DNA of 63,991 nucleotides, the filler included, from Licmophora abbreviata (Eukaryota): NCBI GenBank assembly GCA_900291995.1. It is 40 parts of 40 records of this genome, joined end to end, with 100 filler letters (N's around TTAATTAATTAA, not from the genome) between each part and the next. Parts side by side here need not be neighbours in the genome. Positions count along the whole stretch, not along the records: positions 37,869 to 39,352 come from OLMU01006557.1; 39 more parts are not named here. One strand, given 5' to 3'. The notes under the pieces are model-generated. The model saw only the letters and a program-made list of their open reading frames with translations, was not told the DNA's origin and ran no database searches. Positions within the stretch are counted from its first letter, which is position 1; each line of letters starts with the position of its first letter. Both the position numbers and the translations under genes were made by a program. Below are positions 1 through 63,991 of this stretch, piece after piece.

Positions 1-2
1 CC

Positions 3-779
3 CGCGAAGGCGTCGCCTATGCCGCCGAACGCATCGCCGAGGATCAGGACACCACGCCCGACACGCTGCTGGAACAGCTCGGCGCCGATCCCGACAGCAT
101 GCCCGCCTCGGATGCGATCGAATCCGATGTGAACCGCCTCAAACGTCAGCGCGACGCGCTCGGCCCCGTGAACCTGCGCGCCGAAGAGGACGCCCGCGAG
201 GTGCAGCAGGAACACGACACCCTCGTCGCCGAGAAGGATGATCTCGAACAGGCGATCCGCGAATTGCGCAACGGCATCGCCGGTCTCAACCGCGAAGGGC
301 GCGAACGCCTTTTGACGGCCTTCGAGCAGGTCAATTCCAACTTCGCCATGCTCTTCACCCATCTCTTCGGTGGCGGCGAGGCCAATCTGGTGATGGTCGA
401 AAGCGATGACCCGCTCGATGCCGGGCTCGAGATCATGTGCCAGCCGCCGGGCAAGAAACTGGCCACGCTTTCGCTTTTGTCGGGCGGTGAACAGACACTC
501 ACGGCGCTGGCGCTGATCTTCGCGGTGTTCCTCGCCAACCCGGCGCCGATCTGCGTGCTGGACGAGGTCGACGCCCCGCTTGATGATGCCAATGTGGGCC
601 GCTTCTGCGACCTCTTGGACGAAATGTGCCGCCGCACCGAAACCCGCTTTCTCATCATCACCCACCACGCTGTCACCATGAGCCGCATGGACCGCCTCTT
701 TGGTGTGACAATGGCCGAACAGGGCGTCAGCCAGCTGGTCTCGGTCGATCTCAAGAAGGCCGAGGCGATGGTCGCCTGA
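3..779 (+). CDS. smc: Chromosome segregation ATPase SMC, C-terminal head domain (5' truncated), alphaproteobacterial
   Basis: LGPVNLRA, signature LSGGEQ, Walker B/D-loop [16 protein letters not shown]; high-GC codon usage. Confidence 0.97.
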
Positions 780-864
780 CCACGCCAACTATCTGCAAAA
801 TTTACCTTTCCTTCATCCCGGTGGCGTCCACTGCAGTGGCTGCAATCCGTTGCAGTGGAAGGAG

Positions 865-960
865 GTGATAGATCTGAAAGAAACCACTTTCCGCAAATGG
901 ATGGTCTGGCTTGCAGCAGGTTCGCTGCTGGTGGCGATCATCCGTCTTTGGATAGGGTAA
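865..960 (+). CDS. Small hydrophobic peptide (VIDLKETTFRKWMVWLAAGSLLVAIIRLWIG), candidate type I toxin, copy 1
   Basis: Strong SD AAGGAGGTGA; one TM-like segment; frame and hydrophobicity conserved with copy 2; start codon uncertain (GTG865, CTG874 or ATG901). Confidence 0.65.
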   Translation: MIDLKETTFRKWMVWLAAGSLLVAIIRLWIG

Positions 961-986
961 ACCAAAACCACCCTTGAAAAAGAAAA

Positions 987-1016
987 GGCCCTGCGGAGCA
1001 GCAACTCCGCAGGGCC
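987..1016. terminator. Perfect 12-bp GC-rich hairpin, likely bidirectional terminator (U-run on minus strand), copy 1
   Basis: GGCCCTGCGGAG-cagcaa-CTCCGCAGGGCC flanked by GAAAAAGAAAA and ACGTTTT. Confidence 0.8.
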
Positions 1017-1201
1017 ACGTTTTCGGTGATGATCCGAAAGACCTTCCGCATTCCCATCATCCTGCACAAACCTTGCCAAAAAGTAAACCCATCCCCACGC
1101 CCTTGGTTAACCGCCCGATTGTGTCAATGCGGGCGCGTTAAGTGTTTCTTCATCAGCTTATGACCCCCTCAAAAGGCTGCAATCCGTTGCAGTGGAAGGA
1201 G

Positions 1202-1297
1202 GTGAATGCAATCAGCGAACATCACTTCAGAAAATGGATGGTTCTTATCGCGGCGGCAACGTTGCTGGTCGCGATCATCCGTCTTTGGATAGGGTAA
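1202..1297 (+). CDS. Small hydrophobic peptide (VNAISEHHFRKWMVLIAAATLLVAIIRLWIG), candidate type I toxin, copy 2
   Basis: Same SD, same length as copy 1, with synonymous and conservative substitutions. Confidence 0.65.
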   Translation: MNAISEHHFRKWMVLIAAATLLVAIIRLWIG

Positions 1298-1316
1298 ACC
1301 ACCCTTGAAAAGGAAA

Positions 1317-1346
1317 GGCCCTGCGGAGCAGCAACTCCGCAGGGCC
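1317..1346. terminator. Identical 12-bp hairpin, copy 2
   Basis: GGCCCTGCGGAG-cagcaa-CTCCGCAGGGCC. Confidence 0.8.
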
Positions 1347-1605
1347 ACGTTTTCGGCAAATGCAACGAAAACACTTCAGATATCCCCACTATCCTGCACA
1401 AACCTTGCCAAAAAGTAAACCCAGCCCCACGCCCTTGGTTAACCGCATTCTGCGGCCCAACCGGCTGTCTTCCCCGTGCCACATCCGCCGGGTCTTCCAT
1501 CCGGACAATCTCGACAAGAGCGGCCGCTCGGGCTAGCACCTTGAACCATCGCACCCATCCCGGAGACTGCGCCCCGATGACCCTGCTGATCCGCCTTGTC
1601 GCGCT

Positions 1606-1705
1606 NNNNNNNNNNNNNNNNNNNNNNNNNNNNNNNNNNNNNNNNNNNNTTAATTAATTAANNNNNNNNNNNNNNNNNNNNNNNNNNNNNNNNNNNNNNN
1701 NNNNN
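1606..1705. other. Artificial contig linker N44-TTAATTAATTAA-N44 (first of 39 in the window)
   Basis: Identical 100-bp spacer with stops in all six frames, recurring every 1.5-1.7 kb. Confidence 0.99.
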
Positions 1706-2802
1706 GAACAGCCGCCCTCTTACTCGTATCGTAATTAAGTATAGATCAATTTTGTTCTACATGAATAAGAATTCTTGTACATCTAGAAGCCTCCGGTGAT
1801 CATGGAAAGTCAATGAGCATTGGCGTCTCGTGCGCTCGTGCGTACTGGTTATGTTTTTCTTCGAGTAACTGGTATGCAGATCTTCGTCCGTGAGCAAGGG
1901 CTCGTCGTGCGCTGTGAATCGCATGCACTGGAAGGGTCTTCATCGTTGATCATTTCATTCACACAAGCGATAAATGACTTTTCGCGTCAAATCTAACAAT
2001 GAATCGGAGCAGAAGGGAGTGTATGTACGTACACTAGCAGACTTTCGTTTCACACCTCACGAGTGCATTGGCAAGTCCATACCGTCGATTGGTTCGCCCA
2101 GGTTTATACAGATGTCGAGTGAGTCACCCTTCCAGGTCCAGAGGGGGAGAGCTCTTCTTCATATAGCCTACTCAACGCTCGCAAAGCTGGTGCAGCGATC
2201 TACGGCCGATGACCGTACCTGATAACCTAGCAAGCAGAAGCGTCTACGCAGACCCCGCGGTACCTTAACATCCGAGGCAGTGTTTCAACCTGACTACAGT
2301 GGCACTTACGAACAAAGCACTGTTTCCACCCAGGCACCCAGGCCTATGGCACAGTACGGCTCACCCACCGGGCGGCGTATGGCAGAGCGAGGAAGCACCG
2401 ATCACGTCAAGTCCACTTACTTTCACGGCACGCTACGCTGCACATCAACAGGACGGCCTTGCAACGTCGCACGGAAAGCATCAGGCTTCCTATATAAAGT
2501 TTTGATATTATTTTTATGAAATGCTGGGTACAGACAAGCGACTTTGTACCGTGAGCACACACATTAACACTTTGTTCCTCTTTATATAACTAAAGAGAGA
2601 ACACACACTACAGGACAGCATCGTTGTCTGGCACAATCACCGCATTCAACGCGGGTACATTTGGAACTCTGCTGTCTGCACACAGGACACTCCCACTTCC
2701 TTTATCGACACTCCCAAAACAATCTTTTCACATCCTCGTATCTCATCACACAACACCACAGCCAGTGGTAACCCACCGCCATGGGGGTTTCGTACTACTG
2801 TA

Positions 2803-3194
2803 TTAGCTCAAATTCCTCAGAAAGTCCTTGCCCAACGACTGCAACTTATTAACTGCCATGACCGTACTGACCGCCGCCTTGAACTTGCGCTTTGCATGAA
2901 ACTTCCGAAAGTTATCCAGCTGCACCTTCAAATCCTTCTTGGCCAGATCCGCATCACTTTTGGCATTGATCCACGGATTGTCCAGCGCCTGCTGCGCATC
3001 CAACCGTTCGACGGGATCTACCGTGAGGAGTTGTGAGATGAGTTCCTTGGCGTCCGTGCTGACAGTGCCCCAGTACTCTTCGTGGAATTCATAGTCGCCC
3101 TTGCGAATTTTGCGAAACAAGTCGCGTTGGTTGCCTTCAATAAAGGGAGGATAGCCGCCGAGCAGAATATAGAGAATGACACCGACACTCCACA
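2803..3194 (-). CDS. Last exon of a CAMK-family Ser/Thr protein kinase (eukaryotic)
   Basis: (M)WSVGVILYILLGGYPPF, AKELISQLLTVDP..R, CaM-binding FHAKRKFKAAV; intron acceptor ttag at 3195-3198; (TA)n inside the intron. Confidence 0.9.
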
Positions 3195-3403
3195 CTAACA
3201 AACACGACAATGGAAGAAGGAACGCGTGTGAGTATATATATATATATACATACTACAATCATCATAACACAAGACAACACAACACTACACATGCACTCAC
3301 TATNNNNNNNNNNNNNNNNNNNNNNNNNNNNNNNNNNNNNNNNNNNNTTAATTAATTAANNNNNNNNNNNNNNNNNNNNNNNNNNNNNNNNNNNNNNNNN
3401 NNN

Positions 3404-4488
3404 AGGTACATGCCGTTGATCGCGTGAAACAGCGGCATAAAGGCATTGTCCGCGCCGGCATCCAAAATGGCCTGCCCGATGGTCCATGCCTCCTGCTCGC
3501 GCCCCGCCTCCTGCAGCCGTCGCGCCAGCTTGACAAAGACATGCGCCGCCTCGCTTGGCGTGATGAACTCGCCCGGTCCCCCCTTCACGAACCGCTCATA
3601 CACCCGCTCATAAGCCAGATCGCGTTCGGCAACGGTCATCACCTCGTGGAAACACTTGCGCTCCTGCCCGCTCAACCGGGCGGCGGCACGGCTGAAGGCG
3701 CTGATCGGCGGCGCCACGATTTCCGAGGCGCGTGACATCGCGAACAATTCCAGAAAGTCGCGCTGCACTGGCTTGCAGCCCGTCAGATCCACCAGATCGT
3801 CGATACTGCCCACTTGCGGATGCGCCTTCGTGAACCGCGCGATGCTTTCCGGCTGGTCCGAGAACACCAGCGCCCCCGCGCCCTTGTTCTTTTCCAGATA
3901 GGCCGAATAAAGCTCGTCCGGCTCGATCTTGGCGGGCCATTCCTTGTGCTTCCACGGGTCCTCGTTCAGGATATCGCCCCGCCGAATGTGATAGGCGATC
4001 GTTCTGCCACCGTTCTTGAACATGGCCTTTTCGATCTCGGCGATATGCCCTTTGACCACCGGGTTGAACCCGATCCTCGAGATGAACCCCCGAAACCGCC
4101 CGCGCAGATCCTCGCCATCCTCCCAGGCGAATTCGACGATCTCGAACCCCTCGTCCAGCACCACATGCCCGCCACTCGCCAGATGCGCCTGCAACCGGTC
4201 CGGCCGGTCATCCTTCAGAAAGACCCAGATCGGCGTCGGCGCCGGGGTCAGCGCCTCGAACGTGTCGTTGTCCATGAAATGCCGGTCGATGAACGCCGGA
4301 GTGAACAGATCCGTCGGCGTATCCAGTTTCGGCGCCATCGCACCGCGCGGGAACCAGTTGATGCGGAAATCCGTGTCGTAATCCTCGGCCAGGCGGATCG
4401 CGTTCAACATCATCAGCAGACGCGCGCCCAACTGGTCTTTCCGCAATCCGATGAAGCATCCACGACCGTGGCCACCACGTACCGACAT
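3404..4488 (-). CDS. Bacterial fucosyltransferase-like (GT11/GT23-type GDP-sugar fold) protein with helical C-terminus, 3' truncated
   Basis: DQLGARL N-terminal motif, AYHIRRGD, VFSD, DFLELFAMS...SAFS match the conserved fucosyltransferase motifs. Confidence 0.6.
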
Positions 4489-4586
4489 AAATCCGCCTTT
4501 CCCGACTGCCCAAAAGCTTATACACTGACGAAAAGTTGTCGCAAGCGTCCCCGCCGCAAGGCAGATGCTCAGGAATAGTCGAGTAG

Positions 4587-4995
4587 ATGGCAGCCAATCC
4601 GAAACTGTTTCTCAGTTCCTTTGTTCTTAATGAAAGCTCGGATTTGCTGGAATGGATTTCCTATCATAAATCCATTGGCGCCAGTGACATTCATATTTTC
4701 GTCGGCAGCAAGTCGGACGGCGAAAGGCCCCTTCTGGACGCCTTGGCAGATGCCGGGGTGGTCACGCTGCAACCCGTGCCCGTCGATCCCGAAACCTCCG
4801 AGGAAATGCGCAATTCGGCCCTGCGCGCCGCCACGCTCGAAGCCCGGCAAAGCGGCGGTTACGGCCTGTTCCTTGCCCCCGATGAATATCTGCGCATCAC
4901 CGCCAAGGGCGGCACCGTTCAGGCGCTGATGAAAGCGTGCAAGGATGCCGATGTGCTCTGCGCCCCGGTGTTGGAGTTCGGCACCGGCGGGCGGC
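4587..4995 (+). CDS. Glycosyltransferase family 2-like (GT2_4/GT92-type) protein, 3' truncated
   Basis: LNE...LLEWISYH..IG...IHIF and LAPDEY motifs; divergent from the previous gene. Confidence 0.7.
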
Positions 4996-5095
4996 NNNNN
5001 NNNNNNNNNNNNNNNNNNNNNNNNNNNNNNNNNNNNNNNTTAATTAATTAANNNNNNNNNNNNNNNNNNNNNNNNNNNNNNNNNNNNNNNNNNNN

Positions 5096-6686
5096 AGACT
5101 TAAGAGTGTATGGACCTATCAAGTCTACACATAAGCGTTCCCAGGGTTCAGCTTCTGCTTCCTTTTCCGGTAGTTTGCCATATTTCGTGTAGGATCGTTT
5201 CGATTTCTGACACGTGGCACACGTTGAGCACTCTGCGTGCACGTCCGCGCGTAAATTTTTCCACCAGAAATGTTGTCTGATAGATTGTTCCGTGCGATTC
5301 TCGCCCGGGTGACACAGAATTGTATGATACCAGTTGACTGTGCGTTTCTGCAGGGAATTCGGAATCACGATTTTTCCCTGGTATGTTATGAGCTCAGACG
5401 ACGTCTTGCCGCCTCCACGAAAAGCCGTGAGAGCATAATTGGTGTTTGTGCCCGATTTGATGCGACGGAGAAGATCGGGGTCTTTGTCCTGAGCACGAGC
5501 AATAGATGAGAACCGCAAGGGGAAAGCATCTTTAGGAAGGTCGGAGTCGTCCAGACCAAAAAGTTCGCTCAGGGAATGGACATCCTGAGGAATAGGCTTG
5601 GGTGCCAAGTCGAGTCGACTGAGTGCGTCAGCGACGACGTTGTGTTCACCAGCAAGATGAACCAATTCGGGTCCATACTCTTCGAGGATGAGACGCCAAC
5701 GCATTACACGTTCGGTATTAAAGTTTTTATAAGTAAGATTCTTATGATCAGTGAATACTTTGATCTTCTGACCAAGGAATATGTTGCGGAACTCTTTCAG
5801 AGTTTCGACAATGGCCAAGAGCTCGCGCTCAGTGGTCGTATATCTGGTTTGAGCTGGATTCAGCTTGCGAGAGTAGAAGGCAATTGGTTTCCCATCTTGG
5901 GAGATGACTGCCCCAAGCTGTGTATTGCTTGCATCGGTGTGGATGTCAAAACGCTTGTTAAAATCTGGAAACGCGAGAAGCGTTTCGCGACTCACTATTT
6001 TCTTAGTGGTCTCAAAGGCTTTTTGTTCTGTTTCTGTCCATCGCCATTTGGCTTTGGAGGATGTAAGCGCAGTCAGTGGCGCTAGGACTTCGGATCGTCT
6101 GATCCACATGTCGCGGTAGTAGTTGACAAGTCCAATGAAGCTGCGAAGCTGCTTCTTGGTTTGCGGCGGTGCGATATTGTGAATCGCCTCCACTTTTTTT
6201 GTCATCGGTTGAATCCCACTTCGTGTGATCCAGTACCCTAAGTATTCGAGTTCGGAGCGTCCGAAAAACGATTTGGTTGCGTTAACTTTCAGTCCCGCAT
6301 TTGATAAGCGTTGGAGAACTCGATCGAGTTTCTCTAAATGTCTTCATATGTTGAAGTTGTCAAAACTAGAAGGTCATCAAGATATGTCCTAACAAATTCA
6401 AGCCCAACCATGAGCTCAGACATTTTCTCCTGAAATATGTCGGGACTGTTACATAAACCCATTGGGAGTCGTTGATATTCATATTTACCCCACGGCAGTA
6501 CAATCGTACACAGCCGTTTAGAAAAGGGAGTAAGTTCAATATGATAATAACCCATATTCAGGTCTAAAGAGGTTGCATACTGAAACCCTTCGAGTTTGAG
6601 TAATAAATCTTGTATTTTTGGTATTGGATATGGTTTTCGTTTTATCCTTTTATTCAGTTCTCTAAAATCAGAGATGAACCGAACCG
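5096..6686 (-). mobile_element. Ty3/Gypsy pol fragment (RT, RNase H, integrase Zn finger) with a 1-nt frameshift near 6337
   Basis: LDLNMGYYHI, LPMGL, YLDD, TDAS...GAVI, ERELLAI, NVVADALSR, H-H-C-C integrase motif; Gypsy domain order. Confidence 0.95.
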
Positions 6687-8470
6687 NNNNNNNNNNNNNN
6701 NNNNNNNNNNNNNNNNNNNNNNNNNNNNNNTTAATTAATTAANNNNNNNNNNNNNNNNNNNNNNNNNNNNNNNNNNNNNNNNNNNNTAGGATTAGATGTA
6801 CGTTCGTGCCGGCGCGCACTCAGTAGGAATCAACGTATTTCGCGTATGTAGAAATTATGTAGACTTTCCTACCGCCACGAGGTTCCAAAGCTCGACAAGT
6901 ATGGTAACTTCAGAGAGCTCGCATCATGAACGAGGGCGCGCAAAGTTTGAAACTTAAAAGTCGAAAATTCGATGGATGCTCTGCCAACGCAAATTATTCG
7001 CTTGAACATGGCCCCTGACACAGCATTCATCGTTTCAACCGTTCCTATTGTGGGCCCGTTTTGGACCTTGACCTCCAGCTCTACTTGTGTTTGGTAATTG
7101 GAATCGCGGCTCTTCCCGCGGCATGCAATTGCTGGCTAGTGGCTACCATCATCCGGCCATTTGCTTCTCCCTCTCACAGACTGAATGTTGTTCTTTGTAT
7201 CGAGACGGACTCTCTGTACTTGCGACACCCCTGTCCCGTCCGAAGACCGTGAGTCAGGGATCTACTAACACTCTCTTCCTCTTCAGGAATTGGTCGATGG
7301 AATCTCAGCCCTCGACGGAAAATGTGGCACATCGACGCTCGTTCCGTGTGCACCGGCAGAAAGAAATACAAGTACACTCGACAACAATCATCCCCTGTTG
7401 CAGGAACTCTCTATATCTCTTATCTCCTCGTGGCATCGCAACGTGTGAGGCGACTTGGCTGCAGCTTGAATGGAAGATGCTGCTACGGTCACGATCAGAC
7501 TTCTTCTCGCGAATTTAGTTTGGAATGGTTTGATTATTGCCTGGATGCGGGGTAGGAAGAAGCATATCTTCTGGAGCGCGACGTTTGCTGCGAATGCATT
7601 AAGCTCTCGTGAAGGACTGGTGGATGCATCGTCATCGGGGCATCGCTCGGTTAACATTTGGTTTGTTCTGTTGTCGGTGGTGGCTTGAGCAGCAACAGTC
7701 ATGATTGTACGGACGCACGCAACAGAGGAGGCCGACACAATAGACAATGCTTCATGATGTCTTCCTGGCCGGCTGTAGTAGTTGGAGACGATCCGCTCGT
7801 TGCATGGCAGAGTGGCCTTTGAAAAGCTGAAGATACCATGGGTGCCAATATCAAATATTGATGAATAGAAGGAGGATCTGAAGGAGGGTCTGGTTAGCTT
7901 CCGGGCGTGATTATTGGCCTAAGTCAAGTAGTGGCGTGCCTGCCCCAATCATGGCCTTCTTGAGAGTATTCTCTATATTCACTACATAGCTAGAACTATC
8001 AATCTAATCCTCTGCCGTTTCCTTCAGGGTGGCTTTTATATTGAAGGGCAAGTCGTAGGAGTTACTCGTCGAGCCAACCCATTATATGATGCGCATCGAC
8101 TGGCGCTCTGTTCTTTGCCTCGCCACCATTGTTTGGGAAACCACCACGACCAACCAGCCGCAATTCAGAGCGAGCGATCATTGTGGTTGTTAATGCGGGA
8201 GTTCTGGAACTCGCATGACTACTAAAAACGATCATACCCACAAAGTCAACTTAAGAAACGAGGGGGGGGGGGGGCATGAATGACTTATTGGCAGTCTTGC
8301 AAAGTGTATCATGCCATGCAATGGGATTGAATGAAGTACCTGCTACGGAACCTGTATCGCGCAATTTTGTNNNNNNNNNNNNNNNNNNNNNNNNNNNNNN
8401 NNNNNNNNNNNNNNTTAATTAATTAANNNNNNNNNNNNNNNNNNNNNNNNNNNNNNNNNNNNNNNNNNNN

Positions 8471-8867
8471 GCTGGAGATGAATACCAAGGCGGTCGAGGC
8501 GGCGCCCGAGGATGCCATGGTGCGCAAGCGGCAGGCCGAGATCCTGTTGTTGACGGGCGATCATGCCGCCGCACTGGCCGAGGCCGAGATCTGTCGCGCT
8601 ATCGCGCCGGATCATGCCTTCTGGCATTTTCTGACGGGGCTCATCCACCGTGCGTCCGGTGATACTGCGACGGCGCGCGCCTGGTTCGAGGCGGCCTGCA
8701 CGATGGATGACAGCACCGCCGAGCTGCACGCGCAGCTGGCCGATCTGTGCCGAGAGATGGGCGACGAGGAGGGGGCCGTGGCCGCGCTGGACCGGGCGGC
8801 CGAGATCGCGCCCAACCAGCAACGTTATCGCAACCGGCGCGAACGGCTGTTGAAGAAGCAGGCTTGA
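8471..8867 (+). CDS. TPR-repeat protein C-terminus (bacterial, 5' truncated)
   Basis: Repeated TPR helix pairs ending AP(D/E/N). Confidence 0.8.
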
Positions 8868-8904
8868 CGCGGAAGCAGGTCTTACTGTCCGTCGGACACA
8901 ATTC

Positions 8905-9900
8905 TTACTGTCCTTCGGACACAATGCGCAGCGCCGCCTGCATCACGTATTGGAACTCGGCCAGTTCACCGGGATGGCCGCGTTCAGGGCCGGTTGGCTT
9001 GCGGCCGCTTGTGGGAAAAAGCTTGCGGCGGCCGGGGAAGAACGCCTTGCGCATATCGGCGTTGCGTTTTTCCAGAAGGTTGCAGATGGACGTGCGTTCG
9101 GATGCGGTCAGCACGTCGTTGCGGCGAAAAAGCCGGGGGTCTTCCATGGCCTGCAGGGCGCGGGCCAATCTGCGGCGGCGTTTCTTGTCAAAGCCCAGCC
9201 TTGGGTCGAAGAGACCGATCGCTTCGCTGGCCAAGCGTGAGAGGGAGCGGTTTGCATTGGTTTCGGGCAGAGGGACGGTCTCGGGCGGCACACCCAGAAC
9301 CGACATGACGTCGGTGATGACGTTGCCGCCGGTCATCTCTTCGGGCAGGTAGAGCCGCGGCAGGATGTGGAGATCGGGGATCGTGTCACGGATGCGGTCG
9401 AACAGCGTCCCGAAGTTCAGGTACTCTGGGTCTGTCTCGATCCGCTCGATCCGTTCGCGAACGAATGCATCGACCTGACCGCCGGGCTGCCGCCCGTTCT
9501 TGGCGCGTTGCTTGTAATCGGCTTCGATAAAGTCGTCGAAGCGGCGCAGATAGACGAGGATCGTGACCTCGGTCTGCATCGGCGCGATGACCCGTTCGTA
9601 GAGTGACGAGAGATCCCGGCCAAAGAACATCTCGCTTGAAATGATGCAGTGCTCGTCGCGGTGCCGGTCATATTCGGCGCGAAACGCCTGCGGCTGGCTG
9701 TCCGGGGTATGGCTCCAGTTGCGGGACATATCCACGGCCATGGCATTGTGGCAGATCAGGTGCCCCACGCCGGTGCCGCGGTCGCGACCGCTTGCCAGGT
9801 AACGGATGCCGTGAGAGGCCAGAAAATCCGGATTGGAATGCAAAAATCCCTGAAGTGCCGTGGTGCCCGTCTTGGGCATTCCAATATGAATCCAGAGCAT
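8905..9900 (-). CDS. Sulfotransferase-like P-loop protein (surface polysaccharide modification)
   Basis: IHIGMPKTGTTALQ 5'-PSB loop, IISSE, VYLRR, NRSLS. Confidence 0.8.
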   Translation of the reverse strand: MLWIHIGMPKTGTTALQGFLHSNPDFLASHGIRYLASGRDRGTGVGHLICHNAMAVDMSRNWSHTPDSQPQAFRAEYDRHRDEHCIISSEMFFGRDLSSLYERVIAPMQTEVTILVYLRRFDDFIEADYKQRAKNGRQPGGQVDAFVRERIERIETDPEYLNFGTLFDRIRDTIPDLHILPRLYLPEEMTGGNVITDVMSVLGVPPETVPLPETNANRSLSRLASEAIGLFDPRLGFDKKRRRRLARALQAMEDPRLFRRNDVLTASERTSICNLLEKRNADMRKAFFPGRRKLFPTSGRKPTGPERGHPGELAEFQYVMQAALRIVSEGQ

Positions 9901-10155
9901 CTTGGCCCCACCTGCAAACCAAACCCTTGGACCGCGCGCACGATCCGAGACATTTATGCAGGGTTTGCGGCGGCAAGGCCAGTTTCAATTCCCGCGCGCC
10001 GGGGAATGACGCCCGGGGCGCGCAGCATGTGCGCCCCGGGGTATCGACCGCAGGTNNNNNNNNNNNNNNNNNNNNNNNNNNNNNNNNNNNNNNNNNNNNT
10101 TAATTAATTAANNNNNNNNNNNNNNNNNNNNNNNNNNNNNNNNNNNNNNNNNNNN

Positions 10156-11740
10156 TCCTTGCGCTTGGCCAGCTCCTCGTCCGAGAGATCGACGCTCAGT
10201 TCGCCCTTGATCGCGTCGATGGTGACCACATCGCCGGTCTGGATTAGAGCGATCGGGCCGCCATGCGCGGCTTCGGGGCCGACATGGCCCACACAGAACC
10301 CACGTGTTGCGCCTGAAAAGCGCCCATCGGTGATAAGCGCAACCTTCTTGCCCATGCCCTGCCCGGACAGCGCGGCGGTCGTGGACAGCATCTCGCGCAT
10401 GCCGGGGCCGCCTGCGGGGCCTTCGTTGCGGATCACGATGACCTCGCCTTCCTTGTATTGGCGTGCCTTGACCGCCTCGAACGCGTCCTCTTCGCATTCG
10501 AACACGCGCGCCGGGCCGGTGAAGACCTGATGCTCGGGCGCAATGCCCGCGACCTTCACGATGGCACCCTGCGGCGCAAGATTGCCCTTGAGGCCGACAA
10601 CGCCGCCGGTCTTGGTGATCGGCTTTTCGATCGGATAGATCACGCGGCCATCGGCCTCGCGTTCGATCAGGTCAAGCTCTTCGCCGATGGAACGGCCCGA
10701 GGCGGTGATGCAATCCTCGTGGATGAGACCCGCCTTGCGCAGCTCTTTCATCACGACGGGAATGCCGCCCGCATCATAGAGATCCTTGGCCACATACTGA
10801 CCACCGGGCTTGAGATCGACGAAATAGGGCGTGTCGCGGAAAATCTCGCAGACATCTTCGAGGAAGAAGTCGATCCCCGCCTCATGGGCGATGGCCGGAA
10901 GGTGCAGGCCCGCATTGGTGGAGCCGCCGGTGCAGGCCACGACGCGCGCGGCGTTCTGCAGGCTTTGGAGGGTGACCACATCACGGGCACGGATGTTCTT
11001 TTCCAGCAGGGTCATCACCGCGCGGCCCGACGCCTCGGCATATTGGTCGCGGGATTCGTAGGGCGCGGGCATGCCCGAGCTGTTCATAAGCGCAAGGCCG
11101 ATCGCCTCGGAGACGCAGGCCATGGTGTTGGCGGTGAACTGCCCGCCGCAAGCGCCAGCCGAGGGGCAGGCGACGCGTTCGAGCATATCGAGCGCCTTAT
11201 CGGACATCTGATCGTTCTGGTGCCAACCCACCGCTTCGAACATGTCCTGCACCGTCAGGTCACGGTTGCGGAACTCTTCGGGGATTTCATTCACCTCAGG
11301 CGCCTTGCCCGGCAGGATCGACCCGCCATAGATGAACACCGACGGCACATTGAGCCGCACCATCGCCATCATCATGCCCGGCAGCGACTTGTCACAGCCC
11401 GCCAGGCCCACAAGCGCGTCATAGCAATGGCCCCGCATGGTCAACTCGACGGTGTCGGCAATCGCCTCACGGCTGGCAAGCGAGCTGCGCATGCCTTCAT
11501 GGCCCATGGCGATCCCATCGGTCACGGTGATCGTGGTGAACTCACGCGGGCTGCCATGCGCTTCCTTGACGCCGCCCTTGACGGCCTGCGCCTGACGGTT
11601 GAGCGCGATGTTGCAGGGGGCGGCCTCGTTCCAGCAGGTGGCCACGCCGACCAGCGGCTGATGGATCTCGGTCTCGGTCATGCCCATGGCATAGTAATAG
11701 GACCGATGCGGCGCGCGGGCCGGTCCTTCGGTCACGTAAC
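10156..11740 (-). CDS. ilvD: Dihydroxy-acid dehydratase (both ends truncated)
   Basis: [52 protein letters not shown]. Confidence 0.98.
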
Positions 11741-11949
11741 NNNNNNNNNNNNNNNNNNNNNNNNNNNNNNNNNNNNNNNNNNNNTTAATTAATTAANNNN
11801 NNNNNNNNNNNNNNNNNNNNNNNNNNNNNNNNNNNNNNNNTACGACATCTCTGATGTGAATTGACATCCCTTGCAGTTTGCATGCGACACCATGGCAGTC
11901 GACGCCGCTCAAGTTCTTCTACTCGGCATTATCTGAGGAAAACATCACC

Positions 11950-13205
11950 ATGAAACGCACCTTGTGTCACAGTTTGGCGATACTGGCGACTCTGATCAGT
12001 CTGAAGTCTGTTTTTGGTCACCAAGTAGTTTCAAATTCAGAGTGCGTATATGCACAGCCTCCACTACTACCGACAACGACTCTGTCCTCCACCTCCCTCT
12101 CTACTGCTTGTTCGTCCTTACGTGGCGGAGGGAGACTCAGCATTCGCCGACGACGACTCAATTCAGTCACGGACAACAACAACAAGCAAAAGAACAACAA
12201 GAAGACAATCATCCCTCCATCCTCGTCTTCCTCGAAATGGGACAATGTCAAACAGCGCACGGTACCCGCGGTTGCCATGCTTGCGGGGGTGGCAGGCTGG
12301 TTGAAGTACTGGGGCATGGAAGGTGGACTGTGTACTCTTATACTCCTTCTTCAAGTCGGCTTGTATCACGAAGTATGCAGCGTTGTCAATAATGATGTCA
12401 AGGAAAATCGAGGAGTCGTCATGAAGTGGTGGTGGTTTGCAACGGTCCTCGTGGGTACCTCGGGCAAGACGTTGCTGTCGCACATGGAATGGCTTCCACC
12501 ATGGCTATCAACCGAACTTTTATGTTACGGTATGGCGGTAGTGAGCCTGGCGACGTTTATCCTGCAACAGAATGCCCCCGATACGACGCCAGAAGACTTT
12601 CGTGAGCATCTCGGCCTACTTGCAAGTAGTCACTTTGCCCTGGTATGTCAAAGGATGCATGCTCGACGTGTACTCTTGGCATCATTTGCCATCGTCGTTG
12701 TTCTCATCATTTATTCTCTCTCTAGTTCATTACCATTGCTCAATCATCCTTTTGGTTTGCAACACTCTTTGAGTTTGGCTGGGAGTGGGTACTTTTTCCG
12801 GCCCTTTTGGTGATTGTCAATGATACCATGGCCTATGTCTTTGGCATGCTGTTTGGCAAGCATGCACTGTTGCCAGTCATTTCACCCAAGAAAACTTGGG
12901 AAGGCTTTGTCGGAGCACTGCTCTCTACCCTACTCGTGAGTCAACCGTTGTGGGACTTTCTAGAAACATGTTCTTCTTCTAGCAGCAGTGGTTCTGCAAT
13001 TGCATCCGTGGAAGGCACAATGATCATTGCCTTGTTTGTAAGTGTCATTGCACCCTTTGGTGGCTTTCTGGCAAGCATCACGAAGCGCGCCTATGACAAG
13101 AAGGACTTTGCTTCGTATATTCCTGGACATGGAGGAGTGGTGGATCGATTCGACTGTCAAGTTGTGACGGCTCCCTTTGTCTACCTGTTCTTGAAGTACT
13201 GCTAG
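11950..13205 (+). CDS. Phosphatidate cytidylyltransferase (CDP-DAG synthase), two exons (11950-12642, 12726-13205), with N-terminal signal peptide
   Basis: NDTMAY, SPKKTWEG, KRAYDKKD..IPGHGGVVDRFDC; GTATGT...CTAG intron restores the frame. Confidence 0.93.
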
Positions 13206-13514
13206 CTACTTTGCGGCATAGTGTAGTGTAGTAGGGAGTAAGAACAATAGATGGTCTATAGCTATGAGAGGCAACAGTCAATGGTGCCGGCATGAACAAG
13301 CATAGTCGGTAAGCCCATCATCCATACGAGTAGGTAAAGTATGATAGTAACTCGAAGCGCCCAAGAATGAATATACCCGTCACATCTTTCGTCAGACAGA
13401 CAGACTGTACCAAGNNNNNNNNNNNNNNNNNNNNNNNNNNNNNNNNNNNNNNNNNNNNTTAATTAATTAANNNNNNNNNNNNNNNNNNNNNNNNNNNNNN
13501 NNNNNNNNNNNNNN

Positions 13515-13715
13515 CATAGTGAGCATGCCCACGGCAGCGCAGAGGTTGCTCCACAGAATCATCTTGTTCAGATGACGAACGTCGGCTTCTCCCTGCTCTT
13601 GTTCTAGCTTGTCGCCCAAGGCGCGAATGTCTTCGGCAAACTTCTGCACGTCAAATTTCTCAATCCATTCTTCGCCATCTTTCAGCTCAGCTCTCTTGGA
13701 AGTCGTACGACACAT
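13515..13715 (-). CDS. Probable membrane fatty-acid desaturase N-terminus (3' truncated)
   Basis: FAEDIRALG...QGEADVRHLNKMILWS resembles acyl-CoA desaturase N-termini; His boxes lie outside the contig. Confidence 0.55.
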
Positions 13716-14138
13716 GGTGATGCACTAAACTTTGGGGGAGAGAGAAGAAGCAAACTTGCTGGGTCGTCAAAAAGAATGGTGAGGTTGACCAAGTGGCAAG
13801 TTGAAAATTGTTTCGACGTATCCAACGACAAAGAGAAGAAAACGCAGACGCGTGTATGGATACGGCGCATTTTGGCGCGCCACGTCGCAACTTTGCACCG
13901 TAGGATTCAGTACACACCATACGTAGAACTACGTGGTCCCATGGAAAGTGTGTGTGTGTGGTGACAGCGACGGTCCACTCTTCGCGAGTCATCACTTTGG
14001 GGTCTTTCCGATTTCGCGGGACTCGACTCAAATGAAACAGAGACGTGGCGATCACAGATCAAGGCGAAGGTACTGGTATCATACGACCATGGAAGGCCTC
14101 AAAGACTAGATGACAGTAGCAGCGAGGGGAAGCTATAC

Positions 14139-15032
14139 TTGTCAAGAATAGATAGCTCGAGGATGATTCAATCGCTTTCTGTCTCGACTACTATTTCCGA
14201 TGCGGTCAAGTCTCTGGTACAGGATTCGTTCGCGATTTACCGGCTGGATCGAGAAGACGAGACCGCCAAAGCCATCGACCGTGCGAGAGTGGCAGCAAAC
14301 GAGCTCTTTCATTCGGAAGAGTCTGTCAAACTCAAGTGCCATCGTCTTATCATTGACGGTCATTTACATGGCATGAATATTCCATCCAGTGCCAAGAAGT
14401 TGTTTCGGGCGTTCTGTGGATCCAAGAGACAACCCTGGCCCAACTCAGAGTTTCAGGAGGCCTCAACTCTGCTCTCCAATTTACTGCATGGCTTGCTGAT
14501 ACAGTGCTGTCGCGAAATCGATTCTTGGACAGTCGAGAGCCGCGACGAAAAGACAAGAAATCCACCAAAACTGCCAACTCCTTGCCTGATAGAGGATTGC
14601 GTGCATCTTCCTTTGACGGCAGAAAACACAACTCATTGTCCGCTAGACTTCTTTCTCTATCACGGACTACAAGAAGGCGGTAATCCACTACTGCGCAACT
14701 GTACAGAGCATGTCGACCGAGGACTGCTGATTGCGGTCTGTCTCTCAACAGTGCCGGGATTGGAGGTGTTATTGTCGCGACAAGGAGAATCCTTCGTGTG
14801 TCCCGAAGAGATGCTTCATACCAATACGGAACCATCCTCATTCGATCCGGGGTCAACCCCATCGTCATCGCCCATCAAGAGCACATCACGGTATATTTGT
14901 ATCATGGTGGGAGATGAATTGCAGCGGATTCGACCTGACATACCATCTTGTGTGCATCGAGTTCGAGACGAGTTGGAAGGCGAACGACTTTCCATCACGT
15001 ACGAATTACGAACCGCTCCTAAAAGCACATGA
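14139..15032 (+). CDS. 2-oxoglutarate/Fe(II) dioxygenase-like protein
   Basis: HVD.GLL, GLEV, MVGD.L, HRV, RLS motifs. Confidence 0.65.
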   Translation: MSRIDSSRMIQSLSVSTTISDAVKSLVQDSFAIYRLDREDETAKAIDRARVAANELFHSEESVKLKCHRLIIDGHLHGMNIPSSAKKLFRAFCGSKRQPWPNSEFQEASTLLSNLLHGLLIQCCREIDSWTVESRDEKTRNPPKLPTPCLIEDCVHLPLTAENTTHCPLDFFLYHGLQEGGNPLLRNCTEHVDRGLLIAVCLSTVPGLEVLLSRQGESFVCPEEMLHTNTEPSSFDPGSTPSSSPIKSTSRYICIMVGDELQRIRPDIPSCVHRVRDELEGERLSITYELRTAPKST

Positions 15033-15272
15033 GCCTTTTTGTCACAATACTGAAAACTAGTCTAGTAGNNNNNNNNNNNNNNNNNNNNNNNNNNNNNNNN
15101 NNNNNNNNNNNNTTAATTAATTAANNNNNNNNNNNNNNNNNNNNNNNNNNNNNNNNNNNNNNNNNNNNCCATTGACCCTGATGAACCCTGATGACACCAG
15201 TCGCATTGTGGATTCAGTACATTCTCACTGTGCCCAGTGCCCTGCTCTCAAATTGCGCCGTTGCCGCTCACC

Positions 15273-16070
15273 ATGTCATCACTGACCGTTCGTAGACGCG
15301 CTTCTGCGGATCCGATCGGCGATGGGCCCGAGAGTGCTGGTCTGATGTCGTCGGATGCCGATGAAAAGGCGGGCAAGCTGCGCCGCGATGACAACGGACG
15401 CACCGCGACGGCCCTGGCAGTTCTGGGGGTACTCAGCTTGGTCTTTCTCGTAGGAATGGTGAAGTTGCGCCACAACCACTCATATCGAGGACCTCATTCA
15501 TTACGGAAACAACACGAATTTTCGAAATTGGCTCAGGGACATGACACTGCAGCCACATTCTTGCCCCCGAATTCGATTTACCGCTTGTCTGTGGAGGACG
15601 GCCAGGGTGAGATGGCGTCACTGGAAAAATACGCGGGTCTTGTTAGTCTTGTTGTGAATGTGGCGTCGCAGTGAGGCAAGACGCAGGTATCGTACGCGCA
15701 GTTGAGCCAATTGCAGGCACGATACGAGTCGCAGGGCTTCGTTGTCCTGGCCTTTCCAACGGACGACTTTCATCAAGAGCTGGATAGCAACGAACTAATT
15801 CAGGAGTTTGTCAAAGATAACTTTCCACAGGCCAAATTTCCTGTCATGGGAACGTCGTCACTAGAGACCAATCCGGTCTATCAGCAGCTACGGCGGCAAC
15901 TCCCACAGGAGCAGGTGCGACATAATTTTTTCAAGTATCTCGTCAATCGAAAGGGTGTCGCGATTCAGCTTTACAACAAAAAGCAGGATCCCTTGTCGTT
16001 CGAAGATGAAATTGAAGCTTTGCTGAATGCGGAGGAGGATGGCGTCCCTCGCAAGTATACGACTCACTAA
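15273..16070 (+). CDS. Selenocysteine glutathione peroxidase with N-terminal TM anchor (in-frame UGA at 15672-15674)
   Basis: VVNVASQ-UGA-GKT reads in frame into VLAFPTDDFHQE and HNFFKYLV; the UGA is at the GPx catalytic position. Confidence 0.92.
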
Positions 16071-16121
16071 ATCTACAGACGAGCAGACAAACGAAAGACC
16101 ATTGCGGTACGAAGGAAACAC

Positions 16122-16176
16122 TGCGGAATGACAGTCTCTCGAGATGCCGCAATCATCGAGGAGGCTTGAACCAGCA
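16122..16176 (+). promoter_or_regulatory. Candidate eukaryotic SECIS element in the GPx 3' UTR
   Basis: ATGAC/TGAA kink-turn core; helix AGTCTCTCGA/TCGAGGAGGCT (one bulge); lower helix TGCGG/CCAGCA. Confidence 0.75.
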
Positions 16177-16823
16177 TACACTTTCCATCGTGCATTAGCT
16201 TGTCGGCTGCTTCGATATGGCGACGATACCATAATAAAGAAGGAGATTGATGGTACGAGCACGTACACGAGCAAGAATGAGACTAGGACGTAAACGTGAA
16301 TGTGATTGATTGCAATGATTCTTTTCTATCTAACGCTAAAGACGTTTTTGATATGATTAATAATACGAGAAATGCGGCCCTTGAGTGAGAAGTAATAAGC
16401 TGACCACAGGCGGATTTAAGTCCGGTTAGCAGAGTGTTCTTTAGAATACTCGTAGCTACGACGGCGATGGTTACGGAAGGCTTGCCAAGAAGAGTAGCAA
16501 CCGTCTTCAGTGCCAATCCTGAAGGCAGGAGCAGAAGCGTGTCGGTAAAAGGGACCCATTGAGGGTCTCATCGACTAGCTGACGCGCGGCGGCTTGCCTG
16601 GCTTCGTCTTCTGTTGGACGACAGAAGTGAAGTCGACGTTTCTCTCTCTCGTGAGACGAGGGACGGACTGATAAAACCCGGAGACTCGTACGACTGAAAA
16701 GAGATCGTGTGCGTCATTTACTGNNNNNNNNNNNNNNNNNNNNNNNNNNNNNNNNNNNNNNNNNNNNTTAATTAATTAANNNNNNNNNNNNNNNNNNNNN
16801 NNNNNNNNNNNNNNNNNNNNNNN

Positions 16824-18371
16824 GAGACGAAGAATCGGCCGAACTGTCGTTCGCGGGCCATCAGGAAGCGGTGCGCGGAACGAGGGATTGCGCTGCCACT
16901 AGATGCGAATGGCAACTCGCGCTGCCTGCCCTACCACATTGTAGGGCAGTGCAATGAAAATTGTGGCAACAAAGCAGATCACCGCCACGACCACAGGGAG
17001 GAAGAGCAGGCCTCCCTGTTGGCGTGGTGTGATACCAACTGGCATCCTGAATAGGATGCCGGCAATGGCAGAGCGTTCGGGGGCGCTCGCCAAGAGCCAT
17101 TTTTCTCGCTGTCGACGACCTCGACAGCACCGCCACCCCCGCAGGCGGAGTCCCATAGTAGTAGTCAGCAACGTCCCCGTCCAGTCAAGCGCCGGGCGGT
17201 GGACATTGCTAGAACAGTTCATGTTAAGAATGATAAACTAGGTAAGAGTATACACCTAGATTTAGCGCTTCTGCATCGGCACGGTCTCACTACGCTTCTA
17301 CGCCTGCGACAGGGAGCTGGTGACTGGGGCAATCTACGCGCGGTGCGTCACCATCCGGCGCACCGCCTCTTGAGACACTACAGCGCTCATGGTGTCCCGG
17401 TCACCCTTGCCGACGCTCCCTGGTCGTACGGCGAGAAGATATCAAGCATCACTCGCGGGCCCCACAAGTCCGCCTACGAGCATTTGGAGTTCCTTCGGGA
17501 TGACATGGCAGACATGGTAACCAAAGGGTTCTGGGTGGTCCTCCCTTTTGCGGCAGTCCAGCACGAGCCAGGCTTGCGCATCAGTCCAATTGGGGTGGTA
17601 CCGCAGTCGGGGCGTCGATCTCGCCCGATCGTTGACTACACGTACTCCGGCGTGAATGACGTGACCCAACCCAACGCTCCCATGGAAGCGATGCAGTTTG
17701 GGCGGGCGCTCGATCGGATGCTGAGACGAATACTGCTGGCGGACCCGGCCAAGGGCCAGGTCCACCTCATGAAAGTGGACCTAGCCGATGGGTTCTACCG
17801 GATGCACCTCAGCCCCCGTAGTGCGCCTACCCTCGCTGTGTCCTTTCCAAGTCTCCCTGGTGAGCCGCCTCTCGTGGCTATCCCGACCAGACTTCCCATG
17901 GGCTGGAAGTTATCGCCGCCTTTGTTCTGTGCCGCTACAGAAACCATAGCGGACGTTACCAACCTGCAACTGCTTCGCCACGTTACCGCGTTGCCACACA
18001 CGCTCGATGACATCGCATCCAGTCCACCGCTCCCACCGCGTCCATCTTCGCCCGTGGATACCAACGTTGCCGTGCCAGTCCCCACTATCGCCGACCCTCA
18101 TCTGAACCCGGGCCGACGCCGGCGGCTGGCCTACGTTGACATCTACATGGACGACTTTTTGGGAGCAGTGCAAGGATCACCCGCCGCTCAGCAAAACCTG
18201 CGGCGTCTATTAATGCACAACATCGACAGCGTCTTCCGCCCTCTCCAAGCCCAAGATCCTCCAGCTCGTAAGGAACCCATCTCGGTCAAGAAGTTAAAAC
18301 AAGGCGATGCCGCCTGGTCCACCCAAAAGGAGGTGTTAGGCTGGCTCATAGACACTCACGCTATGACAGTA
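16824..18371 (+). mobile_element. DIRS-order (tyrosine recombinase) retrotransposon fragment A: gag end (stop 17052-17054) and RT
   Basis: gag C-x2-Y-H..C-x3-C-x5-H finger; RISPIGVVPQ, KVDLADGFY, LPMGW..SP, YMDD, LGW.ID. Confidence 0.9.
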
Positions 18372-18471
18372 NNNNNNNNNNNNNNNNNNNNNNNNNNNNN
18401 NNNNNNNNNNNNNNNTTAATTAATTAANNNNNNNNNNNNNNNNNNNNNNNNNNNNNNNNNNNNNNNNNNNN

Positions 18472-19636
18472 TGCTTTGTCAAACGAACACACAACTTCTT
18501 CACATCGAGCAAGGACGGCACGGTGAGATTTTGGGACGGTGATCGCTTTGAGCTGATTTTGCTCCTAACTGGGCATTGTGCGGAAGTGAACTGCTTGGCC
18601 GTCAGCCGTACCGGTGCCTTTGTTCTAAGTGGAGGCATGGACCGACAAGTCCGTGTATGGGAGCGTACAAAAGATATTGTCTTTCTTGAGGAAGAGCGGG
18701 AGCGGGAGCTTGAGAGAATGTTTGATGCGGACGGGGCGAAAGGAGACAAGCGTGCGACGGCGAATCTCATGAGTCGAAACGACCAGGACGGAATGGACAG
18801 CGACGAGGAAGATGGTGGGGATGCAGCGTTGCCACAGAGCGAGGCGGCTGTTAGAAAGAGCGTCATGAGTGTCTCGTCGGGCGACCGGATCATTGAATGT
18901 CTCGAGCGAGCAGACGAAGAGATGAAGGAAATCACCATTTTACGTCGAAGCCAAGGCGGCGCCGACAAGAAAAGAATGCCAAACCCAATGCTGCTCGGTC
19001 TTGATCCTCCATTGTATGTTCTATGGGTGTTGCGCACAATACAGAGCGCCCATCTGGAACAGAGCCTGCTTGTCCTCCCTCTCAATCATATGGAGCGACT
19101 CGTTTACTACCTTATTGTGCTGCTAAAGATGGGGCGAGGAGTTGAACTGTGCTCCAGAGTCGCTGTTTTCCTAGTCAAGATTCATCAAAATCAGGTACGT
19201 TTTAGACGCAGGAGCTCTTGTGCCCGCTAAAGACACCAGCGCAGTGACGAATCCTTTACCTGTCAGACTTGTACTGTTGATCAAAATTCCTGAGCGCGAA
19301 ATGAAATAGAGGCCCCAATACCTCTACGATGAGAACTCACACCCCAGTGATATGTCTTCTTGTCTACTTCCTTCTCAGCTTATCGCAACTCGAACACTGG
19401 CAACGCCGCTCCGTGAGCTCAGGCGACTGCTTCGCATGCGACTTTCCGAAGCCCGCGATACCGTCGGGTTCAATCTTGCGGCATTGCGCATCATCGCAAA
19501 GGTCGCACGCGATCGAAAGTCGTCTTTCTTTAACCCCGAAGAGCAACATCAGAATTCTGTATGGGCGGGTATGGGACTCGGTAGCGATGTTGCCGCTGCG
19601 CTGGAAGATCGTAGGGGACGAAAGAATCGTAGCTGA
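18472..19636 (+). CDS. DIP2: WD40 U3 snoRNP protein Utp12/Dip2/WDR3, C-terminal part (intron 19195-19378)
   Basis: WD repeats (SKDGTVRFWD, GH.AEV, GMDRQVRVW), FLEEERE, LEQSLLVLP, RDTVGFNLAAL. Confidence 0.9.
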
Positions 19637-19654
19637 AACTATCTAGAGACTTAG

Positions 19655-20019
19655 CTAGGCCTTATTCGTCAGCCCCTTCTTCGCGAGCATAAAGTTAATG
19701 TCAGGGTCGCGTCCACGGAACCGCCGGAAGAGCTCGTCGGGTGCCACAGTGTTCCCCGACGAGTAAATGAACTTGCGCGCATTCATTGAAGTCTTTGGAT
19801 CAAAGATATTGCCGGTCTCCTCAAAAGCAGCGAAGACGTCGGCATCCAGAACCTCCGCCCACAAATATACATAGTAACCAGCAGCGTAGTGAGAACTGGC
19901 AAACAAGTGTTGAAAGTGAGCCGGTCGGTGGCGCATGACAATCCCCTTGGGCATACCAAGACGCTCCAGTTCCCTCTTCTCGAACTCGTTCATATCGAAA
20001 TTCGTGTAATCCTCAATCT
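19655..20019 (-). CDS. Peptidase M3 (peptidyl-dipeptidase Dcp-like) C-terminus
   Basis: HFQHLF...YAAGYYVYLWAEVLDAD, FRGRDP. Confidence 0.9.
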
Positions 20020-20119
20020 NNNNNNNNNNNNNNNNNNNNNNNNNNNNNNNNNNNNNNNNNNNNTTAATTAATTAANNNNNNNNNNNNNNNNNNNNNNNNN
20101 NNNNNNNNNNNNNNNNNNN

Positions 20120-21550
20120 GCACCGAATCTACCTCGATTGCATTCGATACTCCATGAGTGATGCTTGCAGCCGAACTGGTAGCACTCATCCACTCACTAC
20201 TACTTCCATTCATCAACTCACTACTACCTCCGGCGGTATGTCCTTCCTCTGTCATCACGACGAGTTGGGCATGCACCACAACCAGTTTACCCAATCGAAC
20301 AACTCCTACATTGTACTTGGAAGTACTCTTCATCAATTCCAATGCTTTCTCACGATCGCAATTGCCCTGCTGCGACTTGGCCTCCACCAATCCCTGTATC
20401 GTCGTCCTCGTCGACCCCAACACGTGTCTGCCATGCTCCTGTATCACATCCACAATGGAAATTTGCAATTCTCGTTGTAGTTCGTTATTGCAGAGTATAC
20501 TCAAATTCAGCAATTCCGGTTCCCACAGTGGATTGAGTGTATTGTACGCACGGGGAGATCGCCACACGAGACCCCATCCATCTTGGGTATGTCCGCGTTG
20601 TTTGCGACGAATTTCGATACAAAAGTCGGGACGTTCCAAGAAATTACGGCGGGTCGAGTGTAAGCGAAAGCCGCGGAGTTGCAGTCGAAGATGTGAATAC
20701 TGGCAGGGTGGTAGGCACTCTTCGAGGCGAATATAGAGTCTGTATTAAGCAAACAAGTGACAAATGATGTAAGTCGTGGACCAGAGATACTGTCGTCCTA
20801 CCATAGACTGATTTTGCCGCTGATGTTGGATCCTACCTCCCACGTTCTTGCCCCGGCAGTCGTTCAGAAATCATGCAATCACGATGCGATAGGATGGTTT
20901 CCACGTCAAAGAGCAGTCCACACAGCTGTTGTTGTTGTTGTTGTTGTTGTTGCTGTTGTTGCTGTTGTTGTTGTTGTGCAGGATAATTCTCGGACGAGGA
21001 AGCAGCAGCATCATGCATCCTCTTAGTAGTGTCGAAGGATGGCGAATGATAAATATCAATGGCAATTCGATGTTCCGTCCCACGAACGTGATTCAGGAAC
21101 AAAACAGTGGACCATTCGGGACTTTCGCATTGTGGAATACTGTCATTGTAAGAGTAACGGATGAATGAGCGATGCATCATGGTGAGGCAAGAGGAGTACT
21201 AATGATGAGTCATGCGATGGAACAACGTAGCCCAACATTGAAACATAGCTAACGACGACGACATGTACTGTGCACCAATCTTCTGAAACTACTTACACTT
21301 CCGTGGTTCCAATTAGGTCCTTTTGAATTCCCAAGACACGCCCAAGCGCGTGCACATGACTGATTGCAGCATGCGCGTTGGGTTGTGTGCTCTTTTTGGC
21401 AATACGTATGGGACGCAAGACTCGCTGCGACAGTTGGGATGCTCTTGTTGTTGTGCTGGGCCTCCTCCTGGCATGTGGGAGATGTTCGGCTCGTACCAGA
21501 ACTTGGAGTCTAACAGTATCATCAATTGTATTCTGTGGTGGAAGGGACAT
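20120..21550 (-). CDS. Multi-exon C2-domain (copine-like) protein, 3' truncated; exon boundaries not fully resolved
   Basis: LIGTTEV exon end, SPEWSTVLFL, NTLNPLWEP..L..LCN, LGSTRTTIQ, GKLVV. Confidence 0.65.
20926..20976. repeat. (GTT/GCT)n microsatellite encoding poly-Q or poly-N on the minus strand
   Basis: Direct trinucleotide run. Confidence 0.9.
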
Positions 21551-21762
21551 GATGTTGCTGCTGATGAGGATGACAAAAGATGACGAGAGACGTCTCCATC
21601 ATCGACGTCGCATCGTCCACCAGACTTTTTTGTTGACAGTTCCATTTTTGATTTTGAGACGNNNNNNNNNNNNNNNNNNNNNNNNNNNNNNNNNNNNNNN
21701 NNNNNTTAATTAATTAANNNNNNNNNNNNNNNNNNNNNNNNNNNNNNNNNNNNNNNNNNNNT

Positions 21763-22071
21763 TGTTGGAGATAGTGTCACAGGAGTCCGATCGGTCGACG
21801 ACAGACGTGCGAACAAGGTTGAGGTTGGCGCGAAGAAGATCCGGAGCAGCTTGCGTTCGTATGCACACGTCGTCAGTTGTGGTTCTTCGAATGAGACGAA
21901 AATGCACGAAAAGCGAGTTTCGTGGCCGTCTCATTCTCTGGAAATAATCCCATCGTAGGATTGAGTTTGTATTTACTCTCTCGTTACGGATCGTTGTATA
22001 GATACCATCACTGAGCGTCATCCGCGGGCTAAGGGTCCACGGGTCGTGATCAGGATTTATTCAGCCTAACA
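21763..22071 (+). mobile_element. Putative 5' LTR (TGTTGG...CTAACA, about 309 bp) of Copia-like element A
   Basis: TG...CA ends with imperfect terminal inverted repeat; contig starts at the boundary; upstream of gag. Confidence 0.65.
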
Positions 22072-22122
22072 TTATTTCCAGAGAAAAAGGTTTTTCTGTC
22101 GTCTCTCTTGTGGACACGGTAT

Positions 22123-22470
22123 ATGACGAACGACATCGACGACCTGCTCAGACAGTTAGAAGTTCTACGCCTTGAAGAGACGAGGATCATCCGACGTATC
22201 GTGCAGGAGAGGGAAATCGTCGGGGATCGCGTCGGAGGAACGGGAACAGGAGCACGTCCAAGGACGAGGGACGGCGTGAACGCTTTCCAAATCGGCGACC
22301 GGGTGCGGATTACCAATCGCGTGAGAAACGCCATCGGTGTACCCACGTCGAACCCAGGCGACGCTACCGGGGTAGTGACGCGCATCACGGGACAACGCGT
22401 TCACCTCAGGACAGATCGCGGGAACGTGACGAACAGAGCGCCACACAATCTCACCCGGACGGATGAGTGA
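22123..22470 (+). CDS. Extra 115-aa ORF upstream of gag with a coiled coil and KOW/SH3-like domain
   Basis: FQIGDRVRITN...TGVVTRIT..RVHLRTD.G; stop overlaps the gag start (ATGAGTGA). Confidence 0.65.
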   Translation: MTNDIDDLLRQLEVLRLEETRIIRRIVQEREIVGDRVGGTGTGARPRTRDGVNAFQIGDRVRITNRVRNAIGVPTSNPGDATGVVTRITGQRVHLRTDRGNVTNRAPHNLTRTDE

Positions 22471-23305
22471 GCCAAACGACGGTGCGAGCACCGGAGCCAG
22501 CCGGCCGAGTGAAGGCCGCGGCGGACGAGGGGGCCGAGGTGCACCCCGGCGAGGCGGGGGACGCGGTGGCACAGGTAGTGGGCGTCCCTATGGAGGAAAC
22601 CGAGGATCGGGACCGGTGACGCCGGCGACCACCTTCAAGGGGAACACAACAGGTATGAACGGGCACGTGTTCCAAGTCTTCGGTGAGCAGACCGACCCCC
22701 AACAATTCCAACGTACCACCGACATGTTGAAGGAGTATTCGGCCAAAGAGCAGTCCTTCCCAGGAGACATCGCAGGTTTCTTTGTTGACCTTGAGAAGCC
22801 AACCATCGCCGAGCCAGCGGACCTGCCAGAAGAGGAGACCAACCGGCTTAAGGTCCTGATCTTCGAAAAAGCGGTCGCCTCTTACTGTCGACGGGTTGAT
22901 CAGCTCGACAGCAACATGAAGGCACTGTATGCAATCGCCTGGGGACAGTGTAGCGAGGCTATGCAGTCAAAGCTGATGGGTATCAGTGGATATGAGGCCA
23001 GGAGCAGGGAGCAAGATCTATCATGGCTACTCAAGGAGATCAAGGGCATCACCAGCAACTTCGAGAGTCAGCGCTACATCTTCGTCGGAATTGACGAGGC
23101 CAAGACGGCCCTCTTCTCGTACGTCCAAGGACCACACGAGACAAACGCAGCCTACTTCAAAAGCTTCAGGTCGAAGGTTGAAGTGCTCGAACACTACGGT
23201 GGATCGTTCGGACATGACCCGGCCCTCCTAGCCAGCATCAGGGACAAGGCAGGCGCACCAACGGATGAGGATGCGATCCTCAAGGCGGCGCGCGACCAGG
23301 CACTA
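22463..23305 (+). mobile_element. gag of diatom Copia (CoDi)-like LTR retrotransposon A, 3' truncated
   Basis: RGG-rich N-terminus, FKG...GHVF, WGQCSEAMQSKL, Q...E.NAAY...F. Confidence 0.75.
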
Positions 23306-23405
23306 NNNNNNNNNNNNNNNNNNNNNNNNNNNNNNNNNNNNNNNNNNNNTTAATTAATTAANNNNNNNNNNNNNNNNNNNNNNNNNNNNNNNNNNNNNNN
23401 NNNNN

Positions 23406-24941
23406 CTGAAGACGTTTCGTGTCAGAATGTACAATGGTCATGAGTCGTGTCTGTGACGTTCCAGTCACGAACGACTTATTGGACTTAATGGACTCGGGAC
23501 TGAGCTCGGAATTGAGCTCCAACTCCCCCAACATTCGGAACACTAGGAAACTCGGACAGTATCAAAAGCCGCTGGAAGATAGTAGGTCCTGTAGCCTTAG
23601 TGGCTATGTCCGACTTGTTCACTTCAGACTTGCAATAGGTAATGTGGATGATTCTGGCCGCAACAGCTTCCTTTTGTTTGTCAACCTCAGTCGTAGCTAC
23701 TGAAGAGGCAGATGCCACAACGGTAACTAGTGCGGAGTAGTAGATAGCATTCAGTCAGTAGAGACTAACGATAGCTGATCTAAAATGAAGTCAGAATCAA
23801 AACCATGAACTACTAGAAGTTAGACTCTACTGATCAGAAATATGTTGGAGACGATGGACGATCCAAACGTGACCAAAGAGTCTCTGAACGCATCAATCAA
23901 GTGGGAGTAAAACATTGGGTTGTCCAGCGACCCAACCAAACACGTCCGTGGCAGGATGTTCTTTGGTCATGAGTCGTGTCTGTGACGAACCACGGACAAA
24001 CAACTCAGACGACTCCGGACTGAGCTCGGGATTGAGCGTCAACTCCCGGCATCCTGGACACTGCTAGGAAACTCGGACAAATTCAACAAACATTGAAAGG
24101 CAGTAGGTCCGCTGGCCTTGGTGGGAATATCAGACTTGTTCTCTTTGGACCTGCAGTGCTTGATACGCATAATACCAGCAGCGACAGCTTCCTGGATTCA
24201 GTGATATGCGATCGCGTTGTGACGCTTCGTGAGGGTCGAGCTAGGCAGGAGTGCGGTGTTGTTGGTTATCATACTACTCTGATTGTCGCCAAACAGCTGC
24301 CTGCATACCTTGGAGGACAGGGACTCCCAGCATGCAGAGACGGTACTGGAGGTCCATAGACATCTCAACTGCAATCCGTCCTGCAACAAGTTCTGAACCG
24401 TAGGTACACCACTCGACAATATTTCGTCGCTCGCTTGGAGTACCAAATAATTGGCTCTTGTTCAGATAGAGAATAACGTCAGTGGTGACCAAACGGTGAA
24501 GTATCTGCTGATCTTAACCGGATTGCCTTTCGGAGGAGGCATGTTTGGTGGCAGCTCCTCATCATGCGCGTCCGGGTAAAACAGGAACCAGCCAGTTGTA
24601 GTCTGGTCCAGTGTGTTCACTGTGAGCAGGGAGATGATCCGTGCCGTACACGTTCTCAACCTTGGAGTAACTCTTGAGGTAACCGAAGATTTGTTTCATT
24701 GCACAGATGTGACCCTCGCGAGTAGCGGGCCATAGTGAAGGCAGCGTGATGGACGTCAAAGCGGCCAAGTGTAACCAACCAATTCAAACTAGTACCAACC
24801 ATCATGCAATACTTGGAGACATCATTGCCAACCAGCAAGTCAGACTCGTCAATCTTGGGATAGTAGTCAGGCTCTTTGGGAGAATAGTACTGACGGAGGC
24901 GCCATTCCATGAGCTTCTTGGTACGATCAACCACATGTAGG
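23406..24941 (-). pseudogene. Degenerate Copia RT/RNase H with many frameshifts and a direct duplication (23436-23672 and 23965-24193)
   Basis: LNWLVTLGRFD, FYPDA.EELP.NMP.PKG, TYGSELVAGR, FGDNQS, KRHNAIAYH spread over several frames. Confidence 0.85.
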
Positions 24942-25072
24942 NNNNNNNNNNNNNNNNNNNNNNNNNNNNNNNNNNNNNNNNNNNNTTAATTAATTAANNN
25001 NNNNNNNNNNNNNNNNNNNNNNNNNNNNNNNNNNNNNNNNNGTGTTTTGTGGTCATGGGCAGCCCTTGTAAA

Positions 25073-25093
25073 ATGTATCACGTCGTGATACAT
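25073..25093. promoter_or_regulatory. Perfect palindrome ATGTATCACG-T-CGTGATACAT, likely HigA operator
   Basis: 10-1-10 inverted repeat directly upstream of the higB SD (GGAG) and ATG. Confidence 0.75.
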
Positions 25094-25099
25094 GGAGTC

Positions 25100-25381
25100 A
25101 TGATCATCAGTACCCGTGGAAAGCTTGCCGCTGGTGCGGTTCAAAACCGGTTCGGCAAGAGGTTTCCCGCGGATCTGGTCAAACGCACCCGGGCCATGTT
25201 TTCGGCACTCGACGCAGCCGTGGTGCTTGAGGATTTACGCTTTCCGCCGGGTAATCATCTCGAAGCCCTGAGCGGAGATCGCGCAGGACAACATTCGGTG
25301 CGCCTCAACGGACAATGGCGCATCTGTTTCATCTGGACCGATCAAGGCCCCGCAGAGGTCGAGATCGTGGACTATCACTAG
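25100..25381 (+). CDS. higB: HigB/RelE-family toxin
   Basis: LDAA..LEDLRFPPGNHLEAL.GDR.GQHSVR.NGQWRICF.W....EVEIVDYH. Confidence 0.95.
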   Translation: MIISTRGKLAAGAVQNRFGKRFPADLVKRTRAMFSALDAAVVLEDLRFPPGNHLEALSGDRAGQHSVRLNGQWRICFIWTDQGPAEVEIVDYH

Positions 25382-25392
25382 GAGGGCCGACC

Positions 25393-25683
25393 ATGAGCTT
25401 GCTGACCACCCCCTCGCATCCAGGCGAAGTTTTGGCTGAGCTTTATCTCGTGCCGCTTGAGATGAGTGCCATCACATTGGCGACTCGTCTGGGCGTGCCA
25501 CGCACGCGCATCGAGCGGCTGATCAAGGGTGAAACGGCGGTAACTGTCGATACCGCGATGCGCTTGGCGCGCTTTTTTGGCACGACACCGGAATATTGGA
25601 TGAACCTGCAGCGTGCCTGGGATCTTGCGCGAGCCCGCGAGACCATGGATCTGTCACATATCACCCCCTTTGAAGCCGCGTGA
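25393..25683 (+). CDS. higA: HigA HTH antitoxin
   Basis: HPGEVL, TAMRLARFFGTTPEYWMNLQ; toxin-first gene order. Confidence 0.95.
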   Translation: MSLLTTPSHPGEVLAELYLVPLEMSAITLATRLGVPRTRIERLIKGETAVTVDTAMRLARFFGTTPEYWMNLQRAWDLARARETMDLSHITPFEAA

Positions 25684-26001
25684 GCTGATCTCGTCGTTGA
25701 TCTTCCGCACCATCACCGCCTCGATGGGCGGCAGAAGTTCTGCGATGATGCGGAGCGTCAGTCCGAGGGCTGCCCCAAGCCGTAGGGCCGCGCCCATATC
25801 CCAGCCGATGACAGCGCCGCCTTGTCCGCCAGCTACCACCCGAACCTGCCCTCCAAGCCGCTGCACCAGATCCCAGATCTGCCAGCCTTCCACCGTTTGC
25901 GGTGCGTGAAGGCTGCGCGGGCATTCCGCACAAACAGATGGACACGCGCTGCAATACTCACCGCCCCCGCCGAACTCCCAGTCGGCGAGAGCGGTCAGGC
26001 G
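25654..26001 (-). CDS. Phage tail assembly chaperone extension (gpT-like), reached by -1 frameshift
   Basis: The -1 frame is open from the slippery site: KRLTALADWEFGGGGEYCSACPSVCAECP...EGWQIWDLVQRLGGQ. Confidence 0.8.
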   Translation of the reverse strand, partial: RLTALADWEFGGGGEYCSACPSVCAECPRSLHAPQTVEGWQIWDLVQRLGGQVRVVAGGQGGAVIGWDMGAALRLGAALGLTLRIIAELLPPIEAVMVRKINDEISSRGFKGGDM

Positions 26002-26375
26002 TTTTTTTCCTGCTCCAAGATAAGCGCCCCGGCGATGTACTTGGTCTGGAAGGCCTCAAATATCGGCCAGGTGTCCAGAAGCGCGTCGATGCCGTCAGGT
26101 GTAGGCTTGATGGGCTTTCCATCCGCATCGCCAACCCCCTCCCAGTCCTTGACCACGATGCGCGCCACGGCCTTGGCCACGATGACGGCGATCTGATCGT
26201 CGCGACCAGGATCGGTGGCCCCATCAAGGTCCGCGACGTCGCCAGCGATCACCCTCACGGCCGGATCACTGCGCGCCGCCATCATCACGGCCGTGGACAA
26301 AGGCTCGACCAGAAGGCGCACGCCATGACCAAGATCGAGCCAGCTTGGTTCATTGGATAAGGTCAAACGCAGCAT
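25995..26375 (-). CDS. Phage tail assembly chaperone (gpG-like)
   Basis: MLRLTL...DWEGVGDADG.P...EQEKNA; TAATG coupling to the tail tube gene. Confidence 0.85.
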   Translation of the reverse strand: MLRLTLSNEPSWLDLGHGVRLLVEPLSTAVMMAARSDPAVRVIAGDVADLDGATDPGRDDQIAVIVAKAVARIVVKDWEGVGDADGKPIKPTPDGIDALLDTWPIFEAFQTKYIAGALILEQEKNA

Positions 26376-26572
26376 TAATATGTCTCCCGATCGTTGACGA
26401 GTGTGACGGTACACATGCGCCCCACATTGGGGTCGCTTGCGGCCTGCCAATCGAATGTTGCTTGCACCCCTTGCGGCCCAGAGATCTCGACACGCGGCCG
26501 CGGCAGATACACCGCATGGGCCGTCAGTGTCAGGCTTTGGCCCGTGGGAAGCGAATAGGAGAACTCCAACGC
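26375..26572 (-). CDS. Phage tail tube protein C-terminus (continues 58227-58970)
   Basis: ALEFSY...VYLPRPR.EISGPQGVQATFDWQAA. Confidence 0.85.
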   Translation of the reverse strand, partial: ALEFSYSLPTGQSLTLTAHAVYLPRPRVEISGPQGVQATFDWQAASDPNVGRMCTVTLVNDRETY

Positions 26573-26698
26573 NNNNNNNNNNNNNNNNNNNNNNNNNNNN
26601 NNNNNNNNNNNNNNNNTTAATTAATTAANNNNNNNNNNNNNNNNNNNNNNNNNNNNNNNNNNNNNNNNNNNNAGGTTCGATTTCTGCCTCTGATAAAA

Positions 26699-27323
26699 AT
26701 GAAATACTTAACAGATTATAAAAAATCAGCAATTGATTACTATAAAAAAGTTAGAAATTATGTAATGGTTTGTAAGGCTTTTGGTTGCAGTTGTTCCTCT
26801 TTGACACGCTGGGTTAATTAAGATAAATTTAATAATAATTTTTTCAACAAGAAGAAAGTAAAATATGGGGGTTATAAAATAAAAAAAATTCACATTGATT
26901 ATATTAATAAATGTTTATTAGAAAATAAAACGATTACTATAAAACAGTTAAAAGGATATTTAATGTTAAAATTTTCTTTAAATATTTCACAATCGCATTT
27001 AAGTCGTGTTAGTAAAAAAAATAAGTTTTTGTTAGAACAAAAGTAAATTAACTATTTTAGATAATGCAAGTTGTCATTGAACAGAAATAGTTAAAGATTT
27101 GATACAATTGAATAATAGCTTATTATATACAATTCCATATAATCATCGAACACAAGCTATTGAAGGTTTTTTCAATGTGTTAAAAAGTAAGCTTGCAAAA
27201 AAGAAAGGTTTTACTTATAAAGAATTGTGTGAAAATACTGTGAATGTTTTGAAGGAAATTCCTGAAAAAACGAATCAAAATTTAATTTGGGGTTGCTATT
27301 TTAAGCCTTATAAAAATAATTAA
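26699..27323 (+). pseudogene. IS630/Tc1-mariner-like transposase remnant in very AT-rich DNA
   Basis: DYKKSAIDYY...CKAFGCS.SSLTRWV HTH; LDNASCH* ...LLYTIPYN...AIEGFFNVLK DDE segment; internal stops and deletion. Confidence 0.75.
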
Positions 27324-27336
27324 AGTGTGTCATACA

Positions 27337-27619
27337 AAATGAGAATTGTCTTAAACATCTTCTATGTGATCCTACGCCTAAAAGATTAGCTATGGGCGGC
27401 TTAATTTCTTTACTCGAAGCTTACTACACCCCCGATGTTGAATTAAGTCAGAAGTTTAAAAGTTTCGTAAAAAATAAAAAACTCTCGAAAAAAAAGGGTG
27501 TGTCAGAACTTTAAGCTTTTTTCAAAGAAAATCCATTAGATTTCCTAAACACCCTAACATTTTATATTTTTTTAATCTCCATGTGGAAATTTTAAAAGCT
27601 TTTAAGACAATTCTCATTT
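27337..27619. repeat. Perfect 19-bp inverted repeat AAATGAGAATTGTCTTAAA (27337-27355 and 27601-27619), probable transposon TIRs
   Basis: Exact reverse complement; first copy lies just after the transposase stop. Confidence 0.8.
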
Positions 27620-27845
27620 CAAATAAAAAAATAATACTTGAAGTTGAAACGAACTTAAGAGTTAATTAATAAGTGTTACCATTCTTGAAGATAAATAGTT
27701 TTTGTGACTATTTTGGTTTATTGTTAAATAAAACAATATGCTTGGTTAGCATTATAAATACATAACCGAAACAGAAAAACATTAATGTTTTTTCTATCAG
27801 TGATGAAAAAGATAGAAAAAAAAAACCGCAGTTTTTTTAGATAAA

Positions 27846-28193
27846 ATGTCTCACCCATATTCAATAATCCTACGTAATCACAAAAATATTTTTGAGTGGT
27901 TGCTTAGCAGTCCTTTAATTATAGGATTGATATCCTTCGGATTAAACAATCCGACGCTTAATTCACACACCATTTTCGTTTTGAAGTACACGTTTTTAAC
28001 ACTATCTGTGTTAACGTGTCTATTGTTTATTTTCTTATCCATCAGACTTACGGGTAAGCATATCAGAAACTATAAAAAAGATGATATTGTAGGTTTAAAA
28101 AACCAACGTAAAAACATCTTTCCAATAGTTTTAAGTAAAAAAGCAGTTTTCTGTTTATTAACTTCTTTTTTATTAGCAGGCTTTTTTTTTAAA
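27846..28193 (+). CDS. Hypothetical membrane protein, AT-rich, 3' truncated
   Basis: Open frame with 2-3 hydrophobic segments; no recognisable motif. Confidence 0.35.
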
Positions 28194-28293
28194 NNNNNNN
28201 NNNNNNNNNNNNNNNNNNNNNNNNNNNNNNNNNNNNNTTAATTAATTAANNNNNNNNNNNNNNNNNNNNNNNNNNNNNNNNNNNNNNNNNNNN

Positions 28294-29796
28294 CGGTGAT
28301 GATGCACGATTGTGTCAAGTGTTTCATCCCGTAGAAGAAAAAATATCGGGTGGTGCGATCGACAAACATCAACGTGTAACGTACACCACCAATCGCAGTA
28401 ACGTCACCATAGCCAATGTCCATATGGACAACATCCAAAAATTTGTTGGGACGGGGCACAGCAGTCGTATTACGACAGTCCTTCGTCTTGTTGGCCAATT
28501 TACCAATTTCCAAAGGAGTTTCGGCCCCAGAAATGACTTGAACTGACCCACTACCTGTTTCCTCAAGGCTCGACCATTGCTTTAGGGTTCGAAAACCCAA
28601 GTACTGATGGAGTTGTTGACCCGTAAGGCGACGGTGTGCGGTCGTCGTCGAAGAGGGTCGGTAGTATGGCATGGGCATGAGACGGTTATCGGAAGGTGAA
28701 GAGGTAGCAGGCGGCGATGTCGACTCATCACGCACTGGCGACTGGGATTCCTCAACAGACGCGGAATCCGTTGTCGAATCGACCGGGTGCAGTGGGGAAT
28801 TCAACATTCGACGACGACGAGCCGCTCTGGTCTCCATTTGAGGGCTGTTGACGGACCCGGTGACCATATTGGAAGACATGGTAGAGGTCGTGGTATCAAA
28901 GTTTGTAACCGTAGAATCCGGATCTGGCGAAGGCTTTGGGAACTTGTTCTCGGATGGGATCGTAGATGATACATCCACATAATCAAACTCATGTAGGGGA
29001 ATTGAAGTTGGTGATGTCACACGTTCAGTTGGTAGTAGACAATCAGTAGAATCATCAACATCCAAACGGAAGGTAGGAAATGTCAAGATACAATTCGAAT
29101 TGTCAGCGATGAAGGAACATCCAGGTTGACGGCGATGTTTGCGAACCGAAAATAATGGAGAACGGAGACCAGGAACGTGAAGAGCATCATTGACTTGGAT
29201 GAGTCTAGATCCAGAACGGAAAACCCAAGTACCAATACCGCATACAGGCAACGTACCACCGGTGTCGGCTAGGTTCACATGGTGTGACCCAGCCGGAAAA
29301 GTTGTATAATCGCGGAACTCACGCCGTAGAGGCACCATGTGATGAGTTGATCCGCTGTCGACCACCACCGATGAATAGCCAGTTGTATCTGTCGTCGATG
29401 GAACCGAGACGGCATCAACGCATCCCAAACAAATACTAGACGTTGGAGGAGAAACGGAAGGAAATGAACCAACGGTGTTCTCGACTGAATCGACTAAAGT
29501 GGAGTTATCAACTGTAAGATCTATGTTCGCAGCATGGGTCCCAGGATCCTCCGTGTCGAGTCGTATGTCACTATCATCCGCATTCCATGGCTCAACTAAA
29601 TCCTCATCCTGTAAAGGAGAGAATCTGTTAGTGGAACAAGGTGATGTGACAGTAGACGGCGAACACGGAGACTCGCTGGGACGCTGTCGAGACACAGTCT
29701 TAGCAGGAGAGAGCCACTTGCCTTGGTGATCCTTCATGGGTGCACTATCCTCAGGAGGAGGAGACGTCGAAGTCGCCGACGCCACACGTGCAGCCC
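28294..29796 (-). mobile_element. Copia polyprotein fragment (protease to integrase start)
   Basis: VVDSGSTHHM, LHVPGL..PLFSV, LH..LG, VHMDIGYG...Y.LMFVDR.TRY; protease-integrase order. Confidence 0.9.
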
Positions 29797-29896
29797 NNNN
29801 NNNNNNNNNNNNNNNNNNNNNNNNNNNNNNNNNNNNNNNNTTAATTAATTAANNNNNNNNNNNNNNNNNNNNNNNNNNNNNNNNNNNNNNNNNNNN

Positions 29897-31260
29897 ACCC
29901 ATCCAACAAGAAGATACAAGACGCAGCATGCTGACAACACCAACAGCAAACTGCCAGCCACATGATTCAGTCGCCTTGCCATGTCTGACTGCACAGTTTC
30001 AGAAACTATTGATTTGAGCCCAAACATGCGTAACACTTTGCTCGGTTCCGCCATTCCTTCCGTGCTGAAAAGGACATCATCGGAGATGACTACCCGCTGC
30101 GTCCAGGATGTCGAAGCACCCGGTTCAAGGTGAATTAGGAGCTGCGGTTCTGGGGACAGGGTGCTCTTCTCCATGTACAAATTAAACCCGTACATGGATA
30201 TGCCACTGGGTGGATTTGGCTGCTGCGGCTGAGGCTGTACCAGTTGGGGAAAGTCCACCTCGAGAGACAACCCACAACCGTGCAAGGTGAAAGCCCCCGT
30301 CGATTGCTCATCCCTATGAAACTCAGCCTTGATCCTTGTTCCTAGATCCACAGGACGTTCCATTGACACAGAAACAGTGTTGGCTTCGGGCAGAGACTTT
30401 ACTTTGGCGTAGTTCCTCAGCGGCTTTGACCACCCAAACATAACACCGGGTTCATCGTACATGGGCAGTTTGGATTCCTTTAGGCCCAAATCCACTTGGT
30501 ATGTCGGTCCAATTGGGACAGCATCGCAAGTGAAGAAGTTGTGGGAGTACCACGATGTCGAAAAAGAATCCTTTCCAAGATTTGTCAGTGACGACGTGAC
30601 GCTGAGTTCATTATCCTTCAGCGTTATCGTCCGTACAAGATGATACCCATAAGAATTCAAACGGGCTTCGTGCTCCAACACCACCTGCTGCGAGGAGACT
30701 GATTTCAACTTCCAAGACGGAGGCTTGGCATACTCGTACGGACTGTTGAACTTGTAGTCCATGGCACTGTCGCACTCTGGGCAAGACGACTTCATGAGCT
30801 CCCCGACCCCAATCTTAAGAAAAGATTGACCGGGGAGAGCTTCTTTGTAGCCTAGCAAGCCATTAGTAACATCGTCTATACCATACCAGCCGCATCGATA
30901 ATCACAATTTGCACCGTTGTCGCCCACACCGAACTCGGCTGCCAGTCCAACACCCGATTCAGGCCATTGAGGATTGTGCGGAACTCTCCAGAGCTCCGTT
31001 CCGTACAGCTCATGCGCCTCCGTCTTTCCTGTTCCCAACTTAGACACGACATGTGACACCCGCCGTATAGACCCGATCATAGACCCATGATCAAATCGCG
31101 TCGATTCATAGAAAGTGTCCCCGTCTCCGTCGATACCAGCTGGAAGATACACAGTAACTTCCAGATCGCCGCCCAGGGAGCTCAAAGTCACATTTGTGAA
31201 ATATGCCTTGACAGAGTTAGCAGCGGCACTCCAGAACACTAATCTGAGAAGTTTTTTCAT
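29897..31260 (-). CDS. Secreted/membrane protein with probable galactose-mutarotase-like beta-sandwich, 3' truncated
   Basis: Signal peptide; FYESTRFD, FLKIGVGEL, LTNLG.....WYSHNFF, SPEP; C-terminal TM. Confidence 0.55.
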
Positions 31261-31497
31261 GACGAAGCGCTTGAACTGGACCTTTGGGATGGTCTTCGAC
31301 AGTATGGGTGGTGTGGTGGTGTGCCGTCGCAGCCCTTCGTTCATCTCTCATCTCAGATATCTTTTTTGTGAAAAAGAAGCCACAGCCACTGTTCGGANNN
31401 NNNNNNNNNNNNNNNNNNNNNNNNNNNNNNNNNNNNNNNNNTTAATTAATTAANNNNNNNNNNNNNNNNNNNNNNNNNNNNNNNNNNNNNNNNNNNN

Positions 31498-32997
31498 TGC
31501 TGCTTATACGCCAAGCGGGGTCGGGCAACGCCAGGTGCCAGAGAGGAACCCCTCAATGAACCCGGCATTCGCGCCGTTCTCTGCTCTGAATCTTCGGATT
31601 GTCGATGTGTTGAGCCGGGCCGGCTCAGGTAATCGCCCTCCCCGTCCCGCAGGCGGTTCAGAAGTGTGCCTCTCTTACCATGTCAAAGGGATGTGCAACT
31701 CGGACTGTCGCCGGCGCGCGGACCATCGGGTGCATACCGCCGAGGAGGACACCGCGCTTTTGGAGTGGTGCCAGCAGTGGTATGTGCCACCGCCGCCTTC
31801 CTAGGAGGGAGGCGGGAGGGGACTGGGCTTACCTATTGCTCAGCCTCCTCTGACGCCGCCCCCTGTACCGGCTCCGCCATCGACGCTCACGAATACACGA
31901 AAACGAAACCACGCATCGATGAAACAGGGCTCTCAGGAGGCAGAGATACCAATTAATTCTCTACGTAAGTACATGTTGCAGGACTCACACCTAATTTCTA
32001 GTCACGGCTGGAAAGGGTTCGTCCAGCAGCGTCAGGGGATCGGCGACATGGGGTCACTCAACATCGACCACCCAGCCAAGCATCTCCTACACCATCTCTC
32101 CGCCACGGGGGCACCAGTGCTCTTCACCACGCCTCCCTGGGATCCACATCGAATACACGCAGCCGCCCTACGCGGCCCCCATCACTCGGCCATTGAACAC
32201 GAAGAGTTCCTTCGTCAAGAAATGGTCGAGATGATACTACGAAACCAATGGGTGGTGCTACCGTTCGAGACGGTAAAGGCACTACCAGGGCTCCGACTCA
32301 GCCCCATCGGAGTTGTTCCACAGCGAGATCGTCGCCCACGGACGATTGTCGACTACACTTTCCACGGCGTCAACGACGAGACCGTCCCGTTAGCCCCAGC
32401 CGAAGCCATGCGCTTTGGGCAGGCTTTCCAGCGGCTCCTAGTTGACATTGTCAACGCCGATCCTAGGCATGGGCCAGTGCACCTATGCAAGATCGACATC
32501 TCCGACGGCTTCTACCGAATTAAGCTGCGAGCCGACGATATCCCGAAGTTGGGAGTGAGCTTTCCCTCAGAGGTGGCAGGCGAACATGTTGTGGCCTTCC
32601 CCCTTGTCTTACCTATGGGATGGGTGAGCTCACCACCTTACTTTTGTGCCGCTACGGAAACAGTAGCGGACGTCACCAATCGCCGTATCCAGCGGGGGTA
32701 CCGTCCGCCCTCCCATCCGTTGGACCGTCTAGCGGACTCACCGCCCGCCGAACCGCTACCTATGCCAGTGGCCGAGCACATAGCACCAACCGTCCCTCTC
32801 CCTTCAGAGCCAGCGCCTGCAACACGTAACAGGCGTCGCCCCCTGGGGAAGTTTGAAGTGTACATTGACGATTTTTGTGGCTTGGCGCAAGGCGGGCGCA
32901 AGCGCCGTCGGCGAGTACGGCGCACGCTTTTTCACACACTCGACCAAGTCTTCCGGCCTCTATCCCCGGGTGACCCGCCGACACGTCAGGAGCCTAT
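31498..32997 (+). mobile_element. DIRS-order retrotransposon fragment B: gag end (stop 31802-31804) and RT
   Basis: CLSYHVKGMCNSDCRRRADH finger; RLSPIGVVPQ, KIDISDGFY, LPMGWVSSP, YIDD; homologous to 16824-18371. Confidence 0.9.
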
Positions 32998-33097
32998 NNN
33001 NNNNNNNNNNNNNNNNNNNNNNNNNNNNNNNNNNNNNNNNNTTAATTAATTAANNNNNNNNNNNNNNNNNNNNNNNNNNNNNNNNNNNNNNNNNNNN

Positions 33098-34594
33098 TCC
33101 AGCGCGACATGGTCCCCACGCTGAGTCGGCACTCGTCCCAGACCTACTTTTTGCCAGGCTTGTTCGATCGCATCCATACCGTGTTCCAGAATCGGCATGA
33201 TCTCGTATCGTTATCTCCGGAGCAAGTGAGACTGATCGAACGCATTCATATGGACTTTACCCGCGCAGGTGCACAGTTTGATGCAGCAACGCAGGAAGAG
33301 TATGCCGATATCAAGGCGCAACTGGCGACGCTCCAGACGGAGTTTCAGCAAAATGTGATGAAAGACGAGGAGCTGTATGAGCTAGTATTGAAACAAGAAG
33401 ATTTGGTGGGATGCCCCGCGTCGCTCGTGGAGGCGGCCAAGCAAGTCGCGACCGATCGCAAGAAGCAAGACGACGAGTACGTCATTACGTTATCACGATC
33501 TTTGATTGAGCCATTTTTGACCTTTTGCGATCGTCGCGACCTGCGTGAGACTGCCTGGCTTGCTTGGACGCAACAGCGCGGAGAATCACTGGATCCGAGT
33601 CGCAACAACATTCCCATTTCGCACGAGATGCTAAAGTTGCGCCAACGGCAAGCGAACCTGCACGGATACAAGACGTTTGCCGAATACCAATGTGTAGATC
33701 GCATGGCGAAGACGCCGGAAAACGTCATGGAATTGTTGGAAAATGTATGGGAGCGGGCCAAGGAATCGGCGAATCGGGAGCGCCAGGCACTCGAAGACTA
33801 TGTCAAGGAACAGGAAGGAGAGCTGGAAGGTGGTATCGAGCCGTGGGATTGGCGGTACTACGCGGAGAAGGTGCGCCAACAGAAGTATGACTTTGACGAG
33901 TCACTCCTCAAGCCATACCTGTCTCTGGATCAGGTCACGGAAGCCGTCATGGCCGTGTCGAATCAGCTATTCGGATTGAACTACGTCAAGCGGCCCGATA
34001 TTGAGAGTTATCATCCCGACGTGGACACGTACGAGGTGCGCGAAAACCTACCGGACGGGACCGACAAGCTTGTGGCAATTTTCATTCACGACAATTATGC
34101 CAGGCCTTTCAAGTCGAGTGGTGCGTGGATGAGCGAATATCGATCACAGACTAAGAATCTTCCAGCGGGAGCTGACCCTGTCGAGGGGGTGCCGATCGTC
34201 AGCAACAACAACAACTTTGCCAAGGGCAAGAACACGCTCTTGTCTTTTGATGATGCTAGTACGCTGTTTCATGAAAAAGGTAGGCACCGGGGCACTAGTT
34301 TCGAATAACCGGTTTGGAATCGACAATAGGTTGATACTCACTGGGTCTTTTGTCTTTTCTCTAACACGTCAGGACACGGACTTCATGGAATTTTGTCCGA
34401 TGCCACGTACGGTCGACTGGCATCGACTAACGTCATGACGGACTTTGTGGAGCTGCCGTCGCAATTGATGGAGCACTGGCTAGAGCAACCAGAAGTGCTC
34501 AAGAAGTACGCGAGACACTACCAGAATGACAATCCCGTACCGGACGAACTTCTGGCCAAGCTCAAGGCTGCTAAGTTATTCAATCAAGGCTTTG
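33098..34594 (+). CDS. Peptidase M3 (Dcp-like) central part, intron 34280-34372
   Basis: PWDWRYYAEK, K.SGAWM, spliced FHEKGHGLH (HExxH), DFVELPSQLME. Confidence 0.92.
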
Positions 34595-35307
34595 NNNNNN
34601 NNNNNNNNNNNNNNNNNNNNNNNNNNNNNNNNNNNNNNTTAATTAATTAANNNNNNNNNNNNNNNNNNNNNNNNNNNNNNNNNNNNNNNNNNNNCTCTCA
34701 CTTGACGCCGACCTCTAATGCTTACGCGTTCCGAATGATTGATTCCTCGCCTGGGATGGGTTCATTCCGAGCTTTTTTCGTTGTCTATCTATGATATAGA
34801 GTAGTTCTGAGATGCATCTCGTCGTCTTTGGAAATCGAAAGTAGACCATTGATTTACTGTGTGGTTTCCTTGTAGCACAGAAGGAAGCCACGACGAGAGC
34901 TTGACGTGGTCCTGCTGTTGCTGCTGCTGCTGCTGCTGCGACATGATGGTGAGGTGTGCGGTGCACGGTGGCGCCAAAGCAGCGAGTGGAAGCTCGTTAA
35001 GAACTCGAATGTAGGAGCTAGAGGCGGTGTCATGATATCCGGAGGGTAATACCGTATCATCCTAAAGTGATGCTTGTCGCCGCCGAGCGGTGTGTGGCGT
35101 CATGATCATGGCCATCAGCAATGTATGTTATTTACTAAAGGTAATGTATGTGCGAGTACCGGCGGCGAGCGATTGATTCATTCGAATCGCCTGAAGAGGA
35201 GCGTCGGACCCGGACTTGACTCATGGACACAGCAGGATGAGTCGAGTCCGCGACCATGGGCATTGATGTGCCTTCGGTCGCTATCCCTCTCTTCGTACAC
35301 ATTCACC

Positions 35308-36182
35308 ATGGCGTCCAACAGTAGACCGACGAGGAAAGAGGTGCAAGAAGTGCAGGAAATATTGAATGAACCGTTGACCGACAAGAAAGTTATGATCCCC
35401 TTTACGACTCGCGCCTTCTTTCCAGGAACTATACATCCGGAGAAATCCGACGAACGCAAAGAGCAGGTGCTTGTACGCATGGGAAGCGACAATCTAGTCG
35501 AAATGGAGCGTCACGAAGCAAGAGATTTTCTGGAGAAACGAGCAGAACTGATGCAGATGACTGCGGCTTTGCAGAGGACAAGAACCTCCTCGCCAAAGTC
35601 GAACTCCAACAAGGTCACTCCTTCGAAACCACTCACAACCGGATCGTCTGCGTTGCCATATTTTGAGATACGGGAAGAATACGATGAGAAGGGACGGCAG
35701 GTCCACGCTGAGGCTGTTAACGTTGTGAAAGAACTCGACTATCTGCAAAAGAGAGACTCGGAAGAAGCAGGCGGCGAGGCAGCTCGGACATCAGCAACAA
35801 GCGGTGACGACGGCGAATCCGACTTTCCGCATGATGCCGATGAATCGGAGAAGCCCACACATGTGTCTGACAGCGACTTTACTAGATTGTGGAGTCGGCT
35901 GGACGAACTAGAAAGGCTCGAAGAGGAGGCCAAATCGAAACAGAAAGAGAATCGTACAAGCGCCAAGAAGCTGCAGAGCCGAGGATGGGGCAGGGGCTTT
36001 CTGAACAAAGCACCCGCTTCAAAAAAGAAGCAAGTCAACGTAGAAGCGACTTTGACAACGCAAATAGACCAACCGCCTACTACGACGAAAAAAGTGGCTT
36101 TTCGGGAGGAGAACGAGGTGCGACAGATACCCAGAGTTGGTGACAGGTCAGCTTCTGACTTCCGACCTGCCCCGTCGCTACG
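35308..36182 (+). CDS. URI/RMP-like unconventional prefoldin, 3' truncated
   Basis: VMIPFT.RAFFPG.I, VLV.MG...VE...EA..FLEKR prefoldin-alpha domain, then EIREE and acidic region. Confidence 0.7.
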
Positions 36183-36282
36183 NNNNNNNNNNNNNNNNNN
36201 NNNNNNNNNNNNNNNNNNNNNNNNNNTTAATTAATTAANNNNNNNNNNNNNNNNNNNNNNNNNNNNNNNNNNNNNNNNNNNN

Positions 36283-36531
36283 GGTCTTGATATGGAGCCG
36301 CTACAGCAGATCGATCCGAAGCACAATTGCGAATGCAGCGCGGAACGGTTATTTCGGTCATTGCGACTCCTTCCGAAAGAAGAAGTCGATGACATTTTGG
36401 CCAAGGAGGAACAGATCGAGGCCCGCTGTCAGTTTTGTGGGAAGGAATACCGAATGAGTCCTGAAGAGGTAGCGGAACGCTTTGCAATCGCCAGTGGTGA
36501 CCCCTCCAAAGACAGCGACATGAAATTATAA
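36283..36531 (+). CDS. Hsp33 redox chaperone C-terminal Zn-binding domain
   Basis: CECS...CQFCG..Y motif. Confidence 0.85.
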   Translation, partial: GLDMEPLQQIDPKHNCECSAERLFRSLRLLPKEEVDDILAKEEQIEARCQFCGKEYRMSPEEVAERFAIASGDPSKDSDMKL

Positions 36532-36712
36532 AATGATTTGCTGTTAGCGTCATCGTCATCGTCACTATGGCTACAAGAGAAGCTGATTATCATGCTCACA
36601 ATCTCAGTTAGGAGAAGTAGGAGAACCTAGAGGGGATTATTTCTAGCTTCGTTCAATCGCTTAATTCCATCGACAGCACTTCTACACCGCGGCACTCTTC
36701 CCTGCAGTGCCA

Positions 36713-37557
36713 TCAGTCAGAGCTCGCGTCCTTACGATTCTCCCGCTTCCTTTCTTCATGACGACGACTGCGCTTATGCTCGTCACGGCGTCGATGTTTT
36801 CGCTTTCGTCGACGTCGTCGCTCATCTGTGTCATCTGATGCGGAGTCGGAGCTGGAACGCTTGCGATGCTGCTTGCGACGCCGGCTGCGCCTTTCCTCGT
36901 CGTCAGATTCATCATCTTCACTGCCGCTGGATTGGTATCGCTTTCGATGCTTCTTTCGACGCCTTTTCTTGTCACGCTTCTTCCGACTTCGCTCATGACG
37001 AGACGCCTCCTCTGACGAGCTGCTGTCACTACTACTACGACTACGACTCGCCTTCTTTCGTTTCTCCTTCGGGGCGACCCCTGCAGCCGACTCTACAAAC
37101 TCGTCTTCGGAACTACTTGTCTCTTGCCCAAGCAATTCTCGCAGGCGATCGTCCTTGGTGTCTTCCGCTTGCGCATCCGCTCGTCGCTTTTTGCCCCCCT
37201 TCAATCCCAGATACATTTTGCGAGCAAAGTCATCTCGCGACGCGTCTCTACCGGCCACATTCTGGTGTCTCGCTAGCTCCATCAAGCCACGCGCTCGTTC
37301 TGCGTCCTCCTCTCGCTGCGACTCTTCCTGTTGTTCCGACGCTGCTGCGTATGGATCGTGGCTAATTTTAATAGTACAGAACAGAGGAAATGGCGTATCA
37401 GATAACGGTACGAGTAAAGACAGCACGACCACGACGCTCGGCCTGGATGCATCACTCACCCAATGGTCTTGCTCCAAATATCGCTTGTCTTGAGCGCGCC
37501 GCTCGTCGACATACGATTGTTGTGCGGCATGCGCACTCTTCCGGCAGTGGCAGGCAT
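36713..37557 (-). CDS. CAX-interacting protein 4 (CXIP4)-like Arg/Ser-rich protein, two exons (37557-37460, 37361-36713)
   Basis: MPATAGRVRMPHNNR...IWSKTIG|HDPYA after splicing GTGAGT...TTAG; basic/Ser-rich tail. Confidence 0.85.
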
Positions 37558-37868
37558 GCTGAATTACTTATAGAGATAGGGATCGAGTCAGACTGGATGT
37601 AATCAGGGAGAGAAGCAACATATTATGATACGAAGCACATGCAGCTAGTCGTCGTCTCGTCGTGGTCCAACAGCACTGAGCACGGATGTGAGCGCAGACG
37701 GCAGAGAAAAAGTCGTGTCGCTTGTGGGCGCGTGTGTCTGTGTGTTGTCCTGTAGTACGAGTATGTACNNNNNNNNNNNNNNNNNNNNNNNNNNNNNNNN
37801 NNNNNNNNNNNNTTAATTAATTAANNNNNNNNNNNNNNNNNNNNNNNNNNNNNNNNNNNNNNNNNNNN

Positions 37869-39089
37869 CCCATTGTCGCCTCCGTGTCCTGCGGCGTCGT
37901 CATCATCGCCTGTATGATCGCCCTGGTTGGAGCTTCCGCCGTCGCCGCTATTGCCACGAGCGCTCTGTGCTCTGCTTCCTGACCGGCCACCGCCGCGTCC
38001 GCCACCTCTGCCTCTGCCGCCTCGTCCACCGCGTCCACCGCCATTGTCTCGGTTCCGTTGTTCACCGTTATCCGAATAGAATGCGATACCGCTCTCGTCA
38101 TCATGGAGAGACGGACCTTTCGATCTTTCCGGGATAAAATTGACCAGATAATCGAATGCGGCGTTGAGGTCGGTGGGGAATTTGTTGTCGCCCAGTACGA
38201 AGTCATTCTCAAGGTGGCGCACAAGTCCATGGTACCTCTTAGGATCAGCATTGTTCAAAAACTTCACTGCCAGGTATCGTTGGCGTACCCATTCTTCGGC
38301 GGCAGTGCGCTCAGCTGCAGTTGGAGTTGCGGGGTTGGTTGCAATAGTTGCGAGGCGGTCGGTGATGCTGTCGCCTTGTAGTCCAATGTACGAGTGAAAG
38401 CTGTTCACTGTCCTAACAGCCTCCTTGAATTTCTCGAAATAGTCGTGGTCTGACATTTTTCCTTGACGGCAATTGACCAGATTGGAGTCCGCCTCGGTAC
38501 ATGTTTGAACGATGTACCGGCGGGTCTGTCGCTGCTGCATGCACAGTTGGATTATGCGAAGCAGTTTCATCACGTCTGAGGTGGCATCGACTGTGCCCCA
38601 GTCGGCATGGGCCTCAACGCGATTGCGGAGGGCTTGTGAACACTGTCCGAGGACCAGTGGGTACGCTCGACCGGATATTTTGTCTCGGGAGCGTCTTTGG
38701 TCGTCATAATGACGCCTGGAGTTTTTCCACAGCTCGAACTGTACGTTCGATGCGTTGTCTGCCGGAGGTGCTGGCTCAACCAAAGCTGGGAGCTCTAATG
38801 CAATCATCCCCGTGCGAAACTCACCGGCATTGTCGTATGATTTTCCGATGTACTCAGCAATCTCTCGGGTAGTGGTGGTGAATGTCTCTTTACCGGCGAC
38901 GACGTCGTATACGTGTCCCTTGAGGTCTTCGCACTTCCCTTGGAATCCCGATGAGATTGTGGATTTCTTGGAGTTCTTTTTCTTATTGCGGCGGCGTCCG
39001 CCGTCTCTATCTGAAGAGTCAGCGCTCGGCAAGTTCCTGCCAGACTCGTCGCCGGCGTTACTCGCCTCGCGATCAGATTCGCGAGACAT
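37869..39089 (-). mobile_element. gag of diatom Copia (CoDi)-like LTR retrotransposon B, 3' truncated
   Basis: FQG..EDLKGHVYD, VLGQCSQAL, FL..AD.KRY..L...LEN.F..G...FP; same gag family as 22463-23305. Confidence 0.8.
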
Positions 39090-39110
39090 TCTGCTTTTGT
39101 TGTTGGCAAA

Positions 39111-39352
39111 TGTTAGATCCACAAGTGCCCTCTGAGAGCCTCCACACCACTTGTGGTGATGGACTAGCAAACAGAGCAGCAAGGGCTATCAAACTCTTTC
39201 AGTTCTAATAGAGAGGTTTGCCAACAACAATGAGAGGTTCAGAGCCTCTCATTGCTGTTGGCCACCTTTACACGTACTACGCGCCTAGATGACTCAGCCA
39301 TTCCTCCGGCGTCTGACGCACGCACGGCATCAGCATATGACTTTGCTTCAAC
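39111..39352 (-). mobile_element. Putative 5' LTR of element B ((T)GTTGA...CTAACA, about 243 bp)
   Basis: Contig ends one base inside the TG terminus; same CTAACA 3' end as LTR A. Confidence 0.65.
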
Positions 39353-39452
39353 NNNNNNNNNNNNNNNNNNNNNNNNNNNNNNNNNNNNNNNNNNNNTTAA
39401 TTAATTAANNNNNNNNNNNNNNNNNNNNNNNNNNNNNNNNNNNNNNNNNNNN

Positions 39453-40194
39453 CCTGCGCGCTGTCAGCCCCGGTGATATCGCCCGTGCCTCCGATCTGGC
39501 GCAGGGCGGGCCGGTGCATATGCATCTTGCCGAACAGCTGGCCGAGGTCGACGAGGTCAAGGCCGCCCTTGGTGCGCGCCCCGTCGAATGGCTGCTCGAT
39601 CATGCGCCGGTGGATCGGCAATGGTGCCTGATCCATTGCACCCAGATGCAGCCGCATGAAACCGTGGCCCTCGCCGAAACCGGCGCGGTGGCGGGCCTTT
39701 GCCCGATCACCGAATCCAGCCTCGGCGACGGGATATTCGACGCCGTGCGCTGGATGGGGGCGGGCGGGCGCATTGCCATTGGCTCCGATTCCAACATCCG
39801 CATCGCCTTGTCCGAAGAACTGCGCACACTGGATTATTCGCAACGCCTGCGGGACCATTCCCGCGCCGCCCTTGCCACGCCCACGCACAGCACCGGGCGG
39901 CGGCTCTTCGATGCGATCTGCGCCGGTGGGGCACAGGCCGCTGGCCGCGACAGCGGACAAATTGCGCCGGGCATGCTGGCCGATCTGACGGCGCTGGACG
40001 CCACCCATATCGACCTGCTCGATCAGACCGGCGACACGCTTCTGGATTGCTGGATCTTTGCAGGCTCCGACGCGCTGGTGCGCGATGTCTGGGCCGCCGG
40101 CCGCCACGTGGTGCAAGATGGCCGCCACCAGGCGCGCGACCGGATCACCGCCGCCTATGTGCAGGCCATGAAACCCTTGCGCGGCGCCTTATGA
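39453..40194 (+). CDS. hutF: Formimidoylglutamate deiminase (5' truncated)
   Basis: HMHLAEQ..EV, WCLIHCT, GLCPITE.SLGDG, GSDSNIRI. Confidence 0.93.
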
Positions 40195-40919
40195 ACGCAG
40201 GACCTCCTCCCAAAGGCTGGCAGGCGATCCAGGACGAGGTTTTGCGCCGCATCCATGCCCGTGACTGGCCCCCGGGCCATGTCATTCCCGGAGAAATCGA
40301 CCTCGCACGCGAATTCGGCTGCGCGCGTGCCACCGTCAACCGCGCGCTGCGTGCTCTGGCCGAGGCCGGTCTTCTGGAGCGCCGCCGCAAGGCTGGCACC
40401 CGTGTCGCTCTGCACCCGGTCAGCCGCGCGACCGTCGAGATCCCCGTCATCCGCCGCGAGATCGAGGATCGGGGCCACGCCTATAGCTACAGCCTGCTCG
40501 AACGCAGCCTTGCCCCCCCTCCCGCCGGGCCGCGCGCGACGCTTGGGCCGGACCCGGCCTTGCATGTCACCGCGCTGCACAGCGCCGATGGTGCGCCTTA
40601 CGTAGTCGAGGATCGCTGGATCAGCCTGTCCACCGTGCCCGCCGCCGATGACGCGCCGTTCGACAGGATCAGCGCCAATGAATGGCTGCTTTCTCATGCG
40701 CCATTCACCCATGGCGACATCGCCTTTTCCGCCGAAGCCGCAAGCGACAAGCAGGCGGACTTGCTGAGCACCGCGCCCGGAACGCCGGTATTCGCCATCA
40801 CCCGTGTCACTTGGGATCACGCGCAGGCAATCACCGTCGTGCGCCTGATATATGCGCCGGGCTACAGCATCCACAGTGTGATTGGCGGCATGTCAGCCGA
40901 TCCGCGCGCCGCGCCCTGA
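40191..40919 (+). CDS. hutC: GntR/UTRA histidine utilization repressor
   Basis: PGE..LA.EFG.AR.TVNRAL..L...GLLERRRKAGTRV and SANEWL; ATGA overlap with hutF. Confidence 0.88.
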   Translation: MNAGPPPKGWQAIQDEVLRRIHARDWPPGHVIPGEIDLAREFGCARATVNRALRALAEAGLLERRRKAGTRVALHPVSRATVEIPVIRREIEDRGHAYSYSLLERSLAPPPAGPRATLGPDPALHVTALHSADGAPYVVEDRWISLSTVPAADDAPFDRISANEWLLSHAPFTHGDIAFSAEAASDKQADLLSTAPGTPVFAITRVTWDHAQAITVVRLIYAPGYSIHSVIGGMSADPRAAP

Positions 40920-41348
40920 TGCCTCAGCCNNNNNNNNNNNNNNNNNNNNNNNNNNNNNNNNNNNNNNNNNNNNTTAATTAATTAANNNNNNNNNNNNNNN
41001 NNNNNNNNNNNNNNNNNNNNNNNNNNNNNTTCGCACGAGGTCCCATAGACCCCTGGTCCCAAATTCATGTCGAAACGTCAGGTAGATAGTCGCAACCACT
41101 CAGGTCGACTTCATGGGTCCATGGGTTCTTGATGTGAGTACTCGGTACACGTACAATTGTTCGTAGTAGGTGGTTCAGATGTGGCTGGTACCTGGTACAC
41201 TACCTGGAACGAAATGGGTACTAGTGGCCTTTGATGGGGTAACGCTAAGGTACAGTTTTCGAGAAACAGGAATGGAACCCGAAGCAATAGCTACTACGTA
41301 GCAGCAAACTAGTCACACACGCTAGTAGAAGAAATTAAAGCACGGCCT

Positions 41349-42503
41349 CTAGTTCTTCCCTGGACATAGAGATGAGACTGCTTCCCGCAAATTCGACCGT
41401 AAGATTGTTGTATTGACGATCAAATTGGACTGAACAAATTCAAGTCTTGGACAGTCGAACCGGTAGTCTTTACACTGCTCCATCATGTTCACCAGTCGCG
41501 TGTTGTTGTGAGGCAAATGTCCAAGCGAAAACACGTAGTTTTTGCCGAATGCCTTGGCATTCGTAAAGGGATCTTTGTTGTAGAGGACGGAACCTATCTC
41601 GATGATAGAAACTTCGGAAGGAGAAAACATCATGTTCACCAGATGCGATCCATGACTTGTTATCAAAATATCAAAAGAGGAACGGAATAGAGACACTTGC
41701 TCATTGAAGGAAGATGCAGCGTTCAAGGACAAGATCGAGACAGGAACGTCCGTAAACTCACGTACAACCCTCTTGATATCGTCCATGTTGATAAGCAGCC
41801 TAAGAGCGGACCCCTCTGTTCTCCTCCAAACGGCAATACGCAAGCGCTTTGCACACTGTAATTTCTTACTGACGGAAACCAACTTTGTTTCTTTTACAAA
41901 CTTCTGCCACTCATCCACAACTGAGCGTGGGTTCGTTCCGAGGTACAGCGCTCGAGAGAAGGGCTCCTGGTACACTTCTGCTCCGCATATCACAACATCG
42001 GTCGTCTTTATACCTGGTCTCATTTCACGACTAAGAATTTTCTCCCTCAACATATTTTGGTAAGGCAGGTACATGCTACGTTGATCTCTCCGACCCGCTA
42101 CAACTCCACGAGAAACAGCATATTCCCATACTAGATTGCTCATCCTTTCTCCCCAATCCCAGTGAGGGAGCATGCAATGATGATACAAGAGCAGATCAAA
42201 ACGGAGTGATGAATTGGAGTAGAAGCCAGTTGCGGCAACAAAGAGCTTCCCGTGTGCCATTATAAAGTGAGAGGGGTTCACAGCTTTCTCCCCCAGCCGA
42301 TTGCAGTTCATAGTCAAGACTCTGTTAGCAAAGGAAACCTTTGTGAGGGTACGATACGTTTCATAAGGAACCAACCAAGGTCTTCTTGAGCCCATCACTG
42401 AGCCCAGTTTCTCGGTGAATGAGTTCCAGTCCACAGAAGATTGATTTGTAATTGGGTCAGGCACGTCAAAGACCATCATGCCATCACGTCGAGAAAAACA
42501 GAC
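41349..42503 (-). CDS. Glycosyltransferase family 61-like protein (5' truncated)
   Basis: NPSHF, RR...R.L.N, SFNEQV.LF...DILITSHGS.L.N.MF...SIIEI. Confidence 0.75.
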   Translation of the reverse strand, partial: VCFSRRDGMMVFDVPDPITNQSSVDWNSFTEKLGSVMGSRRPWLVPYETYRTLTKVSFANRVLTMNCNRLGEKAVNPSHFIMAHGKLFVAATGFYSNSSLRFDLLLYHHCMLPHWDWGERMSNLVWEYAVSRGVVAGRRDQRSMYLPYQNMLREKILSREMRPGIKTTDVVICGAEVYQEPFSRALYLGTNPRSVVDEWQKFVKETKLVSVSKKLQCAKRLRIAVWRRTEGSALRLLINMDDIKRVVREFTDVPVSILSLNAASSFNEQVSLFRSSFDILITSHGSHLVNMMFSPSEVSIIEIGSVLYNKDPFTNAKAFGKNYVFSLGHLPHNNTRLVNMMEQCKDYRFDCPRLEFVQSNLIVNTTILRSNLREAVSSLCPGKN

Positions 42504-42603
42504 NNNNNNNNNNNNNNNNNNNNNNNNNNNNNNNNNNNNNNNNNNNNTTAATTAATTAANNNNNNNNNNNNNNNNNNNNNNNNNNNNNNNNNNNNNNNNN
42601 NNN

Positions 42604-44070
42604 TTGGTTGGCTTACAGCGTCAAAATTGAGACAGCTTGCAATGAAGTGAAGAAGCCGTATCTGTATACGGAACGCACTACAACGCCTGCGACTGCATCG
42701 GATTCCGCCGATTTCGCCACCGCGTTGTACAAGAAACTTCCGTCGTTGGCACTGTCTTCCTTCATTGGTGATGATAAGACTTTCTACCAGTGTCACGGCA
42801 TCGAGATGTTCCAACGATTGGTGACTTTGTACGAACCTACGACATCGTTGGCCTTACAGAGTTTAGTGTCGGCCCTCATGACTATCAAGATGGCACCGGC
42901 CGAATCCTTCTCCGCCTACAAACTACGAATTGAACAGATGAATCAACGCCTTCGTTCGGTTGGTCAGGCGATTCCGGATCCCATGCTCATCCATGTGGCT
43001 CGACGTGGTTTGACGTCGGACTACAAGGACATGGTAACGCTGGCGGAGACTGGTACTCTTGTTTTCTCATCATTCTCGGAATTTGCTGATCGCTTCCAGG
43101 AATATGAGACAGGACGATCATCTGCAACTGGTCTTCCCGCCACTTCTACTGGTGTGTATGGATCGGCCAGGGCTGCTAATGGCTCCACGCCACCTGCAAC
43201 CTCCTCCAAGCCGTCGAATGAGCGTTCGTCCGATGCTACGTCGGATACAACGACCGCTTACGACTGGAAAGGGGCTGTGAACTTGTCTCTTCCTCAGGTC
43301 CAGACACTTCGGTCGAGCTTCGCGTGTCCATTGTGCCGAACCAACGATCATCGATTTGCTGAGTGCCCGGCTTTGAAGGCTTTCGACATCCGTCGAAAAC
43401 CCAAAATGCAGTCCGCGACGTCCAAGGAGTCGACAAAGAATGCCTCTACCAAGCCGTCTACCTCGGTGTCCCCCAAGGACGATAAGAAGATCACATGGGC
43501 TGCACGAGTGGCTTCGAGCACCATCTCTACGTCTCCTCCACTGGCTGAAACGACACTCAACAAGGATCACCAAGGCAAGTGGATATCTCCTGTAAAAACT
43601 GTATCATGCAATTTTCCCAGTGATTCTCCATGTTCGATGTCTTCCATCACATCATCTCGTTCCACTAACCGATTCTCTCCCCTACAGGATGAGGAATTGG
43701 TTGATATGGGGAATGAGAATGATAGTGATGTCCGACTAGACATGGAGGATCCTGGGATTTGTACTGCAGATACGGATTTTACAGTAGATAACCCCACTCT
43801 AGTGGACAATATTGGATATGTCATCCCGTCGTCTGCTCCTCCGGCTTCCAGTGTTTGCTTGGGTAGCATCGATGCAGTCTCGGTTCCGGCTACATCGACA
43901 CAGTTTTGTCCGTCGTCGATCGTGGTGGATAGTGGATCCACGCATCACATGGTTCCCCATCGTCGTGATTTTCGGGAGTACACCGCCTTCCCTGTGGACT
44001 CTCATCACGTGAAGTTGGCTGATCAGAGTGGTACGTTACCTGTTTGTGGTATTGGATCTTGGGTTTTCCG
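42604..44070 (+). mobile_element. Copia gag-protease fragment, same family as 28294-29796
   Basis: CCHC knuckle CPLCRTNDHRFAEC; shared DHQGKW.SP..NRFSPLQDE; VDSGSTHHM. Confidence 0.9.
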
Positions 44071-44285
44071 NNNNNNNNNNNNNNNNNNNNNNNNNNNNNN
44101 NNNNNNNNNNNNNNTTAATTAATTAANNNNNNNNNNNNNNNNNNNNNNNNNNNNNNNNNNNNNNNNNNNNGTATTTCGCAAACACGTACGTCAGTCAATT
44201 TTTCAAATTTTGAAGTGGTGTCACGCCCCGATTTGTTCTTTTGGATACTTCTTTCTCCTTGCTTGCCCACCATACACTCGGTCGT

Positions 44286-45640
44286 TCAGGTCTTTGATGT
44301 GTGGTTGCTTGGCACGATGGCTCCAGCATCATCACGATCCACATCTGGAAAAGGTCCAATGTCTTCTTCACCTGCCAGCAGGATGCCGCCTCCATGGGCA
44401 CACCCTGCGCCGCATCCGTCTATGCTGCTGCTGCCACCACCACCATTCAGGCAACCTGCCACGCCCTTCCCACCGTCACCGTCCTTCCAACGGTATGGAC
44501 CGATACCGCCACCCACCAGAGTTGCTTCATAGTGTGCACGGTTGCATGTCGGGCTTATACGCCTAATGTGGCAAAGTGAATCGGTAACGGCAATGATCCC
44601 AGAAAGATGAGTGTTGGAGCGTACACTCCCGCCTCGTGCAAAATTCTCCTCCTCTGTCCATGAGCGGTATTCATCAACATGCCGTGCCCCAATACTTCGT
44701 CCAATGGCTGATCCACTGTTCACAAAGAATTCATCATTCGACACGGCATACACATCCCGATCATACTGCATCACGGCTGTGATTGCAAGCATATAGAGCG
44801 GCAGGGAACGCTGCTGACCACCAACCCGGCCCGATACGTTATTCTTCACCCCCAGATGGCAAGCAACATCATGGCCGAGGAGATTGTCTATTTCTGCGTC
44901 CAGGAAAGTTTGTAGCTTGACCCGCATTTGGACACGGCCCAGGACGTCGGCCCTCTTGTCTCCTTTTGCCAGACGGTAGTAACTTTCCATTGGATTATTG
45001 TTCGGCAGCAACCCGGCTACCCCGGTTGCATTCTGCCACCATAGGCCCCTTGATGGAGATGATGGACCATAGTTCCTAGAAAAGAAGTCAGCAAAGTTGT
45101 TCTCACCACGGGAATTCCACCCAGCGATGCAACTTGCAAATGCCTGCTGGAAATGGAAGCGGGTTCGACAGCGATGAAGAAGATTGATGCTAGCTGTAAT
45201 GTATCCTTGGTTGTTGCCGTCGACGAGCTTAGCTCTCCAATCAGGCTTCTCCCTCATACTCCGTGAGATGTGTGGCCAACACAGACACTGGACCAGGCCC
45301 GGGAGTACCTCCTCAATACCACCACGTATCGCCTGTGAAAAATCAGACACTACCAGTTGAAACTGAAGTGGGAACCCAAAAACTTTCACGCATACTTTCT
45401 GGGCAGCGTAGAGCAGAACAACCACGGCATCTCTTTTCTCAGTGGCTGTCACCATATGGAAGAAGGGGCGCATGGAGCGCGTGACTGAACTAGGATTCTG
45501 ATTATTGCGGATGTCAACATTACAAGTCCCCATTGTGATCAGTGTTGTGTTGTCAGATAGTAGCTTTTCCGTTGCGTCAATATGCACAAGACGGTGGGAA
45601 ACGTGAACGTTCGTATGGAAATCAAAAAGGTTCCATAGGA
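44286..45640 (-). mobile_element. MULE/Mutator-type DDE transposase fragment
   Basis: HIDAT.K, VVSDFS.AI, CWPH, NNNPMESY. Confidence 0.75.
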
Positions 45641-46737
45641 NNNNNNNNNNNNNNNNNNNNNNNNNNNNNNNNNNNNNNNNNNNNTTAATTAATTAANNNN
45701 NNNNNNNNNNNNNNNNNNNNNNNNNNNNNNNNNNNNNNNNTTGCTGTCACTACAATTTCCACGTAGAGATACTCGAGGTCTCGAGGTCTTGGAGAGCCGG
45801 GTGATGACACGTTTTGTGCGCCTCTCCTGCCACTCATTTCCTCCTACAGGAAGGATATCCGTCATGGTACTTGTATACCGTTGGTTCATATCCTGGATCG
45901 GCGTGTCTTGGGAATCTAGGATCAAAAATGGAAGCCGTTTCATGGACAGGAACCCGAAGCGGTGAAGCGGTCGGGCACCGACCATCAACTGATGTTGAAT
46001 TGACACTGCCTTTGTTTCCTTATGGAATCCACACATCCACACTAGATTTTGTGAGCCACAGTTAGACCCAGGTCAACGAAACCACCTAGAGCAGCCGTCA
46101 TCCCTGATTGAGTTAAGCTCTCGGTCGGCGAGCTTGGCGAAATGAACCAAGCTGGACTTGTATCGATGCGAGACTTCGTCTCCTTTTAAGGAACTCTTCG
46201 TCAACTATACCACGACATGGGAAAAGCGTGGCAGATGCACGTGGGAGAACCATCAGAAAGAACGAATTCTTTTGATGGCGGCAGAGCAGATACTTGAAAT
46301 CCTTATCCAGCTAGTTTTGAACTCAAGTGTCTCAAGCCCTACGCTATGTGTACAGCAACCTCGCGAAGCCTTTCGCTTCGTCGACAAGCCGTAAATCTCA
46401 GACAAACGTTTTCAGAACGTCTTTCCGGAGCAGTGGAAGGCCACGAAGAAGCTAGGCGCATAACTGGCGTTAATGGTAGGATGCGGTCTACGAGAGCGGG
46501 CATGTACGGTATCAGGATTGAATTTGCTAATGCCCACACCAACATGGCTGGTACAGACGAGTATAGAACAAGCAGAGTCGGGCTTGAAATCTATCATATT
46601 GCATAATGACGGAGAGTGGTGGCGACTGAAAGACAATGGCGACGTATTGCATGATAGTCTCTAGTAATTCGGGCACTCCAGTGCTCCAGCGATACCGTAT
46701 AATCACCGAAGTAGTAACAGTAAAGTGATCACGGCAT

Positions 46738-47210
46738 CTAGGTCTTCCCTGGACAAAGAGACGAGATGGCTTCCCGCAAATTCGATCGTAAGATATTTGT
46801 GTTGACAATCAAATCTTGCTGAGCAAATTCCCTTTGTGGAAGCTTAACCTTCTTTTTCTTTTGTTGCTCCATCATTGCAACCAGTCGCGTATTGTTGTAT
46901 GGCACATGTCCAAGCGAATATATGAATTTTTTTACAAATGCCTGGCCGTTGAAGTAGGGACCTTTGTTGTAAAAGATTGAGTTTAGCTCGATGATGGCAA
47001 CTTCGGATTGAATGAAAATCATGTTTACCTGATGCGATCCATGACATGTTATCAAAATGTCAAAAGATTGGAATAGAGAAACCTGATCCATGAAGGTGGA
47101 TTTAGAGTCCACCGAAGCAACGGCGAGCGGTATGTCAGAAAATTCGCCGACGACCCTCTTGATATCGTCCATGTTGACAAGTAGCCTCAGGGCTGTTCCT
47201 TCGGTTCTCT
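46738..47210 (-). CDS. GT61-like C-terminus, paralog of 41349-42503
   Basis: MDDIKRVV, FDILIT.HGSH..NM, ILRSNLREA.SSLCPGK shared. Confidence 0.75.
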
Positions 47211-47310
47211 NNNNNNNNNNNNNNNNNNNNNNNNNNNNNNNNNNNNNNNNNNNNTTAATTAATTAANNNNNNNNNNNNNNNNNNNNNNNNNNNNNNNNNN
47301 NNNNNNNNNN

Positions 47311-48435
47311 GGCCTTCTTCCTTTGGTATAGTAGGAAAGGTGATAGAATCCTGGTAGTCTTGACCCAAATGGAAGTGCCCACTGAACCACGCTTTAATGC
47401 ACCGGTGCTCTCGCACCAGCTCGATAAACTTTCGGCACTGCTTGTCGTCGCTGTGATTGAGCCAGCAGCAGCCATTCACAACGTGATTCTCCTGCAGCAC
47501 ACGTAGGCCGCTTCCGTTCGGCGGTGCGTGCGAAAAGACAAATAGCTTCCAATGCTCAGAGGCTGGATGATCGATACAGAGCTGCTCAAACCAGTCAATC
47601 TGCTCCTGGTCGATAATCACCTCGTGCGAGGTATAGCGTGCTCCTCGAAAGACGGTCGAGCAGAGACCCACAAGCAAGGTCTTTTCTGCGATTTGGCGTA
47701 CAAACTGCGGTGTAGGCTTGTTGTGCTTTTCTAGAAAGACTTTGAGATTGTCTGCGTCCGTCATGAACTCGTCAATGCCTTCCAAATCGTGATTGCCTGT
47801 AAAAGAAGAAGCAGAGAATTTCTATTTGTGAGGACGGTGACCTCACGGAAGCGACACAGAGAACAAAAAAAAAGGTGAAGTCTATCAAACTCACCTCCAA
47901 TCACCTCGTAAGGAACTCCGAAACTACCCAAGTACTCTGCCGCCAATTCGTGGCACTGCGTCGTGCCGGCGAACAGTTCAGTCGTCAACAGTGGATTGTG
48001 GTCACAGTTCTTGGATTCTCCCAAATCTCCAAGAGACACCAAAGCCACGTTGCCGTGCTTGTCCTTGGCCTCTTGTATAAGCGGTTTCCATTGCTCTCTG
48101 CCAATTTCGTAGTCCTCCATTTTACGGGGATCAATGTGCAAATCCCCCAGAATTCCGACTCGAAAGGCGGTCGGATCGTCCACCAGAGCCTCAAGATCGT
48201 TGAACAAACCCTTTGACCAGTCACTGAACTCCTCGTCATCGACCGAATTATATAAAGGACGACGTGGAGTGGAAATCGGTCTCGGTTGTCCACCATAGTG
48301 AAAGGCAGGAGGGCGTATCATCGCACCATGATAGTGAAGGCTATTCTTTGTACTTTTCAAATGAAAGCCGCCCGCCGTCAACGGAAGCCCAGTCGTCAAA
48401 ATTGCGACTAAATGGGCTGGAACATTTGATTTCAT
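47311..48435 (-). CDS. Calcineurin-like metallophosphoesterase with signal/plastid-type presequence, intron 47797-47894, 3' truncated
   Basis: GDLH, LGDL, GGNHD (spliced), FSHAP, SGHFH. Confidence 0.88.
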
Positions 48436-48879
48436 TGTGGAAAAAGCGACGTAATGGATCGCCGATGAGCAGGGGATCGAAGATTCAAGTCAATCGAAGA
48501 CAGTGGTTGCGCTACGTCGTTGACGCCGACTATTATATTGTGTTGAAGTGAATCTAGGGCACGCAGGTCCTACGTAATCACCTTTTCTGGCCGTCAGCCG
48601 GAATACAAAACTCTGCCGTAGGTTTTGTACTGGAATCGGTCGCATCACTGACGCTGGAAGAAGCTTTTTCAGAGAGCCGTAAACGCCTCCAATCCCATTA
48701 TCCCGCGATCCCATTCAGCAGAGCCATCATTGAAGCTACTAACAAGAGGCATGCCAAATGGGATCGCGGGACTCATAAANNNNNNNNNNNNNNNNNNNNN
48801 NNNNNNNNNNNNNNNNNNNNNNNTTAATTAATTAANNNNNNNNNNNNNNNNNNNNNNNNNNNNNNNNNNNNNNNNNNNN

Positions 48880-50243
48880 ACCCCACCCCAGCCCCCACCA
48901 AGAACCCCACACCCGGCGCAACCCCGGCACCCACCAAGAACCCTACCCCGGCGCCCACCAAGAATCCCACACCACTCCCAGCAACGCCAGATCCCACCCC
49001 GGCTCCCGTTATTTCTGCCACCCCAGCTCCCGTCAAGCCTCCCACCGTTCCTCCGACCTTGCCTCCGACAGGCGTTGTCATTCCCAACCCGGACGGTCCT
49101 AATGGTTGCTGGGAAAGTACTTCGTTGCTAACGCTCAAAGATGTGGAGCTGATCATTGGTGAAGAATTGGATGTCAGTGTAACACGCATCTATGAAATTT
49201 GTCCAGGTTCCACCATTTTCATTGGAACACTCACGTTCGATGGAGGGATTTTTGGAAATCTTCCCGTCCTTGCGGGGGGCGACCTCCCCTTGCTCGCTCT
49301 CAACCCCAACATGCACATTCGATGCGGCTCTTCGGGAAAGAGCTCCGATGCGTGTACCTTTCGTGGAGGATCCGAGCAAATTGTCTCCCAGCAAGATAGG
49401 TCGCTCATTGACTTCGCGTTTCCTTTTCTCGGACCGCTTTTCGGTGTAAACCTTCCGCCGATTCCAGATGATTACTTGCCTGATTCATCGAATTTGATTA
49501 TAGAAGGCATGACTTTCGCAAAGTCGTCCGATACGATTGGCGATGGCGTCGAGCACGCGCCTGTGAATTTGCCTGGGCCCGGTCAAAACATGTTGATCAA
49601 AGACTGCGTCTTCATCAGGAACGAGCTCGTCGGTGGGGCTAGCGCATACAGTGCAATCACTATGAAGCGCTATGCCAGTGTGCAGACGACCAGCAACCCC
49701 TACAGCAGCCTCACCGTAGTGGATTCACTGTTCAGGGTACGCGATTGGTCGAGACGAATAAATTGTGGACATGGATGTCGCGACCTCACGTTTCGTTCTA
49801 TTTTTCCTTTGTGTGTTTTATAGGAAAATACCGTCACGAATGGCGTCATTACCACTTCGGTTGATGAAGGCACCGAAAGTCAGAACAACAATCCAAACCG
49901 AATCGAGCTCAACGTCTTCGACTGCGTTTTCTTCGACAACGAGGTTTTGGGTCCAGCCAAGAATCTTGCCGTGATTAGTGCAGACATTCACACCAAACTT
50001 ACAGTAGAGGGCTCCTGCTTCATCGACAATACCATCGCCTCAAGCGGCTCGCTTGTGGAAGCGGCGGTCGTGTCGAGCAAGGACGGCATTCTGAACGTAG
50101 ATGAATTGTATGGCTCCGGCAACTCCATTCCGGGGACTGCGACCTGTGATGACATTGCCTTTTACGAGGTGAATGCTGGTTTCAACATCCGGAAGGCAAG
50201 GACGGAATGTACGGCATTCAACGGCGCGACGTGTCCGGCCTAA
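48880..50243 (+). CDS. Extracellular protein with PT-rich repeats and beta-helix-like domain, intron 49737-49822
   Basis: PTPAPTKN repeats; F..N periodicity; GTACGC...ATAG intron. Confidence 0.65.
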
Positions 50244-50446
50244 GCAGACTCGCTTCGCTCACTGGCGTGTGTGCCGTGTTTCGCTAGAAGTGCGACAGAC
50301 GGCTACACGGAATCGATTTAGAACCTAAATGGTGCGTAGAAATATANNNNNNNNNNNNNNNNNNNNNNNNNNNNNNNNNNNNNNNNNNNNTTAATTAATT
50401 AANNNNNNNNNNNNNNNNNNNNNNNNNNNNNNNNNNNNNNNNNNNN

Positions 50447-51909
50447 GGAAAGAAATTCCGGAAGGTAAAAAAACTCTGGGATGAGCTCGCGCACATCCTG
50501 AACATTCTCCGAGCTTGCACTTCGCCAACTGCTTCCAATGTTGTGAAATAGACGGTCCGCGACGTCAAAGTGTCCACCTTGCAGTGTCATCGCCATGCGT
50601 GAGAAAGGCTCCAGTCTCATGAGATAGTACAATACGTACGCCGCGCATGAGTAGTGGGTCCCGTAGTGGAACGGAGGCACCCCATCGCCGTGTTCATAGC
50701 TTTCTTCTAGAGCTTCATATCTGTCCCGAAATGACTGCGAGCGGGGTTCACTTTGAGCGCCCATCGACTTCGAAAGATCACGGTATGTTTCTGGGACGTC
50801 AAGATCTATTTCTTCGCTTTCATAATCTGCAATCACCCACGGCAAGACTGGGTACTGCGTTAGGTCGTTGAACGTTCGTCCAGCAAACGAGTTCAAATGC
50901 ATCAAGAAGTCGAAGTTTGTCATCTTTCCGTTGACCCACTGAGTAACAATCTTCGTCTTCCAGGCGGTCATAAACTTCTTGTAATTGATGGAGGACCCAT
51001 ATGACAAAAAGTCGTTGAAAATGCTATTTGGTAACGGAGAACTCAGAATCTTGGTGAGAATCTCTTCTCTTTCAGCGTGACTGGCAAAGGCTACAAGTGT
51101 TCCACTGCGATGAACATCAAAAATTTCCAGTCCGTTTTGCTGCAGCTCATAGCGTCGTCGGAATACCGAGTACAAGTCACTAAATGAGACACGTTGACTT
51201 CGATGCTGGTATGTGACCTCTTGGGAGGCATCCTGATCCGCGGAATCCTTGGGTTTGGTATTTGCCGAGGTGCCCTTGGCGTTTGCGGCCTCGGGCACAT
51301 CACCGTTCTTCGATCTGAGATTCACTGAAAACGTGGATTGTTCTTTCTCGACACGCTTGATCTTTCCTTCGAGCCCATCGCCGTCTGTCTGCTCAAACCC
51401 GTCAATGATGTAGATGGCACTATGACACCAGAGAAGCAATGCCTTGCGGACCTCCAATCCCGTGCATCTACGAACATTATATGATTTTTCCGGCCAGTCG
51501 CCTGCTTGAAGCAGGCCAGTGATAAGATCGTAGCTGGAGGCATCGACACCGTCTTGCGCTACCGCGTCTTCGTCGGCGTCTCCATCTTTTGACTCCTCTC
51601 CCTTCTCTCCAGCACCGTGTTCGCCTTGAGACACAAGTGGTTCATCTTCATTGATAGGCACAGAACCATTTTTCTCGAGGTCACCGGCACGCCCCGGCAT
51701 GTCAATTTCTTTCGACTCGCCGAACTCGCTTTCGCTGAGACTTTCGTATAAAGTGAGGTTGCTGGTCGATTCTGTGTCGTTTTCGTCGTATCCATCAAGC
51801 CCGTCCATGTCATCGTAGTAGTCGTCGTCCCGACGTCGATTCGCTCTTTGGAGATTGAGCTCCTTCAGGAGCGCAGTCGTCGCTTCAAGGGAGTCTGCGG
51901 GGGCCAAGA
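50447..51909 (-). CDS. BEACH-domain protein (PH-BEACH fragment)
   Basis: W..GKMTNFDFLM.LN..AGRTFNDLTQYPV.PWV, HYGTHYS, DVRELIPEFFYLPEF. Confidence 0.96.
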
Positions 51910-52009
51910 NNNNNNNNNNNNNNNNNNNNNNNNNNNNNNNNNNNNNNNNNNNNTTAATTAATTAANNNNNNNNNNNNNNNNNNNNNNNNNNNNNNNNNNN
52001 NNNNNNNNN

Positions 52010-52762
52010 AAGAAACATGGCGTTCATGTTGGTGACTTTCTCAACGTTCCAACCAGAAATATCGTGATTGAAAAAGGAGCCAAAAAACATGACGCTCATG
52101 TCAGTGACTCTCCCAACGTTCCAACCAGAAATATCTTGATTGAAAATGGAGCCAAAAAACATGTTACTCATGCTGGTGACGTTCTCAACGTTCCAACCAG
52201 TAATATCTATATCGAAAGAGGCACCAGAAAACATGTAACTCATGTCGGTGACTTTCCCAACGTTCCAACCAGAAATATCTTCACTGAAAGCGGAGCTAGA
52301 AAAAAGCCCTTCAAGACTCATGGTGTCAAAGCACCAATCCTTGATGGGACCGTAGGTTTCTTCGGCTTCGGCAGTAGGGAATGAAGAAACTTCAAAGGCC
52401 GCATCAACAGCATCGCGATCCGGAAAGCAAGGAGGAGGGCAAGCCTCGGGGGTAACTTGGTTTCCCCCAGCAATTGGATTGACGTCGGTGCAGCACAGGA
52501 ACTCATACGTCGTTGCGGGAGTAATGGTGAAGCCAGTGACGTCCTCATTGACGGTACAAGTGTCGCTGCAGACCATGGCTGGGCTCCTTGCGGAGGGATA
52601 CAATCCGCCTGGACAAGCAACGTCAAGATTGACGGTTGCGTCGTCGTTGGAGCCGCTCTTGATGCAGCAGATGGCTTCAATCGAGCGCATCAACAAGAAA
52701 GAACCCGTGAGGCACGCAAGGGGGAAATTGCGGAGCTTGTTCTTGTTCATGGTGAGTTTCAT
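52010..52762 (-). CDS. Secreted protein with DUF285/BspA-like 25-aa repeats, 3' truncated
   Basis: YGPIKDW; tandem FN.DISGWNV..VTDMS.MF encoded by 75-bp repeats; signal peptide and Cys-rich N-terminus. Confidence 0.88.
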
Positions 52763-54103
52763 GGTTCTTGTTGTTGTTGTTGTTTTCCGCAGACGGCAAT
52801 GAAACAAATGAAACAAACGAGCAATAATGATGGCAACAGGAAACGTGAAGGTTGTTCACGAGTCCACCAACTTCACTTCGCGTTCAATCGCACTGCGACA
52901 CATGAATGGAGTGAGTCACGAGTATCGTGACGTCAAGAATATTTGTAAAGCCGGGTTATATTTTCCGACGTAACGATACACGATACGATATTCGTGACTA
53001 CATGAGATCCGGAAGCTATGTGATCTCGAGTACCAAGTAGACTCTAATGAAGCAATTTTACATTTTACGCAGTCACCCTTATGTTTTAGTGACTAACCTA
53101 CCAAGTAGGATGCATGGATGGTCCCCGATGCATAAAATGGGTCACAAGACGGGCGAACTGTGCCCACAACCTTGCGGCCGGTGCGTCTCGCCACAAATTT
53201 GCTTGCTTCTCGAAGCAATTTGGGACTGCATTGCATCTACTAGCTAGTAGCTACCTACTGGTACTAGTGTGCTCCTTATGAGCAACGATTTCAGTGAAGC
53301 CGACGTTTCTGGCAACGTTTTTTTCCTGGAGAGGACGAAGAGTTGACCTCATTCAGCACGACTTAGAGCTTGATCCCGGTCTCTTCGAGACGGAGGATGA
53401 CGCACTCCGAAGAGAATACCTTGCCTCAGGCAACTACACTGAGTCAAGGGCTGCCACCAGGTGGAACCNNNNNNNNNNNNNNNNNNNNNNNNNNNNNNNN
53501 NNNNNNNNNNNNTTAATTAATTAANNNNNNNNNNNNNNNNNNNNNNNNNNNNNNNNNNNNNNNNNNNNTTCGAAACTTCAAACTGTTGGTGGATGGTATA
53601 CTACGACTACACATTTCGAAACGAACTCAATTTCCGGATTTCAACCTTTTGAAGCCCATTCACAGTAAGTGCGATCACACTATGGAGAGAATCTGACAGA
53701 CAATCGATGAAATTAGGGCTCGAACGAGAATCGAAATTCCGATTCAAGAATGGATCCGGGCGATACACAGACCGAGCCTCTGTCCCGTACTTGTGACTAT
53801 CATATAACTATCGTAATAACTACAGACATCCCAATTTTTCTATAATGTACGAGCATGTACACCATATAAGAACTGCAACTACAGCGCATAAGGTCACATA
53901 AATGAGGAATTACCTAAGTGGCTGTTTACTTTGTTAAGACCTTACATACTTACAATATCGAGGAATCAGGAACTCAAATATTCAAATAGTCGCTCTCAAA
54001 TACCGGACCAGAACGAGCGACGAGTGGCCGCCACGATGGCTAAGCATTGTGATTGATCGGTCGCTGCCCTTTTCTCGTTTCGACAGCGCCGGTTCCGTCC
54101 ATC

Positions 54104-55027
54104 ATGTCATCGTCTCATTACAACAAACCATCTCGCAGTAGTGGCATGGCAGAAGAAGGGGAAATTGATCAAGAAGAAGGGGAAATTACGTCTCCCAAAA
54201 GCGGCCTGGCGACAAACAGCGGTGCTGGTGCACCGACCGCCGTTCGACCACCCGGTCCGAATGTTCCTGCTCCTAACGCTCCTCCTCCCGCTTTGAATAT
54301 CAATAATCCAGCCAGTGCTGCGGGTCGTCCTCATTTTGGGGCACCCCCGCCTCGTCGTGGTGGAGGTGGCATCCCTCCGTTCTTACAGCGCACTGTGAGT
54401 ACCGGAGGCGGTCATCATCACGATCCACCACCCCCGCCACCTCCTCTTCCGCCACATCGAGGTGGATTTCGAGGAGGCCGTGGCTTCGGCGGTGGCGTTG
54501 GTGGTCGTGGTGGAGGTCGAGGCGGTGGGCGTGGACCACCCATGCGAAGCCAGAGCTGGACCGCTGCGGGACCAAATAACATGCTCAACAGCGCTATGGA
54601 TGGTCCACCACCACCTCCTCCTCCTCATGCGGTTCGCAGTGCTAGCTTTTCATCGCCTTCTATGGTGCGCAATTCGAGTTTTGGAGGTCGCGGTGGTGCT
54701 ATTGCGAATGAGCCGCCACCGAGGGATCATGGCGGTGGAGGAGGCCCACCGATGATGAATCGACCGCCGCATCTTCCGTTTGGTGGTAGAGGTGGTGGAC
54801 GAACTGATGCCTTCGGACGGACCGTACGGCCGGATGGGAGTGCGGGTCCTGGCCCGGGACACAGTAATCTGAGTCCCTCCGAGCGACCGCCGCCTTTTGC
54901 CCGGTCGGACAGCGGAAGCTTTGGAAGGGGCGGTATGGTGGGACATCGAGGCGCCAGTCCATCGGATGGTCGACCGCCGTATGGACGATCAGAGAGCTTT
55001 GGGCGTCTAGGAGGGGGTTTTCGAGGA
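54104..55027 (+). CDS. Gly/Pro/Arg-rich (RGG) low-complexity protein N-terminus
   Basis: EEGEI twice, RGG boxes, poly-Pro; long open frame. Confidence 0.6.
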
Positions 55028-55127
55028 NNNNNNNNNNNNNNNNNNNNNNNNNNNNNNNNNNNNNNNNNNNNTTAATTAATTAANNNNNNNNNNNNNNNNN
55101 NNNNNNNNNNNNNNNNNNNNNNNNNNN

Positions 55128-55624
55128 GCTGTTTGCCTTTCATCAGAAGAGTTGGCCACCACCGTGATGGGGAAGCGTGTGACTCGGTGAAAGACCTGAA
55201 TCACTCCCGCGTCTTCGGCTCCCGGTGCTCTGCAATGCTGAATCATTGCTAGAGGGATATCGTGTGCCGACGCGGCTACCACTCTTGCCGCTAGTGCCTG
55301 AGGGTTGAAACGCGACGGCCCTAGTACGGGTGCATGAAAGTCCCTTTCCACTTCGGCGTACTCGCCGCCGTGTGGGTCATTCTGCCCCGAGCGAAAGAAT
55401 TCCTGATACGTGCGTACCGCCGCCGGCGGATGGGGCACAGCGACTCCCGCCAGGCCGCCCGGACCTACCGGTCCCACAGGAGGTCCCTCCGGTGCGACAG
55501 GTTCAGCCGGGGTTACATCATGGGGTGGATGACCTGGATGTGGCCCAACCGGATGGACTGGTGGTGGCATTCCTGCCACATGAGCGCCAGCGACTGCGTC
55601 TGGCGCGACTGGATCGTCTGCCAT
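55128..55624 (-). mobile_element. Probable gag N-terminus of a DIRS-order element
   Basis: Pro-rich leader, TYQEFF....DP..GEYA, VFHRVTRFP; adjacent to the YR gene. Confidence 0.5.
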
Positions 55625-55712
55625 CTGAGCTAACAGAGGGAAGACTCTTCTGATGAAAGGCAAACAGCGACGCAAGGTTTCCTGCGGCCACACGACAGAT
55701 TAAAACTACCGT

Positions 55713-56521
55713 GTGATCGAGCTGTTTTCCAGTTTTTACAAGAAGCAAGACCCGCCTCCTGACCGCGTAAAACCGGTCCCTATCATGGTGCTTCGATGGG
55801 TGTTGCACTCGGCAGCGCATTCGCACCGTCCCAGCACGGTCGCGATCGCTGACATGATTGCACTCGCCTTCTTCTTCTTGCTGCGCCCCGGCGAGTACAC
55901 CGCCACACCGTCTGACACGACTCCGTTCCGCCTCGCCGACGTCCGTCTGTCCGCCAGCGGTACGTACTTGGACCTCTTCCACGCCACAGAGGCCCAACTC
56001 GACGCCGCAACATTCGTGTCCCTCACCTTCACCACCCAGAAAAACGGGGTCCGTGGTGAAGTCATTGGCCTGGGCCGATCCGGCAACCCCCTTCTCTGCC
56101 CAGTCCAAGCTACTATTAGCCGAGTGAAGCACCTGCGCTCCTTCGGCGCCCTCCCCGATACTCCACTCTCTGTGTACTTCGAAAATGGCCAGTGGCGGCG
56201 CGCGTCGCACCATCCGACATTACTCACCTGCTGCGCAACGCCGTCCTGGCCCTTGGCCCTGCCAATTTGGGGTTCAATCCCTCCGACATTACCGCTCGAT
56301 GTCTTTGAGCTGCCGGAGCCATGGCCCTTCTTTGCGCCAAGGTTGACACCGACATAATACGGCTCTTGGGCAGGTGGCGCTCCGACGAAATGCTCAGATA
56401 CCTCCATCTACAAGCGGAGCCAATCATGCGCCATTTCGCCCGGGACATGCTCCGTGGGGGCACCTTCACATTACACCCCAACGCCGATGTCCCGCAAGCA
56501 CCACCCGCTCTCCAGCCGTGA
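55713..56521 (+). pseudogene. DIRS-order tyrosine recombinase, 5' truncated, frameshift near 56200
   Basis: DPPP.RVKP.P, FFFLLRPGEY, TQKNG, LCPV, then second frame ARCLRAAGAMALL...IRLLGRWRSDEMLRYLH. Confidence 0.88.
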
Positions 56522-56682
56522 CCCCACCCACCCACCCAATGCACGCTGGCCTATACACCGCGTGTATGGTGGTGGCGCTGGCNNNNNNNNNNNNNNNNNN
56601 NNNNNNNNNNNNNNNNNNNNNNNNNNTTAATTAATTAANNNNNNNNNNNNNNNNNNNNNNNNNNNNNNNNNNNNNNNNNNNN

Positions 56683-58070
56683 CCTTCGGTGTTGAGTAAA
56701 AGGTTGCGTCGTTGGAGAGAAGTCCTTCGAGGACGGCCTTCAACTGAAAAAGGCCAATGCCGAAACGCAGCGCGAAGTACCCTGGAATAAACACCAGTCG
56801 GCCCAGCCGTTGCCAAAAGGTTTTGTAGTGACCATTGCTACCTGACACCTTGGTAAACGTGGCGAAGATGGCCTCCAGCGTAGAGGCGAATGTGCCCAAG
56901 ATGGACCCAGCCGCGCAGTACCAGCGCGGCCCGCGTACGGATACGCCAGCAGCAACACCAACATGACGATACTCTGAATTGGCGCCACTAGGTGGATCAG
57001 CATTTCAAATTTCACGCCGAACTTGATATTCGGGTACAGAGCAATGTCCCAAAAGTGGAAACGGAAACACTGCATGTAACCTTTGGTCCAACGGTGCTTC
57101 TGCTGAAGTTGAGCAAGCAAGGTGCCCGGCACTTCTAGAAGCTGAGGAGAGTGACGAGAGTACACTAGGTCGTATCCCTTGAGGTGGCTCAGATACGAAA
57201 GATGAAGGTCTTCCGTGACGGTGGCCCAAGTGAATCCACCGCCGTCTTGGACAGTCTGCTTGCGCCACACGCCGCCAGTTCCGTTGAAGCCAAACACCCT
57301 GTTGCGGGTGGATCGTCCAATTTGCTGCGTCATGTGAAAGATGTCGAGGGTCATGGCATCTAAGGACAAGCAAGGACGGTAGAAACAAGGCGACACAAAT
57401 TTGGGTGAGTGAAAGTTCTAGTAGCGGTATATACGGCACCTCGTCTTGTCAACAGACACTTACCACACTGAGTGACAATGTTCTGGTGCGTGTTGTAGAA
57501 GCCCCAGGGGAGCTGAACAAGTCCGACCTTCTCTCGAGGCTTTCCGTCGCTGTCAAAGAAGTAAGGAATGGTGCTATTGAGGAAATCGGGCTCTGCTCGC
57601 TGGTCGCCATCGAAGTACGCTACGAAGTCGCCCACGACACTGTCAAAATGGTATCGCAAGTTTCCAGCCTTGTAGCCAATCCTGTTTGGCCGACAGAGAC
57701 GTTGAACATCAACGCCCTTCTTCTTCCAGATCGCCACAGTCTTCTCTACTGTGCTGATAGTATCTTGCTCCGTCGAATCGTCCAAAACCTGGACATGGAG
57801 CTTCTCTTTGGGCCAGTCGATGCAGCAGGCGTGAGCGATCGTCACTGGCGCCACTTGGCCTTCATTGTACACACAGATCTGTACTGTGACGTGAGGTTCC
57901 TTCCCCTTCTTGATGGTTCCCGGCTTCTCGTCTCCAGAATGCTCAACGAGGGTATCCGTCCCGTACACTACACGAAAAGCAGTCCACAGATTTCGGAACC
58001 GCGAACACAAATACATCCACACCACGGCGTCGATGAAGGTCATAAAGACCCACACGAAGATCGACTCCAT
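56683..58070 (-). CDS. Processive GT2 (cellulose-synthase-like, CslA/C-type) glycosyltransferase, intron 57360-57463, apparent frame disruption near 56900-56940
   Basis: VQI.VYNE, LDDS, GYKAGNL, FDGD, FNGTGGVWR, TED, QKHRW. Confidence 0.85.
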
Positions 58071-58226
58071 CCTTACACAAACTCTGTTACGAAGACGATG
58101 ATAGCTTTGCCCTAGTCGGAGAGTGCNNNNNNNNNNNNNNNNNNNNNNNNNNNNNNNNNNNNNNNNNNNNTTAATTAATTAANNNNNNNNNNNNNNNNNN
58201 NNNNNNNNNNNNNNNNNNNNNNNNNN

Positions 58227-58970
58227 GCAGGCCTCGCCATTGATCGCCTGTTGCACCAGCGTCTGGTCCGCAAACCGCACAACGACATTGCCCGTGAGCG
58301 CCGCGATCGACGGATCCGCCCCGTCGATCTTGCCATCGGCCCGGATGGTCTCGATGCGGTCGAGATTGTTGGCATAGGTGATATCCGCCGAGACCACATT
58401 GCCGATATTGGCCCCGTTGCGCGTGATTGCGCCGTTGAAATGCCCAAACCGCTGCAGGGGGACTGGCGCTGGAACGCCCGCGGCACTCGCGGTATCAACC
58501 TCCTCGCCCTGCGCCACGATGTTGACCGTGGCGGTCAGCAATCCGGACCGTGTCATCTGCCAGCTCAGGCTATCCACCATGCAGCCGGCATACATCGCAT
58601 AGCGCGGCACTTCCGGCATGCCGGTCTCCAGGGAGAACGAGGGCAGCGCCCAGTTTCCTGAGGTGAACTCATGCGCATAGGACGCCTCGGCTCCCGTTGT
58701 CGTGGGAGTGCCAAATGCCGCCTTCAGCCAGAACCCAAACGCCTCTGCATCGATCGGCACAACCACATTGCCATCCGCCGTCACCGCATCCTTGATCGGC
58801 GCCTGCGGGTCCCGGCCATAGCCCAGTAATTCAGATGTCTGCAGCGGCTGCTCTGCGCCGAGCGTGGTGCTGGCGAAGGGGATTTTCGTATAGCCGGTCG
58901 CAGGCGGCGTGCCGTAACTCGTCTCAAACGCAAGCGCCATCTGCGCCCGCGCCCCTTGGGCTCGTGCCAT
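58227..58970 (-). CDS. Phage tail tube protein, N-terminal 248 aa
   Basis: MARAQGARAQMALAFET.YGTPP, LLGYGRDP, LPS.S.ETGMPEVP; abuts 26572 in frame. Confidence 0.88.
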
Positions 58971-59064
58971 CGAATTGGTTCCTCTTTCTTGGTTGCAGTG
59001 TCAGCAGGCTTGACGCAGGGAATGTTTCGGCTCATTCGCGATATGGAACCAAACCAACCTGAGT

Positions 59065-59460
59065 ATGCTCATGTTCGCAAAATCTACGCCGAAATCCGAA
59101 ACTGGAGCGCTCGATCAGCCTCCAAGCTCTGCTCCCGCAGATCGTCGACGCTCGGTACTGCATGATGGGATCACCATCATGGGCAACTGGGAAAGCGACG
59201 GCATCGTTGAGTTCGGCGGCACCATTACCGGCGATCTGACCGCTGATACGCTCGTCCTCACCGAAGACGGTATGATCCGGGGCAACGTCCGCGCCCGCAA
59301 TGTGACGATCTCTGGCACGCTTGACGGCACGATCGCCGCTGTGAACGTGACGCTCAAATCTAACGCGCGCGTCACAGCCACCATAGAGACCCAGAATTTG
59401 ACCATCGATCTTGGCGCGCAAGTCCAAGGCCACTTCAAAGCCGCCAAGGGTGGTCGCTAA
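59065..59460 (+). CDS. Bactofilin (polymer-forming cytoskeletal protein, CcmA/DUF583)
   Basis: SVL..GITI.G....G.V...G.I.GD....L.....G.I.GNV.A..VTI.G...G.I.A...L.I..GA...G beta-helix periodicity. Confidence 0.88.
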   Translation: MLMFAKSTPKSETGALDQPPSSAPADRRRSVLHDGITIMGNWESDGIVEFGGTITGDLTADTLVLTEDGMIRGNVRARNVTISGTLDGTIAAVNVTLKSNARVTATIETQNLTIDLGAQVQGHFKAAKGGR

Positions 59461-59670
59461 GCCAAGGGATCTACGGTGGCGAAGTGCAAGATCACCGGCA
59501 CCACGGCGGCCTTGAATGTGGCGCCACCTTCCACGGGAAGATCCACAGGTTCCGGGGCCTCAGCCTCGACCCAATCGCAGAGCCCGCCAAGCGTGCGGTC
59601 AGCCACGATGACCGCCCCGATCCAGGCGATTAGCTCCGCAAACCGTACATCCCGGGTCTTGGCATCCTGT
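59457..59670 (-). CDS. Phage tail completion/terminator-like protein C-terminus
   Basis: ADRTLGGLCDWVEAEAPEPVDLPVEG...KAAVVPVILHF...DPLA*; position upstream of the tail tube. Confidence 0.7.
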
Positions 59671-59868
59671 NNNNNNNNNNNNNNNNNNNNNNNNNNNNNN
59701 NNNNNNNNNNNNNNTTAATTAATTAANNNNNNNNNNNNNNNNNNNNNNNNNNNNNNNNNNNNNNNNNNNNTTTCTGTTGGATCAAGCATTGGAGAGAAAC
59801 AGTTTTGGACAAAAAGGACAAGCGAAATCATCTATGATTTCTATGTCACGGAGGAGGGCGACATTGAA

Positions 59869-61212
59869 TTGTCGCAGCAACCAAGCGCCACACCGACGAC
59901 GCAGCCGTCCGCGACTCCGAGTGATTTTCCTTCTGTGGAGCCTAGCCAATCACCGACGGTAGAGTCCAGCGCTTTACCAACAATAGAGGCGTCGGCGTTG
60001 CCGAGTGCCCTCTCTGTGCCCCCAAGCAGCGTTCCAACAGCGATGTCAAGTGAGACTCCGACTAAAATGGAGAGCTCAAGCCCTACGAGTGAAACATCTA
60101 CCAGACCAAGTCCTTCATCTAGCACGGCCCCGACCATTGACCAGAGTGCCTCGCCAACTGCAGGTCCAAGCTCAGAGCCTAGTTTGAATCCTACCCAGAA
60201 GGCTTCGTTGAGTCCAAGTTCACCGCCTAGCTTACAGCCGACACAAATAGCTTCGTCGAATCCCTCAACAGTCGCGTCGTACACACCAACGCTGAGTCCC
60301 TCCACGATTCCTACTTCGATACCATCCAGTGAGCCATCGGCCGCTACAACAACCGAAATGAGCGTACATCCAACCCACGAACTCTCCCAGGGACCTAGCA
60401 GACAAGGAAGTTCCGCACCGTCAGCAGTGGAATCGTCGACGCCATCTGTGTACGCCTCCATGGCGCCATCATCTGTGCCTTCTCAAAAGCCGAGCTTATC
60501 GCCCACCCCGTTACCGTCTGGCATCCCGAGCAGTCTACCGTCAGATGCCCCAAGCCATCAGGAATCATTTGGTCCGACATTGGAAGCGAGAACATCTCCG
60601 ACACTTGAGCGATCGTCCAGTCCCTCAATCGGGGAGAGTGCGAAACTATCAGCTACCATTTCATCAGAACCTAGCGCAAGCTCAAGTGTTACACCATCAT
60701 CGAGCCCCTCGCTCGTGTCCTCCGACTTACCCAGTGCGGTACCCACTCCGTTCCTATCAAGTTCTCCATCTGTTCTATCGTCAGACTCCCCGAGCAGTCA
60801 GCAGTCATCTGATCCAACGTTGGAGGAGAGTTCATCTCCGACTATCCAACGGTCGTCCAGTCCGTCACTGGTCGATAGTACGAGACCTTCCGTTGACCTT
60901 TCATCAATACCAAGCTTGAGCCCGAGCACCTCGCCATCATCAGGGCCTTCGCTTGTTGTCAGTGCTTACCCAAGTGCCGAAGAGTCGACAACGCCATCTT
61001 CTGCGCCTTCGACATATCCTAGTATCTCTCCTAGTTCCACACCCAGCATAGGCTTGTCCGAATCCCCGACGGTCGAATCATCCGAGTGCGATGAATCACT
61101 GGAAGAGCACTTCTACCATACGTCCGAGATCAGTGTATCTTCTATCACATGTACGGATCCAGAGGATGTTTCCATGATTGGAGAGATTCTTGTCGACTAC
61201 GTGGACATTCCA
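59869..61212 (+). CDS. Ser/Pro/Thr-rich mucin-like surface protein fragment
   Basis: Continuous PS..PS/PT tetrapeptide periodicity. Confidence 0.7.
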
Positions 61213-61312
61213 NNNNNNNNNNNNNNNNNNNNNNNNNNNNNNNNNNNNNNNNNNNNTTAATTAATTAANNNNNNNNNNNNNNNNNNNNNNNNNNNNNNNN
61301 NNNNNNNNNNNN

Positions 61313-62755
61313 GGACGCGGCTACTTCGCGGATCATCACTTCTCTGCCTTCCTCGCCTCTCAACTTCCTGAGTCCATCTCTTTTGCCGCGCGTCACAACC
61401 CCGACCCGGACACCTTAACCTATGACCAAGCCATGCGCTCCCATGACTCCCACCTTTGGAAGAAGGCTTCTCAAGCTGAAATAGACTCTCTCGTCGCCAA
61501 AGGAACCTGGGTTGAAGTCCCCATCAGCGACGCCAAGACCAAGATCCTTCCCGGCACCTGGACCTACCGCCGCAAGCGAACCCCTGACGGCGAAGTGAAG
61601 AAGCACAAGGCACGCTACTGTGTTAGAGGCGATCTCCTTGACAACACAAACGAAGACTTCTACTCACCAGTCGTCGGCTGGCCCACCGTTCGTCTCTTCC
61701 TCACCCTCTCCCTCATCCTTGGCTGGACTACAATCTCCATCGACTTCACCAACGCCTTCGTCCAAGCCACGCTTGAACACCACGTCTGGATCCACCTTCC
61801 CCGTGGTTTCGTTTCATCTAAGGGGAAAGGCACTTGCCTACGGCTGGTCAAGTCACTATATGGCCATCCCGGTGCGCCCAAACTCTGGTACCTCCACCTT
61901 CGCAGAGCCATCTTCAACCTCGGCCTCACCCAAAGCCAAATCGATCCATGTCTCTTCTTCCGAGCCGATCTCATCATCGTCCTCTATGTAGACGATGCCG
62001 GTCTCGCCGCCCCCGACGCATCCATCATCGACAAGTTTATCCAGGACCTCCGTGACCAAGAATTCGACCTGACCAAGGAAGGCAGCTTTGCCGAGTTCCT
62101 AGGCATCAAGTTCACTAAACAAGATGACATGGAATTCAAGCTGACCCAGCGAGGACTCATCGACAAGGTCATCTCAGCCACCGGACTCGACAACTGCAAG
62201 CCAAACCTCCTTCCAAGCACCCAACTCGCCCTCGGTGCCGACCTGGAAGGACCCCCGATGAACGAAAGCTGGAGCTATTCGTCCGTCGTCGGCATGCTCT
62301 TGTATCTCTCCGGCAACAGCCGACCCGACATCGCATACGCGGTGAGCCAAGTCTGTCGCTTTTCTGCCTCCCCAAAACAGAGCCACGCCACAGCAGTCAA
62401 GACGATCGTTCGATACCTATCCGGCACCCGCGATGAAGGTACCATCATTCGTCCGACCGGAAAGCTGAACCTGGACCTCTTTGTCGACGCTGATTTCTGC
62501 TCACTTCATGGGCGCGAAGACTCACGTGATGTCAACTCTGCGCGTTCGCGCACGGGATACATCATCCTTTTGAGTGGAGTACCGCTTCTTTGGAAATCTC
62601 AGCTCCAAACTCACATTTCCCTTTCCACGCTTGAGGCTGAGTATTCCGCCTTGTCCTATTCCTTGAAAACACTCATCCCTCTCAAGCGCATCCTCGTTGA
62701 ACTCGTCACAGCTCTCAGCATCGATCAAGAAATCAGCTCATCGGTTCAAGCTCGA
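61313..62755 (+). mobile_element. Copia RT/RNase H fragment, open frame
   Basis: KHKARYCVRGD, IDFTNAFVQ, KSLYG, YVDD, FLG, SRPDIAYAV, FVDADF, LSTLEAEY. Confidence 0.96.
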
Positions 62756-62944
62756 NNNNNNNNNNNNNNNNNNNNNNNNNNNNNNNNNNNNNNNNNNNNT
62801 TAATTAATTAANNNNNNNNNNNNNNNNNNNNNNNNNNNNNNNNNNNNNNNNNNNNACTCGACTCGCAGACGACGGACGACGATGACACTTCTTTCTTTGT
62901 GAACTTTCAGGATTCGCCGGTCGAATCTTCTCCCAGTCTTCACC

Positions 62945-63217
62945 ATGGGATGCACGTCGAGCAAAGCTGCCGAAGAAAGCCCTGCCATAAAGGATCTCAA
63001 GACGATTCCAGATCGTCTCAAGGCTAAAGATCGACCGGGTTCCGTGACATACAATTACGATCCTGCCAATCCGGATGCTGAGGTGGACCACGGTGAACCA
63101 CTGGTGCGGAACGAACAAGTACAAGAGAAGCTCCAGAACCAGAACCCACAGGGGTCTGTAACAATGGGAAACGACCCGAATTCATTGGAAAATATGGCTA
63201 AGCGGGGGGAGCTGTAG
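62945..63217 (+). CDS. Small 90-aa protein with N-terminal myristoylation/palmitoylation motif
   Basis: MGCTSSK N-terminus; CACCATGG start context. Confidence 0.6.
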   Translation: MGCTSSKAAEESPAIKDLKTIPDRLKAKDRPGSVTYNYDPANPDAEVDHGEPLVRNEQVQEKLQNQNPQGSVTMGNDPNSLENMAKRGEL

Positions 63218-63991
63218 AGTCGAAGAGGGCCTTCTGGATGGATGGTCGCGGAGCTCTTCGTAAGGTCTGCGTGATCGCGTGATACCTGTAGGACCAAGAA
63301 GCTATATTTCGAAGTAGTCTAGTTTCCTTTGTCGCGTAGAACGGAAGTCTTCTCATTGATCGCATTTGGTTTCACGGACGAGAGCCGCCCATTCTTCCTG
63401 ACCCGCGAGACACACTCTCGCGTCCATCGCCGTAGCACCATATCCTCCAAGAAATAATCATCAACGCAAACACCACGAACTGCGAGGAGAGCTGAAAAAA
63501 GGAAAGTCGACGCGACATGCATGCCCCAAAACATGTTTGTAGTCGTAGAGCATCAGCAGCGAAACTAAGTCCGTCGTGAGTCGCATGAAACGAAGCCCGA
63601 AGAGCTCCAGGTACACAGAGTAGAGAACACGGGTAGGATCGAGGACGATGCCATCATAAATTATAAGTGAGCTGTTGTTGGACGCCCAGGAGTACCATAC
63701 TCTTCGGGGCCTTGTTTGGCGGGAACGAGCCTTTGAAAAAATCAATCAATTCGGATCCAAATCGAAATTGGGTCATGAGCCGACAGTCACATGCGGTCAC
63801 AACGCGCCTCGCGCGCGGTCGACTGCATCAACATTCATCAAACACAAGAAGACTACTCCCTCGTATGAGATTTGGAGACGCTTTGTTGTATGTCATCGTG
63901 CTGGTTTCCTTTGATTTTTTATCCCTTTCGTAGATTTCAGAACGGAGATGGTGTTGTTGAACACCTCCATCATGACTAGTCGCTTCTGCGG

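Follow-up and report, generated by a model that had tools for sequence, protein, structure and literature searches.

In Tf1 of Schizosaccharomyces pombe, reverse transcription is primed by the element's own RNA: according to the available part of the source, the transcript's initial 11 bases anneal to the primer site, with RNase H cleaving between bases 11 and 12 (PMC7175516). A similar self-priming proposal was made for Tj1 (PMC4600332). For plants, the accessible sections of Neumann et al. (2019) report self-priming as predicted for 12% of the elements, including the Copia TAR lineage, cite an earlier self-priming proposal for Houba and Osr-1 (credited there to Capy, 2005), and describe the half-tRNA sites found in Copia as conserved, namely 1/2 tRNA-Met or 1/2 tRNA-Ile (PMC6317226). 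The initial annotation of the locus analyzed here had taken self-priming to be undescribed in Copia, an assumption that has to be given up in view of the prediction for the plant TAR lineage in the accessible text of that study.

Diatom genomes contain Copia-type elements as a major component that is activated by stress, and a term search of Maumus et al. (2009) found no text on primer sites, tRNA or priming (PMC2806351). A full-text literature search, in which few subscription journals are represented, retrieved no description of self-priming in diatom elements. Self-priming as such is of a known kind, described for the Tf1/sushi group and predicted for plant TAR elements; within the literature searched, what is new here is the putative instance in diatom-type Copia elements, represented by two elements (A and B) and a metagenomic family (M).

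Results

The Analyzed Window and Its Contigs

The analyzed window, i.e., the whole stretch of 63,991 bases, consists of 40 contigs of 1136–1605 nt each, ordered by falling length and joined by linkers of the form N44-TTAATTAATTAA-N44 (e.g., 21662–21761), and does not represent a single locus. Since it is a chain of unrelated contigs, distances between pieces are meaningless and linkage can be assumed only within the 1544-nt contig of element A (piece 14, 21762–23305). Element B lies on the minus strand of piece 24 (37869–39352), and the two elements are unlinked. The GC content of the 40 pieces ranges from 0.26 to 0.68. Eukaryotic genes among them comprise a protein kinase, BEACH, WD40/Utp12, DUF285 and several retroelement fragments, and bacterial or phage genes are present as well, including a GntR/UTRA regulator, a dihydroxy-acid dehydratase and a phage tail tube protein. 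The latter (58227–59000, minus strand; PF18906, E = 8.5e-51) is located on a contig of 61% GC and is phage or prophage DNA. The underlying assembly is fragmented and a mixture of diatom-like and bacterial or phage contigs.

Five other retroelement fragments were recognized at 5096–6343 (−), 17055–18371 (+), 28295–29794 (−), 42605–44068 (+) and 61313–62755 (+). One of them is a Gypsy pol with RNase H and integrase zinc domain and another an RVT_1 piece; two are related Copia gag-pol pieces that contain Pol_BBD, and the remaining one is a Copia RVT_2 piece. No LTR end of any of the five was found within the window. An apparent pair of LTRs at 41323–41823 and 46712–47209 (71–80% identity, 5389-nt spacing) was rejected, as the two stretches are GT61 glycosyltransferase paralogues, each encoded on the minus strand of its own contig. 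Further repeats in the window are a 19-nt exact inverted repeat (27337–27355 with 27601–27619) on a contig of 26% GC (26673–28193), and three tandem 72-nt units at 52010–52297, read as 144-nt copies of 82% identity, within a minus-strand DUF285-type ORF.

LTR Boundaries and the 14-Nucleotide Complementarity

The contig of element A starts at 21762 with a single T, which is followed by TGTTGG from 21763 on, and CTAACA extends up to 22071 (Table 1). Neither a second (3') LTR copy nor the pol of element A is present in the window, and the LTR was therefore checked on outside data. Contigs from three DNA runs contain small shares of the element A contig, and pieces of element A occur in two other studies. 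One contig of run X2 matches 21941–22071 and then diverges, which confirms the LTR end at 22071 given in the initial annotation; another matches element A from 21763 on and carries 214 unrelated letters in front of it. Because the contigs of this independent run diverge at both ends, 21763 and 22071 are breakpoints in independent data.

Table 1. Coordinates of the features of elements A and B in the analyzed window.
Feature	Position	Strand	Description
5' LTR of element A	21763..22071	+	309 nt, TGTTGG...CTAACA; contigs of an independent run diverge at both ends
TCA/TT initiator-like motif	21931..21935	+	predicted transcription start 21933/21934; motif kept in A, B and M
Putative self-primer of element A (first 14 nt of predicted R)	21934..21947	+	TTCTCTGGAAATAA; exact reverse complement of 22072–22085
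Putative primer-binding site of element A	22072..22085	+	TTATTTCCAGAGAA; adjoins LTR end
ORF1 of element A	22123..22470	+	115 aa, between primer site and gag; overlaps gag start codon (ATGAGTGA)
gag N-terminal part of element A	22463..23305	+	281 aa, runs off contig end; 41–51% identical to gag of 79 metagenome loci
5' LTR of element B	39111..39352	-	at least 242 nt; contig starts one base inside TGTTGAAG...; ends CTAACA, resembling A
Putative self-primer of element B	39217..39230	-	TTGTTGTTGGCAAA; directly 3' of CCTCTCA
Putative primer-binding site of element B	39097..39110	-	TTTGCCAACAACAA; 14 nt exact complement
gag ORF of element B	37869..39089	-	407 codons, ATG at 39089, runs off contig

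Reading of the sequence verified the observation from which the analysis started, namely that an internal segment of the LTR of element A has its exact reverse complement in the 14 nt flush with the LTR end. This segment comes right after TCTCA, the A of which is position 21933, and when the last A of the LTR is counted the pairing amounts to 15 nt (21934–21948 with 22071–22085). The 14-mer has exactly two sites in the window, one per strand, even with one mismatch allowed, while the expectation from shuffled sequence is 0.01 and none of 100 shuffles reached two matches. No TGG follows position 22071, and a TGG-type tRNA site is indeed lacking after this LTR, as had been annotated.

The claim that an element B shares this layout with a different 14-mer was likewise correct, with the element lying on the minus strand of the other contig. 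The junction between its LTR end and primer site reads GATCTAACA/TTTGCCAACAACAA, also given as GTGGATCTAACA/TTTGCCAACAACAA, and its 14-mer, too, has no sites beyond these two (0 of 100 shuffles). Only seven inverted repeats in all 40 pieces are exact over 12 nt or more at a spacing of 40–400, and the pairings of elements A and B account for two of these seven.

Regarding the coding capacity, the gag ORF of element A has no Pfam match, and the gag of element B is only distantly related to it (24% identity over 199 aa, E = 7e-15). At the place of the CCHC zinc knuckle of its relatives, the gag of element B shows a glycine/arginine-rich (RGG-like) run (alignment A1). ORF1 is extra to element A and missing from family M; its best Pfam match, the MS_channel beta-domain, is below threshold (E = 0.01), and no ORF1 homologue of 63–202 aa was found.

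Assignment to Diatom-Type Ty1/copia Elements

The Copia assignment, originally made from gag motifs, was corroborated by the presence of PF07727 (RVT_2) in full-length gag homologues. The gag of element A aligns with the N-terminal end of 36 longer proteins at E values between 1e-67 and 1e-5; 17 of the 36 carry PF07727, and one bears the name of the diatom Fragilaria crotonensis. The homologous polyproteins have 1650–1750 aa. A re-scan of the homologues located the zinc knuckle at about 300–430 and RVT_2 at about 1100–1400 of 1650–1740 aa. For integrase, Pfam rve was not detected in the homologues, PDB sequence searches were equally negative, and a PDB profile search returned zinc-knuckle proteins only. 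The alignment of 16 of these proteins (A3) has invariant columns at CCHC (about 373), LLDSQST (about 420), D641/D701/E737 and YVDD (1310–1313), followed by RNase H-like DAS.../E/D residues, and the D,D,E integrase-like motifs (about 640–740) sit in ...IHAD.EFEC...GEVERSIRTIKER.... On this reading of the motifs, the domain order of the homologues would be the Copia order of gag, protease, integrase, reverse transcriptase and RNase H.

Further Ty1/copia traits are the TG...CA ends of the LTR (A and M) and a purine-rich tract before the 3' LTR (M). Membership in the Tf1/sushi clade, which has a Gypsy-type reverse transcriptase and the integrase after RNase H, was rejected, as the homologues carry RVT_2 with the integrase-like motifs upstream of it. 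The nearest clusters in a protein atlas are from Eukaryota, most often Bacillariophyta, which we take as a lead only.

A Family of Relatives in Metagenomes

JGI metagenome contigs were scanned with the gag alignment, which gave 165 confirmed stretches, and 79 loci of these were analyzed; a scan of viral contigs found no relative. All 79 loci belong to one family, M, the gag of which is related to that of element A at the level given in Table 1. The LTR of family M reads ...CTGTTCA/TTCTTTTTGATTAA/TCCCAT... and its end ...AACA/TTAATCAAAAAGAA, i.e., a third 14-mer in a like layout. Of the 66 loci with an upstream stretch of 250 nt or more, 40 contain exact arms of 11–19 nt. A context-anchored search recognized both arms in 41 of all 79 loci, with perfect pairing in 30, one mismatch in nine, two mismatches in one and three in another; the primer site only was recognized in 12 further loci, and neither arm in the remaining 26, mostly truncated copies. 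All deviations from pairing within the family are one-sided, so that family M reflects the degeneration of a recently amplified family and contributes further copies but no covariation.

All copies of family M seen are decayed or broken: no intact full-length relative exists among the 79 loci, the longest frame in any of them is 1200 aa, and L003 is frame-shifted. In six two-LTR relatives (L003, L015, L024, L041, L046, and L079), TGTTGAG...AACA repeats lie about 5.2–5.4 kb apart and share the TGTTG...AACA ends of element A; purine-rich ...GAGGAGCG precedes the 3' LTR, and the primer-site sequence is found only after the 5' copy. In L047 (4152–4500), and likewise in L048, unrelated sequence adjoins an M LTR end, with a second partial LTR end and primer site about 240 nt farther on, an arrangement that looks like a nested or rearranged family M copy.

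These copies bear on the question whether the match between LTR and primer site might have arisen by chance or as an assembly artefact, for which one could point to the short contigs of a fragmented, mixed assembly that make up the window. Since the layout recurs in the 40 independent metagenome loci, since pieces of element A are present in other studies and since shuffling did not reproduce the match of either 14-mer, we regard such an origin as extremely improbable.

Covariation and Predicted Folding

That the 14-mer and the primer site covary between families, as had been proposed from A and B, was substantiated once family M was included: all 10 substitutions in the LTR segment (10/10) are accompanied by the complementary change in the primer site. 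Compared to family M, the 14-mer of A is changed at five of 14 positions and that of B at five others. Four M copies were aligned with A and B, which amounts to three independent families only. In this alignment, a 16-pair helix has 95.8% of its cells paired, with 10 pairs changed on both sides and none changed on one side. None of 500 shuffles scored as high on any measure, and slid controls were 38–56% paired. The 14 core pairs are Watson–Crick in 84 of 84 cells, G-U being entirely absent.

RNAalifold recovered the helix of 14-mer and primer site unprompted. When the stretch that runs from the 14-mer through the primer site (21934–22085 in A) is folded, both the minimum-energy and the centroid structure close with this helix in A, B and M, with z values of −4.0, −3.8, and −3.9, respectively, and none of 200 shuffles was as stable in any family. 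With regard to an extra U5-IR-like stem-loop inside the closed loop, the predicted folds are multi-branched, and among the inner helices drawn by RNAalifold some double changes stand beside broken pairs.

The covariation demonstrates that the pairing is kept and not what the pairing does, and a helix with another role in the RNA, such as cyclisation, packaging, dimerisation or translation control, with something else acting as primer, has to be considered. A model for this is Ty1, the RNA of which has 5'–3' interactions. Moreover, GalEa Copia elements of fungi are devoid of a classical primer site and possess a conserved hairpin of unknown role (PMC5445492). Against such a structural role, the downstream arm is positioned exactly where the minus-strand primer binds, flush with the confirmed LTR end, and no other candidate site is present; furthermore, a structural helix would be expected to tolerate G-U pairs, none of which occurs here. 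Taking both sides together, we consider a purely structural helix rather improbable.

A second alternative concerns host RNAs. Priming by half-tRNAs is known in Copia lineages, according to the accessible part of PMC6317226, and a host tRNA fragment or other host small RNA might prime elements A, B and M as well, in which case the match to the LTR would be incidental. None of the three primer sites starts with TGG (0/3). No tRNA gene is present in the window, and a scan of 30 of the 79 family M loci detected a single tRNA, tRNA-SeC, in both L055 and L057 (3090–3176, minus strand), about 3.5 kb from the M insertion; no match of at least 5 nt exists between the three primer sites and this one tRNA, the only one compared. 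The three sites differ from each other at 5–9 of 14 positions, on which ground membership among the half-tRNA-primed hemiviruses was rejected, and each has its exact complement at the equivalent place of its LTR. Host priming would hence require three different host RNAs, each mimicked in cis, and we judge it very unlikely.

An inverted repeat that spans the U3/R junction and covers part of the putative self-primer was observed in element B (39262–39220, minus strand; 18-bp stem, 7-nt loop, z = −8.5) and in element A (21889–21898 with 21927–21936, plus strand; 10-bp stem, z = −2.0). In the RNA, the repeat might shield the primer segment's 3' copy; alternatively, it may represent a promoter palindrome. 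No such repeat was found in family M (z = +0.7), and the hairpin was accordingly dismissed as a conserved part of the mechanism.

The Initiator-Like Motif and the Edge of the Pairing

In A, B and M the LTR arm begins right after TCA with TT as its first bases, and the pairing stops at TCA/TT. The sequence TCAH(+1)W was proposed as a diatom initiator-like motif by Kadono et al. (2015), as given in the available text (PMC4686930), and the commonest form of the oomycete INR is TCATTCT in the part of PMC3599244 at hand; TCATTCT is present in both A and M. The initial annotation had suggested an initiator-like motif with the start of transcription at about position 21933, an A. The motif itself fits TCAH(+1)W as quoted from the accessible part of PMC4686930, whereas its +1 position would fall on the first T of the 14-mer and not on this A. 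The match of a 5-nt motif thereby suggests that the 14-mer may represent the first bases of the transcript.

A point against the self-priming reading is that the A of TCA has no partner in most copies; were transcription to start at that A, the primer would carry one 5' overhang. Variation at the distal edge of the primer site follows what the self-priming reading predicts. In L013, L018, and L067, which may be a single subfamily, an A>T change just past the primer site creates an extra pair with the A of TCA (16 nt), and in L009 the LTR has a T replacing the A of TCA, which also leads to a pairing of 16 nt. In L075, 5 nt are inserted precisely at this distal edge, so that the pairing reaches TTCA (19 nt). 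Variants of the L075 and L013 types are few. A site re-copied from a primer that shares its 5' end with the RNA would be expected to vary specifically at the edge in this way.

Self-priming might also proceed from other than the extreme 5' end, with transcription starting upstream of TCA and the 14-mer being cut out on both sides or used in trans from another RNA copy, in which case the helix would represent the primer duplex but give no indication of the transcription start. The junction inverted repeats of A and B would fit this scenario, as they form in RNA only if the sequence upstream of TCA is transcribed, which at the 3' LTR is always the case. However, the complementarity stops exactly at the initiator-like TCA/TT in three families, the boundary variants are explained most simply by a primer with the RNA 5' end as its own, and family M has no junction hairpin. 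We therefore regard an internal or trans-acting primer as unlikely, and a primer consisting of the very first bases of the RNA is the reading followed below.

Discussion

The predictions of the self-priming hypothesis that could be tested on sequence held, i.e., the LTR ends, the lack of TGG, the exact and family-specific complementarity, the closing helix and RVT_2 in the homologues, and the hypothesis as put forward in the initial annotation is supported. Taken all together, A, B and M are probably members of a Ty1/copia lineage of the diatom type in which the element's own RNA, and not a tRNA, initiates reverse transcription in a Tf1-like way, for which we infer the transcription start and the RNase H cut. 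Following this, we propose that RNA polymerase II would start at the TCA/TT initiator-like site in the LTR and that the first 14 nt of the transcript would fold back over R-U5 to pair with the 14 nt flush with the LTR, a step for which the complementarity is observed and the fold is predicted. By analogy to Tf1, the RNase H of the element may then cut the transcript where the paired segment ends on its 3' side, after nucleotide 14, freeing a 3'-OH, from which the 14-nt RNA would prime minus-strand strong-stop DNA and fix the LTR end at CA. In the last step, plus-strand strong-stop synthesis would copy the primer and rewrite the primer site in each cycle. Rewriting of this kind would explain why the match is exactly Watson–Crick, specific to each family and ends at the predicted RNA 5' end. 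Moreover, if each cycle re-copies the site from the 5' end of the RNA, the distal boundary, which differs between copies (14, 15 or 19 nt), would record the start site of the parent transcript.

Should self-priming be confirmed for these elements, a third and distant self-priming group would be added to the Tf1/sushi Gypsy elements and the TAR Copia elements of plants, which bears on the question of convergent versus ancestral origin. It is conceivable, if doubtful, that self-priming is general and perhaps ancestral in the whole diatom (stramenopile) Copia lineage and independent of Tf1/sushi and TAR. The idea that early LTR elements self-primed and that tRNA priming came later was raised previously (PMC3601003), and a general or ancestral occurrence in diatom-type Copia, if true, would add weight to it. 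There would also be consequences for annotation. In Cyclotella cryptica, the accessible description states that only LTR candidates with a polypurine tract and an LTRdigest primer site were kept (PMC7466962), and, if the elements self-prime, pipelines that demand a recognized primer-binding site may discard or mis-bound elements of this kind. Under the same premise, the pair of 14-mer and primer site would provide a simple sequence test of recent activity (perfect versus decayed pairing) as well as a well-defined site for compensatory mutagenesis in a diatom that can be transformed.

Among known systems, Tf1/Tf2 and the Tf1/sushi group (Tj1, Tcn1, and sushi; Ty3/gypsy chromoviruses) resemble the elements described here in having a site flush with the LTR that is complementary to the predicted 5' end of their own RNA, in the apparent lack of a tRNA-type site, and in a 5' end that folds over R-U5 and closes a multi-branched structure, which in our case is predicted. 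By contrast, they belong to another superfamily, as the homologues of the elements presented here carry RVT_2 with integrase motifs upstream of the reverse transcriptase. Furthermore, the duplex has 11 nt in Tf1 as compared to 14–15 nt here, and the elements of this study, which are known from sequence alone, have a diatom host. The fungal GalEa Copia elements, with their Conserved Hairpin Site, likewise lack a classical primer site; however, they have a local palindrome at the primer-site position for which the authors found no complementary LTR segment (PMC5445492), whereas the partner of the primer site in the elements analyzed here is located 120–138 nt upstream inside the LTR. Hemivirus-type Copia elements with an internal half-tRNA primer (copia, Ty5, Osser, Bryco, and Bianca) share a primer site without initial TGG. 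Their sites match one conserved host tRNA, according to the accessible text of PMC6317226, in contrast to the family-specific sites found here, which match the element's own LTR. The plant TAR elements, including Houba and Osr-1, are, as described in the available part of the same study, Copia elements without a tRNA-type site for which self-priming was predicted from sequence; these represent a green-plant lineage, whereas the elements described here are of the diatom type.

Follow-up and report, generated by a model that had tools for sequence, protein, structure and literature searches.

A diatom Ty1/copia-lineage LTR retrotransposon that probably primes its own reverse transcription

The 5' end of an LTR retrotransposon (element B) lies on the minus strand of the contig at 37869-39352, within the 63,991-base stretch of DNA that we analysed (the window). 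Read along that strand, the contig starts GTTGAAG and runs for 242 nt up to GGATCTAACA, with its end at 39111; the LTR terminus CTAACA occupies 39116-39111. Directly after it comes a predicted primer binding site (PBS) that is matched by a complementary arm inside the LTR, and the gag ATG (39089-39087) follows 7 nt past the PBS. Only one LTR copy of element B is present, because the finding is confined to this one contig. A second element (element A) sits on the plus strand of the contig at 21762-23305. The features of the two are as follows.

39111..39352, minus strand: 5' LTR of element B, 242 nt on the contig; its upstream end is the contig end.
39231..39235, minus strand: initiator-like TCTCA of element B, the predicted transcription start region, directly upstream of the 5' arm.
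39217..39230, minus strand: 5' arm of element B, TTGTTGTTGGCAAA, the predicted self-primer and first 14 nt of the transcript; exact reverse complement of the PBS.
39138..39168, minus strand: predicted R/U5 stem-loop of element B, seen when 39231 to 39082 is folded for minimum free energy (MFE); it lies within the loop that the primer/PBS duplex closes.
39097..39110, minus strand: predicted PBS of element B, TTTGCCAACAACAA, adjoining the LTR-terminal CA and lacking a TGG start.
37869..39089, minus strand: gag ORF of element B, 407 aa, open to the contig end; its C-terminal part is RGG-rich.
21763..22071, plus strand: 5' LTR of element A, starting TGTTGG and ending CTAACA.
21934..21948, plus strand: 5' arm of element A, TTCTCTGGAAATAAT, a predicted self-primer, directly after TCTCA at 21929-21933.
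22071..22085, plus strand: PBS arm of element A, a 15-nt complement that includes the LTR-terminal A at 22071.
22463..23305, plus strand: gag-like ORF of element A, open to the contig end.

The initial annotation had read this arrangement of element B from the minus strand, and on re-reading every one of its coordinates is correct: the 14-nt LTR/PBS complement is exact, abuts the LTR-terminal CA and comes right after TCTCA, and the gag ATG does lie 7 nt further on. The duplex is exactly 14 bp, because the bases flanking both arms are unpaired; and because the ATG is so close downstream, element B has no room for another PBS. The end of the LTR could be placed with the help of contigs from other sequencing projects. 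Those from the public runs X2 and X4 agree with the LTR down to 39111 and continue below it as two different, unrelated sequences; since they diverge exactly there, we set the LTR boundary at 39111. Other LTR copies thus end at the A of CTAACA, and the 14-mer therefore starts at the first internal base. A contig from run X1, whose RNA origin is only guessed and whose contigs do not carry molecule starts, covers the whole LTR of element B. The gag ORF has 44 homologues at E <= 1e-3, none of them with a Pfam family, and its own best Pfam result is a weak match to Retrotrans_gag (E 0.075).

Element A had been described as sharing the register of element B, down to the length of the complement. 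The geometry is indeed the same, but the length is not: the duplex of element A is 15 bp, inclusive of the LTR-terminal A. The two LTRs are, as had been stated, otherwise unalike (no significant similarity; best blastn E 4.1), whereas the two elements cannot be called unrelated, given a distant homology between the two gag ORFs (21.5% identity at E 3e-7, by tblastn with gag B). Element A also has an extra 115-codon ORF at 22123-22470 (plus strand), between the PBS and the gag-like ORF, the stop of which overlaps the gag ATG (22463) by 8 nt; a counterpart of this ORF is absent from element B.

The window itself is not a single locus. It joins about 40 contigs of 1.1-1.6 kb by spacers of the form N44-TTAATTAATTAA-N44, and because it is a concatenation, the neighbours of a contig in the window carry no meaning. 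Contig GC ranges from 26 to 68%. Among the high-GC contigs are bacterial ones (a GntR/UTRA regulator, a dihydroxy-acid dehydratase, a phage tail tube); others are eukaryotic and diatom-like (BEACH, WDR3/Utp12, Pkinase, DUF285), and several carry retroelement fragments. Apart from elements A and B there are six such fragments, at 5096-6343 (minus), 28295-29794 (minus), 42605-44068 (plus), 61313-62755 (plus), 17055-18371 (plus) and 31805-32995 (plus). One is of Ty3/gypsy type (RT_RNaseH and Integrase_H2C2), two are of copia type with Pol_BBD, one has RVT_2, and the remaining two are weak RVT_1 frames on high-GC contigs. LTR and PBS are absent from the contigs of all six fragments. ARAGORN found 0 tRNAs in the window.

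We also obtained relatives of these elements from public assemblies. A gag-based pattern scan of metagenome contigs gave nine loci, six of them with sequence upstream of gag, and a pol-based scan of prokaryote-labelled assemblies added four further loci, one of which (L010) has a full 5' end; gag-based scans of genome contigs and of viral contigs, and a pol-based scan of viral contigs, returned no loci. Our set of evaluable 5' ends (n = 11) consists of elements A and B together with nine copies in eight loci (L001, which has two, and L002, L003, L004, L006, L007, L009 and L010). L005, L008, L011 and L013 lack upstream sequence and do not belong to the 11; L012, with an LTR of only 98 nt on its contig and a longest complement of 8 nt, was left out as not evaluable.

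A perfect LTR/PBS complement of 11-17 nt forms the longest inverted repeat in each of the 11 evaluable 5' regions; the first base of its PBS arm is the LTR-terminal A or the one after it, and its two arms are spaced 74-122 nt apart. L010, having been found through pol, served as a test of prediction, and the complement is present there too. This shared geometry is in part inheritance, because the 11 elements are relatives; the arms themselves vary from element to element, each matching its own PBS. The 5' arms read:

Element B: TTGTTGTTGGCAAA.
L002: TTGTTGTTCGCAAA.
L001, upstream copy: TTGTTGTTTACGAAT.
L001, downstream copy: TTGTTGTTTATCTAAT.
L003: TTGTTGTCTAC, 15 nt, with one mismatch over the full arm.
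L004: GTTGTTTACGA, of which only 11 nt pair.
Element A: TTCTCTGGAAATAAT.
L010: TTAATCTTCTAAGCT.
L006: CATAATTTAATTATTAT.
L007 and L009: CTTTTAATTAATAAT.

Two of these comparisons are between close relatives: the arm of element B differs from that of L002 by one G/C swap, which is mirrored in the PBS, and the two L001 copies, 93.6% identical overall, nevertheless carry a matched multi-base change in both arms. L006 has two LTRs of 360 nt that are 90.8% identical, both end in CAACA and diverge right after; its LTR end is thus confirmed by comparison of the 5' and 3' copies. None of the 11 PBS sites starts with TGG, so that by this feature none is of tRNA type. Immediately upstream of the arm stands TCA in 8/11 elements (TCTCA in six); in L006 and L004 the TCA is 1 nt and 2 nt further upstream, respectively, and L007 has CCA.

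Some of the source assemblies have unusual layouts. L001 (1-8264) holds two elements head to tail with one shared LTR (unit 5344 bp), and L002 and L010 have identical ends of 141 nt, that is, they are circularly collapsed one-LTR assemblies, the collapse placing the LTR of L002 at its contig end; these layouts may be tandem arrays, one-LTR circles or effects of the assembly graph. The diatom-type copia elements L010-L013, and the proteins P0024/P0084, come from metagenome-assembled genomes labelled Gloeobacterales, Rhizobacter, Halothiobacillus and 'bacterium', which is most simply explained by eukaryotic contamination of the bins.

The initial annotation had held that perfect complements in the same register are unlikely to arise by chance, a judgement that is borne out both by the 11 related 5' ends and by shuffling. 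For element B, simple arithmetic for a fixed PBS against some 230 LTR positions gives 230 x 4^-14, or about 9e-7, and 0/1000 dinucleotide-preserving shuffles of the upstream LTR produced a 14-nt complement (the maximum was 11). The same procedure gave 15 nt in 0/1000 shuffles for element A; across the whole set, a match as long as that observed appeared in 0/1000 shuffles for ten copies and in 2/1000 for L004. We also scanned for inverted repeats contig by contig (40 contigs, about 60 kb), a repeat search of the whole window having given only palindromes of the N spacers. Repeats of at least 14 nt at 30-500 nt spacing number four (in contigs 14, 17, 24 and 30), and two of them are those of elements A and B. 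Another, at 27337-27619 in contig 17 (26% GC), is 19 nt long with a 245-nt gap. The last, at 48701-48771 in contig 30, is 15 nt long with a 41-nt gap, and was rejected as an LTR/PBS pair on inspection, its appearance being unlike one.

Another observation concerns the way in which these 5' regions are predicted to fold. With RNA input that began one base ahead of the arm and ended 15 nt beyond the PBS, the MFE fold has the arm/PBS duplex as its closing stem in 11/11 elements, with all of the arm pairs in ten and 9/11 pairs in L003; pairing is complete in element B (14/14) and in element A (15/15). For covariation we used the six alignable elements of the B group, aligned with MAFFT. RNAalifold predicts the duplex unprompted from these six, with both sides changed at 4/14 pairs; its consensus also contains a covarying U5 hairpin and a 5-bp hairpin formed from the LTR-terminal TGTTG...CAACA. 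In element B, the predicted stem-loop at 39138..39168 occupies the equivalent place of that U5 hairpin. Counting pairs directly, 88.2% of 85 duplex cells are paired, compared with 35-53% when the partner is slid by 1-3 columns; most of the unpaired cells come from a 1-nt insertion in the downstream L001 copy that MAFFT does not mirror, and from the degenerate ends of L004. Double changes occur in 8 duplex cells, and the covariation score was matched by 0/500 shuffles, a figure that is not a probability because the six sequences are relatives. The covariation check in homologues that had been proposed at the outset thus has a positive outcome: 11/11 have the complement, the arms differ yet pair, and both RNAalifold and pair counting show compensatory changes.

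To what class do these elements belong? L002 encodes a single gag-pol frame of 1650 codons and L001 one of 1713 codons; gag B is 47% identical to the N-terminus of the former and 49% identical to the gag match in the latter. Both frames contain the Pfam family RVT_2 (L002 residues 1115-1344, E 2e-15; L001 residues 1181-1424, E 2e-14). The RT of L002 is only 21% identical to that of the RVT_2 contig in the window. Neither a protease nor an integrase was found by sequence in the L002/L001 polyprotein (Pfam at E <= 5; 0 matches in a PDB profile search). We therefore turn to a structural model of L002 residues 540-900, the 361 aa upstream of the RT: built with 22 homologues (pLDDT 77.8), it resembles a retroviral integrase, catalytic core plus C-terminal domain (Foldseek E 8e-8), and the PDB matches listed for it are all retroviral integrases or intasomes. 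Because RVT_2 is combined with an integrase fold upstream of the RT, the order is gag-(PR)-INT-RT-RH, that of Ty1/copia; on this modelled fold, L002 and L001 are members of Ty1/copia (Pseudoviridae). Membership of Tf1/sushi (Ty3/gypsy) is ruled out by the RVT_2 RT and by an integrase that lies upstream, not downstream, of RT-RNase H. The assignment of element B to Ty1/copia rests on gag homology, because only gag lies on its contig.

The RT-RNase H search scored 7999 candidates, of which 2256 proteins matched at E <= 1e-20; among matches that carry an organism name, the best belong to the diatoms Nitzschia inconspicua and Cylindrotheca closterium (59-62% identity) and are annotated as Ty1/copia-type RT. 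The protein-atlas neighbours of RT and gag are diatom clusters, which we take as a lead only. Downstream of gag there is a protease-like motif (alignment columns ~505-515), LLLDSCS in most relatives and LILDSGS in L002; a retropepsin in which Cys replaces the Gly normally found in D-S/T-G would be out of the ordinary.

Where the transcript would begin is indicated by the motif that precedes the arm. A published diatom initiator-like consensus is TCAH(+1)W, in which +1 is the base after TCA; it was derived in one paper, mostly by inspection and motif counting (PMC4686930). Wherever TCA adjoins the arm (8/11), the base after it is the first base of the arm, in agreement with TCAH(+1)W as described there (PMC4686930). 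The initial annotation had put +1 on the A of TCA (39231), which is probably one base early, as this consensus would put it on the first arm base (PMC4686930). Its central proposal, that the transcript's 5' end is complementary to the PBS, is strengthened by the 11/11 homologues, by covariation and by the LTR end at 39111, with the start itself deduced from the initiator-like motif.

Taking this sequence evidence together, we consider it likely that element B is a diatom Ty1/copia-lineage LTR retrotransposon that primes its own reverse transcription as Tf1 does, and not by means of a host tRNA. Transcription would start in the LTR at the initiator-like TCTCA, at about 39230/39231. The first 14 nt of the RNA would then fold back, across a structured R-U5 of some 106 nt, onto the 14 nt after the LTR end and pair with them. 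By analogy to Tf1, the element's RNase H would cut the RNA at the 3' end of the duplex; the freed 3'-OH, opposite the first PBS base, would be extended through U5 and R to yield minus-strand strong-stop DNA. In all of the elements the arm's 3' end does face the first PBS base, the orientation needed for extension into U5. Finally, plus-strand synthesis would copy the primer, such that the PBS is rewritten from the 5' arm in each cycle. Such rewriting would be the reason why primer and PBS drift between subfamilies and yet match perfectly, and copying of the primer into a new PBS would account for matched multi-base differences between near-identical copies.

The competing explanation that fares best, although we judge it unlikely, is that the duplex is a conserved long-range RNA stem with some other role (packaging, dimerisation, control of gag translation, 5'-end protection) and that the element uses another primer. 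Retroelements are known to employ long-range structures at their 5' ends. The entire 5' UTR is enclosed by the duplex, which in element B stands 7 nt before the gag ATG and could gate translation there, and a transcription start at the arm is a prediction from a motif. On the other hand, a primer must anneal directly 3' of U5, where this arm is the only candidate, with neither TGG nor a tRNA-like site, and almost no room is left before gag. An arm whose 3' end is opposite the first PBS base in all of the elements has the geometry of priming, and its position right after an initiator-like TCA in 8/11 also argues for a primer at the transcript's 5' end rather than for a stem of different purpose.

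There is far less in favour of a PBS that binds a host RNA (half of a tRNA, the primer type of copia, Osser and Bianca, or some other small RNA), with an incidental copy in the LTR. Half-tRNA priming does exist in Ty1/copia lineages, according to a section of PMC6317226, but a host primer would keep the PBS constant and need no LTR copy. What we find instead is at least 8 different PBS sequences among close and distant relatives, each mirrored perfectly in its own LTR; the L001 copies (~94% identical), with their matched change of several bases in both arms, speak against a host primer too, and we regard this possibility as very improbable. As for the complement being a chance match or an assembly artefact, which might be suspected from a window that is a patchwork of short contigs, from the circular collapse of L002 and L010 with their 141-nt end overlaps and from the tandem join in L001, we give it next to no credence: shuffles do not reach the observed length (0/1000), 11 copies from independent assemblies share the architecture, the distance between the arms, about 100 nt, is one that a single read or a read pair can span, and the sequence of element B is reproduced by contigs from other studies' runs.

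Self-priming by element B, if we are right, has some wider consequences. Self-priming has so far been demonstrated only in the Tf1/sushi branch of Ty3/gypsy, and in Ty1/copia it has been predicted for one plant lineage. A self-priming LTR retrotransposon in a superfamily and a host group for which, as far as we found, the mechanism has no description is a conclusion that we consider well supported; with the diatom copia case, the mechanism would extend to a third supergroup of eukaryotes. In diatoms, copia elements make up a large share of the genome, as stated in a passage of Maumus et al. 2009 (PMC2806351). We lean slightly towards a broader proposition, namely that a large Ty1/copia clade, abundant in diatoms, generally replicates by self-priming and that each of its subfamilies has a private primer/PBS pair that is rewritten in each cycle. 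If that is true, these elements would be freed from host tRNAs, each lineage having a priming 'barcode' of its own; they would be the first case in stramenopiles and, outside plants, the first in copia, and would add weight to the idea, raised in PMC3601003, that hairpin self-priming is ancient in LTR retrotransposons. The model predicts a transcription start at TCA(+1), and a capped primer of 14-17 nt on strong-stop cDNA. In practical terms, these LTR elements will be mis-scored by annotation pipelines in which a tRNA-type PBS is mandatory, and matched primer/PBS pairs could be used as subfamily markers.

How does this compare with known systems? The CoDi elements described in parts of Maumus et al. 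2009 (PMC2806351) are, like ours, Ty1/copia retrotransposons of diatoms, and the present elements and CoDi are probably of the same broad group. Primer binding sites are not discussed in the main text of that CoDi-defining paper, where 'PBS' occurs solely as the name of a buffer (PMC2806351), and a search of a library of open-access full texts turned up no account of self-priming for diatom or CoDi elements.

A different solution is described for the fungal copia element GalEa, in sections of Donnart et al. 2017 (PMC5445492): a 'Conserved Hairpin Site', a palindromic 9-bp site that includes the LTR-terminal A, takes the place of the PBS. That site is a local palindrome plus a hairpin, and its authors saw no sequence complementary to it in the LTR (PMC5445492). 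The likeness to our elements, on this partial account, is that of a Ty1/copia element without a tRNA-type PBS but with a conserved, structure-forming sequence that includes the LTR-terminal A. A site of GalEa type is ruled out here: the PBS arms are not palindromic, and have their perfect partner about 100 nt upstream in the LTR.

Self-priming was proposed for the plant Ty1/copia families Houba and Osr-1, and predicted computationally for the plant TAR lineage, in passages of Neumann et al. 2019 (PMC6317226). The operational rule for a self-primer in that paper is an LTR complement of at least 10 bp that starts 0-5 bp after the LTR, and by this rule 11/11 of our elements have a predicted self-primer (PMC6317226). 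The TAR lineage, so described, shares with the present elements both the Ty1/copia superfamily and the predicted mechanism; its hosts are land plants, whereas ours are stramenopile algae.

The Tf1/sushi elements are Ty3/gypsy chromoviruses, whereas the present elements are Ty1/copia, have diatom hosts and are known here from sequence alone. The Tf1 primer/PBS duplex is 11 nt long, as compared with 14-17 bp here. Tf1 is further described, in part of PMC10085805, as requiring a 'pretzel' of three duplexes; the flanking inter-strand duplexes of that pretzel were not recovered in the RNAalifold consensus of our six elements. For Tf1 and Tf2 of Schizosaccharomyces pombe, in the Tf1/sushi group, self-priming was shown by Levin 1995, 1996 and Lin & Levin 1997 (cited in a passage of PMC10085805), and portions of two papers (PMC10085805, PMC5445492) describe how the 5' end of the Tf1 mRNA acts as a self-primer, by pairing with a PBS that closely follows the 5' LTR. 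The parallels to that system, as those portions describe it, are these: in our elements too, the PBS comes directly after the 5' LTR and is complementary to the element's own predicted transcript start and not to a tRNA, the duplex closes a structured R-U5, and the 3' end of the predicted primer faces the U5/PBS junction.
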